Source of the DNA: a virus
Lineage: Duplodnaviria; Heunggongvirae; Uroviricota; Caudoviricetes
Reading direction: 5' to 3' (one strand)
DNA length: 20,577 bases
Virus record (IMG/VR): IMGVR_UViG_2695420478_000010
Shown here: piece after piece, positions 1 through 20,577 of the stretch
Layout of the letters: each line of letters opens with the position of its first letter
Numbering within the stretch: position 1 is the stretch's first letter
The notes under the pieces: generated by a model
What the model was told of the DNA's origin: nothing
The model's database searches: none
Seen by the model: only the letters and a program-made list of their open reading frames with translations
Translations under genes and position numbers: made by a program

Positions 1-214
1 CATAAGTGCGATCGACCGCCTTTTTCAGGTCTCCGTAATTATCCGGCGGCTCCGGTGGCCTCTGTGCCTTCCTGGAACATTCCAGCCGTCGCATCGTGAT
101 GTGATGCCGTTCCTTGTCTGTCTCCACCAGCATCATGACTTCACCCCATCGCGCCGCCGCCCTCCGGTAAAATCCTTTCGCTTCGAGTTCTTCCGCTATG
201 CGGTCATGTACCAT
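1..214 (-). CDS. Partial ORF (N-terminal 71 codons, continues past window start), PerC-like regulator family suspected
   Basis: Open frame from ATG at 214 to position 1 with GGGGGTGA RBS between it and the SSB stop; motif AEELEAKGFYRRAAARW resembles the PerC family signature as I recall it. Confidence 0.4.
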   Translation of the reverse strand, partial: MVHDRIAEELEAKGFYRRAAARWGEVMMLVETDKERHHITMRRLECSRKAQRPPEPPDNYGDLKKAVDRTY

Positions 215-224
215 CGTCACCCCC

Positions 225-635
225 TCAGAACGGAATATCATCACCGTAAGGGTCATCGCCTCCCGCTGGTGGCTGATTACCCTGTGCGCCTGTGGTTTTG
301 CGTCTGTTCCCGCCAGGACGTGCCGCACGGGCACTGATTACGCTGTCTGCAATAACCTGATAACCCTGACGCGTCTCCCCGTTCTGTCCGGTCCACTGGC
401 TGACCTGCATCGTGCCGGATACGCTGGCAACGTCGCCTTTTTGATGTTTAGCCAGGAAGTCGGCCTGCTTACCAAATGCGATGACCGATAGCCATAACGT
501 CGCCTGTCCGTCCTGTGCCTGACTGCATGGCAGTGATACCGCCATACGCGCCAGCGTCATCGGTGTACCCTTGCTGGTCTGTTTTACCTGCGGGTCGTCC
601 ACCAGCCGCCCGTAAGCTGCAATTTGTGCTGTCAT
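225..635 (-). CDS. ssb: Single-stranded DNA-binding protein (SSB) encoded by the element
   Basis: 136-aa ORF with GAGGTGG RBS; glycine-rich C-terminal region ending in the acidic tail DDIPF characteristic of bacterial and phage SSBs. Confidence 0.8.
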   Translation of the reverse strand: MTAQIAAYGRLVDDPQVKQTSKGTPMTLARMAVSLPCSQAQDGQATLWLSVIAFGKQADFLAKHQKGDVASVSGTMQVSQWTGQNGETRQGYQVIADSVISARAARPGGNRRKTTGAQGNQPPAGGDDPYGDDIPF

Positions 636-644
636 ATTGCCACC

Positions 645-950
645 TCAGTGAAGCGATCCGGCGTTATTCTTTTTCATCTCTTCCATCATTTTTTCAGTGA
701 GCATTACGCACTGAAAACCCATGTTTTTGATGTCTACGGGTTTCATGCCTTTGTCAGTGGATATCACAGGCAGAATATCCTGATACACATCGCGGTCAGG
801 GTAACTAAGCACACAAAGCGCCCATGATGCCACGGGTGAGGATCCTTCGTCTGTTTCAACCCACCAGCCTGGTGTAGCTGCGCTTATTTGCTGAATCGTG
901 ATCCGTCCGTTGTGCTTGTAAAGTTTTTCACCAAATTTTGGTTCGCTCAT
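645..950 (-). CDS. Hypothetical protein (101 aa)
   Basis: ORF with GGAGAG RBS; its ATG overlaps the stop of the upstream ORF (ATGA), indicating translational coupling. No recognisable motifs. Confidence 0.5.
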   Translation of the reverse strand: MSEPKFGEKLYKHNGRITIQQISAATPGWWVETDEGSSPVASWALCVLSYPDRDVYQDILPVISTDKGMKPVDIKNMGFQCVMLTEKMMEEMKKNNAGSLH

Positions 951-1198
951 GATTTCAACTCTCCGGTTTTAACGTTGATGGTTGTTACCTGTTCCGCTTC
1001 GGCAATCTCCCGTTCTGTCAACGTGGCAAAGTTTGCCGCTGCTGTGGTCATGAATGCGCTTATCAGGTCGGGATGTTCCTTCGCGTATCCTTCCCCTACG
1101 TGTCGGTCTATCGTTCTGATTGCCACCTTTAAGGCCAGCTCTGTTATATCTAACGCTTTATATTTCGGCTCTGTTCTGTCTCTGCGTGTTCTGGTCAT
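947..1198 (-). CDS. Hypothetical protein (about 83 aa from the ATG at 1198; the ORF track's longer start at 1231 lies in the AT-rich stretch)
   Basis: GAGGTGG RBS precedes the ATG at 1198; first gene downstream of the iteron cluster. Confidence 0.45.
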   Translation of the reverse strand: MTRTRRDRTEPKYKALDITELALKVAIRTIDRHVGEGYAKEHPDLISAFMTTAAANFATLTEREIAEAEQVTTINVKTGELKS

Positions 1199-1227
1199 TT
1201 GCCACCTCAATTTATATATATATAGAA

Positions 1228-1550
1228 ACATGTGCGGGTTATGCGGGTTATTGGGTTATCTTAGCGTGCTAACCATTTTTTACCCTTTTATATCAGCATG
1301 TTGCAAAACACCCTGTTTATTATTTGCTCACCACGTAACCCGCAAAACGCTCAAAATAACCCGCAAACGGGGTTTTTTCTGCGGGTTACGCATGACTGTC
1401 CGGTGTTACTTCAGTTATTCGCCTGCGGGTTATAATCGTGCTTTTGCGGGTTATAAATGCCCTTTTGCGGGTTACGTGCGGGTTATTGATTTCCTTTATA
1501 TTCATACACTTAATACACTTATACACAGGATAACCCGCATAACCCGCAAT
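1228..1550. repeat. Iteron cluster: about 12 copies of TGCGGGTTAY in both orientations; probable replication origin
   Basis: Copies at about 1233, 1243, 1380, 1424, 1445, 1466, 1478 (forward) and 1336, 1366, 1530, 1540 (reverse: TAACCCGCA), plus a degenerate copy near 1251; preceded by TATATATATATA at 1212-1225; immediately downstream of the primase gene. Confidence 0.6.
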
Positions 1551-1570
1551 TTTTTTCCTCACACAGGGGA

Positions 1571-3703
1571 TTAATCTTCATCATCAGGCTGGAACATCAG
1601 CACGTAAAAAACATGCTGCTTACCCCCAATCTTGCCCAGCGCCTTTTTTTTGTATCGGCGATCGCTTCCCTTCTCCAGCATTCCGGCAGCATCCAGGGCA
1701 CGCGCAAAATGCGCCGGATTAAATCCCTTCGCTATCTCACTCTCAAACACGTGCGGGAACGTGTAATAGCGCATCTCGTCATCTTCGTTGCGAATGCTCC
1801 CTTTTCTGTATCCGGCAAGCTCTTTAATCGGTAAATCACGCTCATCTGTATTGGGGTACGGAAGGTAGCGGCTAAACCCAAACGACGACAAAAACGCCTC
1901 AGCCTGTTCAACCATCTGTTTAAATTCCCTGTTACCCGTGCCGAACTCCTTCACCCAGGCATTAAAGTTATGCTGTATCGCGTCGCGGCATTCCTGCACG
2001 ACCCAGCCAGTTACATGACCGGAAAGCACAAGCGCGGCCTCCAGTATGGCGAAACGTTCACCCACGCGGTGGACCTGCTCGCCGTAACTCTCCGGTATCA
2101 GGTTGCGCCACCGTTCGCGGCATTCCCTTACCGTGTCCTTTGCCTCCTGCTGGTGGCCTGCCAGCCATTTAACCCACTCACGACCCGCCGCCCCGTGATT
2201 TGCTGTCCAGGCATCCTTTAACGCGTCAGCATGTTCCTTACCGTTGCTGTATTCGTGAAATTTCGTGGCTTTTTCCATCGGAACGTTAAGCAGTCGGACA
2301 AGCTGCCCCGCCTTAACTTTTATCCCCTCACTTTTGAGGAATGTCTCAACGTCCATTTCTCCGGTGCTGATTGCCACCGTTCGCCAGTGTTTGATCTCCC
2401 TGTTGCCGCCATCCTTCGCCCCCTGCAATTTCCCTGAACCGTTAAACAGCGTATAAGCAGACGTTGACACTTCCCGCGCATTTCCGGCCTGGCCTATCTC
2501 ATCCAGTGGTAAAAGCCCGTCATTATGGGCCTCGGCCTCATTGGCAATACCTAACGCCGTGCCGTACCAGGTCAGCCGCTGCGCGTCCGGCTCTCCCCAT
2601 AAACTTGATGCGATGTTCTGCGTGGTGGTCTTACCTGCCGATGACTGTTCGAAAAGATGCACCCCGAAGCCGTCAGCACCCACAAGGCCAATTAAAGGCG
2701 CTGCCAGTGACGTTGCCACACCCAGTATCATTGAGGCATTACCGCCAGCCAGCCGCGCCACGCTGTCGCGCCAGCCATCCGCCGTGCCCGCCACGGAATA
2801 ACCGTTAATCGCGGCGCTTTTTCCGGTAAACAGGATCGGTTTTTCAGATTCACCAATGATCGAACCGTCCGGCATGATGTACGCGCCAAAATGCCAGCCC
2901 GTTGTTGTGCTTAACTGCCATTCCTCATGGCTTCCGCTTAACTGCATCCAGTCCGCCAGGATTGCCCTGTATTTGCCGTTGGTTGTCACGTTCAGCCCGT
3001 GATCTTTAAGTAACCGCCAGCCGTCACGGTCGCCGATACCACCACACGGGATCGCCATTGTGATGACTTCATGGTTTGCGGTTTTTTTCCAGCGCATCAC
3101 GCGGTAATGCTCTTTACCGATCGTCCCCGTTCCCAGTAGTTCAAGCGGAGAACATAACCACGTCTCAGGCCGGATAATTTCGCCTGACTGCTTATCCACT
3201 TTGGGCGTTACCCAGAAAACACCATCGGCGCGACTTTCAACGCGTGGCTTTAATTCGTCATCGCTATGGCTTCCGGTATCTTTTTTCTTTACCGGAAACT
3301 CAATAACCAGACCATCAGAAAGATTCTGCCGCTCACGGGCCAGATATTCGCGCCAGTTCTCCACCTTCTGACCGTGCATACCCTCAGGATAAAAATTTGC
3401 ATCCTGTACACCAGCCGCCGCCAGCTTTTGACCAATCGCCTTGATCATTACTGGTGCAAGATGTCCGGCCCTGAATATGCGCACGGATTTTCTGCCTTCC
3501 GGCACAATTTGCAGCTTATCCAGTTCTGATAACTGCTGCTCCCCAAGCCACACAGGAGGCACATTATCGCCGGATGCGGGGCCGTCCTGCTCCTGCCACT
3601 GTTTTGCATGTGCCCACGCATCACTACCCGCGAAAATAATCACCTCTGTGTCTTTGTGTTTTATTCCGCGTGGCTGTTTTTTTACGTTCGGTGCCAGTTT
3701 CAT
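1571..3703 (-). CDS. P4-type primase/helicase (alpha-like replication protein, DUF927-type NTPase)
   Basis: 710-aa ORF with AGGGGT RBS; Walker A-like FEQSSAGKTTTQ and Walker B-like LLPLDEIG; start overlaps the upstream ORF stop (ATGA). Confidence 0.88.
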   Translation of the reverse strand: MKLAPNVKKQPRGIKHKDTEVIIFAGSDAWAHAKQWQEQDGPASGDNVPPVWLGEQQLSELDKLQIVPEGRKSVRIFRAGHLAPVMIKAIGQKLAAAGVQDANFYPEGMHGQKVENWREYLARERQNLSDGLVIEFPVKKKDTGSHSDDELKPRVESRADGVFWVTPKVDKQSGEIIRPETWLCSPLELLGTGTIGKEHYRVMRWKKTANHEVITMAIPCGGIGDRDGWRLLKDHGLNVTTNGKYRAILADWMQLSGSHEEWQLSTTTGWHFGAYIMPDGSIIGESEKPILFTGKSAAINGYSVAGTADGWRDSVARLAGGNASMILGVATSLAAPLIGLVGADGFGVHLFEQSSAGKTTTQNIASSLWGEPDAQRLTWYGTALGIANEAEAHNDGLLPLDEIGQAGNAREVSTSAYTLFNGSGKLQGAKDGGNREIKHWRTVAISTGEMDVETFLKSEGIKVKAGQLVRLLNVPMEKATKFHEYSNGKEHADALKDAWTANHGAAGREWVKWLAGHQQEAKDTVRECRERWRNLIPESYGEQVHRVGERFAILEAALVLSGHVTGWVVQECRDAIQHNFNAWVKEFGTGNREFKQMVEQAEAFLSSFGFSRYLPYPNTDERDLPIKELAGYRKGSIRNEDDEMRYYTFPHVFESEIAKGFNPAHFARALDAAGMLEKGSDRRYKKKALGKIGGKQHVFYVLMFQPDDED

Positions 3704-3999
3704 TTTTTACCCCTGAATACGTTAAGCATCTTTTTTATTTCCTGAATATTGGCGCGTGCTTTCTCCCTGCTGGTTGGTTTACTGCGGGGCGCTGCCTGTA
3801 CCAGAGAAAAATCACGCCGGAACTGATAAACAGGCATCACGCAATCATATTCGTAGCCTTCACGATGGTAGGTTACGCGCCGTTCCTCCACGCCCTTAAT
3901 CATTACCGTGCCGCCGTACTTATCGCGGTAAATATCCCCGCACATGAATTTAGTGCGAGTTTTGCCGCTGGCAGTTAAGCCAGAATATTTAAGTTTCAT
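3700..3999 (-). CDS. Hypothetical protein (99 aa), translationally coupled to the primase
   Basis: GGAGAA RBS; stop overlaps the primase ATG. No recognisable motifs. Confidence 0.55.
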   Translation of the reverse strand: MKLKYSGLTASGKTRTKFMCGDIYRDKYGGTVMIKGVEERRVTYHREGYEYDCVMPVYQFRRDFSLVQAAPRSKPTSREKARANIQEIKKMLNVFRGKK

Positions 4000-4004
4000 T
4001 ATTT

Positions 4005-4268
4005 TTATTCTCCGATAGCGTGACCTGATAAGCCGTTAATCTTCTCTGATATGCTCTCTATTTTGCTGGTTGAACTATCCAGTAATTCAGAAACGGCTAA
4101 TATTAATCTTGCGGTTGATTCATCGCGTTCATTATTCGCCAGCGACTGAAGCCACATGTTCATTACTTCGTTCGCTGCGTTGTTTAAAGATATTGCGCTG
4201 TTGGCAAGGCTTCTTAATTCACTGGTCGCCAGTTTGTTATTGTTCATAGCGTTTAAATCTCTCATCAA
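4005..4268 (-). CDS. Hypothetical protein (about 86-87 aa; start TTG 4268 or ATG 4265)
   Basis: ORF in the coupled operon; weak RBS, start uncertain. Confidence 0.45.
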   Translation of the reverse strand: MMRDLNAMNNNKLATSELRSLANSAISLNNAANEVMNMWLQSLANNERDESTARLILAVSELLDSSTSKIESISEKINGLSGHAIGE

Positions 4269-4428
4269 TTAACCACAGCGCAACACTTCCAGAAAGTTTT
4301 GCCAGAAGGCCAGCTAATGCGGATATATCACCATCATTTAATTTATCAGGGTATACCTCAAGAAGGCGGCAAATAATTTCTGTCTGGTGCGCACGTTCAG
4401 CGGCTTCGTGTAATGTAATTTCCTTCAT
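4237..4428 (-). CDS. Hypothetical protein (63 aa)
   Basis: Strong AAGAGGTG RBS; ATG overlaps the stop of the upstream ORF (TAATG). Confidence 0.5.
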   Translation of the reverse strand: MKEITLHEAAERAHQTEIICRLLEVYPDKLNDGDISALAGLLAKLSGSVALWLIDERFKRYEQ

Positions 4429-4613
4429 TAATGCACCTCTTTTAATTCATACACTGCTGAAATAATGACTTGTGATAAGCCATATTCTGATGATTCGCTT
4501 CTCACCGCAGCAATAGCCGTCTGAACATTAACAGCCTTCACATTCTGAGCGATACCAATTGTGTGGCCTAGTGGGTTAACAGCGCTGGCAAATACACGGA
4601 AGGTTTTAAGCAT
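4428..4613 (-). CDS. Hypothetical protein (about 61 aa from ATG at 4613), first gene of the primase operon
   Basis: GGGGGTG RBS 4 nt upstream of the ATG at 4613; the track's longer start at 4655 has no RBS. Confidence 0.45.
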   Translation of the reverse strand: MLKTFRVFASAVNPLGHTIGIAQNVKAVNVQTAIAAVRSESSEYGLSQVIISAVYELKEVH

Positions 4614-4937
4614 GGCACACCCCCTGACGAATACGGGCGGCAAATACAGCAACACAACCTGACGGGCAACGGCTACGCGCTTCGCGTTCCGTCCAGGCGG
4701 TTACGTGGATGATTTGAGATTCTCCGGCACTCAGTGCCAGAAAACGCCACACAAAGGCCGTTTGTGTGTGTACAAGGTGTGGTATATGATTTACAGCAAC
4801 CATAACGGCTCCTAGTTTACGTTGTTGGTTAGAAGCACTGCGAGTGGTAATGACACTTGCGGGGCTTTGCTTTTTTAAGTGCTCTTGTGTTAAGGTGACC
4901 ACCTAACAATAGAAAGGCTAATTCAATAGGTGACCAC

Positions 4938-5129
4938 TTGTCAACAATCAAACGCGATAAAAGCCCTAAAGGGGACGGGCAATCCCCACAATTCAGAATG
5001 CGAATTTCTCCAGAGCTAAAAGAGCAATTCGATAAAGAAGCACAGAGCGACGGCATAAGCCTAGCCAACTGGCTTAAAGAGTTGGGGCGTACTGAACTAA
5101 AGCGGCGCGGTATAGAACCCAAAGGATAA
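4938..5129 (+). CDS. Small ribbon-helix-helix-like protein, putative regulator (TTG start at 4938 or ATG at 4998)
   Basis: AGGTGA RBS 4 nt before the TTG; segment RMRISPELKEQFDKEAQSDGISLANWLKELGR fits an RHH (Arc/CopG-like) pattern; divergent from the primase operon. Confidence 0.4.
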   Translation: MSTIKRDKSPKGDGQSPQFRMRISPELKEQFDKEAQSDGISLANWLKELGRTELKRRGIEPKG

Positions 5130-5171
5130 AAACTATCAGCGCCGTGGTGTGAGGTATTACGGCGCATTGCT

Positions 5172-5360
5172 ATGCAGGACAACACAATGACCGATAAAGA
5201 ATTGACCAAAACATTATCACCGGCACGGAAAAGACGGCGCAGAAAGATAGAGCATGAATCAGAAAGATTCGCGCCATGTGCTTTTGCCCTTGAGCAATTC
5301 CTTAAAGAGTACAGGGAAAAGCGCTCATTGCAGGTATGGCAACGAACTGAACCAGACTGA
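5172..5360 (+). CDS. Possible small basic protein (62 aa), doubtful
   Basis: ORF following the RHH-like ORF; poor RBS; contains a KRRRRK basic patch. Confidence 0.25.
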   Translation: MQDNTMTDKELTKTLSPARKRRRRKIEHESERFAPCAFALEQFLKEYREKRSLQVWQRTEPD

Positions 5361-5424
5361 TAGCATTGCCCACCAGCCAACAACCTGGTATTCTGGATAT
5401 GCTCAAGTTTAGTGTTATGCCACT

Positions 5425-5453
5425 GGCGGCCCTCTGCGGTCGCCTTTGTTTTA
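5425..5453 (+). terminator. Candidate rho-independent terminator for the plus-strand small ORFs
   Basis: GGCGGCC / GGTCGCC stem (one G-U pair), 6-nt loop, then TTTGTTTTA. Confidence 0.35.
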
Positions 5454-5471
5454 TGTGTCATATGCCCCCCT

Positions 5472-5696
5472 TTACGCTGCCTTGCCTGAATTAATACGAT
5501 CCCGGCTTTTAACCCATTCCATAACCTCGGAAAGCAGCCAACCTACTGAACGACCACCCAGATTACGGCGTGACGGGAAATTCCCTTTTTTCTCCAGTTC
5601 GTAGCGTGTAGTGCGGCACACTCCTGTTAACTTACGGCATTCATCCTCACGGATTACGCGATCTGATAGTGATTGAAATTGTGTATTTTGATTCAT
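5472..5696 (-). CDS. alpA: AlpA-family phage transcriptional regulator / excisionase-like HTH protein
   Basis: 74-aa ORF; central region LTGVCRTTRYELEKKGNFP and C-terminal SVGWLLSEVMEWV match the AlpA/Vis (HTH_17) pattern. Confidence 0.7.
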   Translation of the reverse strand: MNQNTQFQSLSDRVIREDECRKLTGVCRTTRYELEKKGNFPSRRNLGGRSVGWLLSEVMEWVKSRDRINSGKAA

Positions 5697-5731
5697 AAAA
5701 AAACGTCCTCGAACGTTGCCGAACGAGGACG
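5697..5731 (-). terminator. Stem-loop plus T-run on the minus strand, directly abutting the alpA start codon
   Basis: CGTCCTCG (5704-5711) pairs with CGAGGACG (5724-5731), 12-nt loop, followed on the minus strand by TTTTTT and then the alpA ATG. Confidence 0.5.
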
Positions 5732-5787
5732 ATTCTAGGCGGTAGTAAAACGCCGTTTGTGTGATATCACACTACCAGCACGTGATA

Positions 5788-6561
5788 TCACTTTTTACGT
5801 TTTTGTTGAGATTCACGCCCCAAATACTTTTGCCATGTCTGCCAATGTGTTTTTGGAAATTCTATCCCTCTGGATGCAGCTATAGAATCAATTAAATCTG
5901 CTATTTTAGGTAATGATTCCGTGTCCAGGTCTACATCACCCATTTCTGGAATAAGTTTAATTAAAGAGTAAATAACCTCATTCCTTTTTGACGATGCTTT
6001 TGGGCTATCTTCTGTTATCTTCGGGAAGTCTCCCGTATTTTTTATATTATCTAAATCACTAGCCATCACACACAAATAGTTAACATCAAATTCATAACCA
6101 CCCTTACAAAAAACATACATGAGATTATCATCACCATACTTATTCGTAAGATGAGAACATTTTATATATTGTCTCATGCTAAATTCGACATCAGCAAAAA
6201 CATATGCCGGAGTATAATAAAACCCTGATAAGCTGCTAACATAATAACATTTGATAGAATTCCCTACAGGACCAATAATGGCACTATCTAAAAATTCAGT
6301 GTCACCAGTTAAACCAACTGTAAAATTACTTCCAAAAACAGCAGATTCATCATTGAAAGGATATTTTATTAATTCTTCCTCATTACAACCATTGATAAAA
6401 TGACATAATGAAAAATTGAATTTTTTAGCATCAATTTTTGGTATATATACAGAAATATTAAGAGCACCTATATATGCGTAATGATAAAGATCTTTTATTG
6501 CACAGCCTAACTTTTCTGCCGCTTCAGGTAACGGATAATAGAGTCTTTTAGGTAATTTCAT
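5788..6561 (-). CDS. Hypothetical protein (257 aa), AT-rich accessory gene translationally coupled to the integrase
   Basis: Long uninterrupted ORF in visibly AT-rich DNA; GAAGGTGG RBS inside the integrase 3' end; ATG overlaps the integrase TGA (ATGA). No motif I can recognise. Confidence 0.7.
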   Translation of the reverse strand: MKLPKRLYYPLPEAAEKLGCAIKDLYHYAYIGALNISVYIPKIDAKKFNFSLCHFINGCNEEELIKYPFNDESAVFGSNFTVGLTGDTEFLDSAIIGPVGNSIKCYYVSSLSGFYYTPAYVFADVEFSMRQYIKCSHLTNKYGDDNLMYVFCKGGYEFDVNYLCVMASDLDNIKNTGDFPKITEDSPKASSKRNEVIYSLIKLIPEMGDVDLDTESLPKIADLIDSIAASRGIEFPKTHWQTWQKYLGRESQQKRKK

Positions 6562-7778
6562 TTGGCCACCTTCAGCATAACAATATTTTCATGATTTCCA
6601 GCCAGCACATCGAGGCGCTCAACCCACAGATTCAGAGCGTCCCGCTTCGCCTGTAAATAGCGTGAATGGTTATAGGTTTTTTGCTGACCGGGCATCTGAT
6701 GCGCTGTGATGTGCTCCACGATATGCGGATCGACACCTAAATCGTTCAGCATCGTTGTAAACGTGTGGCGAAAGTCATGCAGTGACCAATGTTCCTGGTT
6801 AAGCCGCTTATGCGCATTTCGCCCATATTGCGCTACCGTGGTATCTTTTTTCAGTTCTCCGAGCAATAACCCTGTATGCCGGTTCTGATCCACCAGCTTC
6901 TGAATGAACGGCAAAATGCCATCGGGGATTGGCCTGAATATCGTTACCTTCGTTTTGCTGTGCTCTTTTGGCACTGTCCACAACATTTCTTTCAGATCCC
7001 ATTCTTTGATCTCTGAAAGTCTGACCTCTGCAGTTCTGCACCCGAACACAATCAGCAAGCGCATTAACGCGCTGTAGTAAGGCGCGAACACATCACCATC
7101 AATAGCGCGTAAAATTTCCTTTAATTCGCTGTTACTGTGCACCCTCTCGCGAATTTCTGCTCTCTTACCCACATCGCTGACGATCAAATCGTCCAGGGCA
7201 TTACTGAACGCGTAGCGTCTCCTGCGGCAGAACTTTAGCGCCTGTTTGCAGGTTTGCATGACGTGCCCCGCTGCTACTGGTGCTTTTTTTCGTACACGGT
7301 CAAAACATGCGATCCACTGCCTTGTGTCGCATTTATCAAGAGGAATTGCCCCTATATGGCAAATGATGTGCTTATCCATACGTTGCACCAGCTTTATGTA
7401 GTCTTTGCGGTTATCCTTCGCATATTCCTCCAGCCAGTAGTTAATCGCCTCCTTCACCGTAACGGGTTTTAGCGCTTCCTGTACTGTGGCGCACAACTCA
7501 TAACGGGGGTTTTTACCCTCAGCCAGCCATGCCCGGCACTGTGCGCGTTTTTCCCTTGCAGCTTTCAGCGACAATTCAGGGTAAGCCCCCAGCTTTAACC
7601 GCTCTGCGGCAACCTCACGGCCTCCCGTTCGGTACCGGAAATACCAGGTTAATTTTCCGCCTTTTGAGTGTTTAATCTCCAGCCCGCCCCCGTCGGAGTA
7701 AAAACGCTCTTTTTCTGCCTGGACAGCCGCCAATTTTTTTAATGTCGAATCGCTCAGTTTGTTTAGTGCTTTTCCCAC
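6558..7778 (-). CDS. int: Tyrosine site-specific integrase, P4-like family (GTG start)
   Basis: 406-aa ORF with AAGAGGA RBS; N-terminal arm-binding-type region (GGGLEIKHSKGGKLTWYFRYR); C-terminal catalytic region LHDFRHTF ... HSRY. Confidence 0.92.
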   Translation of the reverse strand: MGKALNKLSDSTLKKLAAVQAEKERFYSDGGGLEIKHSKGGKLTWYFRYRTGGREVAAERLKLGAYPELSLKAAREKRAQCRAWLAEGKNPRYELCATVQEALKPVTVKEAINYWLEEYAKDNRKDYIKLVQRMDKHIICHIGAIPLDKCDTRQWIACFDRVRKKAPVAAGHVMQTCKQALKFCRRRRYAFSNALDDLIVSDVGKRAEIRERVHSNSELKEILRAIDGDVFAPYYSALMRLLIVFGCRTAEVRLSEIKEWDLKEMLWTVPKEHSKTKVTIFRPIPDGILPFIQKLVDQNRHTGLLLGELKKDTTVAQYGRNAHKRLNQEHWSLHDFRHTFTTMLNDLGVDPHIVEHITAHQMPGQQKTYNHSRYLQAKRDALNLWVERLDVLAGNHENIVMLKVAK

Positions 7779-7966
7779 TATCAGATCCTCTTTTCAGTCC
7801 TCCAGCCCCAAAAAACTGACCACACAACTGACCACACATTTCGTTGAAGCTCTACGAACAACGACGAACAATAACAAACAAGAAAACGCAACATTCCATT
7901 TAATATCAAATATATATCCAAACAACTACGAACAACCCCGAACCACAAAAAACACTAAATGAGAAA
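7779..7966. repeat. Element end region with direct repeats, candidate integrase arm-type sites (attR side)
   Basis: Perfect tandem AACTGACCACAC x2 (7814-7837); CTACGAACAAC at 7852-7862 and 7926-7936; extra ACGAACA at 7864-7870. Confidence 0.45.
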
Positions 7967-8018
7967 ATACGGGTATTTCTCAGCCTTCACGCAGAAGGGC
8001 ACCCCGAGTCGTTTGGTT
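7967..8018 (-). ncRNA. Truncated thiM TPP riboswitch aptamer (promoter-proximal arm only), interrupted by the element
   Basis: Minus strand reads AACCAAACGACTCGGGGTGCCCTTCTGCGTGAAGGCTGAGAAATACCCGTAT, matching the E. coli thiM aptamer as I recall it; the expected continuation CACCTGATCTGGATAATGCCAGCG is replaced by element sequence. Confidence 0.8.
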
Positions 8019-8041
8019 GCGATGATAAATCGCAGAGGAGG

Positions 8042-8070
8042 ATGGTAATGTCCAGCGCACCCGTTGTAAA
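8042..8070 (-). promoter_or_regulatory. Candidate thiM promoter (-35 TTTACA, 17-bp spacer, -10 TACCAT)
   Basis: Hexamers read on the minus strand just upstream of the riboswitch fragment; assigned by eye only. Confidence 0.3.
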
Positions 8071-8107
8071 CGAGGAAAAACGGCAGTTTTACAATCGCGT
8101 TAATAAA

Positions 8108-8380
8108 TTATTTGATATATGAATCCAGCACCTTCAGAACGACATCCAGATCTTCTTCACGTTTTAGCTCATCCCCCTGGTGAACGATGTGTTCCGTCAG
8201 ATGACCTTTAATCACTTCCCGCATCAGACCGTTTACCGCGCCACGGATAGCAGCAATCTGTTGTAAAACTGCAGCGCATTCGTGCGGCTCGTCGAGCATT
8301 TTCTTGAGCGCCACGACCTGGCCCTGAATCTTACTGGCACGCGCTTTCAGTTTCTGTTTATCACGGATTGTATGAGACAT
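8108..8380 (-). CDS. rcnR: RcnR, Ni/Co-responsive transcriptional repressor (CsoR/RcnR family)
   Basis: 90-aa ORF whose sequence I recognise as E. coli RcnR; divergent from rcnA. Confidence 0.92.
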
Positions 8381-8428
8381 GGCAACACCTGGTTAACAAG
8401 AATATGAAAAATCATAGCACTATTAATC

Positions 8429-8463
8429 TACTGGGGGGTAGTATCAGGTACTGGGGGGGAGTA
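8429..8463. promoter_or_regulatory. RcnR operator: two TACT-G(6-7)-AGTA sites in the rcnR-rcnA intergenic region
   Basis: TACTGGGGGGTAGTA (8429-8443) and TACTGGGGGGGAGTA (8449-8463), matching the published RcnR recognition pattern. Confidence 0.8.
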
Positions 8464-8500
8464 GAATCAGATTGCCGAATTAATACTAAGAATTATTATC

Positions 8501-9346
8501 ATGACCGAATTTACAACTCTTCTTCAGCAAGGAAACGCCTGGTTCTTCATCCCCAGCGCCATCTTACTTGGTGCGCTTCATGGCCTGGAACCAGGGCACT
8601 CAAAAACGATGATGGCGGCGTTTATCATCGCCATCAAAGGCACCATTAAACAAGCGGTGATGCTCGGACTGGCAGCAACTATTTCGCATACCGCAGTGGT
8701 CTGGTTAATTGCCTTTGGCGGGATGGTGATCAGCAAGCGCTTTACTGCTCAATCAGCAGAACCGTGGCTCCAGCTGATTTCCGCAGTGATCATTATTGGC
8801 ACCGCGTTCTGGATGTTCTGGCGTACCTGGCGCGGCGAACGCAACTGGCTGGAGAATATGCACGAGTATGATTATGAGCATCATCACCATCATCACGATC
8901 ACGAACATCATCAAGACCACGAACATCACCACGACCATGGACATCATCACCATCACGAACATGGCGAGTATCAGGATGCCCATGCACGAGCCCATGCCAA
9001 TGACATTAAACGACGCTTTGATGGTAGAGAGGTCACCAACTGGCAAATTTTGTTATTTGGCTTAACCGGTGGCCTTATCCCCTGCCTGGCAGCAATTACC
9101 GTGCTATTGATATGCATTCAGTTGAAAGCCCTGACACTGGGCGCAACACTGGTCGTCAGTTTCAGCATTGGCCTGGCGTTTACGCTTGTCACCGTAGGCG
9201 TTGGCGCAGCAATCAGCGTTCAGCAGGTCGCAAAACGCTGGAGCGGATTTAACACTCTCGCTAAACGCGCCCCCTATTTTTCCAGTCTGTTGATTGGCTT
9301 AGTCGGTGTGTATATGGGCGTACATGGCTTCATGGGCATAATGTGA
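8501..9346 (+). CDS. rcnA: RcnA nickel/cobalt efflux protein with histidine-rich loop
   Basis: 281-aa membrane protein; loop HEYDYEHHHHHHDHEHHQDHEHHHDHGHHHHHEH encoded at about 8870-8965. Confidence 0.93.
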   Translation: MTEFTTLLQQGNAWFFIPSAILLGALHGLEPGHSKTMMAAFIIAIKGTIKQAVMLGLAATISHTAVVWLIAFGGMVISKRFTAQSAEPWLQLISAVIIIGTAFWMFWRTWRGERNWLENMHEYDYEHHHHHHDHEHHQDHEHHHDHGHHHHHEHGEYQDAHARAHANDIKRRFDGREVTNWQILLFGLTGGLIPCLAAITVLLICIQLKALTLGATLVVSFSIGLAFTLVTVGVGAAISVQQVAKRWSGFNTLAKRAPYFSSLLIGLVGVYMGVHGFMGIM

Positions 9347-9567
9347 TAACTCAATCCTTTAGGCTTGCATGTTATCTTCAGCCCAGGATGATTCTTAAAT
9401 CAGCTATTTCCGCTGACTCTCTGCTCGCTAAGGATGCTTTTAGGGCATCCTTTCATTTACACTTTTTACGAAATCATGGGATCACTAACAAAATATCGCT
9501 TGTCAGTTATATTGTATGGCAGGAAAGATATGCGACTGATATTACAGATCCCCAAAGTGGAGAGTTT

Positions 9568-9906
9568 ATGACCATTAAAAATAAGATGTTACTGGGTGCG
9601 CTTTTGCTGGTTACCAGTGCCGCCTGGGCCGCACCAGCCACCGCGGGTTCGACCAATACCTCGGGAATTTCTAAGTATGAGTTAAGTAGTTTCATTGCTG
9701 ACTTTAAGCATTTCAAACCAGGGGACACCGTACCAGAAATGTACCGTACCGATGAGTACAACATTAAGCAGTGGCAGTTGCGTAACCTGCCCGCGCCTGA
9801 TGCCGGGACGCACTGGACCTATATGGGTGGCGCGTACGTGTTGATCAGCGACACCGACGGTAAAATCATTAAAGCCTACGACGGTGAGATTTTTTATCAT
9901 CGCTAA
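9568..9906 (+). CDS. rcnB: RcnB (YohN) periplasmic protein
   Basis: ATG at 9568 preceded by GGAGAG; signal-peptide-like N-terminus MTIKNKMLLGALLLVTSAAWA; the track ORF from 9343 is an upstream extension without RBS. Confidence 0.85.
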   Translation: MTIKNKMLLGALLLVTSAAWAAPATAGSTNTSGISKYELSSFIADFKHFKPGDTVPEMYRTDEYNIKQWQLRNLPAPDAGTHWTYMGGAYVLISDTDGKIIKAYDGEIFYHR

Positions 9907-9931
9907 AAAAAGCCCCCTCATCATGAGGGGG
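9904..9931 (-). terminator. Terminator hairpin between convergent rcnB and yehA; T-run is on the minus strand
   Basis: CCCCCTCA / TGAGGGGG stem (9913-9931) with 3-nt loop; minus strand continues CTTTTTTT, overlapping the rcnB stop codon. Confidence 0.6.
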
Positions 9932-9987
9932 AAATGCAGACACCTTGTTATTTTTTATTATTAGCCACTTGCTCGTCTTGCTTGTTA

Positions 9988-11022
9988 TTAGTCGTATTTC
10001 ACGTTGATTAATGCGGTTGCCTCCAGTGCGCCAGATTTAACTTTGTTTGTATCGTAGACGTAGTAACTGGCTGTTATCGGAATTGAAACCGTTGTATCTG
10101 TAAGTTTTGACTTTGCCGCAATTTCTTTTAAATTTGTGTATCCTTTACTGCTGTTAGTGATATTTAAAAGTGTGACTGGCGAACCATTACTTTCAAGAAT
10201 AAATCCTACGCCATTATCTTCCGCACCTTTCAGTATTGTGTTGCTGTTGGTTAACAAGTCAGAACTTGATAAATACACCTGCATTTTCCGTGATGTTTGA
10301 TTTTGTTGACCTAATAAACTTTTACAACGCAGAATAATATCCCCTTGTTTACTATTTATTGTTGCTTTGTTACCTGTGGCTGGTAATTGTGAAACGGGAA
10401 TGCTGTCTAAAGTAATTAATAAATCGTCCGGTTTGCAGGTTGTGGTTATCGGGTTGTATGACAATGTCAGATTAAAGGAATAGACACCTGCATTTTGTGC
10501 CAATGCATTTCTGTAGTTATTTACACATGCATCCCATGACTTGCCACCTAATAAACACAGTAGAAATTGTACTGCGGCACTCCCGCGTGTCGATGATGAA
10601 GCACTGGATAATGTCGCAACACCATTAATCATCACTGAACCGCCGCCCCCCGCAGAAACATTCACTTTTGCATTACTGGCCGCAGGTGTCACCGTAACTG
10701 AATAACCACTGGTGAAACTGGTCTGATTATTTGACAACGTGATGTTGTTTTTATTGGTCCATTCAAAATGTAAATTTAATTTTATGGTATCGTTATAAAG
10801 TCCAACAATAATATCCGACGGGCTCATAGGGGTGATAGTATTTGTACTCACGCATGACGAATCATTAAAAGTATGCTCATATGTCGCCATTTGTGTTTGA
10901 GTAAGTGCAAAATCCCCCTGAACAACCAAGTTGTGCTGAACAGATAACTCACTATAACATGCCGCATAGCTCACAGGCATAACCATCATCATTAATATAA
11001 ATTGCATTATGCGAATTTCCAT
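9988..11022 (-). CDS. yehA: YehA, putative fimbrial adhesin/minor subunit
   Basis: 344-aa secreted protein with signal peptide; last gene of the yehDCBA cluster. Confidence 0.85.
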   Translation of the reverse strand: MEIRIMQFILMMMVMPVSYAACYSELSVQHNLVVQGDFALTQTQMATYEHTFNDSSCVSTNTITPMSPSDIIVGLYNDTIKLNLHFEWTNKNNITLSNNQTSFTSGYSVTVTPAASNAKVNVSAGGGGSVMINGVATLSSASSSTRGSAAVQFLLCLLGGKSWDACVNNYRNALAQNAGVYSFNLTLSYNPITTTCKPDDLLITLDSIPVSQLPATGNKATINSKQGDIILRCKSLLGQQNQTSRKMQVYLSSSDLLTNSNTILKGAEDNGVGFILESNGSPVTLLNITNSSKGYTNLKEIAAKSKLTDTTVSIPITASYYVYDTNKVKSGALEATALINVKYD

Positions 11023-11037
11023 AGAACCACCTGACTA

Positions 11038-13518
11038 TTACTGGCAAATATAATTTCTACTTTCATCAATCTCTTTACCGAAGGTGATTGTGCATGAAAG
11101 TCCTTGTTGCTTATCAATTGCCACATTAACCGATGGCGGTACTTCATTGGTGCGAATAAATAACTGGCTTCCCTGGCCGACAACGCCAATATTATGACCA
11201 TGGATATCATTGACTTCATAACCAAACATTAATGGTTGACCATCCGCTCTTAACGCTTTTATAAACCAGGGCTTGCGCTGATCGGTATCAAAATTAACCA
11301 GTACAACCGCGCCGCGATAAGGTGCGGCAATTTTCCGGTTGCCACGTAATTCTGCTTCGCTATCGCTTTGCGACACATCCAGCATCAGGTGATTTTCCCG
11401 ATAAGGTGTCATTCCGTCGTATATCACCACTCCATTACGGTTTGTTGTGCGATATTTTTGCCCATTGACATAAGCATCTTTAATTCCTGGCGCATTCATC
11501 ACAGCAAACGTTTCGGAAAGACGGTTCGCCAGATTAACGCCACCCGACCAGGCGACAATGCCCCCTGAAACACTGGCTCCAGCCTGTCGATAAGTACTCG
11601 ACTGACTATAACTGCCATTCACTGTCGCAACCGGCGCGTTCCAGGTCAAATTCGCCCCAGCTGTCGTTTCATTTTCCTGATGCTGATAACTCAGGTTGAC
11701 CCCATAGTTAAACTGATCCCGGCTTCCAACGGTTCCTGATAATCCCGTATTATTTGAGGCAACCCCCTGATCATCAAACGTCGTTGAGTTAGACATATAT
11801 ATTTGCCGACGAAGCGTCGTAACGTCATCACCCCAATCAAAGGGAATCGATATAAAAATATTAAAACGTTTCTCTTCATGATGATTCTCGTCATACGCCT
11901 GGCTTGCCGCGAGGGTATAGCTTATCCGCCGCCAGTTATTGGAATAACTCAACTGATAATCCTTACTGCTGCCGCTACGCCCCCAGTAATCTCGCCATAA
12001 CGTACTTAAGGACACAGACCCCCAGCCTTCTGGCAATGACTGGCTCATATTGGCAGAAAAGCTATTTTTACGGCCAAAATCGTTCTGGTAATAATCGGCA
12101 ATGTCATAGATATCGTTTTTATCACGGCGATAATTATCTTTATTGTTTGCCCAAACGTGATCGTTAAATGTCCGGTAATCACGCGACAAATAACGCCAGG
12201 CCGCCAGACCAAAACGCGTCGACGTTTGGCTCACAAATTTGTTGTAGGCAATTTGATAACTTTGCCCGTCAAACACATCGCCGTTGTCTTGTTTACTATG
12301 CGACTTCGTGGCATCGACGGAAATGGCACCAATGCGGGTATTCCAGCCAGTCCCCAAAGTGAACGCGTAATAATTATTCGCGACCATCGAGCCACCATAC
12401 AGCGTCAATAAATTATTAAAACCATACTGATAACCCGCCTGGACAAAATCACTTTGTTTGCTCGCCCCTTCAATATGGCTACGACCCGCCGCAAAATCAT
12501 ATTTCGATACGCCGGGTTGCAGCATATTTGGCACCGCTGCATAAGGTACCAGATAGGTGGTAACCGAGCCGTCCGCCTCTTTCACGCTGACATCAAGATC
12601 TGCTCCACCACCGGCCAACTGCAAATCTGTAATCGCAAACGGGCCAGGAGGAACCTCTTTCTGATAAACGACAAAACCATTCTGTTCAATAGTTACCAGC
12701 GCGTTACTCTGAGCAATCCCCTGCACCCGTGGCGTAAAATTTTGTTTCGAGTTAGGCAACATCTGCATATCACGAAACAACCGCACACCGCTGAAGCGAA
12801 CAGAATCAAAAATATCGCTTGATGTATACATATCACCCACGCGAAGCGTGCCGAGAAGTTGGGCAAATCCACGTTCCAGATACAGGGTATTGCTTTTCCA
12901 CACCCCTGGATTGTTATTTGTTTTACTGAAACTGGCATCAGAATGCAGTTGCCACCCCAGTAAATTTAACCCGCTGTTAAAACGTACATATGTACTCTTG
13001 TTATTACCCGACGCTTTATAGTCGCTGTAATACTGACTCACATAATAAGAGGTATAAAACGCATTAATACCCCGCTCCCAGTTTTCCGGTGGAACATAGC
13101 CACTTTCCAGTTCTTCCACCCAAGCCTGCGGGACACTGAAATCGAGACGAAAAACCCCGATATCCCAGCTATAGCTCCCACCCTGAACAAGTTGCTCAAA
13201 TGTTAAACATTGCTTACCACTGGCGAAGTTATCGCTATTAATGCCTAACCGCTTGATAACTTCTCTTGATAAACATGTTTCTTGCGGGTTGTCTTTAACA
13301 ATGATCTCATATTTCCCGCGCCATTGCTTATTGACATAAATATCGATGTCATACTGCCCCGGCAAGGGTTGATTATCATCAAGACGAATATTTGCAACCT
13401 GCTGGTCTTTCATTCCACCTATCATAAAATGGGTATCAAAGGTTTCTTCAGCTGCATAAGCTTCAATGCCGAGCAATAACGCTACGATTGCTGATGCAAG
13501 TGGGGTCATTCTCAACAT
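11038..13518 (-). CDS. yehB: YehB, fimbrial outer-membrane usher
   Basis: About 826 aa with usher-like features and signal peptide MLRMTPLASAIVALLLGIEAYA; the ORF track adds 5 N-terminal residues. Confidence 0.9.
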   Translation of the reverse strand: MLRMTPLASAIVALLLGIEAYAAEETFDTHFMIGGMKDQQVANIRLDDNQPLPGQYDIDIYVNKQWRGKYEIIVKDNPQETCLSREVIKRLGINSDNFASGKQCLTFEQLVQGGSYSWDIGVFRLDFSVPQAWVEELESGYVPPENWERGINAFYTSYYVSQYYSDYKASGNNKSTYVRFNSGLNLLGWQLHSDASFSKTNNNPGVWKSNTLYLERGFAQLLGTLRVGDMYTSSDIFDSVRFSGVRLFRDMQMLPNSKQNFTPRVQGIAQSNALVTIEQNGFVVYQKEVPPGPFAITDLQLAGGGADLDVSVKEADGSVTTYLVPYAAVPNMLQPGVSKYDFAAGRSHIEGASKQSDFVQAGYQYGFNNLLTLYGGSMVANNYYAFTLGTGWNTRIGAISVDATKSHSKQDNGDVFDGQSYQIAYNKFVSQTSTRFGLAAWRYLSRDYRTFNDHVWANNKDNYRRDKNDIYDIADYYQNDFGRKNSFSANMSQSLPEGWGSVSLSTLWRDYWGRSGSSKDYQLSYSNNWRRISYTLAASQAYDENHHEEKRFNIFISIPFDWGDDVTTLRRQIYMSNSTTFDDQGVASNNTGLSGTVGSRDQFNYGVNLSYQHQENETTAGANLTWNAPVATVNGSYSQSSTYRQAGASVSGGIVAWSGGVNLANRLSETFAVMNAPGIKDAYVNGQKYRTTNRNGVVIYDGMTPYRENHLMLDVSQSDSEAELRGNRKIAAPYRGAVVLVNFDTDQRKPWFIKALRADGQPLMFGYEVNDIHGHNIGVVGQGSQLFIRTNEVPPSVNVAIDKQQGLSCTITFGKEIDESRNYICQ

Positions 13519-13533
13519 AGACAGCTCCTGCAA

Positions 13534-14208
13534 TTAAATTTTGTCACTAATATAGTTGCCGTGGTCATCGATAATGGTCAGATACCAGTTGTTTGCATTA
13601 TTACTTTTGACATTAACACTCTGACTTTCTAAGGGGGCAATCATAATAGTTTCATAATTGACTTTGACATTATTAGCTTTGACATCCGAAATCGTCACCC
13701 AATTAGCTGAGTCATTTTTTATCACCAATCCATTGCCACTGCGATTTATCAGTAACTTTTTAAAGGTCGCTTTATTCACCGGAGCAATACCCGCCGGCCG
13801 GTAAAACAATTTGATTCTGTTTTGCATCGCAAACTTCAGTGCATTCTTACCTTCTTGTTCTGGACTATTCGGTGGAATATCCAGAACATTAAGATAAAAA
13901 ATACTTTCCTTATTACTGGGTAATTTATTAGGCATGATTTTAATTTTTATTTGTTGCCCAGAATTGGCCGCTACTTTCACTACTGGTGGCGTTAACATGA
14001 AAGGAACCTGAATCTTTTCTGGCGGCAGAGACGTGTCGCCATCATCAATCCACGCCTGCATCAGCGAAGAGCGGTTTCCCTGATTCATCAGTTGTACCAT
14101 GACCTCTTTCTGCTCTGCCGGGTAAATGATACGGGTCCCGAAAATAACCATTCCGGCATGCACGGGGAATATCATAGAAGAGATGAGTAAAGATAATAAC
14201 CCTTTCAT
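13534..14208 (-). CDS. yehC: YehC, periplasmic fimbrial chaperone
   Basis: Start placed at the ATG at 14208 (AAGAGG RBS, signal peptide MKGLLSLLISSMIFPVHAG); the track's start at 14256 lies inside a palindrome and lacks an RBS. Confidence 0.85.
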   Translation of the reverse strand: MKGLLSLLISSMIFPVHAGMVIFGTRIIYPAEQKEVMVQLMNQGNRSSLMQAWIDDGDTSLPPEKIQVPFMLTPPVVKVAANSGQQIKIKIMPNKLPSNKESIFYLNVLDIPPNSPEQEGKNALKFAMQNRIKLFYRPAGIAPVNKATFKKLLINRSGNGLVIKNDSANWVTISDVKANNVKVNYETIMIAPLESQSVNVKSNNANNWYLTIIDDHGNYISDKI

Positions 14209-14232
14209 CTTAATGCCTCTTATATTTATGCT

Positions 14233-14256
14233 GGCCGCCATGAATATGGCGGCCAT
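14233..14256 (-). promoter_or_regulatory. Perfect 10-bp inverted repeat (TGGCCGCCAT gaat ATGGCGGCCA) between yehD and yehC
   Basis: Palindrome read directly; sits between the major-subunit gene and the chaperone gene, the position of mRNA-processing/attenuator hairpins in other chaperone-usher operons. Confidence 0.4.
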
Positions 14257-14295
14257 TTTAACTTACTGAAAAAACAAGATGATTATTTTAAATAT

Positions 14296-14838
14296 TTAAT
14301 CCTGGGCAACACGCATAACCAATGAAGAGTTAACAGTACCAGATGCAACACCACTGTCAGTCAACTTCAGATATTTTGCCTTAAACGGTATTGCATATTG
14401 TCCATCAGCAGTTTTATAACTTTCAATATTAAATGGTGCGGAAATATCCAGTACGTCACTGCTATCTCCCAAATAGAGATAGTATCCAACTGTGTCATTA
14501 CTACTGGATATTGCCTTATCATTACCAAGAATTTTCTCGTTGGTGATCAACGAAAGTTTTACGCCATCAATAGTCTTCGGACAAGTAATTTTCAGCATAC
14601 TGCTGGTTACACCAACCGCGCCATCATAAGTTGAATATTTCGCTTTACCATCAAATACAGTGGTGGGTACAGTCGGCATATTAATACTGACTGAATCACC
14701 GCCAGCGACAAATGTACATGGTGATTCAGCAATATTACCTTTAATGGTTAAAGTTCCGGTATCTACTTCAGCAGCGAAAATACCAGCACTCATAAATACA
14801 GAAGATAAGACAGCGACAGCAATAATTGAATGTTTCAT
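14296..14838 (-). CDS. yehD: YehD, major fimbrial subunit
   Basis: 180-aa ORF with AAGGAA RBS and signal peptide; first gene of the yehDCBA operon. Confidence 0.85.
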   Translation of the reverse strand: MKHSIIAVAVLSSVFMSAGIFAAEVDTGTLTIKGNIAESPCTFVAGGDSVSINMPTVPTTVFDGKAKYSTYDGAVGVTSSMLKITCPKTIDGVKLSLITNEKILGNDKAISSSNDTVGYYLYLGDSSDVLDISAPFNIESYKTADGQYAIPFKAKYLKLTDSGVASGTVNSSLVMRVAQD

Positions 14839-15065
14839 GATGCATTCCTTAATAAGTTTATTTTGTTTTGTTAAGAGTCTGTATCTCTTGGAAACAAATT
14901 TCTCACATCAAAAAAGTTGCCGCAATGTAAACATATTGTTTTGTTGATTTAAAACAAATTAACTAATGCGATATAAATACAACAAATAATTCGCTATAAC
15001 AAACATTTTTGAAACTGATTAATTACCGTAAATTACCGTAAATAACATTCATTAGGTGAATAAAA

Positions 15066-15099
15066 AAGCCAAAATCATTCATAGGAATGATTTTGGCTT
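15066..15099 (-). terminator. Bidirectional rho-independent terminator downstream of yehE
   Basis: Perfect 15-bp stem AAGCCAAAATCATTC / GAATGATTTTGGCTT with 4-nt loop, A-run on one side and T-run on the other. Confidence 0.6.
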
Positions 15100-15136
15100 T
15101 TTAAATATGCTTAATGCTTAAAACGGTGTTGGCAAA

Positions 15137-15418
15137 TTAATCGTAGCGATTTAACACGATTTTGCGTTTGTCGTTATTACCCACAGTTACCACTTCTGTC
15201 GTAACGCCTTTTGCAGTAGAAGAAGCACGATAGTTGGTTTCAACTCGTTGTAACAACTGCCCACAACGTTGCTGAAGATGATTATTAACAACATCCATAC
15301 TGCATGTAGGGGAACTAATTCTGCCATTGATGGTTAATGTTGCAGTCTCTGAAGAGAACGCGGGAGAAGCCAATCCATAGGCAAGAAAAATAATTCCTGA
15401 CAGCCAATACTTATTCAT
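15137..15418 (-). CDS. yehE: YehE, small secreted protein of unknown function
   Basis: 93-aa ORF with signal-peptide-like N-terminus MNKYWLSGIIFLAYGLASPAFS; position matches yehE of E. coli. Confidence 0.7.
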   Translation of the reverse strand: MNKYWLSGIIFLAYGLASPAFSSETATLTINGRISSPTCSMDVVNNHLQQRCGQLLQRVETNYRASSTAKGVTTEVVTVGNNDKRKIVLNRYD

Positions 15419-15680
15419 TGAACGTTATCCCTGTAGTAAAGGTTATGCCTGGATAGAATGAGTGCATAACAAACTATAGCTGTACATCCACTACACAGCC
15501 ACGAAGGATGATAATGAAGCATTGCCTGTACGATCAATCGACTTTGTAGAGTTTCGGACGAAGGTCCGCAGAATATTCGCAGTATTAAATAAGTGTTCAT
15601 TAATGCGGCAAAAACAAATACACCGCATCAATATAACATCTCTGCGGTGTATGAAGAATAACCAGAATGGTTAATAGGCG

Positions 15681-16790
15681 TTAGACCGCGCGGAAGGAAA
15701 TCTCGCCTGGAATGACTTCACCCTGCCAGTAGAGCTGAGCTGCAACGCGGTCAGCCAGCTGGCGGTAGATAGCGGTAAATTCGCTCTCCGGACGGCTGAT
15801 AACCGTTGGCGTGCCTTTATCGAGATCCTCACGTAAGGAGATGTGTAACGGCATCTGCCCCAGCAGCTGTGTATGGTATTTTTCAGCCAGTTTCTCTGCA
15901 CCACCGGTACCGAAAATCGGTTCATGGTGACCACAGTTACTGCAAATATGCACACTCATGTTCTCGACAATACCGAGCACCGGAACCTCGACTTTCTCGA
16001 ACATCACAATGCCTTTTTTCGCATCGATCAACGCGATGTCCTGCGGGGTGGTGACCACGACTGCACCAGTTACTGGAATGTTTTGCGCCAGCGTCAATTG
16101 AATGTCACCGGTGCCTGGCGGCATATCAAGCACCAGATAGTCGAGATCCGGCCACAAGGTTTCCTGCAGCATCTGCATTAACGCCTTGCTCGCCATCGGT
16201 CCACGCCACACCATCGCATTGTCGTCAGTGACCAGATAACCAATTGAATTGGTTGCCAGGCCATGAGACATAATCGGTGCCATATGGGTACCGTCCGGCG
16301 AAGTTGGACGCTGATTTTCTGCGCCCAGCATGGTGGGAATTGATGGGCCGTAGATATCGGCGTCCAGAATGCCGACTTTCGCCCCTTCCGCCGCCAGTGC
16401 CAGCGCCAGGTTTACCGCCGTGGAGGATTTACCCACGCCGCCTTTACCGGAACTGACCGCAATGATGTTCTTCACGCCATTAATACCCGGCTGATTCTTC
16501 ACGCGTTTTAAGGTGGCGATATTGTGCGACAGTTTCCAGTCGATAGCTTTCGCCCCGGTGATACGCAGCAGTTCGGCGCTACATTGCTCTTTTAACTCTT
16601 CAAACGCGCTATGCCAGACGAATGGCATAACCAGTTCCACATGCAACGTGTCGTCCATCCAGGCGACATGGTGCAACGCTTTCAGCGTGGTGAGGTTATG
16701 CTTCAGGGTTGGGTGCTGAAAATTGGCCAGTGTCCCGGCGACCATTGCGCGCAAGGCTTCTGGTGATTTGGCCTGGGATTGTTCGTTCAT
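15681..16790 (-). CDS. mrp: Mrp/ApbC, Fe-S cluster carrier ATPase
   Basis: Start at ATG 16790 (AAGGAG RBS; MNEQSQAKSPE); P-loop GKGGVGKS; the track's earlier start adds 10 residues. Confidence 0.93.
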   Translation of the reverse strand: MNEQSQAKSPEALRAMVAGTLANFQHPTLKHNLTTLKALHHVAWMDDTLHVELVMPFVWHSAFEELKEQCSAELLRITGAKAIDWKLSHNIATLKRVKNQPGINGVKNIIAVSSGKGGVGKSSTAVNLALALAAEGAKVGILDADIYGPSIPTMLGAENQRPTSPDGTHMAPIMSHGLATNSIGYLVTDDNAMVWRGPMASKALMQMLQETLWPDLDYLVLDMPPGTGDIQLTLAQNIPVTGAVVVTTPQDIALIDAKKGIVMFEKVEVPVLGIVENMSVHICSNCGHHEPIFGTGGAEKLAEKYHTQLLGQMPLHISLREDLDKGTPTVISRPESEFTAIYRQLADRVAAQLYWQGEVIPGEISFRAV

Positions 16791-16921
16791 CCCGACTCCT
16801 TTTTTGTATAGATAAACCATCAGCTGATAGTTTACCTGAAGAATATAGAGAAGTACTTACTTAACATTTTCCCATTTGGTACTATCTAACCCCTTTTCAC
16901 TATTAAGAAGTAATGCCTACT

Positions 16922-18955
16922 ATGACTCAAGTCGCGAAGAAAATTCTGGTGACGTGCGCACTGCCGTACGCTAACGGCTCAATCCACCTCGGCCATATGC
17001 TGGAGCACATCCAGGCTGATGTCTGGGTCCGTTACCAGCGAATGCGCGGCCACGAGGTCAACTTCATCTGCGCCGACGATGCCCACGGTACACCGATCAT
17101 GCTGAAAGCTCAGCAGCTTGGTATCACCCCGGAGCAGATGATTGGCGAAATGAGTCAGGAGCATCAGACTGATTTCGCAGGCTTTAACATCAGCTATGAC
17201 AACTATCACTCGACGCACAGCGAAGAGAACCGCCAGTTGTCAGAACTTATCTACTCTCGCCTGAAAGAAAACGGTTTTATTAAAAACCGCACCATCTCTC
17301 AGCTGTACGATCCGGAAAAAGGCATGTTCCTGCCGGACCGTTTTGTAAAAGGCACCTGCCCGAAATGTAAATCCCCGGATCAATACGGCGATAACTGCGA
17401 AGTCTGCGGCGCGACCTACAGCCCGACTGAATTGATCGAGCCGAAATCGGTGGTTTCTGGCGCTACGCCGGTAATGCGTGATTCTGAACACTTCTTCTTT
17501 GATCTGCCCTCTTTCAGCGAAATGTTGCAGGCATGGACCCGCAGCGGTGCGTTGCAGGAGCAGGTGGCAAATAAAATGCAGGAGTGGTTTGAATCTGGCC
17601 TGCAACAGTGGGATATCTCCCGCGACGCGCCGTACTTCGGTTTTGAAATTCCGAACGCGCCGGGTAAATATTTCTACGTCTGGCTAGATGCGCCGATTGG
17701 CTATATGGGTTCTTTCAAGAATCTGTGCGACAAGCGCGGCGACAGCGTAAGCTTCGATGAATACTGGAAGAAAGACTCCACCGCCGAGCTGTACCACTTC
17801 ATCGGTAAAGATATTGTTTACTTCCACAGTCTGTTCTGGCCAGCAATGCTGGAAGGCAGCAACTTCCGCAAGCCGACCAACCTGTTTGTTCATGGCTATG
17901 TGACGGTGAACGGCGCGAAGATGTCTAAGTCTCGCGGTACCTTTATTAAAGCCAGCACCTGGCTGAATCATTTTGACGCCGACAGCCTGCGTTACTACTA
18001 CACTGCGAAACTCTCTTCGCGCATTGATGATATCGATCTCAACCTGGAAGATTTCGTTCAGCGCGTGAATGCCGATATCGTGAACAAAGTGGTTAACCTG
18101 GCCTCCCGCAACGCGGGCTTTATCAACAAGCGTTTTGACGGCGTGCTGGCAAGCGAACTGGCTGACCCGCAGTTGTACAGAACCTTCACTGATGCCGCTG
18201 AAGTGATTGGTGAAGCGTGGGAAAGCCGCGAATTTGGTAAAGCAGTGCGCGAAATCATGGCGCTGGCTGATCTGGCTAACCGCTATGTCGATGAACAGGC
18301 TCCGTGGGTGGTAGCGAAACAGGAAGGCCGCGATGCCGACCTGCAGGCAATTTGCTCAATGGGCATAAACATGTTCCGCGTGCTGATGACTTACCTGAAG
18401 CCGGTACTGCCGAAACTGACCGAGCGCGCAGAAGCATTCCTTAATACGGAACTGACCTGGGATGGTATCCAGCAACCGCTGCTGGGCCATAAAGTGAATC
18501 CGTTCAAGGCGCTGTATAACCGCATAGATATGAAGCAGGTTGAAGCACTGGTGGAAGCGTCTAAAGAAGAAGTGAAAGCAGCTGCCGCGCCGGTAACTGG
18601 CCCGCTGGCAGATGATCCGATTCAGGAAACCATCACCTTTGACGACTTCGCCAAAGTTGACCTGCGCGTGGCGCTGATTGAAAACGCAGAGTTTGTTGAA
18701 GGTTCTGACAAACTGCTACGCCTGACGCTGGATCTCGGCGGCGAAAAGCGTAATGTCTTCTCCGGCATTCGTTCTGCTTACCCGGATCCGCAGGCACTGA
18801 TTGGTCGTCACACCATTATGGTGGCTAACCTGGCACCACGTAAAATGCGCTTCGGTATCTCCGAAGGCATGGTGATGGCTGCCGGTCCTGGCGGGAAAGA
18901 TATTTTCCTGCTAAGCCCGGATGCTGGTGCTAAACCGGGTCATCAGGTGAAATAA
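16922..18955 (+). CDS. metG: Methionyl-tRNA synthetase
   Basis: Start [11 protein letters not shown]; class I HIGH motif (GSIHLGH), KMSKS motif, zinc-knuckle cysteines (CPKC ... CEVC). Confidence 0.95.
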
Positions 18956-18964
18956 TCCCCCTTC

Positions 18965-18996
18965 AAGGCGCTGCATCGACAGCGCCTTTTCTTTAT
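18965..18996 (+). terminator. Rho-independent terminator after metG
   Basis: AAGGCGCTG / CAGCGCCTT stem, 6-nt loop, then TTCTTTAT. Confidence 0.7.
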
Positions 18997-19095
18997 AAAT
19001 TCCTAAAGTTGTTTTCTTACGATTTTGTCTCTCTCTAACCCGCATAAATACTGGTAGCATCTGCATTCAACTGGATAAAATTACAGGGATACAGA

Positions 19096-20577
19096 ATGAG
19101 ACACTTTATCTATCAGGACGAAAAATCACATAAATTCTGGGCGGTTGAGCAGCAGGGAAACGAGCTGCATATCAACTGGGGCAAAGTCGGCACTAACGGG
19201 CAAAGCCAGATAAAAAGTTTTGCGGATGCTGCGGCAGCGGCAAAAGCGGAGCTTAAGCTGATCGCAGAGAAAACGAAAAAAGGCTATGTGGAAAATGCTT
19301 CAGCAAACGTGCATATCCCCCCCATTACCAAAGCCACTCCTGAAGTTGAAACTTCCCCTGAGAGTAAAAACCAACGCCCCTGGCTGGCTGATGATGCGGT
19401 CATTCGGCTAACTGACGATATTAATCGATTTGCTTTTCCTCATCGCTCTCGCCCCAGAGAGATCAATTATCTGCACAAAGATGGTCAAATATGGCAGCTC
19501 ATCGCGAATAACACCAGGGCATATGATCCCGCCAACAATTACCGTTCTTATCCAGAAAACTGGCAGCAGGCTTTTGCTGAGTTACAAATGCGAGTTCAGG
19601 GTAATCAACAGACAGGGAGTGCACAATCTGATGCAGCATTGCTCTGGAGTTTCTGGAACTCTTACTCTGCAGATGAACTGGTCGATGACTTAGTCATTCG
19701 CTGTGGTCTGGAAAGTGCCGTTGAAATTGCCCTTCTCGCTCTTCAACTTAGATATAAACCAGTAAAAGGCGCAGTAACCACCATCATTCCACCTAATCAC
19801 AAAGCAGAATCGCTGCCGAGTTGGCATCAACGTCTATGTCATCATCTTTCACTCGCTTCAGAAGATGAGTGGCAACGCTGTGTAGATAAAGTACTCGCCG
19901 CCATTCCGACGCTATCCCCAGCACGGCAACCTTTTGCGGCGTTACTGCTCCCCGAATGCCCGGATATTGCCAATGCTATGGCGCTACGTTATGCAGACCA
20001 AAACGTTCCGGCGATGACCTGGTTAAGTATGATGGTAAGCGATGATGTTGCCCTGGCCATCCAGGAAAAATATGGTTTCCCACCGCTATATAATGATTTC
20101 CGCAAATATCTGGCTACGTTGCTGGCAAATAATGGAATGCGTGGTGTAAGCCGGATTCTTCTCAAGCTACCTGTCGACTATCCCGTAAAATACACGGACC
20201 TTTTCACTCACATACACGCCAATGCTGAAGATCTTGTCAAATGGCTATGGAAAACGAATCACCCGGATGCGATTCAAATTCTGATCCTCGGTGTAAATGG
20301 CAAGAAAAAGCACCTGGAATACTTAAGCAAAGCCTGCCAAAAACATCCCGCTGCGGCTATTGCCGCTTATGCTACTTTGCTGGCAATACATGAAAATAAT
20401 GAGTGGCGTAAAGCGCTTGTCAAACTGATTACCGCCACGCCAGAGTTAGTATGCGAGGTCATTCCCTGGGTTAATGCTAAGGAAGGTGCGAATAAGCAGG
20501 TCATTTCTTCCCAAGCTGACTCGCTGATTAAAATTTCTCGGATCTGGGCCGATTTTTTTCCCGCAAACACATCGAAT
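19096..20577 (+). CDS. molR: MolR-like protein, 5' portion (open frame continues past the window end)
   Basis: Uninterrupted frame for 494 codons from ATG 19096, checked codon by codon; N-terminus has a WGR-like pattern; absent from the ORF track only because no stop is reached. Confidence 0.7.
   Translation, partial: MRHFIYQDEKSHKFWAVEQQGNELHINWGKVGTNGQSQIKSFADAAAAAKAELKLIAEKTKKGYVENASANVHIPPITKATPEVETSPESKNQRPWLADDAVIRLTDDINRFAFPHRSRPREINYLHKDGQIWQLIANNTRAYDPANNYRSYPENWQQAFAELQMRVQGNQQTGSAQSDAALLWSFWNSYSADELVDDLVIRCGLESAVEIALLALQLRYKPVKGAVTTIIPPNHKAESLPSWHQRLCHHLSLASEDEWQRCVDKVLAAIPTLSPARQPFAALLLPECPDIANAMALRYADQNVPAMTWLSMMVSDDVALAIQEKYGFPPLYNDFRKYLATLLANNGMRGVSRILLKLPVDYPVKYTDLFTHIHANAEDLVKWLWKTNHPDAIQILILGVNGKKKHLEYLSKACQKHPAAAIAAYATLLAIHENNEWRKALVKLITATPELVCEVIPWVNAKEGANKQVISSQADSLIKISRIWADFFPANTSN

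Follow-up and report, generated by a model that had tools for sequence, protein, structure and literature searches.

Gene organization of the element

The DNA analysed here (hereafter, the window) is a stretch of 20,577 nucleotides, and its genes and sites of interest are listed in Table 1. The left end of the window falls inside a PerC-family gene, of which 71 codons are present from the ATG at 214-212. The translated part covers positions 1-71 of the 90 in profile PF06069 and scores 119.6 bits against a cutoff of 22.6 bits, placing the product in the PerC family on sequence and bearing out the partial PerC-like ORF of the initial annotation; the full 90-aa gene of the relatives matches the same profile with E=9e-44. 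The neighbouring gene encodes an SSB of 136 aa, in agreement with the earlier reading from the letters, since both the profile searches (PF00436 across positions 4-101 of 104, 62.5 bits against a cutoff of 26 bits; TIGR00621, 58 against 53.95) and the C-terminal sequence, GGDDPYGDDIPF with its tail DDIPF, point to the same protein.

Table 1. Genes and sites of the element, with window coordinates and supporting matches
Feature	Position	Strand	Evidence
PerC-family (PchE-like) gene, first 71 of 90 codons, remainder off-window	1..214	-	Pfam PerC E=7.2e-35; DNA 100% identical to PerC of the E110019 cf-PICI
Satellite SSB: OB fold, short linker, acidic DDIPF tip	225..635	-	Pfam SSB E=4.2e-17; PHROG 44 E=6.6e-41; PDB SSBs
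orf101, no assigned function; 318-bp insertion relative to EcCIEDL933/Sp7	645..950	-	phrog_27268 E=1e-69
orf83/94, no assigned function	947..1231	-	phrog_1231 E=4.6e-51
Predicted replication origin: 11 x TGCGGGTTA, both orientations (1233-1548); A+T-rich run 1207-1231	1207..1548	.	
Rep: DUF927 AAA+ helicase, C-terminal HTH-like predicted origin-recognition domain, 142-aa N-terminal alpha/beta domain	1571..3703	-	
RgdR orthologue (DUF4222), CGD variant	3700..3999	-	Pfam DUF4222 E=5e-23; 96% identity to Sakai ECs1581 (PMC3378721)
orf80, orf63, orf61: small conserved ORFs of the leftward operon	4005..4655	-	PHROGs 5796, 1478, 3672; 100% identical to L001
Icd-like host cell division inhibitor domain protein	4606..4902	-	NCBIfam phage_ICD_like E=1.4e-17
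Small antisense ORF, weak HicB-family match (PF05534)	4938..5129	+	Pfam HicB E=4.9e-4, below cutoff
AlpA regulator/excisionase, PICI induction switch	5472..5696	-	Pfam Phage_AlpA E=3.4e-16; 46% identity to P4 orf88/vis
orf257, 30% G+C, in the int-alpA accessory slot	5788..6561	-	no family match
Tyrosine integrase	6558..7778	-	Pfam Arm-DNA-bind_3 and Phage_integrase
Integrase-side attachment repeat, 70 bp, right edge of the element	7813..7882	.	same 70-mer flanks the element in L001

A homologue of orf83/94 was located upstream of the SSB gene in every E. coli satellite inspected, directly adjoining it where orf101 is missing; orf101 itself is present in the relative L001 and absent from L002, L026 and L027. 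The variable segment around the antisense ORF resembles Sakai Sp7, not L001. For orf257 no match was found in Pfam, PHROG, NCBIfam or PADLOC, and the PADLOC scan of SSB, PerC, orf101, orf83 and the antisense ORF was likewise negative.

Rep and the iteron origin

The 11 exact copies of the 9-bp repeat compare with 0.17 expected in the whole window, and the iterons noted in the initial annotation, just downstream of an ORF named there as a primase, are therefore real. The ORF is also real, but its product of 710 aa is a Rep helicase (DUF927, E=1.4e-48) for which domain searches detected no primase, Toprim or Zn-ribbon domain, so that the Zn-ribbon and Toprim with acidic E...DxD residues that characterize primases of the DnaG and P4-alpha types are not found. 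Rep matched PDB entries 8tch, "Pathogenicity island protein" (E=2.5e-12), and 5dgk (E=2.5e-3), and, below the respective cutoffs, HTH_56 (E=7e-4) and NCBIfam Cch1 (E=3e-10). As judged from these comparisons, Rep has its relatives among the self-loading helicases of the SaPI Rep and SCCmec Cch kinds, sharing with them the DUF927 AAA+ core, the C-terminal HTH-like domain and an iteron origin placed immediately after the gene, although sequence similarity is low and stays below family cutoffs. In contrast to these proteins, Rep carries an N-terminal domain that is an enterobacterial module, elsewhere fused to D5_N, DUF5906 and AAA_25 helicases.

An array of 4-12 repeats of an 8-mer was detected within 500 bp after rep in all 19 Rep relatives scanned, the repeat sequences being lineage-specific. 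Identity of the iterons follows the identity of the Rep C-terminus, not that of the core. In L003 the core is 93% identical but the C-terminus only 42%, and the iteron is unrelated, whereas in L004 and L019 (core 72%, C-terminus 69%) the iteron differs by a single base. This covariation suggests that the C-terminal domain of Rep may recognize the iterons.

Classification as a capsid-forming PICI

Three further claims had been made from the letters: that no sid, delta or psu genes are seen in 8 kb, that the element may belong to a family other than P4, and that its class is ambiguous, with the SSB pointing towards plasmids, ICEs or full phages. The first two stand. When all P4 proteins were compared with window positions 1-8100 by tblastn, only int (21% identity) and orf88/vis, which is AlpA, gave matches. 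Alpha, epsilon, cI, sid, delta, psu, gop, beta and cII were unmatched (E<=1) in the window and in two complete relatives, and the 19-nt P4 cos, even with up to 3 mismatches allowed, could not be found in the window or in three complete relatives (L001, L002, L026). None of the hallmarks of a P4-like satellite (sid, delta, psu, epsilon, alpha and a P2/P4 cos) is present in the available sequence, and Rep is of the DUF927 type instead of the Zn-ribbon/Toprim plus D5_N type. P4 and the element do both have a tyrosine integrase of the P4 family and a regulator of the Vis/AlpA type, and the principle that an initiator binds short repeats within ori is common to them, and the older literature speaks of "P4 remnants" and of a "P4 alpha-like" replication gene (PMC3378721); even so, there is next to no chance that the element is a P4-type satellite.

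The third claim does not hold, because the closest relatives show, left of PerC, the architecture of EcCIEDL933, the experimentally defined prototype of capsid-forming PICIs (cf-PICIs) (10.1101/2022.09.08.507074). Window positions 1-5378 aligned with the EDL933/Sakai island at 98.9% identity in two pieces (about 5.1 kb aligned), the replication module being 98.9-100% identical to annotated copies; relative to Sakai Sp7, identity is 99.9% for the Rep protein and 99.7% for the 339-bp origin. The EDL933/Sakai island is 15.4 kb in length, and MCP, protease, portal, closure, connector, HNH, TerS and TerL lie left of its PerC gene. Strain 10671, in which the island also occupies the thiM/rcnR site, is 100% identical over window positions 640-4650 and 5470-7882 and carries the cf-PICI module left of PerC, as do E110019 and TOE17, with PerC DNA identical at 100% and 99.5%, respectively. 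In all five closest relatives (L001, L002/L028, L024, L026 and L027), one of them with 100% identical PerC DNA, the packaging module (HK97-type capsid, protease, portal, connectors, HNH, TerS and TerL) is directly left of PerC.

The cf-PICIs are described by integrase, regulation and replication modules in conserved order (10.1101/2025.02.11.637232), with a size of about 10-18 kb and with neither lysis genes nor a complete tail module. Integrase, alpA regulation and replication (Rep plus iterons, 1233-3703) follow in this conserved order here. No tail or lysis gene was found in window positions 1-7882, the left att of this copy lying beyond the window, and in L001, with 70-bp att repeats at a distance of 15,847 bp, tail and lysis genes are missing from the interval. 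We conclude that window positions 1-7882 very probably represent the integrase-proximal half of an EcCIEDL933-type cf-PICI inserted between thiM and rcnR, positions 1-3703 being its replication module plus two accessory genes. The island type is that of O-island 51, or CP-933C, of EDL933 and of Sakai Sp7, formerly a "cryptic prophage". The element class is unambiguous, being neither P4-type, plasmid-like nor ICE-like.

Since the window ends inside PerC, and such islands are mosaic, the packaging module is inferred from the relatives. The off-window half might instead be of the type in Nissle 1917 and PKF11, which do not form capsids: there the major capsid-like protein is another one, a head decoration protein and a connector accompany it, and TerS is the sole terminase subunit, portal and TerL being absent. 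In PKF11 such a module lies behind an integrase/att junction that shares 97-98% identity with the present one and occupies the same thiM/rcnR site, SSB and PerC being present too, and the window itself is a three-way mosaic. The leftmost 214 bases, in contrast, match the cf-PICI of E. coli E110019 without a difference but PKF11 at only 84%, the SSB is closer to E110019 (98.8%) than to PKF11 (95.6%), and all relatives with PerC identity above 94% have the cf-PICI module, making a left half of the Nissle/PKF11 type quite improbable. Among 5,426 complete E. coli genomes, none is collinear with the element end to end, the best coverage being 93% and the junction at most 98.6% identical.

That the element is plasmid- or ICE-like, or the inert remnant of a prophage, is very improbable. 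The iteron and initiator replicon together with an SSB could be read in this way, databases tag the island as "cryptic prophage, untypable", and some tblastn matches fall in records filed as plasmids. Against this, searches of the window ORFs with Pfam, PHROG and NCBIfam gave no relaxase, T4SS, partition protein or plasmid Rep family, and all ORFs are intact. The 98%-identical "plasmid" SSB match that was inspected turned out to be a piece of chromosome of 32.6 kb, carrying pntAB, ydgH and mdtJI, into which a cf-PICI is integrated, and the prototype was induced, replicated and transferred with the helpers HK106 and HK446 (10.1101/2022.09.08.507074). The earlier phrase "plasmid-like in replication" applies loosely, in the sense of an initiator acting with an iteron origin, as shown for the related EcCICFT073, where pri-rep-ori drives autonomous replication after excision (PMC6092414), but not as an element class.

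Comparison with known islands

The order Icd, small ORFs, RgdR, Rep, ori, orf83, SSB and PerC is the same in EcCIEDL933, and the iterons are identical. The two islands differ in the integrase (68% aa identity), the alpA region and the att site (thiM/rcnR here, phoQ/roxA in EcCIEDL933). Additional genes are present here between orf83 and SSB (orf101) and between int and alpA (orf257), the SSB tip is DDIPF instead of the DGIPF of Sakai, and RgdR has CGD instead of the RGD of EcCIEDL933. The classical Gram-negative PICIs (EcCICFT073, EcCIED1a, Nissle 1917 and PKF11) share the int-alpA-rep-ori backbone, RgdR, SSB after the origin and often PerC (PMC3378721, PMC6092414), but, unlike cf-PICIs, are without portal, TerL and the HK97 capsid set, and several of them have a D5/DUF5906-type primase-helicase in contrast to the DUF927 protein here. 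EcCIEDL933-type islands make their own capsid, whereas P4 resizes that of its helper.

The SSB and PerC-like genes are genuine, and their finding is an ordinary one because both were already annotated in a well-known E. coli satellite, the SSB and PchE of the island being on record since 2011. PerC and RgdR are usual PICI cargo (PMC6092414, PMC11773190, PMC3378721). The PerC (PchE-like) gene is not part of the replication machinery but one of the regulators that Gram-negative PICIs typically carry as accessories; according to the statement in PMC11773190 that cites Porter 2005, the PerC-like genes of EcCIEDL933 and EcCICFT073 had no effect on LEE1 fusions. A role for PerC as obligatory activator of the capsid operon was considered but is not supported, as the cf-PICI relatives L004, L008, L009 and L018 have the capsid module and an unrelated ORF of about 100 aa in place of PerC.

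The SSB as an optional accessory of the origin

The SSB clade is present in about 23% of complete E. coli genomes, its context being a satellite in all seven cases examined, and is common among E. coli satellites (PMC3378721). A search of 50,697 phage records gave no match exceeding 35% identity, and none came from an enterobacterial phage. For this clade, the use of an SSB as a pointer to plasmids, ICEs or full phages therefore fails, and acquisition of the gene from a phage or plasmid was rejected on the same records together with the misfiled chromosomal fragment described above.

The SSB is missing from 17 of 20 species-level Rep relatives and is therefore dispensable for such a replicon. 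In the three lineages that have it, the SSB-PerC pair comes just after the origin. The position is constant even where the initiators are unrelated, DUF927 here and DUF5906/D5-type in Nissle, PKF11 and D17EC0246. The SSB is an optional accessory adjoining the origin. The coding strand from rep to PerC showed no terminator-like site, and promoter and terminator scans of positions 1-1700 performed no better than shuffles. Compensation by the SSB for a Rep without primase was also considered and rejected: the gene accompanies a full Zn-ribbon/Toprim-DUF927 protein in Rahnella (L015) and the D5-type primase-helicases of Nissle and PKF11, and is missing in six relatives sharing the short N-terminal domain of the present Rep.

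In the alignment of Escherichia satellite copies the IPF of the tip is conserved, the residue before it being variable (DDIPF, DGIPF, DNIPF, DEIPF). Across seven copies the OB fold has 60 invariant columns, as would be expected of a working binder of single-stranded DNA. The SSB might nevertheless have its main target in the helper phage or in the defences of the host, for instance as a competitor of the SSB of helper or host, or by acting as a decoy for, or trigger of, defence systems that sense SSB. Its optional occurrence, independent of initiator type, the absence of close relatives from the phage collection and the differing tip residue would all fit such a role, but the constant place next to the origin, the strongly conserved OB fold, the negative PADLOC scan and the lack of interference of EcCIEDL933 with its helpers (10.1101/2022.09.08.507074) argue against it, and we regard it as rather unlikely. 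It is likewise unlikely that the SSB, of a clade so far seen in satellites only, is a specific factor for manipulating helper or host instead of a simple supplement to host SSB; were this so, it might redirect host SSB-interacting proteins to the island or modulate SSB-sensing defences. In the PICI and OI-51 literature searched, we found no experiment on the SSB of any PICI.

Proposed life cycle and implications

For the cf-PICI reading, the following life cycle can be proposed. A helper phage would turn on alpA, and AlpA would direct excision by Int at the 70-bp att as well as expression of the leftward operon. Rep would recognize the iterons through its C-terminal domain, melt the adjacent A+T-rich DNA and load itself, and the excised circle would be copied by the host replisome. 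The island SSB, probably co-transcribed downstream of the origin, would coat the unwound strands and could engage the host proteins that bind SSB through its acidic tip of the E. coli type, adding to the host SSB supply while the island replicates in a burst. The amplified DNA would finally be packaged by the island HNH, TerS and TerL into island-made small capsids, to which helper tails are given. Helper induction, the requirement for alpA, replication and capsid formation were shown elsewhere for the near-identical prototype EcCIEDL933; Rep-iteron recognition and the part of the SSB in this cycle are our inference.

For annotation, the stretch might be taken for an unusual relative of P4 or for a replicon of plasmid type, but it belongs to a characterized cf-PICI as its replication half. 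For curation, the gene usually labelled "DNA primase" at this place is a Rep helicase without a detectable primase domain, and SSB plus PerC beside an iteron origin is a signature of enterobacterial PICIs, not of plasmids. Islands of this family spread widely, making their own capsids and borrowing only the tails of phages.

Organization of the element

All genes of the element except one small antisense ORF are encoded on the minus strand. Past the 70-bp sequence at its integrase-side end the chromosome resumes with rcnR, rcnA and yeh fimbrial genes. PerC is located downstream of SSB, its ATG being separated from the SSB gene by a gap of 10 bases.

Features of the element within the window
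Feature	Position	Strand	Description
PerC-family ORF	ATG at 214-212, exits left window end	-	71 codons; Pfam PerC
SSB	225-635	-	136 aa; Pfam PF00436, TIGR00621, PHROG 44
orf101	645-950	-	upstream of SSB; no function by annotation; phrog_27268
orf83	947-1231	-	upstream of SSB; no function by annotation
A+T-rich run	1207-1231		
Iteron stretch	between orf83 and Rep		340 bp, non-coding; 11 exact copies of TGCGGGTTA
Rep ('primase' of the initial annotation)	1571-3703	-	710 aa; Pfam DUF927
RgdR-type gene	3700-3999	-	DUF4222
Small ORFs, Icd-like gene, alpA, tyrosine integrase	right of Rep		
Small antisense ORF	4938-5129	+	alpA-icd gap; weak HicB-family match (Pfam PF05534)
orf257	5788-6561	-	between int and alpA; 257 aa, 30% G+C
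Integrase-side element end	7813-7882		70-bp sequence

orf101 forms a 318-bp insertion between orf83 and SSB relative to EcCIEDL933, E110019 and TOE17, and among the loci inspected it is common only to the window and strain 10671. None of Pfam, PHROG, NCBIfam and PADLOC matched orf257, which occupies a known accessory-gene slot of phage-inducible chromosomal islands (PICIs). Strain 10671 has a copy with 100% identity, and the ORF occurs as well in PKF11 and, at 30% identity, in a capsid-forming PICI (cf-PICI) of Pantoea, but not in EcCIEDL933. Within the backbone, variation is greatest in the alpA-icd segment, where relatives carry a YlcI/YnfO-family gene in place of the antisense ORF.

The element is a probable mosaic capsid-forming PICI

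In a megablast search of 5,426 complete E. coli genomes, window 1-5378 matched EDL933 and Sakai with 98.9% identity over about 5.1 kb, in two pieces, orf101 being absent from both strains. The match lies inside a 15.4-kb island annotated as prophage Sp7/CP-933C, in which the genes for major capsid protein, HK97 protease, portal, head closure, connector, HNH, TerS and TerL are located to the left of PerC, while tail and lysis genes are absent. This island is known as EcCIEDL933 and is the cf-PICI prototype established by experiment; the helpers HK106 and HK446 induce it through alpA, after which it replicates, makes its own small capsids and takes only tails from the helper (10.1101/2022.09.08.507074).

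Segment-wise blastn indicated a three-way mosaic: strain 10671 matches window 640-4650 and 5470-7882 with 100% identity, about 4650-5380 is closest to Sakai Sp7 (99.6%), and 1-640 is 99-100% identical to the E110019 and TOE17 islands. No collinear match to the whole island was found among the 5,426 genomes. The left end of the window falls inside PerC, and the packaging module is thus read from the islands of relatives, themselves mosaic; every mosaic-donor island is a cf-PICI that has this packaging module to the left of PerC, and so is the island on a piece of chromosome wrongly filed as a plasmid. That the left half is instead a Nissle 1917-type module, which forms no capsids, is very unlikely: PKF11 does combine such a module with an integrase/att junction nearly identical to that of the window, but identity between its PerC and the window PerC is only 84%, whereas the window PerC DNA is 100% identical to E110019 and 99.5% to TOE17. 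The element belongs, as a mosaic, to a satellite family that is known and has been characterised by experiment, and the ambiguity of class in the initial annotation disappeared once relatives were examined.

Two perfect direct copies of the 70-bp end sequence, 15,847 bp apart, bound the island of strain 10671. An integrase-bearing island occupies the thiM/rcnR intergenic site in at least 72 of the complete E. coli genomes, and one integrase/att module there carries different satellites, a cf-PICI in strain 10671 and a Nissle-type PICI in PKF11. At the terminase-distal end of the 10671 island (6466-7021 of that locus, outside the window), the interval from the left att to the last gene contains five copies of a hairpin-bearing 44-nt repeat, CCTCCTCAAATTGAGG...ATCAGTGGGTTAG; they may be a site related to packaging or recombination.

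Two other classes were ruled out. When all P4 proteins were compared with window 1-8100 and with a pair of complete relatives, matches were limited to int (21%) and orf88/vis (46%, corresponding to AlpA); alpha, epsilon, cI, sid, delta, psu, gop, beta and cII did not match, in line with the earlier failure to see sid, delta or psu, and the 19-nt P4 cos end was absent at up to 3 mismatches from the window and three complete relatives. The element is therefore not a P4-type satellite, and the initial annotation was right to suspect a different family. The suggested affinity to plasmids or ICEs was not upheld, since no relaxase, T4SS, partition or plasmid Rep family was detected among the window ORFs with Pfam, PHROG and NCBIfam.

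Rep and the iteron origin

The supposed primase is a Rep helicase. Pfam detected DUF927 (E=1.4e-48) and, below threshold, a C-terminal Cch HTH domain, but neither a primase or Toprim domain nor a Zn-ribbon. On inspection, non-acidic residues occupy the canonical E and DxD positions, and primase activity was therefore treated as unsupported. Among solved structures, 8tch ('Pathogenicity island protein', E=2.5e-12) comes closest, followed by the SCCmec helicase 5dgk, and the NCBIfam Cch1 model matched weakly. Residues 1-142 constitute a separate module, fused in database proteins to DUF927, D5_N/DUF5906 or AAA_25 helicases and replaced by Zn-ribbon plus Toprim in relatives from Klebsiella, Rahnella and Serratia. 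Some database proteins (P0046, P0049, P0053) carry this module fused directly to SSB or PerC, and look like deletion derivatives that have lost helicase and origin.

The iterons were confirmed, the 11 exact copies of TGCGGGTTA lying in both orientations against 0.17 expected over the whole window. Each of the 19 Rep relatives scanned, which belong to other Enterobacterales species, has one 8-mer present 4-12 times within 500 bp past the rep stop codon, its sequence varying by lineage. The iteron follows the identity of the C-terminal 110 residues of Rep, not that of the helicase core: E. albertii Rep (core 93%, C-terminus 42% identical) has an unrelated iteron, and Winslowiella and Tenebrionibacter Rep (core 72-73%, C-terminus 69%) have one differing by a single base. 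From these comparisons, Rep and the iterons are predicted to be a cognate pair. Downstream of rep in several Serratia, Rahnella and Apirhabdus loci (L014, L016, L022, L015), a conserved ORF set (MSQNWMRHFEL...) replaces the capsid genes and may represent another satellite layout.

PerC and RgdR

The partial PerC-like ORF proved genuine, its 71 codons matching Pfam PerC at E=7.2e-35. SSB and PerC are both already annotated in this satellite family and are not new: Flockhart et al. noted an SSB gene conserved in the CFT073 and ED1a islands, and Fillol-Salom et al. (2018) found RgdR in all analysed E. coli PICIs and PerC variants in some. The PerC-like genes of EcCIEDL933 and EcCICFT073 reportedly had no effect on LEE1 fusions, and PerC of another PICI represses LEE (PMC11773190). 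Since cf-PICI relatives without PerC occur, PerC is cargo, and a role as required activator of the capsid operon was dismissed. In E110019 a terminator-like hairpin (consensus match only) follows PerC, which suggests that the packaging genes may form their own transcription unit. The DUF4222 gene is orthologous (96%) to RgdR/ECs1581, through which OI-51 regulates LEE/T3S and motility, and codes for C at residue 20, giving CGD in place of RGD; the commensal ED1a variant of RgdR, which does not activate T3S, has been reported to share this substitution (PMC3378721).

The satellite SSB

The SSB assignment was borne out by a nearly end-to-end family match (Pfam PF00436, E=4.2e-17), a score above the TIGR00621 cutoff and PHROG 44, and the protein ends in GDDIPF. 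Its DNA was matched in 1,244 of the 5,426 complete E. coli genomes, 719 of which cover at least 80% of the SSB-PerC stretch. The gene lies shortly after the PICI or cf-PICI origin in all seven contexts inspected, beside a DUF927 initiator in the window, E110019, TOE17 and EDL933, and beside a D5/DUF5906-type primase-helicase in Nissle, PKF11 and D17EC0246. Among 50,697 phage records, tblastn detected no relative above 35% identity and none in an enterobacterial phage.

Of 20 species-level Rep relatives, those in E. albertii and Rahnella are the only ones accompanied by the SSB, which is therefore an optional cassette and not a core part of the replicon; PerC follows it in both, adjoining in Rahnella and with one ORF between in E. 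albertii. Compensation by SSB for a missing primase was rejected because its presence is uncorrelated with the type of Rep N-terminus.

No experiment on the role of the satellite SSB was found in the papers searched. The OB fold is highly conserved among the copies, and the tip varies as DDIPF, DGIPF, DNIPF and DEIPF, with IPF constant in Escherichia. In E. coli SSB the acidic IPF tip is the docking point for many replication and repair proteins. An extra, host-compatible SSB from the island could supply its replication burst, and such a supplement would be the most economical reading of the satellite SSB.

Follow-up and report, generated by a model that had tools for sequence, protein, structure and literature searches.

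The segment 1199-1570 of the 20,577-base stretch of viral DNA analysed here (the window) is very probably the vegetative origin of a capsid-forming PICI (cf-PICI) of the EcCIEDL933 type, its TGCGGGTTAY repeats being iterons and the predicted sites for the C-terminal domain (CTD) of the island's own Rep. The original prediction of an iteron origin recognised by the adjacent initiator is supported, at the level of sequence, by the position and architecture of the array, by the homology of the initiator, and by covariation between repeats and Rep. Origins of this kind are already known and nothing here overturns current understanding. The result places the origin of the prototype cf-PICI family, widely distributed in E. 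coli, and gives the sequence that its Rep probably recognises; both are useful for the engineering of satellites as delivery vehicles and for island annotation.

The window encodes int, alpA, DUF4222, rep and SSB, and a 100%-identical locus in strain 10671 (L001) continues through PerC, capsid, protease, portal, connectors, HNH, TerS and TerL. With its own capsid-to-terminase set, without tail genes and at about 15 kb (the remainder is annotated in L001 and in a further locus, L160), the element is, on its gene content, a cf-PICI of the EcCIEDL933 type. When scanned with PADLOC, four island ORFs that lack annotation gave no match. The island sits in the rcnR-thiM attachment site, whereas EcCIEDL933, the prototype cf-PICI, occupies roxA-phoQ in O157:H7; the two share the same gene set and an essentially identical origin. 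The array is one TA unit and one substitution apart, across 391 bp, from that of the element in O157:H7 Xuzhou21, which the 2018 supplement (PMC6092414) lists as the same as the element of EDL933. According to the available parts of its description, EcCIEDL933 as a whole replicates upon helper induction, and that portion of the text neither dissects the origin nor gives an iteron sequence (10.1101/2022.09.08.507074).

Repeat array between rep and the downstream gene

Eleven exact TGCGGGTTAY copies, seven on the + strand and four on the - strand, lie within 316 bp (1233-1548), with start-to-start spacings of, in order, 9, 93, 21, 24, 44, 21, 21, 11, 53 and 9 (Table 1). About a dozen copies in both orientations had been predicted; the two orientations hold, the exact count is 11, and the twelfth copy is degenerate. 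Counting the motif over the element, as had been proposed, confines it to the array, with 0 exact copies elsewhere in the window. The array fills the 372-bp gap between the rep stop codon and the start of the next gene, and the nearest iteron is 22 nt from that stop, which bears out its placement directly downstream of the 710-aa gene.

Table 1. Features of the origin region and of the neighbouring genes (window coordinates)
Feature	Position	Strand	Basis
83-aa gene, phrog_1231, first downstream of origin	947-1198	-	RefSeq start of identical locus; PHROG match
GAGGTG Shine-Dalgarno of 83-aa gene	1203-1208	-	
Accessory module: (TA)6, three direct iterons (third degenerate), AT-rich spacer, two inverted iterons	1213-1365		alignment
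(TA)6 tract, outer edge of module	1213-1224		core TATATATATA invariant in 8/8 aligned module copies
Iteron TGCGGGTTAT	1233-1242	+	exact match
Iteron TGCGGGTTAT, abutting 1233 copy	1242-1251	+	exact match
Degenerate iteron TTGGGTTAT, twelfth copy	1251-1259	+	intact GCGGGTTAT in sister elements
Module spacer	1260-1334		63% A+T measured over 1252-1334, degenerate iteron included
Iteron TGCGGGTTAC	1335-1344	-	exact match
Iteron TGCGGGTTAT, 21 bp from 1335 copy	1356-1365	-	exact match
Lone iteron TGCGGGTTAC between module and core	1380-1389	+	exact match
Core origin: four direct iterons, 43-bp AT-rich spacer, two inverted iterons	1424-1548		beside rep in relatives
Iteron TGCGGGTTAT	1424-1433	+	exact match
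Iteron TGCGGGTTAT, 21 bp from 1424 copy	1445-1454	+	exact match, spacing count
Iteron TGCGGGTTAC, 21 bp from 1445 copy	1466-1475	+	exact match, spacing count
Iteron TGCGGGTTAT, 11 bp from 1466 copy	1477-1486	+	exact match, spacing count
Core spacer, putative melting region	1487-1529		72% A+T vs window average 53%
DnaA-box consensus match TTATACACA (TTATNCACA)	1519-1527	+	2 nt from rep-proximal iteron pair
Iteron TGCGGGTTAT	1530-1539	-	exact match
Iteron TGCGGGTTAT, abutting 1530 copy	1539-1548	-	exact match
rep, 710-aa DUF927 initiator-helicase, SaPIbov1 Rep / SCCmec Cch family	1571-3703	-	Pfam, PDB, NCBIfam
Rep CTD coding region (aa 596-710), putative iteron-recognition winged-helix-like domain	1574-1918	-	AF2, Foldseek, covariation
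Rep N-terminal ~140 aa, common to Reps of another family	3282-3703	-	comparison with EcCICFT073 Rep
att core AGAAATACCCGTAT	7967-7980		

That the copies cluster by chance, or belong to a generic REP/ERIC-type family of dispersed genomic repeats without an element-specific role, can for practical purposes be dismissed. The 9-mer GCGGGTTAY has 12 matches against a mean of 0.34 and a maximum of 2 in 100 dinucleotide shuffles, none of which reaches the observed count. About 20 scattered chance copies of TGCGGGTTAY are expected in the 5.4-Mb host genome, and about 530 kb of related Enterobacterales loci without the array hold only six matches, each an isolated single copy. The origin is carried by 273 of 5,426 complete E. 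coli genomes; all 287 matches are chromosomal and, among the matches listed, each one that reaches the right-hand end of the query runs into a DUF927 gene. The plasmid collection holds no match to the array query and the phage collection a single partial one, covering 18% of the query in an unannotated 2,183-base record.

A regulatory role is very improbable. The repeats would then be operators through which an island regulator (AlpA, a PerC-like protein or the 83-aa protein) acts on the downstream operon, and the array does stand upstream of a same-strand gene cluster, with (TA)6 and the last iterons no more than 35 nt from the start codon. However, in a scan of 1100-1700 neither strand showed a sigma-70-like promoter and the coding (-) strand lacked terminator-like sites; the two terminator-like hairpins in that interval are both on the non-coding + strand and are built of iteron sequence. 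EcCICFT073, with repeats that are entirely different, has AlpA, DUF4222, SSB and the 3' portion of the 83-aa gene at about 90-94% identity. The repeat sequence instead follows the Rep CTD (see below), and the left-hand module of the array occurs in other genomic contexts.

Packaging signals, that is, cos or pac accessory sites for the island's small terminase, are less credible still. The island does supply its own HNH, TerS and TerL, and where related elements have the array split in two, the module lies just past terL, near the island end. Nevertheless, equivalent rep-adjacent arrays occur in 72 rep-centred loci of many genera (terminase genes there left aside), terS is some 6 kb away from the window's array, and the way the repeat sequence follows the Rep CTD argues against this role as well.

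The array holds neither an exact IHF consensus nor a GATC site, and an Rfam scan of 900-1900 gave no RNA element, its one CRISPR-DR match being sub-threshold and a chance one. Two program-made ORFs over the array (1386-1562 on the - strand and 888-1574 on the + strand) were rejected; they are without RefSeq annotation, and the 210-bp gap and different repeats of sister elements rule out their conservation. A full-text literature search for the iteron string returned unrelated primer sequences only, and the string is absent from the text, figures aside, of the supplement of the 2018 PICI paper.

Rep and its covariation with the repeats

Rep matches Pfam DUF927 over residues 171-438 (E = 1.4e-48), SaPIbov1 Rep in the PDB (8tch_A; 2.5e-12 with the single sequence, 6.8e-16 with a profile), Cch (5dgk; 2.5e-5) and, under the family cut-off, NCBIfam SCCmec Cch1 (3.1e-10). 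The earlier description of this neighbour as a primase is not borne out: the label stems only from PHROG annotation names, and neither Pfam nor NCBIfam matches a primase, Toprim or primase_Cterm family in the protein. No similarity to P4 alpha was found by BLASTP (E = 0.45). The full-length AlphaFold model is of low quality (pLDDT 45) and does no more than faintly echo the sequence matches; its N-terminal domain has no fold match and no sign of Toprim or primase. The AF2 model of the CTD has a mean pLDDT of 83.9, and its best PDB folds by Foldseek, marginal ones, are 8tch_A (probability 1.00, TM 0.56, E = 9.6e-3) and TcpK (5vfx), an oriT-binding winged-helix protein. Pfam HTH_56 appears in the CTD at 6.8e-4, under the gathering score, and among 26 homologues it is found in one, again sub-threshold.

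The region keeps its geometry across 72 related loci, drawn from many Enterobacterales genera, in which the rep stop codon is followed after about 25 nt (median to the first iteron, 25 nt) by two iterons, an AT-rich spacer and inverted iterons. Over the 450 bp 3' of its rep stop each locus repeats a lineage-specific 8-9-mer 4-13 times, and the spacers measure 43-47, 54-57 or about 65 nt with a median A+T of 79%. At least 15 different repeat sequences occur among the 72 loci; GTTGGTTCA marks one iteron class other than the window's, with its own Reps. As judged from these alignments, the repeat sequence varies by lineage and tracks the Rep CTD. At matched helicase-core identity the CTDs of Reps that share an iteron are 65-85% identical, against 39-62% where the iterons differ, and iteron class has its greatest mutual information with Rep residues 635-710, a covariation that phylogeny inflates because related sequences are counted and for which matching by core identity is a partial control. 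Paired with their Rep CTDs, the at least 15 iteron variants would constitute a specificity table for DNA reading by winged-helix initiators.

One close likeness is to the SaPIs. In the accessible parts of two accounts (PMC9371898, PMC7581432), the CTD in the SaPI Rep family binds iterons directly downstream of rep that are arranged in opposed sets with an AT-rich centre, and the SaPIbov1 Rep-ori replicon is credited to Ubeda et al. 2007. SaPIbov1 Rep belongs, like the window's Rep, to the DUF927 family (the 8tch match), and the origin is directly 3' of rep in both. As far as those accounts extend, both origin types have 6-12 short iterons in opposed sets flanking an AT-rich region, and both Reps a CTD as the proposed recognition module and a helicase for which self-loading is proposed, whereas the SaPI iterons described there are penta- or hexamers and those of the window 9-10-mers in a Gram-negative host. 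Unlike that of SaPIbov1, the window's Rep comes without a detectable primase gene, either separate or fused; it has an extra 140-aa N-terminal domain in common with an unrelated Rep family, and the window's origin carries a DnaA box in its spacer and a second, portable iteron module.

Core unit and left-hand module

The array is a composite of two units, the core and the accessory module, each built from opposed iteron sets: four (+) and two (-) in the core, two to three (+) and two (-) in the module. Those of the core converge, their TTAY ends pointing inward. The core unit is next to rep in every relative, and its neighbour is a DUF927 rep in all 41 viral-contig loci and all 5 E. coli loci; in the reverse test, viral contigs searched with the double iteron yielded 41 core-type clusters, all of them abutting a DUF927 rep. 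Of 20 distinct core spacers in the TGCGGGTTAY class, 17 have an exact DnaA box at the equivalent position, two unrelated spacer families among them, and the remaining three are off by one base; origin spacers of the other iteron classes contain none. The conservation of this box suggests that host DnaA may assist in this lineage.

By analogy with SaPI Rep, we propose a course of initiation in which Rep binding, spacer melting and self-loading, as well as any part played by DnaA or the module, remain conditional. Helper-phage induction would lead to the production of Rep, and the Rep CTDs would occupy both of the core's convergent iteron sets, with four sites at 1424-1486 and two at 1530-1548. 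Rep hexamers would then assemble on both sides of the 43-bp, 72% A+T spacer, which would melt and allow Rep to load itself as the replicative helicase, with host DnaA possibly assisting through the conserved spacer box. In P1 (incC/incA), F and R6K, initiator sites are direct, about two helical turns (21 bp) apart, and accompanied by an AT-rich region, and iteron plasmids, like the window's array, also carry a DnaA box and iteron clusters outside the minimal origin. Plasmid Reps are non-helicases that recruit host DnaB, whereas the window has an AAA+ helicase for its Rep, and iterons in convergent sets.

The left part of the array, 1213-1389, repeats the design of the core and probably serves as a second site at which Rep is loaded or titrated. 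The alternating TA tract pointed out earlier is present as (TA)6 but marks the outer edge of this module and lies outside the core. The module aligns with its copies in sister elements at about 80% column identity, and in those elements it is found 7.5-10.5 kb from the core, after terL and at the island end; this distal version occurs in 137 E. coli genomes, and strain JNE21-009 carries one of these split islands. Among genome loci, whose flanks extend only 2.5 kb, about half show the core alone beside rep. It is possible, though doubtful, that the left part is a Rep-titrating or handcuffing locus, or a cis-acting enhancer like P4 crr, and that the core at 1424-1548 is the sole origin. The separability of the module and the loci with the core only are in keeping with such a role, as are the two clusters of P4, crr directly 3' of the alpha gene and ori 4.5 kb away. 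Copy-number control by titrating or handcuffing loci is familiar from P1 incA and F incC. On the other side, the module looks like a second origin because it has convergent iterons and an AT-rich spacer as in the core, plus (TA)n, and intact GCGGGTTA modules that accompany non-cognate Reps in three elements fit neither control nor enhancement by a Rep encoded in cis; these also make the role of the left module uncertain. A titrating or enhancing role overlaps the preferred reading of the whole segment as an origin, and the two are non-exclusive.

P4 is, like the window's island, a satellite replicon with one multifunctional initiator-helicase and iterons (8-bp in P4) in both orientations, and its two separated clusters, both needed in cis in the P4 type, resemble the split sister elements, whereas the two clusters of the window are fused. 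Proximity to rep alone does not locate initiation, because the P4 cluster 3' of alpha is crr and not the start site. P4 alpha has no detectable similarity to the window's Rep. The P4 type-1 repeat, from which the motif had been distinguished, is indeed TGTTCACC; the window lacks it, and P4 lacks GCGGGTTA. A further reading, on balance unlikely, takes the array as a fused bipartite origin with a portable second Rep-binding module that may work from kilobases away like P4 crr; orphan modules, if they are no recombination relic, may answer the Rep of a co-resident satellite in trans, and such action, if true, would amount to replication cross-talk or competition between satellites. On the same reading this lineage may also have recruited host DnaA by way of the conserved core-spacer box, unlike the self-sufficient SaPI paradigm. 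Near the distal and orphan modules no Rep CTD homologue or CTD-like second ORF was detectable. The separable module and the conserved DnaA box are leads on replicon control. T-arm-like sequence flanks the distal modules, and a search prompted by it found no tRNA near them.

Replicon exchange between islands

Gram-negative PICIs have an origin organisation like that of SaPIs, and for EcCICFT073 a temperature-sensitive plasmid assay showed that its rep-ori drives autonomous replication, which is lost when the origin is deleted (Fillol-Salom et al. 2018, PMC6092414). This experimentally tested Gram-negative PICI origin relies on a Rep of another family: the body of the EcCICFT073 Rep is of the P4-family primase_Cterm type, that of the window's Rep DUF927. 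The synteny is the same in both islands (DUF4222, rep, origin, small ORF, SSB, PerC, capsid), and the EcCICFT073 origin likewise has 11 short repeats in both orientations, in a gap of about 290 bp 3' of rep, with TCTACC as the iteron (11 copies) in place of TGCGGGTTAY. Flanking sequence is 90-94% identical between the two, homology ending at 3282 (Rep residue ~140) and resuming at 1126, inside the 83-aa gene, and between these points the Rep body, the CTD and the iterons all differ. At the protein level the N-termini of the two Reps share 134 of 163 residues (82%), and past this stretch there is no similarity. The comparison shows that the replicon, Rep body together with iterons, is swapped between islands as a cassette. 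A third cassette occupies the same slot in sister elements L130 and L135, where a P4-alpha-family Rep is accompanied by TGTTCACC iterons.

The repeat array downstream of rep

Exact copies of the iteron TGCGGGTTAY number 11 in the window, all within 1233-1548. The original prediction had spoken of about a dozen copies in both orientations; the two orientations are confirmed, and the exact count is 11, the twelfth copy being degenerate in the window and intact in sister elements. Motif counting over the window confirmed that the copies are confined to the array, with no other exact copy in the whole 20,577-base window, and the 9-mer core was matched 12 times, whereas 100 dinucleotide-preserving shuffles averaged 0.34 matches and never exceeded 2. 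Neighbouring copies start 9 bp (abutting), 11 bp or 21 bp (two helical turns) apart, and the array takes up the whole 372-bp gap that separates the stop of the 710-aa ORF (Rep) from the next gene's start in RefSeq. Related Enterobacterales loci without this array carry six single, isolated copies of the 10-mer in ~530 kb. A chance or dispersed repeat is excluded by the shuffle statistics together with exclusive linkage to rep; a structured RNA was likewise rejected, no Rfam family having matched.

Positions of the array, rep and island features in the window
Feature	Coordinates	Strand
Next gene after the array (RefSeq start)	947-1198	-
Candidate accessory (left) module	1213-1365	
Alternating tract (TA)6	1213-1224	
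TGCGGGTTAY copies (n=7)	starts 1233, 1242, 1380, 1424, 1445, 1466, 1477	+
TGCGGGTTAY copies (n=4)	1335-1344, 1356-1365, 1530-1539, 1539-1548	-
Degenerate twelfth copy, TTGGGTTAT	1251-1259	
Core	1424-1548	
Core spacer	1487-1529	
TGATTTATAAGG-like motif, copy TGAATATAAAGG	1493-1504	-
DnaA-box match, TTATACACA	1519-1527	
710-aa ORF (Rep)	1571-3703	-
Rep aa 1-140	3282-3703	-
AlpA	5472-5696	-
After AlpA: several small ORFs, DUF4222 protein, 710-aa protein, array, two small ORFs, SSB		-
257-aa ORF between int and alpA (~32% G+C)	5788-6561	-
Tyrosine integrase	6558-7778	-
Attachment core, AGAAATACCCGTAT	7967-7980	

Rep and its probable pairing with the iterons

Rep contains a DUF927 domain (Pfam, E = 1.4e-48, aa 171-438) and a sub-threshold Pfam match to Cch HTH_56 at aa 635-704, and its sole NCBIfam match is the SCCmec Cch1 replicative helicase model. 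Among solved structures the best matches are 8tch, which is the SaPIbov1 'initiation of replication protein with helicase activity' (2.5e-12 from the sequence alone, 6.8e-16 from a profile), and Cch (5dgk). The description of the neighbouring gene as a primase could not be sustained: Pfam and NCBIfam give DUF927 and Cch1, similarity to P4 alpha is undetectable, and the label traces solely to PHROG family names. Judged from these matches, Rep is predicted to be a helicase-initiator of the SaPIbov1 Rep/Cch type, not a primase like that of P4. Cch and other DUF927 proteins are related to SaPIbov1 Rep, and the SaPI Reps are self-loading helicases whose C-terminal winged-helix domain binds iterons directly downstream of rep, at an origin with an AT-rich centre flanked by at least two iterons per side in opposite directions (PMC9371898, PMC7581432). 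When Rep aa 596-710 were modelled with AlphaFold (pLDDT 83.9), the closest folds were those of the SaPIbov1 Rep chain and of TcpK, a winged-helix protein whose structure was solved on oriT DNA (TM ~0.55); at an E of only ~1e-2 the model is supportive of a winged-helix-like fold rather than proof of one.

Pairs of Rep proteins were grouped according to how similar their helicase cores (aa 170-600) are, and in every identity bin the C-terminal domains were much more alike in same-iteron pairs than in different-iteron pairs: at core identities of 90-100%, for instance, the figures are 85% against 62%, and at 60-70% they are 65% against 41%. Taken per column, mutual information with iteron class is ~2x higher in residues 635-710 than in the rest of Rep, and the predicted wing segment (~682-702) is class-specific. 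A reverse search of viral contigs with the double iteron returned 71 stretches, and every core-type cluster (41/41) adjoins a DUF927 rep (82-100% identity). The array had been proposed to be bound by its cognate initiator, and both the tracking of iteron class by the C-terminal domain and this adjacency argue for such a pairing at the level of sequence.

The first 140 residues of Rep form an alpha/beta domain (pLDDT ~85) with no Pfam or PDB match. The Rep of the sister island EcCICFT073, unrelated elsewhere, shares 82% identity with them at its N-terminus, and many relatives in other genera align to Rep only from ~aa 140 onward. Four proteins of 104-160 aa (P0129, P0140, P0146, P0151), on long contigs from Morganella, Yersinia, Providencia and Klebsiella, match the C-terminal domain only and could be stand-alone iteron-binding proteins or broken rep fragments.

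Geometry of the probable origin, core spacer and separable module

The comparison set comprised 80 loci, one genome per species, with Rep relatives at 44-74% identity. In nearly every usable locus an 8-9-mer recurs 4-13 times in the 450 bp that follow the rep stop; which 8-9-mer it is varies by lineage, with at least 15 kinds (GTTGGTTCA in 34 loci, GTTGTCTCA in 9; others include GTCGGTTCA, ACGGGTTA, GTGGGTTA, TGACACACT and GTTGTACCA). The geometry is kept: the rep stop is followed after a median of 25 nt by two tandem iterons, then by a spacer of 43-47, 54-57 or ~65 nt (median 79% A+T), its length classes differing by roughly one helical turn, and then by inverted iterons, the outer ones spaced 21 bp. 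The window equivalent is the core, whose spacer is 72% A+T versus 53% for the window. Retention of geometry while the repeat sequence changes is predicted for a protein-bound origin, and not for a chance or generic repeat. Position 3′ of rep, conserved geometry, the Rep family and Rep/iteron covariation together support the original prediction of an iteron array acting as a putative replication origin. Gram-negative PICIs have the same origin organisation as SaPIs, and the rep-ori segment of EcCICFT073 maintains a temperature-sensitive plasmid, maintenance being impaired by origin deletion (Fillol-Salom et al. 2018, PMC6092414). Systems of this kind are known, one having been put to experimental test in this sister island, whose replicon cassette is different; we found no description or test of the window's own Rep-iteron pair in the accessible literature. 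That the array serves instead as a packaging site is extremely improbable, in that equivalent rep-adjacent arrays occur in 72 loci from many genera, selected by Rep and not by terminase content, and the repeat sequence follows the Rep C-terminal domain.

For an origin, the (TA)6 tract noted beside the array is present, but the candidate functional AT-rich region is the core spacer. Here TTATACACA matches the DnaA-box consensus TTATNCACA. Of the 20 distinct spacers of the TGCGGGTTAY class, 17 have an exact box in this position and the remaining three are one base off; those with the box include two families that differ in length and sequence (TTATACACA or TTATCCACA). Origin spacers of other iteron classes have no exact box, and a role for DnaA, if there is one, would thus be confined to the TGCGGGTTAY lineage. 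A motif resembling TGATTTATAAGG is present regardless of iteron class (core spacers of comparison loci L007-L086), in 51 of 72 spacers on one strand and 4 on the other, against 6.9 in shuffles; a conserved part of Rep or a host factor may bind there, and the window's copy is weak, with 4 mismatches.

The TGCGGGTTAY class has three cluster types: a rep-adjacent core (++++--, 123 or 143 bp), a module (+++---, 153 bp) and fused arrays like that of the window (11-12 iterons, ~314 bp). The window's left part, with (TA)6, iterons 1233 and 1242, the degenerate third copy, a spacer and iterons 1335 and 1356, aligns to the separate module at ~80% identity, and the window array is best read as core plus accessory module. 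Where the two are split, 7.5-10.5 kb separate the core from the module downstream of it, which sits just past terL and a small ORF and a few hundred bases from the island end, its orientation relative to rep being the same in 4/4 aligned elements. Among complete E. coli genomes, 137 have the separate module and ~141 the fused form. The annotated record of P4 has crr (ten type-1 repeats) 46 nt past the alpha gene, with the origin at a distance of 4.5 kb; by this two-cluster parallel, the module may act as a second site for loading, as an enhancer in the manner of crr, or as a control locus. Apparently intact GCGGGTTA modules (+++---) also occur in contigs L128 (475-605), L130 (375-528) and L135 (356-509) together with a Rep from a different family (of the EcCICFT073 or the P4-alpha type), with no homologue of the DUF927 C-terminal domain detectable in these contigs. 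As putative binding sites, such orphan modules are not easily fitted to the loading-site, enhancer and control readings; recent mosaic recombination may lie behind them, or the action of a Rep provided in trans. Experiments would be best directed at the separable module, the orphan modules and the DnaA box.

The island and its replicon cassette

The window runs from chromosomal metG through a yeh-type fimbrial operon and rcnB/rcnA/rcnR into the island. In the chromosome of strain 10671, where the array region is 100% identical, the island continues with PerC, major capsid protein, prohead protease, portal, head closure and connector proteins, HNH, TerS and TerL, and the annotated locus has no tail genes; the gene set is that of a capsid-forming PICI as defined for EcCIEDL933. 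Compared with the O157:H7 Xuzhou21 island, which is the EDL933 element according to the 2018 supplement (Fillol-Salom et al. 2018), the array differs by one TA unit and one substitution only, and 11/11 iterons are identical. The array region was matched in 273 of 5,426 complete E. coli genomes, always chromosomal, with no match among plasmid records; the sole match in the phage collection was a small unannotated fragment (18% of the query). The attachment core is identical to that published for EcCI224 at the rcnR('frmR')-thiM site, and thus the integration site is common to this island and a classical PICI with a different Rep.

Window and EcCICFT073 DNA are 90-94% identical through DUF4222 and the first ~140 rep codons, unrelated over window 3281-1127, and again 90-94% identical from inside the next gene through SSB. 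Between these flanks EcCICFT073 carries a P4-family primase_Cterm Rep body with 11 TCTACC repeats, whereas the window carries a DUF927 Rep body with 11 TGCGGGTTAY repeats. A third cassette fills the same slot in viral contigs L130 and L135, where a 604-aa Rep that matches P4 alpha residues 313-776 at 49% identity precedes no fewer than nine copies of CTGTTCACC (L130 9104-8700), which contains the P4 type-1 repeat. The motif had been said to differ from that repeat; the P4 repeat is used by these relatives and not by this island. Since AlpA, DUF4222, SSB and the small ORF are ~90% identical despite different repeats, they are not determinants of repeat specificity. It is very unlikely that the repeats are transcriptional operators: no promoter-like site was found, and the candidate regulators are common to EcCICFT073, whose repeats differ.

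The low-GC 257-aa ORF has no match in Pfam or PADLOC; its int-alpA slot in PICIs often holds accessory cargo, and a DUF6387 protein is found there in EcCI224. Beyond the window's left end, the same island type in strain 10671 (L001 ~5300-5800) has four to five ~70-80-bp units, each with CCTCCTCAAATTGAGG...AATCA(A/G)TGGGTTAG, in the stretch from the last island gene to the attachment core; in split islands the distal iteron module takes up the corresponding island end.

Follow-up and report, generated by a model that had tools for sequence, protein, structure and literature searches.

The window analyzed here, the whole stretch of 20,577 nucleotides, carries at 3700-4613 four chained ORFs, all on the minus strand, which fill this region and run into a replicase gene (Table 1). 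The chain is held together by TAATG, ATGAACAATAA and ATGA overlaps: the ORF1 stop codon shares one base with the ORF2 ATG (TAATG), the ORF3 ATG lies inside the end of ORF2 in an 11-nt overlap (ATGAACAATAA), the ORF3 stop is separated from ORF4 by a 5-nt gap, and ORF4 ends within the replicase start, its stop overlapping the ATG at 3703 (ATGA). The chain begins one gene before this block, as an 8-nt overlap links the stop of an Icd-like gene to the start of ORF1; the Icd-like gene is therefore a fifth coupled ORF and the head of the series. The frame upstream of it is closed, apart from a 98-aa option starting at GTG.

Table 1. Features of the early region of the element, in window coordinates
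Feature	Position	Strand	Remarks
int	6558-7778	(-)	
alpA	5472..5696	(-)	Upstream of operon; PF05930, 3.4e-16
Icd-like	4606..4803	(-)	65 aa; NCBIfam NF033153, E=5.8e-18
ORF1	4428..4613	(-)	61 aa; ATG start; AGGGGG 7-8 nt upstream
ORF2	4237..4428	(-)	63 aa; AGAGGTG upstream; acidic, pI 5.2
ORF3	4005..4247	(-)	80 aa from conserved ATG; acidic, pI 4.8
ORF4 (rgdR orthologue)	3700..3999	(-)	99 aa; DUF4222; GGAGA upstream; pI 10.05
Replicase ('primase')	1571..3703	(-)	710 aa; DUF927 type; PF06048, 1.4e-48
Probable replication origin	1226..1555	.	Iteron repeats

Gene order and junction geometry recur across about 50 independent loci. In a sample of 46 IMG/VR contigs and 7 other loci, the -8 nt junction between the Icd-like gene and ORF1 was present in 47 of 49 loci, the -1 nt junction between ORF1 and ORF2 in 46 of 50, and the -4 nt junction between ORF4 and the replicase in 50 of 53. 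An earlier note on this DNA had taken the ORFs, which lead into the primase, to be co-expressed, and the geometry in this sample supports an arrangement that couples their expression to that of the replicase. A scan of positions 1200-6000 for sigma-70-like promoters gave zero sites, so that transcription as an operon is deduced here from the packing of the genes.

The same note had taken the four ORFs to be real, which is confirmed by the conserved junctions, by dN/dS and by full-length PHROG matches (ORF1, phrog_3672, 9e-46; ORF2, phrog_1478, 4e-34; ORF3, phrog_5796, 2e-53, with a second match to phrog_2196, 7e-11; ORF4, phrog_285, 3e-30). Against divergent alleles, dN/dS was 0.12-0.24 for ORF1, 0.33-0.40 for ORF2, 0.22-0.30 for ORF4 and 0.25 for ORF3, the last measured at high divergence. 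In other genera, homologues of 30-60% identity are still intact. All four ORFs are shorter than 100 aa, and ORF3 has a weak ribosome-binding site and an ambiguous start, so that some of them might be taken for chance open frames; yet this reading is effectively refuted by dN/dS values well under 1 in all four, the intact homologues and the confident AF2 fold of ORF1, and the full-length PHROG matches also speak against it. Concerning the start of ORF3, the options are ATG 4247 (80 aa) and ATG 4265 or TTG 4268 (86/87 aa). ATG 4247 is kept in every allele, including one (L035) that lacks Met at the position of ATG 4265; it gives an N-terminal length equal to that of a 30%-identical analogue in other elements, and ORF3 is annotated as 80 aa in RefSeq and Sakai. 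The lengths of 61, 63 and 99 aa given previously for the other ORFs stand, whereas the 87 aa of ORF3 (from TTG 4268) is replaced by 80 aa from the conserved ATG 4247.

The window is 99.4% identical over 947-5378 to Sp7 of O157 Sakai and OI-51 of EDL933. Sp7/OI-51 is the prototype capsid-forming phage-inducible chromosomal island (cf-PICI) EcCIEDL933, whose induction and transfer depend on a helper phage and alpA (bioRxiv 2022.09.08.507074), and its annotation reads int, HTH regulator, Icd-like, three hypotheticals, DUF4222, DUF927, SSB, PerC, capsid, protease, portal, HNH, TerS and TerL. By this similarity the window element is assigned to the EcCIEDL933 family. Its int, alpA and replicase genes all lie on the minus strand with the origin downstream of pri, which is the layout of capsid-forming PICIs. 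The window breaks off within the PerC gene, with the capsid module past its left end; the Sp7/EDL933 element carries that module, and an element occupying this same site (thiM-rcnR) in E. coli 10671, 99.6% identical, has the full capsid and terminase module. The early operon of EcCIEDL933 (ECs1577-ECs1582) has the same genes, order and overlaps as the window: in tblastn the Icd-like protein matches the Sakai Sp7 copy (annotated ECs_1577) with 100% identity, ORF1 is 100% identical to ECs1578, ORF2 differs from ECs1579 by 3 aa, ORF3 from ECs1580 by 2 aa, ORF4 from ECs1581 by 4 aa and the replicase by 1 aa. In contrast, int, alpA and the gene between them form a different module in the window, the element lies between thiM and rcnR and not next to roxA/phoQ as EcCIEDL933 does, and there is an extra 101-aa ORF downstream of the origin.

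The replicase matched phrog_1139 (8e-191), and its only Pfam matches were DUF927 and a weak HTH_56. Among PDB entries it matched the 'Pathogenicity island protein' 8tch (2.5e-12) and the Cch helicase 5dgk (0.0025). The domains of P4 alpha-type primase-helicases (Prim_Zn_Ribbon/Toprim, D5_N, Pox_D5) were absent from it; related PICIs have an alternative replicase, and it is there that D5_N/DUF5906/Pox_D5 was found. These matches identify the 'primase' as a DUF927/Cch/SaPI-Rep-like replicase and not as a P4 alpha-like one. Its N-terminal domain of about 140 aa ('PrimN') is modular and in other PICIs is also fused to a D5_N/DUF5906/Pox_D5 core. Directly downstream of pri, a repeat search (direct families D1-D3, inverted pairs I1-I25) located at least ten copies of an iteron (TGCGGGTTAT / ATAACCCGCA) in both orientations. 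This region is the probable replication origin, a call supported by its position, since an origin downstream of pri has been described for Gram-negative PICIs (PMC10111431).

The left operon of P4 (epsilon, orf151, alpha) likewise has small ORFs just upstream of the satellite primase-helicase; these are co-transcribed with alpha, and an AlpA/Vis-type regulator and a P4-type integrase lie nearby. The earlier note had likened the locus to P4-type elements. However, none of the four ORFs has a sequence or family relationship with P4, and the core of the replicase differs (DUF927). The P4 genes sid, delta and psu are absent within the window; relatives of the element also lack them and carry their own capsid and terminase genes, of HK97 type in that arm of the closest relatives. 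From these comparisons the element is not P4-like and the analogy is positional only. It is also rather improbable that the small proteins act as epsilon-like factors that derepress the helper phage or interfere with it, the function that the note had drawn from this analogy. Their position does correspond to that of epsilon/orf151 upstream of alpha, the acidic ORF2 and ORF3 and the fold of ORF1 are typical of phage protein inhibitors (Gp2, p56, Dmd, AcrIE2), and an epsilon homologue is present in some cf-PICIs. Yet no ORF matched epsilon/Ash in Pfam (E<=0.1), where DUF4222 in ORF4 was the sole match among the four, and ORF1-3 gave no NCBIfam or PADLOC match either. In bona fide phage genomes the ORFs are nearly absent, with no DNA match and, for ORF4, only three weak partial tblastn matches. 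Moreover, in Gram-negative PICIs it is the helper that induces the island, by way of AlpA, which activates the PICI genes, and not the reverse; this makes helper derepression less likely. Replication of a PICI without control is also detrimental to growth (PMC6092414). Known interference by cf-PICIs acts via their own capsid and packaging genes (bioRxiv 2022.09.08.507074).

ORF1-3 belong, by their PHROG matches, to known gene families whose roles are unproven. All three are neutral or acidic and gave no match in Pfam (E<=0.1) or NCBIfam; a PADLOC search for defence and anti-defence genes returned nothing for any of the four ORFs. Remote-homology searches, suggested by the note, thus placed all four ORFs in PHROG families and only ORF4 in a Pfam family (DUF4222). 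Structure prediction, also suggested there, gave a confident AF2 model of ORF1 as a beta-beta-alpha-beta mini-protein and a Tudor/KOW-like fold for ORF4. The ORF1 profile retrieved nothing meaningful among solved structures, and its fold matches in BFVD were all uncharacterised proteins. The Icd-like protein also looks beta-beta-alpha-beta, but ORF1 as its diverged paralogue was rejected at the sequence level (hhalign probability 0.6%); a DUF1471 assignment, taken from one UniRef name of a Morganella homologue, found no Pfam match. An exhaustive search for the ORF2 family yielded 55 cluster representatives, mostly of 60-90 aa. It also gave multi-stretch matches to large ANK proteins, but not one of 34 family members was matched by an Ank model of Pfam at a threshold as loose as E<=10, and the ankyrin reading was discarded as repeat-inflated or compositional. 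ORF1-ORF2 fusions are present in two loci (L070 and P0173). In most E. coli PICIs the ORF3 slot is occupied by a 73-aa analogue, 30-35% identical.

The earlier statement that none of the ORFs has a recognisable motif fails for ORF4, whose residues 18-68 match PF13973 (DUF4222) with 80.8 bits over a cut-off of 27 (E=5e-23). ORF4 is identical in 95 of 99 residues (96%) to ECs1581, the RgdR protein of E. coli O157:H7 (OI-51/Sp7/CP-933C), itself of 99 aa and pI 10.09 (Flockhart 2012, PMC3378721). As in RgdR, its gene overlaps the replicase directly downstream; its charge is +12.6. On this similarity ORF4 is an RgdR orthologue. RgdR is very basic and shows non-specific binding to DNA; it activates LEE1 transcription and type III secretion (T3S) and represses motility, properties reported experimentally for ECs1581 and C1493 (PMC3378721), and it is reportedly found in all analysed E. 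coli PICIs. The four differences are P6S, D10A, R20C and Q27K, so that the eponymous RGD tripeptide is absent and residues 20-22 read C20-G21-D22. The CGD variant of ED1a is inactive, yet the single mutant ECs1581-R20C stayed active (PMC3378721); the RGD motif is therefore not strictly required. Three of the changes in ORF4 are common to the inactive ED1a variant, and K35, H45 and R61 are kept. The predicted fold is a Tudor/KOW-like barrel followed by a basic C-terminal helix. This model rests on a shallow alignment, because a second profile search gave only close E. coli alleles among the top 120 matches listed; no relatives among solved structures were found by sequence. We infer that ORF4/RgdR is a transcription or nucleoid co-factor.

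ORF4 may also serve the replicase, since the long form of DUF4222, with the helix, always adjoins PrimN replicases. Long forms with the ATGA overlap occur beside PrimN-type replicases in the window and in three other loci (L026, L004, L006), and the same adjacency was judged from gene ends in two more (L008, L068); short forms of 56-72 aa lie 200-3000 nt from replicases without PrimN. It is conceivable, though unlikely, that the small proteins, chiefly ORF4, are simply accessory factors that aid Pri/Rep in recognising, melting or loading at the iteron origin, with no host or helper role. The co-occurrence of helix and PrimN, the translational coupling of ORF4 to the replicase, DNA binding by RgdR and the origin just downstream would all fit, as would two further observations: DUF4222 is the ORF most often kept beside related replicases in other genera, and PrimN together with the small-ORF block travels onto two unrelated helicase cores. 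Nevertheless, the four ORFs are dispensable for PrimN replicases, since loci L005, L007, L019 and L020 lack all of them and have PrimN-type replicases 62-67% identical to that of the window. In addition, RgdR expressed alone clearly acts in trans on host promoters, and the neutral or acidic ORF1-3 are unlikely DNA binders.

For the head of the operon a parallel was found in ECOR61, where Tn5 insertions in an Icd-like gene and two hypothetical genes were recovered in a screen for genes needed for a phage-triggered growth arrest (Silas 2023, bioRxiv 10.1101/2023.04.06.535777). This 'prophage-encoded superinfection exclusion / PCD' locus is triggered by the phage accessory gene orf24, and its authors name the Icd-like protein as the effector (bioRxiv 10.1101/2023.04.06.535777). 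It comprises six linked genes with Icd-like first and a DNA primase last, as in the window. The two small genes struck by Tn5 measure 186 and 192 nt and have overlaps of 8 and 1 nt, which is precisely the geometry of ORF1 and ORF2, the second (QOYT01000045.1:8940-9132) having the length and overlap of ORF2. In contrast, the ECOR61 Icd-like protein has 121 aa and is a tandem Icd-like duplication, against 65 aa in the window from an ATG with a ribosome-binding site, and ECOR61 would have a D5_N/DUF5906-type replicase and the 73-aa analogue in the ORF3 slot. In loci with a 121-aa Icd-like gene, ORF1 is 92-97% and ORF2 80% identical to its counterpart in the window, and these loci share the gene lengths (as annotated in L122), overlaps and RefSeq product names of ECOR61. 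Judged by gene lengths, overlaps and annotation rather than by sequence, the two small ECOR61 genes are probably homologues of ORF1 and ORF2. Tn5 insertions in them may act only via polarity on downstream genes. ORF1 alleles occur in free combination with Icd-like alleles whose identity spans 48-97%, which is evidence against tight co-evolution of Icd and ORF1 as a complex. The immI operon of phage P1 (c4 RNA - icd - ant) also begins with an ORF of the Icd family, and its overlapping downstream genes depend on icd translation. The window operon is likewise headed by an Icd-like gene (NF033153), but its downstream genes are unrelated to ant, and Rfam gave no match to a C4/CI-type antisense regulatory RNA upstream of the Icd-like gene.

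Our preferred reading, mechanism included, has a probability of about 0.55. It places the four ORFs, which are genuine genes, in the middle of a polycistronic early operon of a capsid-forming PICI of the EcCIEDL933 family, ordered icd-like, orf1, orf2, orf3, rgdR (ORF4), pri/rep and ori. A helper phage would turn on alpA and AlpA would then activate the island genes, as described for its orthologues; the stop/start overlaps would pass ribosomes from gene to gene, so that the small proteins are made at a constant ratio to the replicase. The four small proteins do not form one machine, because alleles reassort gene by gene (14 combinations among 51 loci) and other genera retain only subsets of the small genes. 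ORF1 and the acidic ORF2 would be small protein-binding modulators, ORF3, likewise small and acidic, another member of this accessory class, and ORF1 and ORF2 could, with the Icd-like division inhibitor, arrest the host upon a phage cue, an idea suggested by the ECOR61 screen. Only tentatively do we go further and propose that Icd-like, ORF1, ORF2 and perhaps ORF3 form a phage-sensing, abortive-infection-like growth-arrest device in which ORF1/ORF2 are sensor or adaptor to Icd-like, beside an RgdR that docks on RNA polymerase. As a Tudor-like protein RgdR may do so much as CarD or the C-terminal domain of UvrD/PcrA does, and its C-terminal helix might also deliver it to PrimN in the replicase. 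Docking, if true, would account for the pleiotropic effects of RgdR on LEE, flagella and curli. The note's suggestion of action on the host is thus plausible for some of these proteins, given that RgdR alters host transcription and that the geometry matches ECOR61, while action on the helper is less likely. RgdR and deletion of OI-51 affect T3S, adherence and sheep colonisation, and together with the gene-by-gene reassortment and the variable gene content across genera this might suggest independent cargo ('morons'), separate regulators of the lysogenic-conversion type that favour host fitness and lie in the operon by historical accident. We consider this improbable: order and overlap geometry are fixed across alleles down to 30% identity, which points to selection for early-operon co-expression, and an operon silent without a helper is a poor arrangement for lysogenic-conversion genes.

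The block is a known satellite module of ordinary, largely known genes and not a new system. Two literatures meet in this one satellite operon, that on RgdR and EHEC virulence regulation and that on phage-triggered death through an Icd-like protein and two small genes, and joining them bears on how PICIs take over the host. For work on EHEC, caution is advisable because RgdR alleles, such as the CGD variant, vary between islands. The block is very common: of 5426 complete E. coli genomes, about 1470 contain similar DNA.

The interval 3700-4613, which the earlier note singled out as four small coupled genes, runs exactly from the stop codon of a 99-aa ORF to the ATG of a 61-aa ORF. These genes, ORF1 to ORF4, belong to a chain on the minus strand that is headed by an Icd-like gene and ends with a replicase gene, called primase in that note. 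ORF1 starts 8 nt ahead of the Icd-like stop codon (ATGCTTAA), ORF1 and ORF2 overlap by 1 nt (TAATG), ORF2 and ORF3 by 11 nt (ATGAACAATAA), and ORF4 and the replicase gene by 4 nt (ATGA). Shine-Dalgarno-like purine runs precede the Icd-like, ORF1, ORF2, ORF4 and replicase genes. That of ORF3 is weak, and a gap of 5 nt separates ORF3 from ORF4. The 87 aa given before for ORF3 came from reading the longest ORF, from a TTG at 4268; its start is instead the ATG at 4247, which is present in every allele, agrees with the N-terminus of a distant analogue and is also the start in the RefSeq and Sakai annotations. A terminator-like hairpin, with an 8-bp stem followed by GCGTTTTCTG, lies on the coding strand within the Icd-like coding sequence; it may be a chance occurrence, since the region has 12 sites of this kind where 5.7 would be expected.

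Positions of the features discussed in the window and in related loci
Feature	Sequence	Position	Strand	Length or remark
Icd-like	window	4803-4606	-	65 aa
ORF1	window	4613-4428	-	61 aa
ORF2	window	4428-4237	-	63 aa
ORF3	window	4247-4005	-	80 aa
ORF4	window	3999-3700	-	99 aa
Replicase	window	3703-1571	-	710 aa
PrimN	window	3300-3703		replicase residues 1-140
PrimN	L026	5913-6329		
Iteron array	window	1226-1555		both orientations
Terminator-like hairpin	window	4748-4768	-	8-bp stem
Sp7-like segment	window	947-5378		99.4% identity
Segment with no Sp7 counterpart	window	647-946		
ORF without family	window	645-950	-	101 aa
Long antisense ORF	window	4829-5461	-	
Direct repeat	window	4893-4909 and 4928-4944		
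Divergent ORF	window	4938-5129	+	63 aa
ORF between int and alpA	window	5788-6561	-	257 aa
Chromosomal flank	window	8108-14838		E. coli
Duplicated Icd-like	L063	4643-5008		121 aa
Duplicated Icd-like	L122	9044-9409		121 aa
ORF1-ORF2 fusion	L070	576-953		125 aa
Extended ORF1	L075	110-328		

That the four ORFs are real genes is supported by their PHROG family matches, end to end in each case (E 3e-30 to 2e-53), and by conserved order, conserved junctions and low dN/dS. Among the loci compared, 20 around replicase relatives in other genera and about 50 IMG/VR contigs with ORF1, ORF2 or ORF3, the dominant order is AlpA ... Icd-like-ORF1-ORF2-ORF3-ORF4-replicase, and the junctions hardly vary: 47 of 49 loci show the -8 nt overlap, 46 of 50 the -1 nt overlap and 50 of 53 the -4 nt overlap. 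By the Nei-Gojobori method, with the full-length alleles that diverge most as the comparison, dN/dS was 0.12-0.24 for ORF1, 0.33-0.40 for ORF2, 0.25 for ORF3 and 0.22-0.30 for ORF4. Intact homologues with 30-60% identity occur in Klebsiella, Salmonella, Serratia, Yersinia, Cedecea, Morganella and other genera. The likelihood that these are chance ORFs is practically negligible. Nor do all of them lack a recognizable motif, as had been stated, since ORF4 matches Pfam DUF4222 (E=5e-23).

Each gene varies independently of the others in its identity to the window allele. In one related locus (L066) this identity is 98% for Icd-like, 72% for ORF1, 95% for ORF2, 94% for ORF3 and 78% for ORF4; in another (L069) the corresponding values are 54, 58, 87, 71 and 96%. 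The acidic ORF3 (pI 4.8), a member of phrog_5796 related to phrog_2196, is represented in most E. coli PICIs by a 73-aa analogue with 30-35% identity that holds the same slot. Based on this independent variation, on the 14 combinations of allele classes found among 51 loci and on the presence in other genera of subsets only, with DUF4222 most often kept, ORF1 to ORF4 seem to be accessory proteins that can be exchanged one by one within a fixed frame of expression, rather than subunits of one complex.

The element itself is of a described kind. Over positions 947-5378 the window is 99.4% identical to the prophage-like element Sp7 of O157:H7 Sakai (OI-51/CP-933C of EDL933), which is EcCIEDL933, the prototype capsid-forming PICI. 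Sp7 is annotated in the order integrase, HTH regulator, Icd-like, three hypotheticals, DUF4222, DUF927 protein, SSB, PerC, major capsid, protease, portal, head closure, connector, HNH, TerS and TerL. Induction and transfer of EcCIEDL933 require alpA (bioRxiv 2022.09.08.507074). The int/alpA arm of the window, in contrast to that of Sp7, is a different module, and the island adjoins rcnR. In E. coli 10671 the same element (99.6% identical) lies between thiM and rcnR with a complete capsid and terminase module. The replicase is of the DUF927 type, with the SaPI "pathogenicity island protein" (8tch) and the SCCmec Cch helicase (5dgk) as solved relatives, and directly downstream of its gene a dense array of at least 10 copies of the 10-mer iteron TGCGGGTTAT / ATAACCCGCA is probably the satellite replication origin. 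The comparison with P4-type elements made in the earlier note did not hold: epsilon/Ash was not detected in the window, there is no alpha-type primase, and the relatives, unlike P4, carry no sid, delta or psu. It is quite improbable that ORF1 to ORF4 derepress a helper, or interfere with it, in the manner of P4 epsilon.

The position of ORF4 in Sp7 is that of ECs1581 (Sakai locus tag) and, judged by its sequence, ORF4 is RgdR. This protein (99 aa, pI 10.09) needs neither Ler nor GrlA to activate the LEE1 promoter and represses motility in trans; its deletion lowers type III secretion, its DNA binding in EMSA is non-specific, and it and its CFT073 orthologue C1493 can stand in for each other (PMC3378721). 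The ED1a variant (D10A, R20C, Q27K, K35N, H45R, R61D) neither activates nor binds DNA and regains activity with C20R, yet ECs1581-R20C alone is still active and K35N attenuates (PMC3378721). Fillol-Salom et al. report RgdR from every E. coli PICI in their analysis. Relative to ECs1581, the window allele carries P6S, D10A, R20C and Q27K; it reads CGD and retains K35, H45 and R61, and in view of the R20C and K35N results it may be either active or inactive. Fold matches of ORF4 were to DUF1653 and other Tudor/SH3-like barrels, and the predicted fold is a Tudor/KOW-like barrel plus helix. This fold class is generic, and RNA polymerase binding by the UvrD/PcrA Tudor domain would be a lead for RgdR rather than a result. 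The reading of ORF1 to ORF4 as independent cargo for host fitness appears very improbable.

DUF4222 proteins occur in a long form (95-107 aa) with a basic C-terminal helix and a short form (56-72 aa) consisting of the barrel alone. Wherever DUF4222 accompanies a replicase with PrimN, the N-terminal domain of about 140 aa, it is the long form, with a stop codon that overlaps the ATG of the replicase; this overlap was seen directly in the window, L026-type elements and the related loci L004 and L006, and from gene ends in L008 and the frameshifted L068. The short forms are separated by 200-3000 nt from the replicases downstream of them, which lack PrimN. One possible exception is L015, with a 99-aa long form upstream of a replicase of uncertain start in which no PrimN was detected. 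PrimN matches no Pfam family and is a mobile module, linked to the small-ORF block and carried on two unrelated helicase cores (DUF927 in the window, D5_N/DUF5906/Pox_D5 in most E. coli PICIs). Its co-occurrence with the long form and its travelling with the small-ORF block suggest a possible functional tie between the RgdR tail and PrimN. In other genera, four PrimN-type replicases occur without any of ORF1 to ORF4, which are therefore not essential for such replicases; a purely replication-accessory role of the four genes seems unlikely.

For ORF1 and ORF2, a growth-arrest locus of ECOR61 offers the only lead from experiments. Expression of the phage accessory gene orf24 stops growth in this strain, and Tn5 suppressors fell in three "prophage" genes (QOYT01000045.1:8940-9132, 9131-9317 and Icd-like 9309-9675; bioRxiv 10.1101/2023.04.06.535777). 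Their sizes (192, 186 and 366 nt), 1-nt and 8-nt overlaps and RefSeq product names are shared by loci with a 121-aa Icd-like protein, whose ORF1 and ORF2 are 92-97% and 80% identical to those of the window. From these lengths, overlaps and names we infer that ORF1 and ORF2 are homologous to the ECOR61 genes; polarity of Tn5 on downstream genes is an alternative to a direct role of the two in the arrest. In one PICI lineage (L063, L050 and L122) the 121-aa protein has arisen by duplication of the Icd-like unit in tandem, and this corresponds to the "long N-terminal extension" described in ECOR61. Such an island in E. coli GN06489 has a fragment of an interrupted major capsid protein gene on either side and phage head and tail genes around it, a setting that matches the helper-embedded PICI type. 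ORF1 is predicted with high confidence to form a beta-beta-alpha-beta unit (pLDDT 94.7, alignment of 42 sequences), with only uncharacterised small phage proteins as matches in BFVD. ORF2 is acidic (pI 5.2) and has 55 cluster representatives, mostly of 60-90 aa. In some alleles a poly-G tract where ORF1 and ORF2 meet shifts the frame, which fuses the two in L070 and P0173, and other frames yield extended ORF1 forms of 72-78 aa (P0170/P0171, L075); either a sequencing error in the homopolymer or real phase-like variation could be the cause.

The picture we favour, with a probability of roughly 0.55, is that of an early polycistron driven by AlpA. A helper phage would switch on alpA (bioRxiv 2022.09.08.507074; PMC6092414) and AlpA would activate icd-like, orf1, orf2, orf3, rgdR and pri/rep, with the gene overlaps coupling translation along the chain. 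Icd-like would contribute with ORF1 and ORF2 to host growth arrest, RgdR would bind DNA, and perhaps RNA polymerase or the replicase, to reprogram transcription, and Pri/Rep would fire the adjacent origin. Annotation of these genes dates back to the Sakai genome, RgdR has been named and studied, and the element family has been described; the window differs by its integrase arm and its CGD RgdR allele. The analysis adds that RgdR and the genes of the ECOR61 "Icd-like system" are probably neighbours in one PICI operon, together with the predicted folds of ORF1 and RgdR.

Other features were observed around the chain. The alpA-to-icd spacer (670 nt) contains a divergent ORF with a sub-threshold HicB/RHH-like match; in relatives, a YlcI/YnfO family protein is annotated in this spacer. 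A direct repeat, AGGTGACCAC, which overlaps a TTGACA, may serve as an operator or as an AlpA site. One relative annotates the long antisense ORF as an Icd-like pseudogene. Between int and alpA, a 257-aa ORF overlaps the int stop and has no Pfam, NCBIfam or PHROGs family, and PADLOC gave only a faint match of its N-terminus to mad1; the ORF lies in a PICI accessory-gene hotspot and could be a cargo or defence gene. The 101-aa ORF, without family, is extra relative to Sakai Sp7 and present in E. coli 10671. The int-rcnR interval of strain 10671 has additional genes for an HTH-like domain protein and an outer membrane protein, both missing from the window, whose chromosomal flank carries rcnR-rcnA-rcnB and the yeh fimbrial cluster.

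Follow-up and report, generated by a model that had tools for sequence, protein, structure and literature searches.

A candidate immunity-like switch comprising a ribbon-helix-helix protein, paired palindromes and a predicted antisense RNA in Gram-negative phage-inducible chromosomal islands

In bacteriophages P1 and P7, the immI region has the order c4 RNA, icd and ant, while immunity of the satellite P4 is exerted by the CI RNA with seqA, seqB and seqC. The immI region of phage P22 contains Mnt and Arc, two ribbon-helix-helix (RHH) repressors, together with the overlapping promoters Pant and Pmnt and the sar antisense RNA (literature of Susskind, Sauer and McClure). The Arc tetramer binds adjacent half-operators. 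Gram-positive phage-inducible chromosomal islands (PICIs; i.e., SaPIs) have the master repressors Stl/Rpr, while the founding paper on Gram-negative PICIs found only the activator AlpA, whose overexpression induces the island, and called a global repressor "unclear" (PMC6092414). Mutation of alpA abolishes induction of the island EcCIEDL933 (10.1101/2022.09.08.507074). Among enterobacteria, virulence and defence genes travel with PICIs and capsid-forming PICIs. In Escherichia coli O157, the same island as that described here (OI-51) affects type III secretion and colonisation via RgdR (PMC3378721). Here, we analysed a 20,577-nucleotide stretch of viral DNA (hereafter the window; IMG/VR record IMGVR_UViG_2695420478_000010), of which positions 4740-5130 are likely to be the immunity-like switch of a Gram-negative PICI.

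Layout of the island and its control region

Across window positions 947-5378, the island is 99.4% identical to Sp7/CP-933C/EcCIEDL933 of E. coli O157 (Sp7 being that of strain Sakai). This near-identity to a proven member and the gene order of int, alpA, primase-type gene and ori place it among the Gram-negative PICIs/capsid-forming PICIs of the EcCIEDL933 type. In the window, int is at 6558-7778, alpA at 5472-5696 (Pfam Phage_AlpA, 3.4e-16), the DUF927 primase gene at 1571-3703 and the iterons at 1230-1550. Sp7 carries capsid genes, and the equivalent position here lies to the left of window position 1.

The first gene of the leftward operon is an icd-like open reading frame (ORF) of 65 aa on the minus strand (4606-4803) with an AGGAG Shine-Dalgarno sequence at 4809-4813, which is followed by small ORFs, the RgdR/DUF4222 gene and the primase gene. 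Residues 17-60 of its product match NCBIfam NF033153 (5.8e-18; 64.7 bits at a cutoff of 25), which makes it a member of this family, and the PGAP annotation gives the same gene in relatives. The stop codon of the icd-like gene overlaps the next ATG (ATGCTTAA). On the plus strand, rhh (4938-5129) encodes a 63-aa protein. The earlier note had described the DNA between them as a divergent control region, a view that our results support, with an actual intergenic space of just 4804-4937. Next in the rhh operon comes orf62 (5172-5360, plus strand; phrog_21027, 1.6e-15), a variable gene in place of which other loci have a SWIM zinc-finger gene, a gene for a small membrane protein or nothing. A terminator scan placed an intrinsic terminator of the rhh-orf62 transcript at 5425-5454 on the plus strand, just ahead of the alpA stop codon. 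On the minus strand, no U-run follows this hairpin, and alpA transcripts are therefore not expected to end there.

Relative to strain 10671, segment 4648-5131 has been exchanged as one block, the islands being identical elsewhere. Across loci, the cassette slot is constant, i.e., between alpA and icd. EcCICFT073 and other islands have the same layout, but their regulator is of the YlcI/YnfO type and has repeats of its own.

A 210-aa ORF on the minus strand (4829-5461) was rejected as a real gene, as it had no family match and its frame was broken in 6 of 26 relatives. Homology and frame breaks are the grounds for this rejection, because the codon-position test alone (differences of rhh from that of locus L003 at codon positions 1/2/3 number 1/2/17) does not speak against an antisense frame in which third positions are shared. 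In public annotations, a long minus-strand ORF that is probably spurious (ECs_1576 or "Icd-like pseudogene") covers rhh and orf62 and hides the module.

Predicted antisense RNA opposite the icd-like gene

A conserved plus-strand hairpin and a promoter of conserved position predict an antisense RNA of ~80 nt (~4797-4876), which the earlier note had missed. It would consist of stem-loop SL1 (4798-4830), the terminator stem SL2 (4832-4868) and a U-tail (4871-4876). The predicted RNA folds with a minimum free energy of -28.4 kcal/mol (z = -3.3). In SL1, the anti-Shine-Dalgarno sequence CUCCU (4809-4813) is in the loop and the anti-start CAU (4801-4803) in the stem. The terminator scan flagged 4838-4862; the full stem at 4832-4868 with its tail GCTTTTTT has the features of an intrinsic terminator, and the U-tails are weaker in the YlcI-type modules (CTTCGTCGTTTC). 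SL2 shows clear covariation: 97.4% of the alignment cells are paired, compensatory changes occur in 8 of the 9 pairs, and the covariation score of 0.90 compares with 0.29 in shuffles (0/500) and with ≤0.23 when the stem is slid. The two-hairpin design was found in 24 of 25 loci, and the anti-Shine-Dalgarno sequence is mostly unpaired in 18 of the 25. A covariance model (R1) matched each island once, and the match was in every case antisense to the first gene; this also holds for EcCICFT073 and for loci left out of model building.

The proposed promoter of this RNA (4762-4790, plus strand) consists of a -35 hexamer TTGTGT (4762-4767), a 17-bp spacer and a -10 hexamer TATGAT (4785-4790), and was identified by its match to the consensus. 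A -10/-35-like pair at -149 to -155 from the RHH start was found in 20 of 27 loci from ~8 unrelated sequence groups, with TATGAT, TACACT, TAGACT, TAGAAT, TATCAT or TATGCT as the -10. Given that the hexamers are in codons for conserved residues (STQT and AAINR), part of this conservation could be protein-driven.

That this promoter is a consensus match overlapping conserved codons, and that SL1 can form on both strands, would also be compatible with the hairpin and T-run being a leader structure of the leftward mRNA, or an insulator that shields the rhh promoter from stray plus-strand transcription, instead of the terminator of a small RNA. We consider this unlikely. Summed over 28 loci, the plus strand folds to -662 kcal/mol vs. 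-463 kcal/mol for the minus strand, i.e., it is ~200 kcal/mol more stable, and contains 118 G.U pairs vs. 19. A U-run follows the stem on the plus strand only, 18 of 24 sequences have G.U as the outermost pair of SL1, and the anti-Shine-Dalgarno sequence is in an apical loop of 5-7 nt. Furthermore, there is no upstream plus-strand gene in need of a terminator, and an insulator would itself still need a plus-strand transcript.

No Rfam family reached the gathering score in the window, and nothing related was found at E up to 10 in 4300-5900. An RNA of the P4 CI/P1 c4 type upstream of icd was rejected, as Rfam C4 gave no match, even with the E threshold relaxed to 10, and as the whole minus-strand leader folds no better than its shuffles (z = 0.02). 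A literature search of partial coverage (EcOnc/Esr41, OI-51/CP-933C, RHH + PICI and Pas sRNAs) found no small RNA or repressor already described at this locus; Esr41 lies in SpLE1 and not in Sp7.

RHH protein, its candidate operators and the motif shared with alpA

The ORF starting at 4938 had been described earlier as RHH-like and TTG-initiated, and both descriptions proved correct. Its product matches PHROG 228 (Arc-like repressor, 5.1e-7), and in a profile search of the PDB its residues 11-57 aligned to residues 2-48 of P22 Arc (1b28, E = 0.005). The AlphaFold2 model (pLDDT 84) has an extended segment at ~17-24 and helices at 25-37 and 42-56, and the top seven Foldseek matches in the PDB were all P22 Arc chains (probability 0.97-1.0, target-normalised TM 0.71-0.89), followed by the other RHH proteins CopG, AtaR, TacA, MazE and ParD. 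Both the fold, i.e., a beta-strand and two helices in ~45 residues, and the sequence relationship thus identify it as a member of the RHH family. A total of 54 homologues were found, and homologues start with ATG, GTG or TTG at the corresponding codon, with Ser-Thr next as here.

The sequence AGGTGACCAC does occur at 4893-4902 and 4928-4937, and both copies are parts of 12-bp palindromes. Candidate operator O1 (AGGTGACCACCT, 4893-4904) has the form AGGTG-nn-CACCT with perfect arms of 5 + 5 bp and a 2-bp centre, while candidate operator O2 (AGGTGACCACTT, 4928-4939) has one arm mismatch and overlaps the TTG start. The earlier proposal that the second copy doubles as the ribosome-binding site holds, as AGGTGA in the left half of O2, 4 nt ahead of the TTG, is the sole Shine-Dalgarno-like sequence available. 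At least two matches to AGGTGNNCACCT with ≤1 mismatch were obtained in 11 of 100 shuffles; the pair alone is therefore weak evidence, and its reality rests on comparison with related islands. In ~30 related islands from more than 10 genera, the pair is found at the same positions, 30-35 bp apart. The palindromes are at -45 (O1, -45 to -34) and -10 from the RHH start in the E. coli relatives and in 26 loci of Morganella, Yersinia, Rahnella, Erwinia, Pantoea, Serratia, Gilliamella and others.

Moreover, in six classes, each type of palindrome goes with its own version of the beta-strand with which the neighbouring 63-aa protein is predicted to read DNA. QF(R/K)MRI is paired with AGGTGnnCACCT, PFHMRI with AGGTGTACACCT, TFQ(I/M)RI with GGTACGTACC, (P/Q)YQMRL with GGTAATTACC and QYQIRL with TTGTAATTACAA; PFQFRL is paired with TGTAAT half-site repeats, the O1/O2 repeat being less regular in this class. 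Operator type tracks the beta-strand, not the overall protein identity: the protein of Yersinia locus L013 (70% identical) has the same operator type as the window, while that of Yersinia L012 (71% identical) has a different one. The conserved pair and its co-change with the beta-strand support the earlier suggestion that the repeat pair has a regulatory role linked to the RHH-like ORF, and the co-change is indirect support for an RHH dimer that would read each 12-bp palindrome with its paired beta-strands. Near alpA, no RHH operator consensus was found.

The predicted leftward promoter of the icd-to-primase operon (4915-4944, minus strand) has a -35 TTGACA (4944-4939), an 18-bp spacer and a -10 TAGCCT (4920-4915). 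O2 lies within this spacer, and the -35 lies opposite rhh codons 1-3, overlapping the RHH start codon. TTGACA is kept without a mismatch in 26 of 28 loci, including where residue 3 is a different amino acid, and the spacers are 16-18 bp long. The -10 is TATTAT, TACTAT, TGTAAT or TTTAAT in relatives and the poor TAGCCT (3/6) here, and a stricter promoter scan of 4300-6000 found no promoter. With a predicted start near 4908, O1 would span ~+4 to +16. The candidate rhh promoter (4867-4896, plus strand) has a -35 TTGCTT (4867-4872) inside the tail of the SL2 terminator, an 18-bp spacer and an extended -10 TGtTAAGGT (4888-4896) that overlaps the left half of O1. A TTGnTT -35 in the tail and a -10 at -47 to -45 recur in most loci, and the consensus is weak; this promoter is the weakest-supported part of the module.

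The RHH protein could instead be an autoregulator of its own small operon, antitoxin-like or cargo, and contribute nothing to the silencing of the replication operon. Palindromes at the protein's own promoter are typical binding sites of RHH antitoxins, source annotations name homologues "HicB family antitoxin", and in this island a second gene does follow rhh. The match to Pfam HicB (PF05534), at 20.4 bits, is below the cutoff of 21 and covers the C-terminal RHH part alone; as there is also neither a HicB N-terminal domain nor a HicA neighbour, we do not assign the protein to the HicB antitoxin family. The gene after rhh is variable and absent in about half of the loci, and the cassette is always in the slot between alpA and icd. 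O2 lies right within the spacer of the conserved, divergent TTGACA promoter and O1 just past its -10, so that binding could hardly leave the leftward promoter untouched. Pure autoregulation is thus quite unlikely.

The earlier note had also proposed that a 21-bp dyad and a 12-mer shared with the alpA upstream region mark a single regulator of both control regions. The dyad CACACAAAGGCCGTTTGTGTG is present at 4748-4768 and the 12-mer GCCGTTTGTGTG at 4757-4768 and again at 5752-5763. The dyad, however, is not in the gap, but inside the icd-like coding sequence (4606-4803, minus strand; codons His-Thr-Gln-Thr-Ala-Phe-Val-Trp, HTQTAFVW), where its right arm is the TTGTGT of the proposed antisense promoter; a scan also picked it up as a weak minus-strand site resembling a terminator. 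It is limited to loci with the same icd allele (L001, L005, L006, L010 and L026) and absent from those with the other allele (L003, L004, L002 and L007) and from all other genera, and was hence rejected as a conserved RNA or DNA signal. The L003 allele has a different GC hairpin nearby, at another distance and without a U-run. AAAACGCC precedes the 12-mer, as had been claimed, at site 1 (4741-4748, ending 8 nt ahead), where, read on the opposite strand, it gives the Trp-Arg-Phe codons conserved in Icd-like proteins, but at site 2 (5747-5754) it overlaps the 12-mer.

The alpA-side copy overlaps an arm of the palindrome GTGTGATATCACAC. In L007 (94% identical), it is altered to CACACAAACAGCA with the adjoining GTGATATCAC palindromes intact, and it is wholly missing in L004, L008 and L009, which have a near-identical AlpA and a different upstream gene. 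The two copies assort independently, as L005, L006 and L010 have the dyad only and L002 the alpA-side copy only. A third context of the motif (CACACAAACGGC(G)), downstream of orf62, was found in Sp7 and in Shigella locus L026; in L005 and L006 this copy is degenerate (CATATACACATAAGGCG) and its flanks are invariant. The window has 29 direct 12-mer repeat pairs vs. 13.6 ± 3.7 in shuffles, so that a repeated 12-mer from a whole-window scan is ordinary, and it has perfect 8-bp-stem hairpins at 6 places (11 overlapping hits) vs. 2.35 hits expected. Aligned without gaps, sites 1 and 2 match at 15 of 16 positions (AAAGGCCGTTTGTGTG vs. AAACGCCGTTTGTGTG), which was reached in 1 of 500 shuffles and in none of 476 real control windows for two 160-bp regions, a rarity that holds only had both regions been chosen beforehand.

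Despite that rarity and the third context, it is very improbable that one DNA-binding regulator, RHH or AlpA, reads these motifs to coordinate both regions, as comparison across related elements shows them to be allele-specific, mutated or independently assorting rather than conserved control signals, and as the dyad arms (CACAC...GTGTG) are opposite in orientation and different in spacing to those near alpA (GTGTG...CACAC), so that one dimer could not read both sites. Three further roles of the motif were rejected: an AlpA autoregulatory site, as the sole upstream element common to loci with near-identical AlpA is a hairpin right before the ATG; a relic of a duplicated control module, as the flanking similarity D1 (78%) lies in the 3' coding end of orf257 and the local alignment is just 16 nt; and inverted repeats bounding the rhh cassette in Sp7, as the downstream copy is degenerate in L005/L006 and the cassette is kept. 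It is barely credible that the 12-16-nt motif in common with the alpA leader is the trans-pairing seed of a longer plus-strand RNA, because the motif lacks conservation and the predicted RNA begins downstream of it.

Proposed switch and its relation to known immunity systems

Taken together, the RHH repressor with its two matching sites and the conserved, predicted antisense RNA probably keep the replication genes of the island off, and we think it likely that they form a P22 immI-like switch in Gram-negative PICIs, in which we infer the binding, the repression and the transcripts with their ends. In the proposed mechanism, RHH dimers would bind O1 (4893-4904) and O2 (4928-4939), and a leftward sigma-70 promoter would drive the icd-like gene, several small ORFs, RgdR and the primase gene. 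As O2 is in the leftward spacer and O1 would cover both the first transcribed bases of the leftward promoter and the -10/+1 region of the rhh promoter, the RHH protein would silence the replication operon and limit its own synthesis. The antisense promoter, within the first icd codons, would yield the plus-strand RNA of ~4797-4876, which is predicted to pair with the leader of the leftward mRNA and to block icd translation. Given that the genes behind icd overlap stop-to-start, such a block should lower their expression too. For induction, AlpA would have to override the RHH/RNA block; the likeliest way might be that transcription from alpA continues leftward across the rhh cassette, in which no terminator is evident on the minus strand. 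AlpA has been published as helper-induced and sufficient for induction, with no repressor needed in the published inductions. As islands are inducible by AlpA alone, the RHH protein could also be merely a modulator.

More tentatively, and with less confidence than in the switch itself, we suggest that this swappable cassette of an RHH protein, two operators and an antisense RNA may be the missing silencing/immunity system of Gram-negative PICIs, with its alleles as immunity groups and AlpA-driven antisense transcription flipping the switch. If so, immunity groups among co-resident satellites would comprise the RHH/operator classes, of which there are at least six, as well as the YlcI/YnfO-type modules, and helper-induced AlpA would flip the switch via transcription through the cassette, antisense to rhh. 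An allele-swapped silencing module would also explain the variable segment among otherwise identical islands. An allele-swapped repressor/operator pair and an antisense RNA between alpA and the replication operon would offer a concrete and cheaply testable answer to how Gram-negative PICIs stay silent.

Compared to known systems, the RHH protein shares its fold and a palindromic operator at its own promoter with RHH antitoxins and plasmid CopG-type autoregulators, but has no conserved toxin partner, and its candidate operators also overlap a second, divergent promoter. Similar to Stl/Rpr, it is a divergent regulator between the int side and a satellite replication operon, with the silence of the island as its presumed job. 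Stl proteins are, however, large helix-turn-helix proteins, while the unrelated 63-aa RHH protein would act beside the activator AlpA and the predicted antisense RNA, with no sign here of derepression by a protein of the helper phage. As in P1/P7 and P4, an Icd-family gene would be translated first, a small RNA would block its ribosome-binding site and polarity would be expected downstream. The c4 and CI RNAs are cut from the same strand as the target leader and use short repeated target boxes, whereas the RNA predicted here is cis-antisense with its own promoter and terminator. Unlike the islands, P4 has no detectable homologue of the Icd-like protein: in a search of a phage collection with this protein, the sole match was one induced satellite-like record.

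The closest parallel is with P22 immI. There, Arc and Mnt have an operator each and the operon leads to an antirepressor, while here a single RHH protein faces two like operators 30-35 bp apart, the icd-like gene comes first in an operon leading to the primase, and the module is carried by a satellite, which needs AlpA as well. The 35-bp centre-to-centre spacing of O1 and O2, as opposed to the adjacent half-operators of Arc, counts against reading the module in this way, and the predicted RNA matches no Rfam family, sar included. Both have a small RHH repressor, here a putative one, for which Arc is the closest solved relative by sequence and fold. The parallel would extend to a compact pair of opposed promoters with palindromic operators within it, predicted here, and to a short antisense RNA, likewise predicted, that is complementary to the ribosome-binding site of the gene that opens the controlled operon.

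Gene order and relatives of the island

In its left third, the window carries a phage satellite of the Gram-negative PICI type. The minus strand of this satellite encodes an integrase (6558-7778), a 257-aa protein (orf257; 5788-6561), AlpA (5472-5696; Pfam Phage_AlpA, 3.4e-16) and an operon that starts with an Icd-like ORF (4606-4803), continues through small ORFs and the gene of a DUF4222 protein homologous to RgdR/ECs1581 (3700-3999), and ends with a DUF927 primase gene (1571-3703). Iterons and then ssb follow on the same strand beyond the primase gene, and the chromosomal genes rcnR and rcnA are found from 8108 onward. The DUF4222 gene would thus be under the predicted control of the switch described below; RgdR/ECs1581 is an activator of the LEE type III secretion system (PMC3378721). 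On the 3' side of the primase gene, 1230-1550 contains at least 12 copies of TGCGGGTTA or TAACCCGCA in both orientations, which probably serve as iterons of the island's origin of replication.

Positions 947-5378 are 99.4% identical to the prophage-like element Sp7 of E. coli O157:H7 Sakai, which is also known as CP-933C, OI-51 and the capsid-forming PICI EcCIEDL933 (10.1101/2022.09.08.507074). The island is mosaic: the match to Sp7 ends at 5378, and the alpA/int module beyond it is not that of Sp7. The relatives compared were E. coli loci of 68-100% identity and 26 loci from other genera that were reached via the ribbon-helix-helix (RHH) protein.

The RHH cassette, its predicted operators and promoters

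The paired AGGTGACCAC repeats that the earlier note reported in front of rhh, a 63-aa Arc-like RHH ORF (4938-5129, plus strand), are real, as a palindrome pair is found at like positions, ~-45 and ~-10 from the RHH start and 30-35 bp apart, in every related locus. Both are 12-bp palindromes in the window (O1, AGGTG-AC-CACCT, 4893-4904; O2, AGGTG-AC-CACTT, 4928-4939). We noticed that the operator type tracks the predicted DNA-reading strand of the protein, not overall similarity or host: AGGTGnnCACCT is found with QF(R/K)MRI, AGGTGTACACCT with PFHMRI, GGTACGTACC with TFQ(I/M)RI, GGTAATTACC with (P/Q)YQMRL, TTGTAATTACAA with QYQIRL and TGTAAT half-sites with PFQFRL. The RHH proteins of the Yersinia loci L013 and L012 are each ~70% identical to that of the window, which has its operator type in common with L013, not L012. 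Among proteins with the same strand, the central 2 bp of the operators are free to vary (GACC, GGTC, GGCC). In strain 10671 (L002, 6078-6752), the segment corresponding to 4648-5131 is exchanged as a block between identical flanks, and the replacement encodes a YlcI/YnfO-type regulator accompanied by GGTATTCAC repeats of its own. At the level of sequence comparison, class-wise co-variation together with a block swap is the behavior of an immunity cassette.

The proposed TTG start of rhh is borne out by all relatives, in which this codon is ATG, GTG or TTG and Ser-Thr comes next, and rhh differs from its L003 counterpart at 1, 2 and 17 first, second and third codon positions, respectively. The protein matches the PHROG 'Arc-like repressor' family (5e-7), and a profile of 31 RHH sequences matched P22 Arc in the PDB (E=0.005). 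Its AlphaFold2 model (pLDDT 84) consists of an extended strand and two helices, with Arc as the best structural match, followed by AmrZ, CopG and RHH antitoxins. A strict HicB antitoxin was rejected, given a Pfam score below the cutoff, no extra domain and no conserved partner.

On the minus strand, rhh codons 1-3 (xTG TCA Axx) read TTGACA, and 26 of 28 loci retain this hexamer without mismatch, also where residue 3 is changed. The leftward spacer of 16-18 bp is filled by O2, and O1 lies ~10 bp past the leftward -10, over the predicted start; a repressor on both would therefore occlude the icd-to-primase promoter. This -10 is TATTAT, TACTAT, TGTAAT or TTTAAT in relatives and TAGCCT in the window, whose allele has the weakest leftward -10 in the family. 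The candidate rhh promoter is weak, with a -35 (TTGCTT, 4867-4872) in the tail of a terminator and an extended -10 that overlaps O1 in its left half; it is the best recurrent candidate across loci. A stricter consensus scan detected no promoter anywhere in the region. We infer all promoters in this region from sequence.

What follows rhh differs between loci, and roughly half of them lack a gene there altogether. This variable cargo slot (5172-5360, plus strand; also L003, L004 and L032-L036) is either empty or taken by orf62 (basic, phrog_21027), by the gene of a SWIM zinc-finger protein or by that of a small secreted or membrane protein. A long ORF antisense to rhh and orf62 (4829-5461, minus strand; ECs_1576 of Sakai, annotated by PGAP as 'Icd-like pseudogene' in relatives) is probably not a gene, as no family matched it and 6 of 26 relatives have a disrupted frame. 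Its N-terminus, MTHKTKATAEGRQW, is similar to those of Icd proteins (MACTKSTQTRPEFTW), a hint that an icd 5' end directly behind alpA received the rhh cassette as an insertion or was duplicated by it.

The dyad, the 12-mer and the alpA upstream region

The earlier note also placed a 21-bp dyad (4748-4768) between the primase operon and rhh, and took a 12-mer (4757-4768) that recurs on the alpA side (5752-5763) as a hint of one regulator coordinating both control regions. All of these strings are where they were reported to be, but the dyad is located within the Icd-like ORF and not in an intergenic region. This ORF matches its family at 5.8e-18, and its ATG follows an AGGAG Shine-Dalgarno sequence at a distance of 5 nt; the true gap is 4804-4937. 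On the minus strand the dyad reads His-Thr-Gln-Thr-Ala-Phe-Val-Trp, and AAAACGCC, when reverse-complemented, gives the Trp-Arg-Phe codons by which the Icd-like family is defined and which are conserved at the nucleotide level also in other alleles. The dyad is confined to loci with one icd allele (L001, L005, L006, L010 and L026) and is absent with the other E. coli icd allele and from all other genera compared; the amino-acid motif (S/H)TQT...F.WRF persists in loci without it. The alpA-side 12-mer is present in L002, is changed to CACACAAACAGCA in L007, where both adjoining GTGATATCAC palindromes are still perfect, and is missing with these palindromes where the upstream gene encodes a DUF6387 protein and AlpA is nearly identical. 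Given this pattern of presence across loci, the two copies assort independently. The 20.6 kb contain 29 pairs of direct 12-mer repeats versus 13.6 +/- 3.7 expected, and a repeated 12-mer in 20.6 kb is unremarkable; the 15/16 match between two control regions would be unusual only with the regions fixed in advance. The allele-bound dyad, the L007 change and the independent assortment all speak against a shared control signal. We conclude from these alignments that the motif is not under selection as a signal; chance or local sequence exchange is the best reading of the recurrence of a (CA)n-rich 12-16-mer.

Sp7 and a Shigella element contain the motif a third time. This copy, ACACACACAAACGGCG (L001 10018-10033; L026 2941-2956; plus strand, 3' of orf62), forms with the icd-internal copy a 15-bp inverted repeat around the rhh cassette. 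It is degenerate in L005 and L006, inside an otherwise invariant stretch; the C-to-T changes concentrated in this patch may reflect local conversion or slippage-prone sequence.

Between orf257 and alpA, the two perfect GTGATATCAC palindromes (5761-5770 and 5782-5791; 21 bp apart), the first of which extends to GTGTGATATCACAC, are intact in L007 amid substitutions and absent where the DUF6387 gene replaces orf257; they are likely operators for some protein of the orf257 module. A hairpin with a U-run (GUCCUCG...CGAGGAC UUUUUUU; 5701-5734, minus strand; z=-3.2) ends 1 nt before the alpA ATG (5696), contains the Shine-Dalgarno sequence GAGGA within its 3' arm and shows compensatory changes. Where AlpA is near-identical between loci, nothing else is shared by the sequences upstream of alpA; the hairpin could act as an attenuator or insulator and bear on the switching-on of alpA by helper phages.

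A predicted antisense RNA and the proposed switch

The interval between icd and O1 contains a GC-rich hairpin with a T-run (4832-4876, plus strand) that the earlier note missed. Across 26 loci its nine outer pairs are 97.4% paired, with compensatory double changes in eight of them, and the covariation is 0.90 versus 0.29 after shuffling (0/500) and at most 0.23 with slid partners. Folding both strands of each locus gave -662 kcal/mol for the plus and -463 kcal/mol for the minus strand, with 118 and 19 G.U pairs, respectively; the selected molecule is therefore probably a plus-strand RNA. No plus-strand gene lies upstream of the hairpin. Of 27 loci, 20 have a -10/-35-like pair at 149-155 nt ahead of the RHH start, and these pairs occur in ~8 unrelated sequence contexts. 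The candidate in the window is TTGTGT (4762-4767, the dyad's right arm) with TATGAT (4785-4790), and these hexamers overlap conserved codons. The predicted RNA (~4797-4876; z=-3.3) has two hairpins, a design shared by 24 of 25 loci: in SL1, the anti-start codon region (GCCAU) is paired with a conserved AUGGUYAG, and the loop of 5-7 nt displays an anti-Shine-Dalgarno CCUC or CUCC; SL2 is the terminator. A covariance model built from 24 loci and used to search 165 kb found exactly one match per island, always antisense to the first operon gene, including in five YlcI-type loci outside its training set and in the prototype EcCICFT073. None of the Rfam families matched. We therefore predict a conserved antisense RNA.

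In the proposed mechanism, binding of RHH dimers to O1 and O2 would keep the leftward promoter repressed and place rhh under autoregulation, and the antisense RNA would pair with the leftward leader and block icd translation, which should also lower expression of the downstream ORFs because the ORFs overlap stop-to-start. AlpA, which is helper-induced, self-activating and sufficient for induction (PMC6092414), would have to override this block. The rhh-orf62 terminator (5425-5454) is predicted to function on the plus strand only; we therefore conjecture that alpA transcripts might plausibly run through the cassette into icd and oppose rhh transcription on the way.

Whether Gram-negative PICIs have a repressor has been called unclear (PMC6092414), and the segment downstream of alpA is described in the literature as a variable gene of unknown function. 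The searchable papers, whose coverage is incomplete, describe neither a repressor nor an sRNA for these islands, and the switch makes the question of their silencing directly testable. By analogy, its nearest counterpart appears to be the immI region of phage P22, in which the RHH repressors Arc and Mnt act with opposed overlapping promoters and the sar antisense RNA. P1 immI and P4 immunity, in which the first gene is icd or kil-type and has its ribosome site blocked by a small RNA, are echoed here by the predicted small RNA over the ribosome site of the first gene. The island switch differs from P22 immI, however, in having one RHH protein and two like operators 30-35 bp apart, and its predicted RNA is truly cis-antisense, whereas those of P1 and P4 are processed from the same strand. 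Unlike all of these known systems, it resides in a PICI alongside AlpA.

Follow-up and report, generated by a model that had tools for sequence, protein, structure and literature searches.

What controls alpA in a phage satellite, and what the palindromes and the hairpin packed directly upstream of it contribute, is the question raised by positions 5697-5791 of the 20,577-nucleotide stretch of DNA analysed here (the window). Gram-negative phage-inducible islands move virulence and defence genes among enterobacteria, and AlpA is their master switch. In Gram-negative PICIs it acts as the helper-induced master activator, and the helper-encoded inducer has been an open question since 2018 (PMC6092414). 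With moderate confidence, and reasoning from sequence comparison, we read 5697-5791 as a control region for alpA in which operators read by a regulator, a hairpin that would bury the alpA Shine-Dalgarno (SD) sequence, and AlpA boxes are combined with a weak promoter of the gene's own.

The island and the loci compared

The island in the window is a PICI-type phage satellite in E. coli, probably of the capsid-forming kind, adjoining rcnR. Its int gene (7778-6558, minus strand) encodes a tyrosine integrase with a P4-type arm-binding domain (PF13356 and PF00589), alpA (5696-5472, minus strand) encodes a 74-aa winged-helix regulator/excisionase of the AlpA family (PF05930, E = 3.4e-16), and a DUF927 primase gene follows at 3703-1571, also on the minus strand; this order, with int at one end, then a co-directional alpA and then a primase/replicase, matches the Gram-negative PICI layout. 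Between int and alpA lies a gene for a 257-aa protein (6561-5788, minus strand), whose start overlaps the int stop codon and whose product is our candidate reader of the operators. The copy of the island in E. coli 10671 (L001; 99.5-99.9% identity) continues with genes for SSB, PerC, major capsid, protease, portal and head closure; the capsid genes were read from this copy, as the window's own island runs off its left end. E. coli EDL933 and Sakai were absent among the best 60 of the 66 E. coli genomes holding the alpA region, and we make no claim that the prototype, EcCIEDL933, carries this exact region.

Comparisons were made with about 20 diverged relatives, among which three elements were found to be separately conserved. 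The 15 class-A loci described below were picked via the palindrome, via the 257-aa-family protein or via alpA, and the counts of loci do not represent independent events, because the loci are related to one another.

The putative operator pair and the gene that ends in it

Two perfect palindromes lie upstream of alpA, as an earlier note on this DNA had described. The distal one, O2 (GTGATATCAC, 5782-5791), starts 95 nt before the alpA ATG and includes the TGA that ends the 257-aa ORF (5790-5788, minus strand), and the proximal one, O1, is an extended palindrome (GTGTGATATCACAC, 5759-5772) with a GTGATATCAC core at 5761-5770, 74 nt before the ATG. The overlap with the stop codon and the separation of about 21 bp given in that note are likewise borne out, the start-to-start spacing being 21 bp here and 21-22 bp across all loci compared. 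Exact GTGATATCAC occurs in two copies in the 20,577 bases against 0.01 expected, a number that none of 100 dinucleotide-preserving shuffles reached, and a search of the window allowing up to one mismatch returned the same two copies only (0.49 expected).

Conservation in related elements had been named as a check, and the pair held in class-A loci and recurred in variant form in class-B loci, the classes being those of the C-terminal domain of the 257-aa-family protein. In the 15 class-A loci the alpA ATG is preceded by operators beginning at -92 to -95 and -72 to -74, and these positions stay while spacers and flanks vary; operator sequence, phasing and distance to the ATG are kept though flanking DNA and proteins fall to about 30% identity. 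Dyad symmetry is retained in the variants, which comprise a symmetric form of O2 in Klebsiella loci (GTGAATTCAC) and otherwise changes in the A/T core. Such constancy in diverged elements favours the earlier reading of the palindromes as operators, and the identification of O1 and O2 as the operator pair of a dimeric regulator is strongly supported by these comparisons.

The 257-aa protein is modular. It opens with a constant N-terminal excisionase/MerR-like winged helix-turn-helix (wHTH); its middle is hypervariable and rich in beta structure, and its helical C-terminal domain is conserved and belongs to class A. Alleles of only about 40% overall identity retain 94-100% conservation over their C-terminal 75 residues. 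No matches were returned for this protein by Pfam, PHROGs, PADLOC or NCBIfam. A protein-guided scan of species-representative genomes likewise returned none. Among the relatives compared, the operator pair occurs only where this modular gene stands between int and alpA, and both sites are missing from elements with a near-identical alpA that do not carry the 257-aa-family gene (L003, L039 and the L004 type). The class-A C-terminus goes with GTGWWWWCAC (15 loci) and class B, in 5 loci, with GGRWWWWYCC at matching positions, although the proximal site is degenerate in 3 of these 5 class-B loci and both sites fall within codons of a conserved peptide tail. Because the operators switch with the C-terminal class and are absent where the family gene is absent, they travel with the 257-aa gene and not with AlpA or the gene for a ribbon-helix-helix (RHH)-like protein, and the product of the 257-aa gene is the most likely reader of O1 and O2. 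A further and tentative suggestion, which we consider less likely than not, is that the modular protein is the satellite's own sensor of helper phages: its constant ends would dock on the operators, and its swappable middle would recognise a helper product and so set which phages induce the island.

Two other kinds of reader were considered and rejected. AlpA is near-identical in elements that lack the palindromes and very different in others that carry them. Known host-factor sites, compared informally, seem not to fit, differing in spacing or in key bases; they comprised those of CRP (TGTGA-N6-TCACA) and SlmA (GTGAGTACTCAC), and a sigma-54 promoter placed within the conserved coding end.

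The leader hairpin, the GTTCG boxes and the candidate promoter

Between O1 and alpA, the alpA-sense strand is predicted to fold into an RNA hairpin at 5704-5731 (minus strand; CGUCCUCG, a 12-nt loop, CGAGGACG), with arms at 5704-5711 and 5724-5731 (CGTCCTCG/CGAGGACG). It is followed by a U7 tract (5703-5697, minus strand) that leads to the ATG (5696-5694), so that the GC-rich hairpin with a T-run into the alpA start reported in the earlier note is indeed present as a stem-loop and U7 directly before the ATG. Its statement that alpA has no ribosome-binding site has to be corrected, because a Shine-Dalgarno sequence, GAGGA, lies 9 nt before the ATG (5710-5706, minus strand), within the 3' arm of the hairpin.

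By itself the hairpin folds at -18.6 kcal/mol (-10 to -18.6 kcal/mol across the hairpins folded), and its fold gains two apical pairs, capped by a GCAA tetraloop. For the 121-nt leader the folding energy is -40.2 kcal/mol (z = -4.46), and none of 200 shuffles gave an equally stable fold. In an alignment of 14 diverse sequences, 96.1% of the cells in the hairpin were paired and 7 of 11 pairs had changed on both sides; pairing as high was reached by 0 of 500 shuffles, slid controls were 30-53% paired, and the 15 G-U cells lay on the sense strand. As judged from this covariation, the hairpin is a conserved RNA structure on the alpA-sense strand. An Rfam search returned chance-level matches only, below the gathering scores.

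The U-tract is not conserved to the same degree. It is present in L003, L008, L015, L017 and L039 and absent, with the hairpin retained, from L012, L013, L014, L016, L019, L021 and L025; about half of the homologous leaders lack it, whereas each of the 14 hairpins examined carries an SD-like run in its 3' arm. The feature of the hairpin that is always kept in these alignments is the predicted sequestration of the alpA SD, not the U-tract. In the window, the hairpin and U7 together look like an intrinsic terminator for transcripts of int and the 257-aa gene, with an 8-bp stem containing 6 G-C pairs followed by the U7, but the 12-nt loop lies outside the short-loop range of 3-8 nt. A simple terminator scan of the window left the hairpin uncalled because its loop is longer than 8 nt. 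Of the terminator or attenuator that had been proposed to govern read-through from int, a conserved hairpin and a local U7 stand, while the loss of the U-tract in about half of the relatives and the constancy of the SD burial speak against it.

The DNA that encodes the loop carries a pair of boxes, CGAAC-N5-CGAAC (5710-5724, plus strand; GTTCG on the alpA-sense strand), which lie 10 bp apart and span the loop together with the inner stem ends. Two triads of CGAAC-type boxes with the same 10-bp phasing lie upstream of int, at 7855-7879 (boxes at 7855, 7865 and 7875) and 7919-7943 (boxes at 7919, 7929 and 7939), both on the plus strand. The box motif was counted six times in the window against 0.98 expected, with as many in 0 of 100 shuffles, and the layout of two triads upstream of int and a pair 26-29 nt before the alpA ATG recurs in 8 hairpin-type loci. 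Among relatives, the boxes of the alpA leader and those of the att arm change in sequence together, and Klebsiella elements have GTTCA boxes at both places. AlpA is 31% identical over 62 residues to a provisional TorI sequence. The mapped TorI sites are GTTCG, GATCG and GTCCG, arranged upstream of intS as a block of 2 and a block of 3 (PMC2951348), and RDFs bind sites that repeat directly at intervals of one helical turn, at att and at promoters (PMC7498355); the triads here follow this pattern, their boxes recurring in direct orientation at about one turn within the att arm beside int. Given its match to the six boxes upstream of int and to the mapped TorI sites, the GTTCG pair is probably a set of excisionase-type AlpA binding sites, and the triads are probably AlpA/RDF sites in the att arm. 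On this evidence the hairpin loop doubles as a conserved DNA motif, and GTTCG with 10-bp phasing is a suggested recognition motif for AlpA-family proteins in such islands.

A -10-like hexamer, TAGAAT (5737-5732, minus strand), abuts the 5' arm of the hairpin and begins 23 nt after O1, the same distance at which the AlpA box pair of classical PICIs ends before TTTAAT. Most relatives have a hexamer of the form nAnAAT at this position and three have TTAAAT; the -11 A is missing in three lineages, and the hexamer is unrecognisable in L019 and L203. Because it overlaps extensions of the stem, it may be conserved simply as a part of that stem. A sigma-70 promoter scan upstream of alpA called none, a -35 match to TAGAAT was not found, and neither the scan nor inspection by eye gave a convincing hexamer pair upstream of or within the palindromes. 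The placement of TAGAAT against the 5' arm would put the predicted +1 near the junction of arm and loop, and the hexamer is unconvincing in some lineages; its role as a promoter element of alpA is uncertain.

Proposed control of alpA and its likeness to known systems

The likely function of the region is that of a regulator-gated alpA promoter, insulated by the hairpin from read-through of int and subject to feedback by AlpA. A dimeric regulator would read the two 10-bp dyad operators, which stand two helical turns apart, and would most likely be the protein whose gene has its end within them and whose C-terminal class matches the operator. On transcripts from int and the 257-aa gene the hairpin would form, hide the alpA SD and keep alpA silent during int expression; given its U7 tail here, such transcripts should also terminate. 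AlpA itself would be expressed from a weak promoter that has TAGAAT, lies between O1 and the hairpin and lacks a -35 element, with O1 at the -35/activator position. Transcripts from this internal promoter would begin at the end of the 5' arm, so the hairpin could not form on them and the SD would be free. Through the GTTCG pair in the loop-encoding DNA, AlpA would feed back on its own expression. The position of the AlpA boxes just downstream of the promoter suggests repression and counts against the model. In other PICIs, reporter data show that AlpA activates its own promoter (PMC6092414, PMC11773190).

A different account, along the lines of the earlier note, makes alpA promoterless and the third gene of the int operon, with the hairpin as a regulated terminator or attenuator, a protein bound to the palindromes as a roadblock or modulator of read-through, and antitermination by the helper as the inducing event. 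The likeness of hairpin and U7 to an intrinsic terminator, the lack of a predicted sigma-70 promoter upstream of alpA, the overlap of int with the 257-aa gene in the same direction as alpA, and the fact that known helpers are lambdoid phages that encode antiterminators all suit it. We nevertheless consider it unlikely, since about half of the homologous leaders retain the hairpin and the geometry of the sites without the U-tract, the SD would still be paired in the read-through RNA, and measurements in other PICIs have detected promoter activity upstream of alpA (PMC6092414, PMC11773190). Neither a nut- or put-like element nor an Rfam family was found. The palindromes might also act as RNA: where the int-257 mRNA ends, the two copies would pair into a 10-bp stem-loop with a role in transcript stability or processing; they do pair in the minimum-free-energy fold, and a similar pair followed by a T-run in Trabulsiella (L158) and in L009 looks like a terminator. 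This we regard as very improbable: the Klebsiella sites no longer pair with each other although the distal one is still a perfect palindrome, no U-tract follows the pair here, and both the spacing of 21-22 bp and the constant distance to the ATG are consistent with helical phasing on DNA.

If O1 and O2 are protein-binding sites, as we favour, their reader could still be another protein. Scans for palindrome pairs, which covered phage and genome collections, found the same type in coding repeats, in a Myxococcales repeat element, in arrays upstream of ParA genes and in arrays linked to RHH genes, and no 257-aa-family homologue was found near these unrelated loci; the scans show a common operator design and nothing more. 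Because such pairs lie beside other regulators in unrelated phages and genomes, a different protein could read O1 and O2, namely the RHH-like protein encoded at 4938-5129 (plus strand), a regulator of the helper phage or a host factor, the 257-aa gene then being unrelated cargo. Tandem, short 10-bp palindromes are typical of RHH operators and fit this account, as do the TGATATCA arrays that adjoin RHH genes in unrelated phages and the known ability of helper phages to switch on alpA (PMC6092414). What makes it improbable is the distribution of the candidates: RHH homologues are present in elements without the palindromes and were undetected in several that have them, and the RHH (YlcI/YnfO-like) segment is swapped between island copies that are 99.5-99.9% identical on either side while the operators are unchanged. 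The palindromes, moreover, occur only with a 257-aa-family gene and change with its C-terminal class, and no homologue of that family was found near the phage arrays.

Under the preferred reading, with the 257-aa product at the operators, cis elements before alpA are defined for a widespread group of islands that includes capsid-forming ones in Shiga-toxin-producing E. coli lineages, and an uncharacterised protein is put forward as a candidate for their regulator, with a variable domain that might determine which helpers act. Together, the elements upstream of alpA give a lead on how helpers switch such islands, and the sensor proposal, if true, would explain the helper turn-on of alpA for this PICI group.

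The classical PICIs EcCICFT073 and EcCIMP1 resemble the present island in having alpA after int, a helper-induced switch and an AlpA that acts on its own upstream region (PMC6092414, PMC11773190), and both contain a CGAAC-N5-CGAAC pair. They differ in an int-alpA spacer of about 420 nt that holds no intervening gene, palindromes or SD hairpin. The box pair of the classical type (L004) stands about 140 nt ahead of the ATG and 23 nt before its -10-like TTTAAT, whereas here the operators take the position of the classical box pair and the boxes are found within the leader hairpin. In satellite phage P4, vis, an excisionase-family gene, comes first behind the late promoter PLL. Activity of PLL requires a dyad-symmetric activator site, TGT-N12-ACA, which is recognised by Ogr of the helper or by Delta of P4, and Vis in turn acts back on PLL and binds att. 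The alpA region is like this in its excisionase-family gene behind a dyad-dependent promoter, its feedback and its att binding, all of them predicted here; P4 has no reader gene between int and vis and is not known to have a hairpin that buries the SD. Vis also acts on int (PMC2951348). At KplE1 attL/PintS, GTTCG-type boxes stand in two blocks upstream of int, beside integrase arm repeats, and are read by TorI, an AlpA-like winged-helix RDF that also regulates transcription (PMC2951348). KplE1 differs in that we know of no box pair in the leader of TorI itself, and the operator pair and the modular regulator are absent.

In the IS10/Tn10 fold-back, incoming transcripts contain a segment that pairs with the ribosome-binding site, while the element's own transcripts start downstream of this segment and are translatable. 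The pairing of the SD within a conserved stem in 14 of 14 hairpins is alike here, but the internal start is a prediction, and the hairpin would also be able to terminate and to encode a protein-binding motif. SaPI Stl is, as the 257-aa protein is predicted to be, a DNA-binding protein of a satellite, encoded next to int, with allele-specific variable parts, at a switch that the helper flips. Stl is transcribed divergently from the genes that it represses and is a proven repressor relieved by helper proteins, whereas the 257-aa gene is co-directional with alpA and coupled to int. Should the sensor reading be true, the 257-aa protein would be the Gram-negative counterpart of Stl, as either a repressor or an activator.

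The island and its gene order

The window is E. coli chromosome, with rcnR and rcnA at 8108-9346 and the island to their left. The island genes, all on the minus strand, comprise a P4-type integrase gene (int, 7778-6558), an ORF of 257 aa (6561-5788) whose ATG overlaps the int stop, alpA (5696-5472; PF05930, E = 3.4e-16), small ORFs and a DUF4222 gene, and a DUF927 primase gene (3703-1571). No tRNA gene was found in the window; through 7779-8107 the island abuts rcnR at an intergenic, non-tRNA integration site, and related islands are integrated elsewhere, near cspD and near acrR. E. coli 10671 has a copy with 99.5-99.9% identity, which carries, past the window's left edge, SSB, PerC, major capsid, prohead protease, portal, and head-closure genes. 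Because capsid genes are present in this near-identical copy, gene content would place the island in the capsid-forming PICI type as described by Alqurainy et al. In Gram-negative PICIs, AlpA acts on its own promoter, and the helper phage turns on alpA transcription via an inducer that was not identified at the time of publication (PMC6092414; PMC11773190).

Downstream of alpA, a 480-bp segment (4648-5131) bearing an RHH-like (YlcI/YnfO-type) gene is replaced relative to the E. coli 10671 copy, with 99.5-99.9% identity on both sides, and looks like a small swap-prone module. On the plus strand just before the alpA 3' end, a terminator-like hairpin (5425-5444; GGCGGCCCTCTGCGGTCGCC followed by a T-run) would halt transcripts of the convergent RHH-like gene before their antisense entry into alpA. 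This gene overlaps, on the opposite strand, a mechanical ORF of 210 aa (4829-5461, minus), and much of the region matching that ORF is annotated as an incomplete Icd-like pseudogene in the RefSeq record of a near-identical island.

Paired palindromes and the 257-aa protein family

The region between the 257-aa gene and alpA (5697-5791) reads, on the minus strand, GTGATATCAC, N11, GTGTGATATCACAC, N21, TAGAAT, CGTCCTCG, a 12-nt loop, CGAGGACG, T7, and ATG, which bears out the distal palindrome (O2, 5782-5791), the proximal palindrome (O1, 5759-5772; core 5761-5770), and the hairpin at the positions that an earlier note had assigned to them. Exactly two copies of GTGATATCAC, spaced 21 bp apart, occur in the window versus 0.01 expected, a count reached in 0 of 100 shuffles. 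The 141-bp region is present in 66 of 5,426 complete E. coli genomes, including O157:H7, O145:H28, O103:H2, and O121 strains, and alpA itself is found in 402 with several different upstream regions.

Diverged relatives were gathered in three independent ways, using the exact palindrome pair in viral contigs, the 257-aa protein, and alpA. The earlier note had proposed looking for the palindromes in related elements, where they do recur at the same distances from alpA: every locus encoding a relative with the first of two C-terminal types, class A, has a pair of GTGWWWWCAC sites beginning 92-95 and 72-74 nt ahead of the ATG. These 15 loci come from metagenomes and from E. coli, Klebsiella, Providencia, and Pantoea, and their proteins are as little as ~30% identical. 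The inter-site spacer, flanks, and coding sequence all vary among these loci, and the dyad is kept in variants, as GTGAATTCAC in Klebsiella and through A/T changes in the core. The palindromes are best read as conserved operators tied to the upstream 257-aa gene.

No such sites are present in elements whose alpA is near-identical but whose int-alpA slot is empty or is occupied by a DUF6387 gene or some other gene, and this rules out AlpA as the reader of the palindromes. The RHH-like gene product (4938-5129, plus) is a poor candidate, as its homologues occur in palindrome-free elements and were undetected in several palindrome-bearing ones, and the RHH segment has been replaced between near-identical islands with the operators unchanged. 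The slot itself behaves as an exchangeable module; in sister islands it is filled by the DUF6387 gene (L003 3351-4205, minus), with a different upstream leader and the same hairpin.

The 257-aa protein had no match in Pfam, PHROGs, PADLOC, or NCBIfam, and its family comprises 19 clusters by word-indexed search and 390 representatives at 50% identity by exhaustive profile search. The protein is modular, with an N-terminal wHTH, a beta-rich middle of variable sequence and length, and a helical C-terminal domain that is 94-100% identical between alleles only ~40% identical overall, such that the middle domain appears to have been exchanged on a constant chassis of C-terminus, operator, and alpA. 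Class A C-termini end in ...THxQTWxKYLGR and class B in ...PPVSGxTLAxWL..VELDYVEIS..KK. Five class-B loci are without GTGATATCAC and instead have GGRWWWWYCC palindromes at -93 to -94 and -72 to -73 from the alpA ATG, which fall within the last codons of the gene and of which the proximal one is degenerate in three loci. Operator sequence therefore tracks C-terminal class while the wHTH is unchanged, in a small class-B sample whose sites overlap conserved peptide, and this points to the C-terminal domain as the candidate operator reader.

The same palindromes were met in other contexts. Phage contigs of ~55 kb (L072 4490-4600, L074-L140) hold arrays of 6-7 TGATATCA copies, flanked on one side by a strong promoter-like site (TTGACA, 17 nt, TATAGT) and on the other by a ribbon-helix-helix gene; this is an unrelated system using the same palindrome. 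In Trabulsiella guamensis (L158 2869-2899) and at L009 2165-2195, a GGTGATATCACC pair 21 bp apart precedes a T-run with no satellite in context, and resembles an intrinsic terminator in which the two copies pair with each other. One Myxococcales MAG (L148, L149, L170, L179, L181, L182, L191, L197, L202) contains many copies of a short repeat built around TCAGGTGATATCACCTGA pairs, which could represent either a dispersed operator or a miniature mobile element.

The leader hairpin and the boxes nested in it

The hairpin has a folding energy of -18.6 kcal/mol (whole leader z = -4.46 versus shuffled sequence) and matched no Rfam family. Across 14 distinct leaders aligned on their 12-nt loops, 96.1% of cells are paired and both sides have changed in 7 of 11 pairs, values reached by 0 of 500 shuffles, and sliding the partners by 1-3 columns drops pairing to 30-53% of cells. 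On the alpA-sense strand, G-U or U-G pairs account for fifteen cells and a C-A mismatch for only one, which speaks for RNA structure in the sense transcript rather than for a palindrome in DNA. The earlier note had given alpA no RBS, in error: GAGGA lies 9 nt before the ATG within the 3' arm, and every leader has a Shine-Dalgarno (SD)-like run there (GAGG, AGGAG, AGGUGGA, or AAGGG), 7-12 nt before the AUG. The same note's terminator or attenuator holds insofar as the hairpin is real and followed by U7 here; the U-tract is shared with five other lineages and absent in seven, so termination is probably lineage-specific, and the feature common to the leader hairpins is SD sequestration.

The loop and inner stem ends form CGAAC-N5-CGAAC on the plus strand (5710-5724), a pattern found six times in the window at ≤1 mismatch versus 0.98 expected, matched by 0 of 100 shuffles. 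Four of the other five matches make up two box triads with 10-bp phasing upstream of int (7855-7879 and 7919-7943, plus), and the last, inside the primase gene (2379-2393, minus), is probably due to chance. Adjoining the triads, a 12-bp sequence (AACTGACCACAC) occurs twice as a direct repeat (7814-7837) and resembles integrase arm sites. As in KplE1 attL, these putative recombination directionality factor (RDF) and arm sites would overlap the int promoter region. Nine loci share the layout of two box blocks before int and one pair 26-29 nt before the alpA ATG, the exception being the classical PICI locus L004, with its pair 140 nt upstream. Box sequence co-varies between both places, Klebsiella elements having GTTCA at each.

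RDFs, which are excisionase-type proteins, recognise direct repeats spaced by one helical turn, both at att sites and at promoters (PMC7498355), and TorI of KplE1, an AlpA-like RDF, binds GTTCG-type sites in blocks of two and three upstream of intS and represses the intS promoter (PMC2951348). By analogy, we read the boxes as candidate AlpA sites, of which the leader pair would be autoregulatory. Within the hairpin, the pair points in opposite directions in different lineages, a change that a duplex DNA site could tolerate and an RNA loop motif could not. A comparison of 5710-5724 with the leaders of L008, L016, and L021 shows this flip with the stem kept, and the entire stem-loop seems to have undergone inversion in the course of evolution.

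Proposed control of alpA and its precedents

While the island is quiescent, int would be co-transcribed with the 257-aa gene, and their transcripts would form the hairpin and end here at U7; any read-through RNA would have its SD paired and yield no AlpA. Expression of alpA would come from a weak promoter lacking a -35 element between O1 and the hairpin, its TAGAAT starting 23 nt after O1, which would place O1 at about -45 to -36, the spot held by AlpA boxes in classical PICIs, and O2 two turns farther upstream. RNA made from it would start close to where the 5' arm meets the loop and, being without the 5' arm, would be translatable; in IS10 fold-back inhibition, the element's own transcripts likewise start inside the fold-back and so can be translated. 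The operator-bound protein would gate the promoter, and AlpA would then bind both sets of boxes, those in the att arm for excision and those in the leader for feedback.

A promoter scan called none upstream of alpA, and the -10-like hexamer is unconvincing in some lineages and overlaps stem extensions. The main rival is the earlier note's model, in which read-through from int into alpA is controlled by attenuation at the hairpin; we consider it less likely, given that conservation does not extend to the U-tract and that the SD would stay buried. For the promoter model, the box position suggests repression by AlpA, versus the positive autoregulation published for other PICIs (PMC11773190; PMC6092414). 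Interest is moderate, and would be greater if the 257-aa protein proves to be a helper-phage sensor.

In classical PICIs, the same 15-mer as in the leader pair (CGAACCTTAGCGAAC) precedes a -10-like TTTAAT by 23 nt and the alpA ATG by ~140 nt. In those examined (L004 3320-3400, minus; L040-L071), which have no int-alpA gene, CGAACCTTAGCGAAC is not inside a hairpin and may be the site for AlpA activation of its own promoter. Each part has precedents: TorI, Apl, Cox, and Vis for excisionase boxes at att sites and promoters, IS10 for insulation by a terminator or fold-back, P4 PLL-vis for an activator-dependent promoter ahead of a satellite excisionase gene, and SaPI Stl for a satellite-encoded regulator adjoining int. 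What is new is that all these parts are combined within 95 bp, that a DNA site is predicted to be nested in an RNA hairpin, and that the region appears linked to a modular, uncharacterised protein family in which C-terminal class and operator match.

Follow-up and report, generated by a model that had tools for sequence, protein, structure and literature searches.

The first 7966 nucleotides of the window, as we call the whole 20,577-nt stretch of DNA analysed here, are very probably the left 8 kb of a capsid-forming phage-inducible chromosomal island (cf-PICI) of ~15.9 kb that sits inside the thiM thiamine pyrophosphate (TPP) riboswitch aptamer via a 14-bp core. The family is known and the site has been listed before, and the present analysis is a re-reading of it, not the description of a new system. 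The new points are that the "intergenic" site of the listing forms the core of the thiM TPP aptamer, that the riboswitch is destroyed there and left unreplaced, and that diverged integrases of Salmonella use the same sequence.

Attachment junction in the thiM leader

On the minus strand, rcnR (8380..8108), the Ni/Co repressor gene of the host upstream of the thiM leader, which was recognized from the list of open reading frames (ORFs) and the rcnR annotation of syntenic genomes, is followed by a 90-nt spacer, half an aptamer, AT-rich DNA, and then a GTG at 7778 that opens a 406-codon ORF. The half aptamer, AACCAAACGACTCGGGGTGCCCTTCTGCGTGAAGGCTGAGAAATACCCGTAT at 8018..7967 on the minus strand, was identical in the alignment to the 5' half of the K-12 thiM TPP riboswitch at all 52 positions, and the first-pass annotation, which had assigned this segment to the 5' part of the thiM riboswitch, was exact in its coordinates. 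As judged from the K-12 identity and the partial Rfam match, the segment consists of the P1 5' strand, P2, P3, the CUGAGA junction, and the P2 3' strand. The same 52 nt also matched with 100% identity in the thiM leaders of thousands of E. coli genomes (E = 2e-17 against 28 Gb), in which RefSeq labels the matched leader "riboswitch". From the rcnR end to ...CTGAGAAATACCCGTAT, the minus strand differed from K-12 MG1655 by one mismatch in ~150 nt. The identity stopped after ...AGAAATACCCGTAT at 7967, and nothing was in common from 7966 on, so that the abrupt switch to element DNA within the aptamer that had been proposed earlier could be placed at the base, with 7967 as the last matching position. 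The sequence AGAAATACCCGTAT at 7980..7967 (minus strand) is the attL copy of the att core, which is repeated at both ends of the element, and since these 14 bp are common to the host site and the element, the crossover lies somewhere within 7980..7967.

The window ends inside the element, and the far end was read in PKF11, MB41-1, UMNF18, and Ecol_224 as well as in the drafts L011-L013, L015, and L016. The far end of these relatives was ...AATTAGTAAGAAATACCCGTAT joined to the aptamer's 3' half (CACCTGATCTGGATAATGCCAGCGTAGGGAAGTCACGG...), and was followed by the expression platform, thiM, and thiD. The prediction that the rest of the aptamer, the expression platform, and thiM lie beyond the far end was thus borne out in elements 98-99.6% identical to that of the window, including L012 and L016, which contain the window's own architecture of rcnR, half aptamer, and int together with both junctions. 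The suggested search for a direct repeat of the core also succeeded in the relatives of the window's element, as the same 14 bp AGAAATACCCGTAT were present at both element ends in L001, L010, L012, L013, L016, and L024 and only once in the empty site. Uninterrupted rcnR-thiM intervals, which the first-pass annotation had proposed to look for, were found in ~98.6% of the complete E. coli genomes (~5350 of 5426), while attL was present in 76 and attR in 75 of these 5426 genomes (~1.4%). In the relatives, the direct repeat of the core and the existence of empty sites are those of a site-specific element.

The P4-family integrase is read as having recombined AGAAATACCCGTAT, the core of attP, with the same 14 bp of the thiM leader. 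In the genome from which the window derives, the far end, ~8.1 kb past position 1, would read ...AATTAGTAAGAAATACCCGTATCACCTGATCTGG..., followed by thiM and thiD, and attP would read AGTAAGAAATACCCGTATTTTCT after excision. The core region of attP, AAGAAAT-ACCCGTA-TTTTCTC, is an imperfect inverted repeat with a 7-bp centre, and this arrangement suggests that strand exchange takes place within about ACCCGTA. The core was polymorphic at one base, GAAAT[A/G]CCCGTAT (window position 7975, minus strand). L011 carried G at attL (5534) and A at attR (21613), L015 carried G at both ends (4525/21611), and the window element and L012 carried A at both. This polymorphism could help to locate the crossover point.

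The DNA between the core and int (7966..7779, minus strand) forms the P' arm, which contained three TTGTTCGT motifs at 7935..7928, 7871..7864, and 7861..7854 on the minus strand. A block of 70 bp in this arm (7881..7812, minus strand), which was the longest common substring of the two arms, had an identical copy at the other element end, where it lies 63 bp upstream of the core. Inside the block, comparison of the arms showed a doubled motif, with two copies of GTGTGGTCAGTT at 7837..7814 (minus strand). The distances of these copies from the core, +129 and +141, were the same in E. coli and at both Salmonella loci, although the intervening sequence had diverged, and in L005 both copies carried the same change, GTGAGGTCAGTT. 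The 70-bp blocks with the doubled GTGTGGTCAGTT are probably arm-type binding sites for Int or AlpA. At the other junction, RefSeq contains a hypothetical protein of 89 aa that runs antisense across attR in L001 (31853-32122, minus strand) and L010 (35163-35432, minus strand). Its ORF begins in the thiM leader and extends into the element, and this call is probably spurious and made by the junction.

Gene content, relatives, and mobility of the element

The gene next to the half aptamer, int (7778..6558, minus strand), encodes a P4-family tyrosine integrase of 406 aa with a GTG start preceded by AAGAGGA. Both domains, Arm-DNA-bind_3 (PF13356, 2e-18) and Phage_integrase (PF00589, 8e-17), were found by Pfam, the protein matched the PHROG 1 integrase (1e-66), and CRTAE, HDFRHT, and YNHSRY in its translation were taken by eye as the catalytic boxes. 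Further along the minus strand, the ORF list and the Pfam matches gave an ORF of 257 aa that overlaps the stop codon of int (6561..5788), alpA of the excisionase/regulator family (5696..5472; Phage_AlpA, 3e-16), an ORF of 210 aa (5461..4829), a DUF4222 ORF (3999..3700), and the primase/replication protein of 710 aa (3703..1571; DUF927, 1e-48), the exact sequence of which occurred in 583 blocks of the assembly collection. Several small ORFs are also on the minus strand downstream of int. The gene tables of L002, L012, and L016 identified the SSB of the element at 635..225 (minus strand), and the stretch equivalent to the 210-aa ORF is annotated in the MB41-1 element as a fragment of an Icd-like cell-division inhibitor. 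Neither the 257-aa nor the 210-aa ORF had a match in Pfam, PADLOC, or PHROG. The slot directly after int was occupied by a 239-aa ORF in PKF11 and UMNF18 and by a 284-aa DUF6387 protein in EcCI224, and the slot of the 257-aa ORF therefore appears to behave as a variable cargo position.

In near-identical relatives, the element runs on past position 1 of the window, with a perC-family gene from ~214 and then the capsid and packaging module. In these relatives, SSB and PerC were followed by the major capsid protein, prohead protease, portal, head closure protein, connector, HNH, TerS, and TerL, and the gene tables of the complete relatives contained no tail or lysis genes. This capsid module was found only outside the window, in the elements of L002, L012, and L016, which are 98.2-99.6% identical to the window. 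Gram-negative PICIs are defined by int, alpA, and pri-rep genes transcribed in one direction, a size of 10-15 kb, and an att site of their own (Fillol-Salom et al. 2018). In agreement with this, int, alpA, and the primase of the window are on the same (minus) strand, the full relatives are ~15.9 kb long, and the att site is listed for the PICI EcCI224. Taken with the capsid and packaging layout of the complete relatives, the window is best read as holding the left half of a cf-PICI.

Near-identical elements were found in three O157 genomes, with the MB41-1 element ~99.6-99.9% identical and the 10671 and Al Ain elements 99.6% identical to that of the window. Over 13.7 kb, the identity to the window was 99.0% for L012 and 98.2% for L016. 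No genome in the databases was an exact match to the window, and L015 and L012 came nearest. The genome with the host flank closest to that of the window was L015 (CP146555.1), with 99.98% identity in the flank and 99.6% in the element, and in this genome an IS encoding a DDE_Tnp_1 transposase of 326 aa was inserted between the half aptamer and int (4889-5869).

Several further observations were made in the relatives. In L002, four copies of a 54-bp repeat (24391-24702), 61-80% identical to the reference copy and each with a small palindrome, were located in the non-coding right arm of 1 kb that separates the packaging module from attR, and may be a packaging or replication site. The PKF11 element (L001), which occupies the same att site, contained a C4 antisense RNA (RF01695, 68.5 bits) at 23794-23998, with an a1/b1 target of this RNA just under the gathering score (42.0 versus 46.7 bits). 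L014 (GCA_011828255.1) carried pntA-pntB, a different integrase of 409 aa, and an AlpA of 62 aa at its left end (6236-7465), was 99.5% identical to the window's element from ~9057 on, and had the thiM-type attR core and thiM at its right end (21613-22133). Either two cf-PICIs, each at its own att site, have recombined here, or the contig is a chimera of the assembly.

We considered whether the element could be an immobile remnant fixed at this locus, with the junction being a historical scar and not an active attachment site. No excised attP junction was present in IMG/VR or in JGI metagenome contigs, and excision is thus deduced from comparative data. In addition, the UMNF18 copy has frameshifts in HNH and TerS, and the IS of L015 lies beside int. 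Against such a remnant, the junctions were precise and the cores identical in 75-76 genomes of varied hosts, and 13 distinct attL variants occurred in at least three host contexts, including seven IMG/VR proviruses. The 99.6%-identical element was found behind K-12-like flanks (the window and L012) as well as behind an O157-specific island (MB41-1), which argues for independent site-specific insertions. The int gene, alpA, and the packaging module were intact in L012, L016, and L002. Diverged integrases also occupied the site in Salmonella enterica, where two integrases 76% and 71% identical to that of the window lie at the same position of the thiM aptamer (...GGCTGAGAAATACCCGTAT followed by TTTCTAA...). 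Integrase relatives at 68% identity occupied other loci, and together these data point to an integrase lineage dedicated to the aptamer sequence in two genera. On this evidence, an inactive scar is highly improbable. Neither the attL junction nor relatives of the integrase were found among the GTDB species-representative genomes.

The DNA upstream of the aptamer was itself variable. In the O157 genomes (L002, 6677-8960; also L011 and L013), an island of 2.3 kb with OMP-like, hypothetical, and HTH-like genes replaced the native rcnR-thiM promoter region and ended exactly at the 5' end of the aptamer (...tatagagattc joined to AACCAAACGACTC). E. coli B also has an island beside thiM (PMC5487053). 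In L023 (IMG/VR UViG 2529293239_000005), the same attL junction was found at ~6260 in a third host context, with TTTTGTTTTAAATGACTC before GGGGTGCC, suggesting a further host lineage or species in which the DNA upstream of thiM differs. The region upstream of thiM appears to be a hotspot for variable DNA.

Fate of the riboswitch and transcription across the junctions

A complete TPP aptamer consists of P1, the P2/P3 arm, and the P4/P5 arm, and the Rfam TPP family (RF00059) has a gathering score of 54.3 bits. The intact K-12 thiM leader scored 71.2 bits against this family, whereas the window scored 22.9 bits at 7911..8016, all of which came from the half with the P1 5' strand, P2, and P3; the aptamer in the window is therefore incomplete. 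No match at any gathering score was obtained when the window was searched against Rfam. Read as RNA, the core comprises the end of the CUGAGA junction, the P2 3' strand, and the start of the P2-P4 junction. Integration thereby parts the P2/P3 arm, which senses the pyrimidine, from the P4/P5 arm, which senses the pyrophosphate. On the rcnR side, the promoter region, the P1 5' strand, and P2/P3 remain and are fused to 188 bp of arm DNA and int, while P4/P5 and the P1 3' strand remain on the thiM side, ~16 kb away, together with the expression platform, thiM, and thiD. Precise excision would restore the riboswitch.

A riboswitch that still works in carriers would require the element to bring a 5' half of its own as a substitute to the thiM end, in the way that islands targeting tRNA genes do for their targets. 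The duplication of the 14-bp core, the similarity of the triplet before it (CTG in the host and GTA in the element), and a weak full-length Rfam match that persists at attR are in line with such a substitute. This match, however, amounted to 36.2 bits in the relatives, short of the gathering score (54.3 bits), and no pairing remained in its P2/P3 columns. In place of the aptamer's UGAGA, a highly conserved stretch of the Rfam TPP consensus, the element has UAAGA, and the thiM end of the relatives' elements contained neither a GGGGU partner for ACCC nor a P1 5' strand. The RefSeq "riboswitch" feature was present at empty sites and absent at occupied ones. A substitute half is therefore scarcely credible, and an aptamer rebuilt from element DNA was rejected on the attR score and the absence of P2/P3. 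By these sequence measures the integrated element does not rebuild the riboswitch, and since it brings no replacement half, the riboswitch is destroyed for as long as the element is resident.

The partial Rfam alignment and the attL fold also gave rise to the idea that element DNA mimics the P1 3' strand and pairs with the P1 5' strand kept at attL. The duplex energies compared with those of shuffled arms gave inconsistent results over the 13 attL variants (p = 0.03-0.6), the z-score of the attL fold was -1.37, and the mimic was rejected as chance.

On the rcnR side, a promoter-like site, TTTACA-17-TACCAT, was found at 8070..8042 (minus strand) by consensus match and PWM. It was the only sigma-70-like site in 7650..8200, an interval in which 0.8 such sites are expected by chance, and no other site scored higher by PWM in either the K-12 or the window interval. 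Because the riboswitch is in the 5' UTR, the thiM promoter must stay on the rcnR side, and this site, a match to the consensus, is the candidate for that promoter. The int gene starts 264-292 nt downstream of it. The earlier claim that the integrase, with its GTG at 7778, has the same orientation as the thiM promoter agrees with this arrangement, as int is co-oriented with the one promoter-like site found ahead of the aptamer. Between this site and int, no terminator-like site was predicted, and transcripts from the thiM promoter could thus run into int. From the structure of the thiM aptamer, the P2/P3 arm alone should not bind TPP, and no response of the attL transcripts to thiamine is therefore expected.

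Such read-through might be functional, with the host promoter driving int and the genes downstream and coupling the element to its host in the manner of helper-embedded PICIs. The co-orientation of int, its distance of 264-292 nt, and the lack of a predicted terminator in between fit this possibility, as do the transcription of Gram-negative PICIs in one direction starting from int (PMC6092414) and the use of upstream host or helper transcription by helper-embedded PICIs (PMC10111431). However, the P' arm contains weak promoter-like sites (TTGTTC-15-TATATT at 7935), and int may have a promoter of its own; the O157 carriers keep the element although an unrelated island replaces the native promoter region; and Int without AlpA should not excise. 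We therefore consider functional coupling to the thiM promoter rather unlikely.

On the thiM side, thiM was intact in all four carriers that were fully inspected, and so was thiD, with the inspection of MB41-1 covering thiM only. A strong outward promoter at the thiM end was rejected, as scans of the last 600-1400 bp of the element with the consensus and the PWM gave no convincing outward promoter and weak candidates only. The sole outward candidate conserved across elements, TTGTGT-16-TTTAAT, overlaps the doubled motif. In carriers, thiMD would lose its native promoter and would rely on transcription that starts weakly in the element or reads through from it. The predicted attR fold keeps the ON-type hairpin GGGAAG:CUUCUUC (anti-Shine-Dalgarno), as the wild type does. 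When 100 nt or less of element sequence was included upstream, the predicted accessibility of the Shine-Dalgarno sequence in the attR leader was 0.51-0.56, compared with 0.54 for the ligand-free wild type, and it dropped to 0.35 when 200 nt were included. From these models, the leader of the thiMD mRNA in carriers would be blind to the ligand and take up the fold of the ligand-free ON state, and the translation of thiM should be constitutively permitted if the mRNA is made.

Combining both sides, carriage of the satellite may act as a reversible switch on thiamine metabolism, in which, during residence, thiM-thiD escape TPP feedback because of the split aptamer and a leader locked in the ON fold, the native promoter is lost to them, and this promoter with its dead half aptamer feeds transcription into int, whereas precise excision rebuilds the riboswitch. 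We put this forward tentatively, as a possibility with somewhat less than an even chance of being right. If it holds, this would be the first natural riboswitch-aptamer attachment site with a regulatory consequence described within the literature searched, and ~1.4% of E. coli strains would be affected, for example by altered thiamine prototrophy or pyrithiamine sensitivity.

Significance and relation to known systems

Integrative elements usually insert at tRNA or tmRNA genes, into protein-coding genes, or into plain intergenic DNA, and in most cases the elements restore what they interrupt. Here, the aptamer of a model riboswitch that has been studied well, E. coli thiM, is cut between its two ligand-binding arms and is left unrepaired, which means that about 1 in 70 complete E. 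coli genomes is without a functional thiM riboswitch. Genome annotation silently loses the riboswitch feature at these sites, and surveys will score the thiM riboswitch as absent in carriers. The regulation of the thiamine pathway may differ in carriers, in which thiD, required for the de novo synthesis of thiamine, is left without its native promoter. As the use of the same core in Salmonella shows, a conserved aptamer sequence can offer a satellite a target that exists in more than one genus.

The site had already been recorded for the PICI EcCI224 of Ecol_224 (CP018948.1:1961620-1972242, 10.6 kb), which is listed with the att sequence AGAAATACCCGTAT and the location "frmR-thiM" (PMC6092414, Fillol-Salom et al. 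2018, ISME J, Table S1). The core of Ecol_224 mapped to exactly 1961620, with the same int beside rcnR and thiM at the far end. EcCI224 shares with the window the site and the listed core; the nucleotide sequences are 97% identical across the rcnR-int junction, and EcCI224 likewise has alpA, DUF4222, a primase, and an Icd-like gene. It differs from the window in that its primase is a different one and a DUF6387 gene follows int, and from the relatives of the window in that it carries a protease-capsid fusion gene in place of the full capsid, portal, and terminase module. The text and supplements of PMC6092414 do not contain the word "riboswitch" and describe the site as intergenic. The first-pass annotation had called a riboswitch leader an unusual attachment site; this stands insofar as the riboswitch went unmentioned in the 2018 listing, and has to be qualified because the core and the location were already listed for EcCI224. 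The literature search returned no account of a riboswitch as the attachment site of a PICI, prophage, or island, nor of a link between thiM and an integrase, other than the EcCI224 line.

The prototype cf-PICI, EcCIEDL933 (Sakai Sp7), matched 64% of the element DNA in the window with 98.9% nucleotide identity, corresponding to the regulation and replication module. Like the full relatives of the window, it has the cf-PICI layout with its own capsid, protease, portal, connectors, HNH, TerS, and TerL. Unlike the window, it has another integration module and another chromosomal site, and the match begins after int and the 257-aa ORF. Six attB sites, four of them in common with classical PICIs, are given for the cf-PICIs of E. 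coli by Alqurainy et al. 2023 (bioRxiv 10.1101/2022.09.08.507074).

The integrase of the window resembles the P4-family integrases that act at genes for structured RNAs, with which it shares the combination of Arm-DNA-bind_3 and Phage_integrase, and it was ~55% identical to proteins named "Prophage CP4-57 integrase". The CP4-57 integrase at ssrA and the islands that target tRNA genes likewise use a short, highly conserved target that encodes a structured RNA. Elements that target tRNA genes or ssrA carry a copy of the displaced gene end, and the RNA gene stays intact. The window element, in contrast, leaves the displaced half unreplaced, and the RNA element is destroyed. The helper-embedded PICIs and the elements of "regulated gene integrity" also interrupt a functional unit of the host or helper (Mageeney et al. 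2020, 2023; PMC7192596, PMC10111431). As in the window, int of the helper-embedded PICIs has the orientation of the unit that is interrupted, and a doubled motif is found at a fixed spacing on the flanks of the attP core (PMC10111431). The helper-embedded PICIs interrupt protein-coding genes, whereas the element in the window interrupts a cis-regulatory RNA and leaves the coding genes intact.

Follow-up and report, generated by a model that had tools for sequence, protein, structure and literature searches.

The window, the whole stretch of 20,577 nucleotides that we analyzed, is part of an Escherichia coli chromosome, and comparison with the empty site places the junction between an integrated island and host DNA at 7966/7967. 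Almost all of 5,426 complete E. coli genomes match it by megablast only from position 7967 rightwards, and 72 carry the integrase junction. The island genes are int, an open reading frame (ORF) of 257 amino acids, an AlpA-family gene, a DUF927 primase gene and an SSB gene. In the ORF list, int (6558-7778, minus strand, GTG start at 7778) encodes a tyrosine integrase of 406 amino acids, with Pfam matches to Arm-DNA-bind_3 (residues 8-94, E 2e-18) and Phage_integrase. Relatives of its N-domain are found in the PDB (3JTZ/3RMP and 3JU0), where the structures of this type are all DNA-free. The 257-residue ORF (5788-6561, minus strand) shares 4 bp with the end of int and matches no Pfam family; its position is taken by a DUF6387 protein or another ORF in other island variants and is empty in some related clades. 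The alpA gene (5472-5696, minus strand) encodes an AlpA/Vis-type winged-helix protein (Pfam Phage_AlpA PF05930, E 3e-16), a candidate excisionase, and homologues lie downstream of int in 46 related loci. Just downstream of the primase gene, iteron-like repeats (TGCGGGTTA and the 21-nt unit TGCGGGTTATAAACGCCCTTT) at 1233-1259, 1424-1474 and 1504-1548 are probably the replication origin of the island. Based on this gene content, and on the capsid and terminase genes present in the closest complete relative of the window island (L003, in strain 10671), the island is a phage satellite of the PICI or capsid-forming-PICI type.

Alignment of the empty K-12 site with both junctions of the islands in strains PKF11 and 10671 defined a 14-bp block of identity between attL, attR and the empty site, ATACGGGTATTTCT, at 7967-7980, and strand exchange must therefore fall inside this block. 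The core region as a whole (7949-7982) comprises invariant island DNA (7949-7966), the identity block and an imperfect inverted repeat, TGAGAAAATA / TATTTCTCA, at 7960-7969 / 7974-7982, whose arms may be core-type sites. The thiM-type core GAAAATACGGgtatttc (7960-7982) resembles GAAAATACGGcatgaactga, which is the 3' end of the fis gene and the core of the PICIs that target it (as in L021 and L022, among others), a likeness in sequence that suggests a common half-site of the core type and a change of target as the integrases evolved. For the satellite EcCI224, an att core of AGAAATACCCGTAT and a location between frmR and thiM are given in the supplement of Fillol-Salom et al. 2018, and the element is entered again as 'rcnR_thiM.EcCI224' in Mageeney et al. 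2023 (PMC10111431). AGAAATACCCGTAT is the reverse complement of ATACGGGTATTTCT, and the location and the int-alpA-primase organization are also those of the window island, which is thus an EcCI224-type PICI satellite at rcnR (frmR)-thiM. The difference lies in the cargo, which in the window island includes the DUF927 primase and to which the relative in strain 10671 adds a capsid/terminase module. Ecol_224 is one of 76 E. coli genomes that carry the window-type arm, and no description of the EcCI224 arm repeats was found in the PICI main texts and supplements searched.

The insertion falls not merely between rcnR and thiM, but inside the aptamer of the thiM TPP riboswitch. The insertion truncates the host aptamer, whose 5' half lies at 7967-8016 (minus strand) and scores 22.9 bits, compared to 71.2 bits for the intact K-12 riboswitch and 36.9 bits for the thiM-side remnant in L003; both remnants are below the family threshold of 54.3 bits. 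The corresponding positions are 2454-2550 in L002 and 1033-1115 in L003. On the thiM side, the conserved riboswitch segment CUGAGA has become GUAAGA. The word riboswitch is absent from the PICI main texts searched and from the supplement of Mageeney et al. 2023. A promoter-like sequence (TTTACA-17-TACCAT; 8042-8070, minus strand) is present where the host thiM promoter is expected, and is now directed through the half riboswitch and the arm into int; thiM and thiD, now 11-16 kb away from the promoter that is their own, follow island genes running in the same direction, and the thiM-side arm yielded no promoter-like site. In strain 10671, the half riboswitch and rcnR are separated by approximately 2.3 kb of additional DNA containing small ORFs (L003 17213-19480); judging from the pattern of matches, some further strains such as H38 and H39 have this DNA as well, and it is found neither in the window nor in K-12. 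Elsewhere in the host flank, a perfect 10-bp tandem repeat (AATTACCGTA, 2.3 copies) is located at 15021-15043, between ORFs matching yehD and yehE, and tandem 9- and 18-nt repeats (CATCATCAC...) at 8879-8962, within an ORF matching rcnA, are ordinary and encode the histidine-rich stretch of its product.

The arm of the island next to int is the 188 nt between the start codon (GTG at 7778, minus strand) and the junction, 7779-7966, with a composition of A83 C54 G17 T34. A first-pass annotation had described an AC-rich stretch here, with one perfect tandem and two spaced copies of a second repeat, and had proposed both repeats as arm-type sites for the integrase N-terminal domain. The description holds: the stretch is 73% A+C, AACTGACCACAC occurs exactly twice in tandem (7814-7825 and 7826-7837), and CTACGAACAAC is exact at 7852-7862 and 7926-7936, 74 bp from start to start. 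The doubled 12-mer, which we call class A (7814-7837), is centered about 148 bp from the center of the core. It occupies the interval 36-59 bp before the start codon of int, outside the core at 7967-7980 and within island DNA that the empty site lacks. The second repeat was real but under-described, as its copies belong to two triplets of CRAACAA units in exact 10-bp phase. Of these class B triplets, box 1 (7855-7884; CGAACAACGA CGAACAATAA CAAACAAGAA) holds most of the first copy of CTACGAACAAC, and box 2 (7919-7948; CAAACAACTA CGAACAACCC CGAACCACAA) holds the second. Between the boxes is a variable AT-rich spacer (7885-7918) with a conserved TATCAAA, where TATCAAATATATA at 7904-7916 is, by eye, one mismatch from the IHF consensus WATCAANNNNTTR and is a possible site for this bending protein. 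A promoter scan detected no sigma-70-like promoter in the int-side arm, and for this reason the promoter could not be placed relative to the repeats.

We compared the 188-nt stretch with 20,000 dinucleotide-preserving shuffles of itself. A perfect tandem duplication with a unit of 10-14 nt occurred in 29 of the 20,000 shuffles (0.15%), and any exact repeated 11-mer in 630 (3.2%). Boxes 1 and 2 are the only chains of at least three phased units on either strand of the 20.6-kb window, compared to an average of 0.025 in shuffles.

Because the left end of the island falls outside the window, the other arm was read in related genomes. The int-side arm of the near-identical island in strain 10671 is 100% identical to that of the window, and its thiM-side arm contains, in the same orientation, a 70-bp block (AAAACTGACCACACAACTGACCACACATTTCGTTGAAGCTCTACGAACAACGACGAACAATAACAAACAA) identical to window positions 7811-7880. 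This block carries both copies of AACTGACCACAC and CTACGAACAAC-GACGAACAAT, that is, the class A pair and class B box 1, and places the far-arm doubled 12-mer about 84 bp from the center of the core. At least two copies of the block are present in all 76 E. coli genomes that carry the window-type arm. The int-side arm of the window was also aligned with both arms of ten E. coli thiM island variants, whose int-side arms are 85-100% identical to it; both arms of all ten show the repeats, and all copies are co-oriented. The recurrence of the repeats at the other end of the element and in related elements, which the first-pass annotation had named as the comparison to make, is thus borne out by the thiM-side block of strain 10671, by the 76 genomes and ten variants, and by the related loci described below.

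Conservation within the int-side arm is uneven. Among 11 island variants, none of the 24 columns of the doubled 12-mer is variable, compared to 30% of columns in box 1 and 62% in the AT-rich spacer, within which TATCAAA is invariant; the core and the 18 nt next to it have almost no variable columns. In one variant (L009), exactly 10 bp, the length of one unit, are missing from box 2.

Loci that encode integrases at 39-76% identity have the same arm layout, built from other sequences. A protein search yielded integrase clades at 76-55% identity and a species-wide scan yielded 46 loci; the contig scan with the window integrase alone found no relatives, and a 14-sequence alignment was used instead. 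Upstream of int, the layout opens with a doubled 12-mer at 12-60 nt from the start codon; after a gap come three RAAC-type units in 10-bp phase, followed by an AT-rich spacer, another phased cluster and finally the core. The spacer of other clades often contains a TATCAA-type sequence, and the clusters equivalent to box 2 adjoin the core there as well. Counting 12-mers that match at 11 or more of 12 positions as doubled, we found such a doublet within 110 nt upstream of int in 36 of 48 related loci, compared to 6 of 8,948 random control windows from the same loci (0.07%). In the majority of 57 tabulated related loci, a fixed 18-nt gap separates class A from box 1, with RAAC at +19, +29 and +39. 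The doublets of the EcCI224-type, fis-type and other clades are clade-specific (AACTGACCACAC, AACTGACCTCAC, CACTGACCGCAC, CACTGACTRCAC, ATTAACTACACC, GAGTGATACACC and TTGCAATACACA), sharing a 3' CAC, and both tandem copies of AACTGACCTCAC in L013 and L017 have the same substitution. In three loci of other clades (L015, L021 and L022), a second co-oriented doublet followed by phased class B units is present at the far end. The far-arm spacing between the doublet and the phased units differs there from that of the int-side arm, so the two-arm arrangement is not merely the product of recent block duplication.

A comparable arrangement is annotated in phage P4. The GenBank record NC_001609 lists 12-bp 'attP arm sequence repeats' as one tandem pair at 3942-3965, next to the int start at 3926, and, across the core (4078-4097), another tandem pair at 4151-4174 in the opposite arm. 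As in the window-type islands, one pair is just upstream of int and the other is co-oriented in the opposite arm, at approximately 134 and 75 bp from the center of the core in P4 compared to 148 and 84 bp. The integrases have the same domain architecture, and 10-bp-phased GGAC/AGAC units (ACGGACAACC TCGGAAGACG CAGGACGAAA) follow the int-side pair of P4. The differences are in the sequence of the unit (TATGCCCCCAA in P4, AACTGACCACAC in the window), in the far arm, where by eye the P4 pair is not followed by phased class-B-like units such as those in the window-type islands, and in the target, which is a tRNA-Leu gene for P4 and the thiM riboswitch for the window element. The P4 arm repeats are said to have been first described by Pierson and Kahn in 1987.

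Helper-embedded PICIs have a doubled 12-bp motif, tgTGTATTGCantgTGTATTGCa, in two co-oriented copies 81 and 132 bp from the center of attP, which was proposed to bind the four arm domains of an integrase tetramer and was stated not to be found in other PICIs (Mageeney et al. 2023, PMC10111431). The window-type islands likewise have a tandem 12-bp doublet in two co-oriented copies, at 84 and 148 bp, but the core sequence TGTATTGC is missing from them and their unit AACTGACCACAC (reverse complement GTGTGGTCAGTT) is of another specificity. In our set, TTGCAATACACA of L047-L052 is the reverse complement of the helper-embedded PICI motif and occupies the same position upstream of int. Given the layout shared with P4 and the helper-embedded PICIs, we regard the window doublet as the local version of a known family-wide feature.

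These comparisons bear on one alternative, that the repeats arose by chance in low-complexity, AC-rich DNA or through a neutral, recent duplication. The A+C content of the region and the identity of the 70-bp block in the two arms of one island are compatible with such an origin. The shuffles rarely reproduced the repeats, however, the 12-mers are invariant while the adjoining spacer varies at 62% of columns, and the same grammar recurs with other sequences alongside divergent integrases and in P4. We consider this alternative extremely improbable. Two further explanations were rejected. Replication iterons do not account for the arm repeats, as the iteron-like TGCGGGTTA adjoins the primase gene, and intrinsic curvature from phased A-tracts was rejected by reasoning, as an invariant C interrupts the units.

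We have fairly high confidence that the doubled 12-mer is an arm-type site for the integrase N-domain. Its 12-bp period, its position and its two-arm layout, all as in P4, support this part of the first-pass proposal well, as does its covariation with the proposed reader, the arm-binding domain encoded at 7494-7778 (minus strand; approximately residues 1-95). Across clades, the beta-strand residues of the N-domain co-vary with the 12-mer; for example, KHS...LTWYF residues occur with CTGACCnCAC and SWVF residues with TGATACAC. A global, Mantel-type test of 12-mer distance against N-domain or AlpA distance gave Spearman coefficients of 0.69 and 0.67, respectively (partial coefficients 0.41 and 0.36), and does not separate the two proteins because the modules are co-inherited. 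Register shifts, as between L047 and L048, also produce false discordances in this test, and we therefore relied on recombinants alone.

The recombinants are informative as to which protein the 12-mer follows. The window and L015 have near-identical AlpA core sequences and differ in both the 12-mer and the N-domain, and the same is true of L033 and L039, whose AlpA proteins are 97% identical. Conversely, L014 and L015 have the N-domain type and the 12-mer in common with AlpA proteins that are only 70% identical. A Salmonella mosaic, L012, is of the window type (85-95% identity) from -70 to +240 relative to the int start (approximately 9930-10240), in a comparison that covers the arm and part of int, since the contig ends inside the gene. 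This patch of about 310 bp covers just the doubled 12-mer and the arm-binding domain, which were exchanged together; boxes 1 and 2, like the flanking arm and the remainder of int, belong to the Salmonella type. In total there are about five informative comparisons, with no case against the pairing of class A and N-domain. Fewer than 100 bp separate class A from the segment that encodes the N-domain, and physical linkage instead of recognition could account for their co-inheritance.

A binder other than the integrase, either AlpA or another island-encoded regulator, would be compatible with the global distance test, and AlpA or an unknown protein was left open as the binder of the helper-embedded PICI motif (Mageeney et al. 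2023, PMC10111431). Against AlpA are three comparisons in which near-identical AlpA proteins accompany different 12-mers, two in which a common 12-mer accompanies AlpA proteins only about 70% identical, and the lack of a further 12-mer copy near the alpA-controlled region. The 257-residue ORF was rejected as the binder of the repeats, as L014 and L015 lack it and keep both repeat classes; it is thus not needed for either class. Recognition of the 12-mer by AlpA or another such regulator appears quite improbable to us, and recognition by the integrase N-domain is the reading that we retain.

For the second repeat, the first-pass proposal of an integrase site is probably wrong, as class B is independent of the N-domain in recombinants. 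Class B is the same in the window and L015, which have the same AlpA and different N-domains. It differs between L014 or L058 and L015, which have the same N-domain and different AlpA proteins, and between L012 and the window, which have the same N-domain. Excisionase operators are typically direct repeats spaced one helix turn apart, and class B has this arrangement twice, with at least three direct repeats at approximately one helix turn. The AlpA relative Vis of P4 binds attP DNA, reportedly at two boxes between int and the core. With moderate confidence, and by analogy with these systems, we propose the class B triplets as putative boxes for an AlpA/Vis-type excisionase. Class B units vary little between clades, and the link to AlpA is drawn from two comparisons together with the analogy. 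No phased class B clusters were found elsewhere in the 20.6-kb window, including the promoter region downstream of alpA; P4 Vis acts at promoters as well, and this negative result speaks neither for AlpA nor decisively against it. The far arm carries class B units too, an unusual placement for excisionase sites by the standard of the lambda model.

The lambda attP (P1, P2 and P'1-3, with Xis sites X1-X1.5-X2 and IHF sites) offers both a parallel and a rival reading. Like the window arm, it combines arm sites on both sides of the core for a heterobivalent integrase with phased excisionase sites between arm site and core and with an AT-rich bend site, the last two being putative in the window. 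It differs in the family of the N-domain, in having single 10-bp sites instead of paired 12-bp units, and in that window-type islands have excisionase-like boxes on both arms. As in lambda, both of our classes might be arm-type sites for the integrase N-domain, with class B as a weaker or alternative site whose use differs between integration and excision. Arm sites of the lambda type are likewise direct repeats in tandem, approximately 10 bp apart, class B adjoins class A in both arms, and IntS of the rhizobial ICEMlSymR7A, a P4-type integrase, uses five arm-type sites of one consensus, all of which are required for efficient integration. We nevertheless find a single reader for both classes unlikely, since classes A and B are unrelated in sequence and have periods of 12 and 10 bp, and since class B is constant when the N-domain changes (window and L015) and changes under a constant N-domain (L012 and the window; L014 and L015).

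We think it probable, although well short of certain, that 7779-7966 is the integrase-proximal arm of attP, with a doubled 12-mer for the integrase N-domain and phased triplets for the AlpA excisionase. In the integrated state this arm would form one of the two prophage junctions, and its two classes of protein-binding repeat would follow a grammar common to P4-type integrases. The doubled 12-mers of the two arms would offer four half-sites, one for each subunit of an integrase tetramer that bridges arms and core in a recombination complex. An AlpA/Vis-type excisionase would bind the phased CRAACAA triplets cooperatively and bend the arm, in which the AT-rich spacer between the two boxes may add an IHF-like site. 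Because the doubled 12-mer is so close upstream of the int start codon, we further propose that the integrase probably represses its own gene; as the arm yielded no sigma-70-like promoter, this autoregulation is proposed by analogy only. In P4, Int and Vis reportedly both repress the int promoter, and the integrase N-terminus is said to suffice.

The same position of the doublet, together with the reported repression of int in P4, would also accommodate a narrower interpretation, in which the repeats serve solely as operators or promoter elements for the transcription of int, without an architectural part in recombination. We consider this very improbable. The far arm, which is 10-16 kb from int when the island is integrated, has the same repeats at a conserved distance from the core, so a purely transcriptional role is insufficient; the transcriptional and architectural roles are not exclusive. 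An arm that serves recombination therefore remains our preferred interpretation.

The arm repeats of the window island are an ordinary and well documented feature, and their analysis mostly confirms textbook expectations. Whether an integrase recombines, and in which direction, depends on its arm sites, and these must be known before minimal attP cassettes can be built or the cross-talk of satellites in one cell predicted. The wider grammar and the table of motifs and N-domain residues are a modest extension of published work. The doubled arm repeat of P4 is family-wide, with clade-specific sequences, which corrects the impression that it is a peculiarity of helper-embedded PICIs. We tentatively suggest, at somewhat less than even confidence, that the doubled 12-mer co-evolves with the Arm-DNA-bind_3 domain as a swappable specificity cassette, which together with the rigid array (an 18-nt gap, then three RAAC units in 10-bp phase) makes up an arm grammar conserved across the P4-type and PICI integrases of Enterobacterales and Vibrio. 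If true, this would provide a readable recognition code for a domain without a solved DNA-target structure, and the table of motifs and N-domain residues could serve as a starting point for predicting or re-engineering arm specificity.

Follow-up and report, generated by a model that had tools for sequence, protein, structure and literature searches.

A conserved stem-loop after the pilin gene of the yeh fimbrial operon, found in Escherichia with and without a U-tract

The window, i.e., the whole 20,577-nt stretch of DNA analyzed here (IMG/VR record IMGVR_UViG_2695420478_000010), carries a yeh chaperone-usher operon on its minus strand. Gene limits follow the RefSeq annotation of E. coli ECCTRSRTH03, a record that is 100% identical to the window over 13400-15500, converted to window coordinates. 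The major fimbrial subunit gene yehD (14296..14838, minus strand, 180 aa; a fimbrial subunit in RefSeq, also in the ORF list), whose 3' end is marked by the hairpin described below, is followed by an 87-nt intercistronic spacer (14209-14295) and then by the first downstream cistron, the periplasmic chaperone gene yehC (13534..14208, minus strand, 224 aa; RefSeq), the translation of which begins with a signal-peptide-like segment, MKGLLSLLISSMIFPVHA. Next come the usher gene yehB (11038..13518, minus strand; RefSeq and ORF list) and the last cistron of the operon, a 344-aa ORF (9988..11022, minus strand; ORF list), which we take to be yehA from the K-12 gene order. The RefSeq order of fimbrial protein, 87-nt spacer, chaperone and usher, all on one strand, puts the hairpin in a post-pilin position. 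Gene names are reversed between sources: in K-12 and RefSeq the major subunit is yehD and the 344-aa last gene is yehA, whereas in a 2026 paper on the Yeh adhesin the major subunit is yehA and the adhesin is yehD (PMC12778044).

The sequence-only reading had proposed a perfect 24-bp palindrome between yehD and yehC; the spacer limits that it gave, 14209-14295, agree exactly with the RefSeq gene ends. The palindrome, TGGCCGCCAT-GAAT-ATGGCGGCCA, with perfect 10-bp arms around a 4-nt centre, is not listed by a general repeat search and was verified by a direct string search, which confirmed its existence but moved it one base to the left, from the proposed 14233-14256 to 14232-14255. The palindrome is indeed strongly GC-rich, at 62.5% GC (70% in the stems), compared to 20.6% in the remaining 63 nt of the spacer, 42% in the operon and 46.7% in the window. 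On the coding strand, it corresponds to an RNA stem-loop (14232..14255, minus strand) with a 10-bp stem containing seven G-C pairs, an AUUC loop and a predicted energy of -18.6 kcal/mol. Two perfect stems of at least 10 bp with loops of 3-8 nt are present in the window, whereas 100 dinucleotide shuffles contain 0.07 on average and at most one; the predicted energy of the 116-nt region around the palindrome is -31.9 kcal/mol (z = -3.4), and the core of its fold is the 10-bp hairpin.

The spacer falls into three parts. The stop codon of yehD is followed by an A/U-rich 40-nt 3' UTR (14256..14295, minus strand), 47.5% identical to its K-12 counterpart, whose terminal AAAA abuts the stem. The hairpin comes next, and the segment 3' of it (14209..14231, minus strand) consists of GCAUAAAUAU, which is no U-tract, the yehC Shine-Dalgarno (SD) sequence AAGAGG (14216-14221, minus strand), 7 nt and the AUG at 14208; the flanks of the hairpin are A/U-rich and single-stranded. 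A longer yehC ORF, 13534-14256, starts at an ATG inside the 5' arm of the palindrome and would add MAAIFMAASINIRGIK before the signal peptide; it was rejected because 7 of the 10 distinct variants that differ from the window lack an in-frame upstream start and because RefSeq places the start at 14208. This historical reading frame, starting within the hairpin, is an annotation trap rather than coding sequence.

Other hairpins in the window provide context. The second perfect stem of at least 10 bp belongs to an AT-rich palindrome just downstream of yehE (15069-15096; CCAAAATCATTC-CTAT-GAATGATTTTGG on the coding strand, -13.3 kcal/mol), which is flanked by an A-run and a T-run and looks like a bidirectional terminator parting yehE from the yehD promoter region. 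A weak Rfam match to Qrr (15059-15162, minus strand; 30 bits against a gathering score of 50, E=0.005) overlaps this palindrome and is probably driven by the terminator. At the other end of the operon, a hairpin, CCCCCTCATGATGAGGGGG, is followed by CUUUUUUU (a tail also written CTTTTTTT) at 9913..9931 on the minus strand; lying between the 9988-11022 (minus) ORF and a convergent 9343-9906 (plus) ORF, it is likely the operon-end terminator and, with a tail score of 2.84, serves as an in-window comparator of a real terminator. Finally, a GC hairpin, AAGGCGCTGCATCGACAGCGCCTT, followed by TTCTTTAT (18965-18988), lies right after the 16913-18955 (plus) ORF, metG in RefSeq, and is an ordinary terminator. 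Three operon-end terminators in the window have tail scores of 2.8-3.2.

The yehD-yehC hairpin differs from these comparators in what follows it. Its 10-bp stem with seven G-C pairs and its 4-nt loop fit the stem-loop of an intrinsic terminator (a GC-rich stem of at least 5 bp with a loop of 3-8 nt), but the second hallmark of a sense-strand terminator, a U-rich stretch of 7-8 nt directly 3' of the stem, is missing from the window allele: as the sequence-only reading had noted, no clear T-run follows on the coding strand, the tail being GCAUAAAUAU with 2 U in 8 and a score of 0.25. A terminator scan of the window does not call the palindrome on the minus strand. A stable stem-loop without U-rich sequence after it is one of the features expected of an exonuclease-protective element.

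The orthologous hairpin of K-12, at the same position, has the opposite character. It reads GGCCGCUAU-CCC-AUGGCGGCC followed by UUUUAAUUU, and has a 9-bp stem with one U.G wobble, -14 kcal/mol and a tail score of 3.7, in contrast to the perfect 10-bp stem, -18.6 kcal/mol and tail score of 0.25 of the window hairpin; the 10 nt after the stem are UUUUAAUUUA in the K-12 allele and GCAUAAAUAU in the window allele. The same scan calls the K-12 allele as a sense (minus-strand) terminator, with the U-tract that the window allele lacks. Two allele classes can thus be distinguished. Members of the K-12 class (K-12, UTI89, E. ruysiae and others) have a 9-bp stem with one wobble, energies of -13 to -14.5 kcal/mol and the sense tail UUUUAAUUU, scoring 3.3-3.8, whereas members of the window class (the window, E. 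whittamii, the MOD1 strain and E. albertii) have a perfect stem at -17 to -19 kcal/mol and a sense tail of GCAUAAAUAU or similar, scoring 0.25-0.64. Judged by its sequence, the K-12-type hairpin with UUUUAAUUU, found in most E. coli, is a textbook intrinsic terminator; since UUUUAAUUU lies directly 3' of the stem, it would be expected to act as a leaky one. Autonomous termination at the window allele is expected to be weak because the U-tract is replaced by GCAUAAAUAU.

The window allele is in the minority. A 37-nt query comprising the palindrome with its immediate flanks (E<=10) found it in 368 of 5426 complete E. coli genomes, many of them O157:H7, at one place per genome, and a 116-nt query likewise matched a median of one place per genome; the many dispersed copies per genome that characterize REP and other repeated palindromes were not found in these 368 genomes. 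Identity of at least 99% over 13400-15500 is restricted to 48 of 5416 matching E. coli genomes, most of the others, K-12 included, being about 85% identical. Divergence from K-12 is confined to approximately 13900-15300 (67-85% identity), a mosaic segment that extends from the 5' part of yehC through the spacer, yehD and its upstream region into the 3' end of yehE; on either side, identity is mostly 97-100% and does not fall below 93%. The YehD protein is identical to that of K-12 at 155 of 181 positions, counting the stop. The resemblance of the minority allele to E. albertii, E. whittamii and cryptic-clade sequences suggests an old recombination at the pilin gene. An inverted copy of the K-12 hairpin and U-tract was considered as a source of the window allele and rejected, as the flanks, compared by eye, align better in direct than in reverse-complement orientation; a few substitutions and a 2-nt indel account for the U-tract difference. 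One matching place for the yehD-yehC region sits on a record typed as plasmid rather than chromosome.

Comparison of Escherichia spacers, gathered by a YehC genome scan and supplemented with further E. coli alleles into an alignment of 11 sequences, reveals that pairing is maintained while the surroundings drift. The stems of the window and K-12 share 17 of 18 positions, in a spacer that is 47.5% identical to K-12 5' of the hairpin, its least conserved part, 50% identical in the 10 nt 3' of the hairpin and 92% identical from SD to start, within a surrounding 1.4 kb of 67-85% identity. In the 11 variants the stem is paired in 97% of alignment cells, compared to 16-62% for slid-partner controls. 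Compensatory G-C to A-U changes are found at two pairs, one common to E. whittamii and E. albertii and the other in Escherichia sp. MOD1-EC7003, and G.U or U.G wobbles at two pairs, a covariation that represents few independent events in related sequences. RNAalifold predicts the hairpin helix, and no other helix, from this alignment.

The wobbles also identify the strand. Two wobble pairs, U.G in the K-12 class and G.U in the variant L052 and in Shigella, form on the coding strand only, their plus-strand counterparts being C-A and A-C mismatches, and in 5 of 6 K-12-class variants the sense fold exceeds the antisense fold in stability by 2-4 kcal/mol; in the window class, all pairs are Watson-Crick, so that class alone does not discriminate between strands. 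With 97% pairing, two compensatory pairs and two sense-only wobbles, the alignment has the signature of an RNA structure maintained on the coding strand, and the palindrome appears to behave as a selected RNA hairpin of the yeh coding strand, not as a DNA operator. In Shigella flexneri L039, the hairpin, which carries a C-A mismatch, has decayed to -6.6 kcal/mol; this variant also departs from all others in the region of the yehD stop codon and in the spacing of the yehC ribosome site. In E. coli Res13-Lact-PER04-33 (L055), the annotation shows a truncated yehC followed by an IS1 transposase gene, and the SD is AAAAGG. Both are examples of locus decay.

A hairpin at this position is not peculiar to Escherichia. 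The YehC genome scan returned Yeh-, Stc- and Yhl-like operons, orthologues and paralogues alike, from Citrobacter, Salmonella, Klebsiella, Kluyvera and Superficieibacter; the subunit-spacer-chaperone-usher layout is seen in 30 of 32 related loci. Nearly all of these loci have a GC hairpin of -12.5 to -21.8 kcal/mol, starting 3-29 nt past the subunit stop and unrelated in sequence to that of Escherichia. In 26 of 32 loci, no more than 2 of 200 shuffled sequences reach the minimum free energy of the native spacer (median z -3.3). On the sense strand, about half of the loci have 5 or more U in the 8 nt downstream; A-tracts upstream are not general. Together, the cross-genus hairpins and their variable tails indicate that the conserved feature is a sense-strand hairpin after the pilin gene, whereas the U-tract is variable. 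A sister operon, Yhl, is found mostly in phylogroup E (PMC12778044), and the second loci of E. whittamii and Escherichia sp. E1V33 (L023 and L025), with about 55% YehC identity, may represent it.

The sequence-only reading had suggested an mRNA-level hairpin, either a partial terminator or an mRNA stabilizer. On comparative evidence, an mRNA-level role is supported by the covariation, the coding-strand wobbles, the conservation of the stem in a diverged spacer, the cross-genus position and the K-12 U-tract. The two halves of the suggestion fare differently: a partial terminator fits the K-12-type allele, while the window allele, lacking the U-tract, is better described as an mRNA-stabilizing hairpin.

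Given a hairpin whose existence, stability, covariation, strand and family-wide position are established by this analysis, as is the U-tract difference between its alleles, we consider it probable, though well short of certain, that the palindrome is a cis-acting RNA stem-loop in the yehD 3' UTR, the Yeh post-pilin hairpin, which in the window acts as a nuclease barrier and lets yehD mRNA outlast or outnumber yehCBA. By analogy to characterized operons, the window hairpin is more likely to be a 3'-exonuclease barrier that would fix a stable yehD 3' end than an autonomous terminator. The nuclease-barrier mechanism that we infer would begin with a hypothetical endonucleolytic cut, or a termination event, further downstream of the hairpin; the hairpin would then halt 3'-to-5' exonucleases (PNPase and RNase II), leaving a stable monocistronic yehD message, and read-through transcripts would provide the chaperone, usher and adhesin (yehCBA). 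An effect on subunit:chaperone stoichiometry, also put forward in the sequence-only reading, is likewise suggested by analogy to pap and other systems.

As to the event that would expose the 3' end, a single RN|WUU-like site, GC|AUU at 14212-14216, lies between the SD and AUG of yehC and is a candidate cut site; RN|WUU-like motifs are frequent by chance. No rut-like excess of C over G was found downstream, the C/G ratio being 0.90-0.97 in 120-400 nt of the coding strand; a Rho route is therefore not indicated, and the endonuclease route is untouched by this result. Neither yehD nor yehC appears in the published transcriptome supplementary tables that were searched, which is unsurprising given the position of yehEDCBA in a chromatin domain that is statically silenced in K-12 (PMC12266141).

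Taken further, the allele comparison leads to a reading that we regard as improbable: the yehD-yehC spacer could be a natural allelic switch between a K-12-type intrinsic terminator and an O157:H7-type U-less element serving in processing or stability, or even as the scaffold of a FimR2-like regulatory RNA derived from the 3' UTR. If this were true, lineages would set the Yeh pilin:assembly stoichiometry, and possibly trans-regulation, by different mechanisms.

The hairpin could instead face the other way, as an intrinsic terminator that stops plus-strand transcripts arising in AT-rich yehCBA and thereby insulates yehD and its promoter. The plus-strand sequence after the stem is TTTTAAC, and the terminator scan does call the palindrome on the plus strand, and on that strand only, with the tail TTTTAACTTA and a window tail score of 3.1; all four window-class variants score 2.6-3.9 for the antisense tail, compared to 0.25-0.64 for the sense tail. 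These four variants, however, are not independent, and by a binomial estimate a spacer with about 40% A will have at least 5 A in the 8 nt upstream of the stem in about 17% of cases. Neither a promoter-like site nor a gene was found on the plus strand in 13534-14231, and promoter-like hits number 12, below the 17 expected from shuffles. Moreover, the K-12-class wobbles become C-A mismatches on the plus strand, where the fold is weaker in 5 of 6 variants, and the U-rich side is the sense side family-wide. An antisense-facing terminator is accordingly considered very unlikely.

An equally slim chance is given to the hairpin being the body of a trans-acting, 3' UTR-derived sRNA cut from yehD mRNA. 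The precedent is FimR2, an sRNA cut by RNase E from the fimA 3' UTR in the fimA-fimI spacer (PMC9723502). Like FimR2, the yeh element belongs to a pilin 3' UTR, in a hairpin-containing spacer that follows the major subunit gene in a chaperone-usher operon; the layout matches as well, with 40 nt of single-stranded, A/U-rich sequence preceding a stable hairpin. The yeh element differs in having no sequence or Rfam similarity to FimR2 and no GGA loop motif, and a yeh small RNA is hypothetical. An Rfam scan of the spacer at E<=10 produced sub-threshold, unrelated hits only; the 40 nt upstream of the hairpin, which would have to contain the seed, are the least conserved part of the spacer (47.5% identity); and the window allele has neither a U-tail for Hfq nor a loop GGA for CsrA.

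The missing U-tract could also be taken as a sign that the window hairpin is a functionless relic of a terminator whose U-tract was lost in this lineage, the operon being cryptic or silenced in laboratory strains (PMC12266141). This, too, is hard to credit: the U-less form is common to E. albertii, E. whittamii, a cryptic-clade strain and E. coli, compensatory changes hold its stem at -17 to -19 kcal/mol, stronger than the K-12 form, and the stem degrades where the locus is otherwise disrupted, as in Shigella L039.

A role in tuning yehC translation, through ribosome loading at the RBS or sequestration of the start codon by a larger fold, draws on the proximity of the stem, which ends 10 nt upstream of the SD, and on the minimum-free-energy fold of the window, which pairs UCAUCUU with AAGAUGA across the hairpin, over the yehC AUG. 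This long-range pairing does not recur in E. whittamii, E. albertii or any K-12-class variant, nor in the alignment fold, which contains the hairpin only and leaves SD and AUG unpaired; start-codon sequestration was rejected on these grounds, and the translational role as a whole is highly unlikely. Least probable is a DNA-level role as a site for a dimeric protein, a cruciform, a recombination site or a member of a REP-type repeat family, for although a perfect palindrome is the usual shape of an operator and symmetric double changes would also keep a symmetric protein site, the element occurs once in each of 368 genomes, lies 600 bp downstream from the promoter region of the operon, is replaced in other genera by hairpins of wholly different sequence at the same position and, in the K-12 class, carries G.U wobbles that break DNA symmetry and keep RNA pairing.

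The favored reading, a post-pilin stem-loop that in the window would protect the yehD message from exonucleases, describes an ordinary element. Chaperone-usher operons routinely carry a stable hairpin after the pilin gene, leading to an excess of pilin message, as has long been known, and a stable hairpin in this place belongs to an established kind. What is new is its documentation, with covariation, for the Yeh/Stc-like (γ4) fimbriae. The literature consulted holds no description of a post-yehD hairpin for yeh, recent work on Yeh being concerned with the adhesin (PMC12778044), and a full-text search for yehD together with terminator returned nothing on the yehD-yehC spacer.

The pap operon provides a close parallel. 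In pap, a leaky partial terminator between papA and papH lowers the level of downstream transcripts (PMC6524683, citing Baga 1985), and papA mRNA is shielded by an RNase-resistant 3' structure (PMC6524683, PMC5927463). Both pap and yeh have, in a single chaperone-usher operon, a GC-rich stem-loop directly downstream of the major pilin gene, with the assembly genes lying beyond it, and the proposed role of the pap element, as a source of excess pilin mRNA and of an RNase-resistant 3' end, is the one proposed here for the yeh hairpin. They differ in that the pap element is a functional leaky intrinsic terminator while the window yeh allele lacks a U-tract, and the two have no sequence similarity; a further feature of pap is its RNase E-processed papB-papA 5' side.

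The window allele can also be compared to U-less protective stem-loops. In malEFG, at malE-malF, and in many other operons, the upstream cistron is shielded from PNPase and RNase II by a stem-loop at its 3' end once the mRNA has been cut downstream, resulting in differential decay of the operon mRNA (PMC5927463), and genome-wide, transcripts that are not intrinsically terminated end at stable U-less hairpins, to which they are trimmed back by exonucleases (PMC6061677). The window hairpin resembles these elements in its terminator-like energy, the lack of a U-tract and an unstructured downstream segment (PMC6061677, PMC5927463), and is predicted, like them, to block PNPase and RNase II and stabilize the upstream cistron; it differs from them in being single-copy and thus not a REP element, in the lack of a downstream C>G bias and in the A-rich tract upstream. 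Terminators, it has been proposed, could switch class merely by altering the downstream uridines (PMC6061677). The two old yeh allele classes, with and without the U-tract and both present in E. coli, form a natural pair for just such an interconversion of a terminator and an exonuclease barrier.
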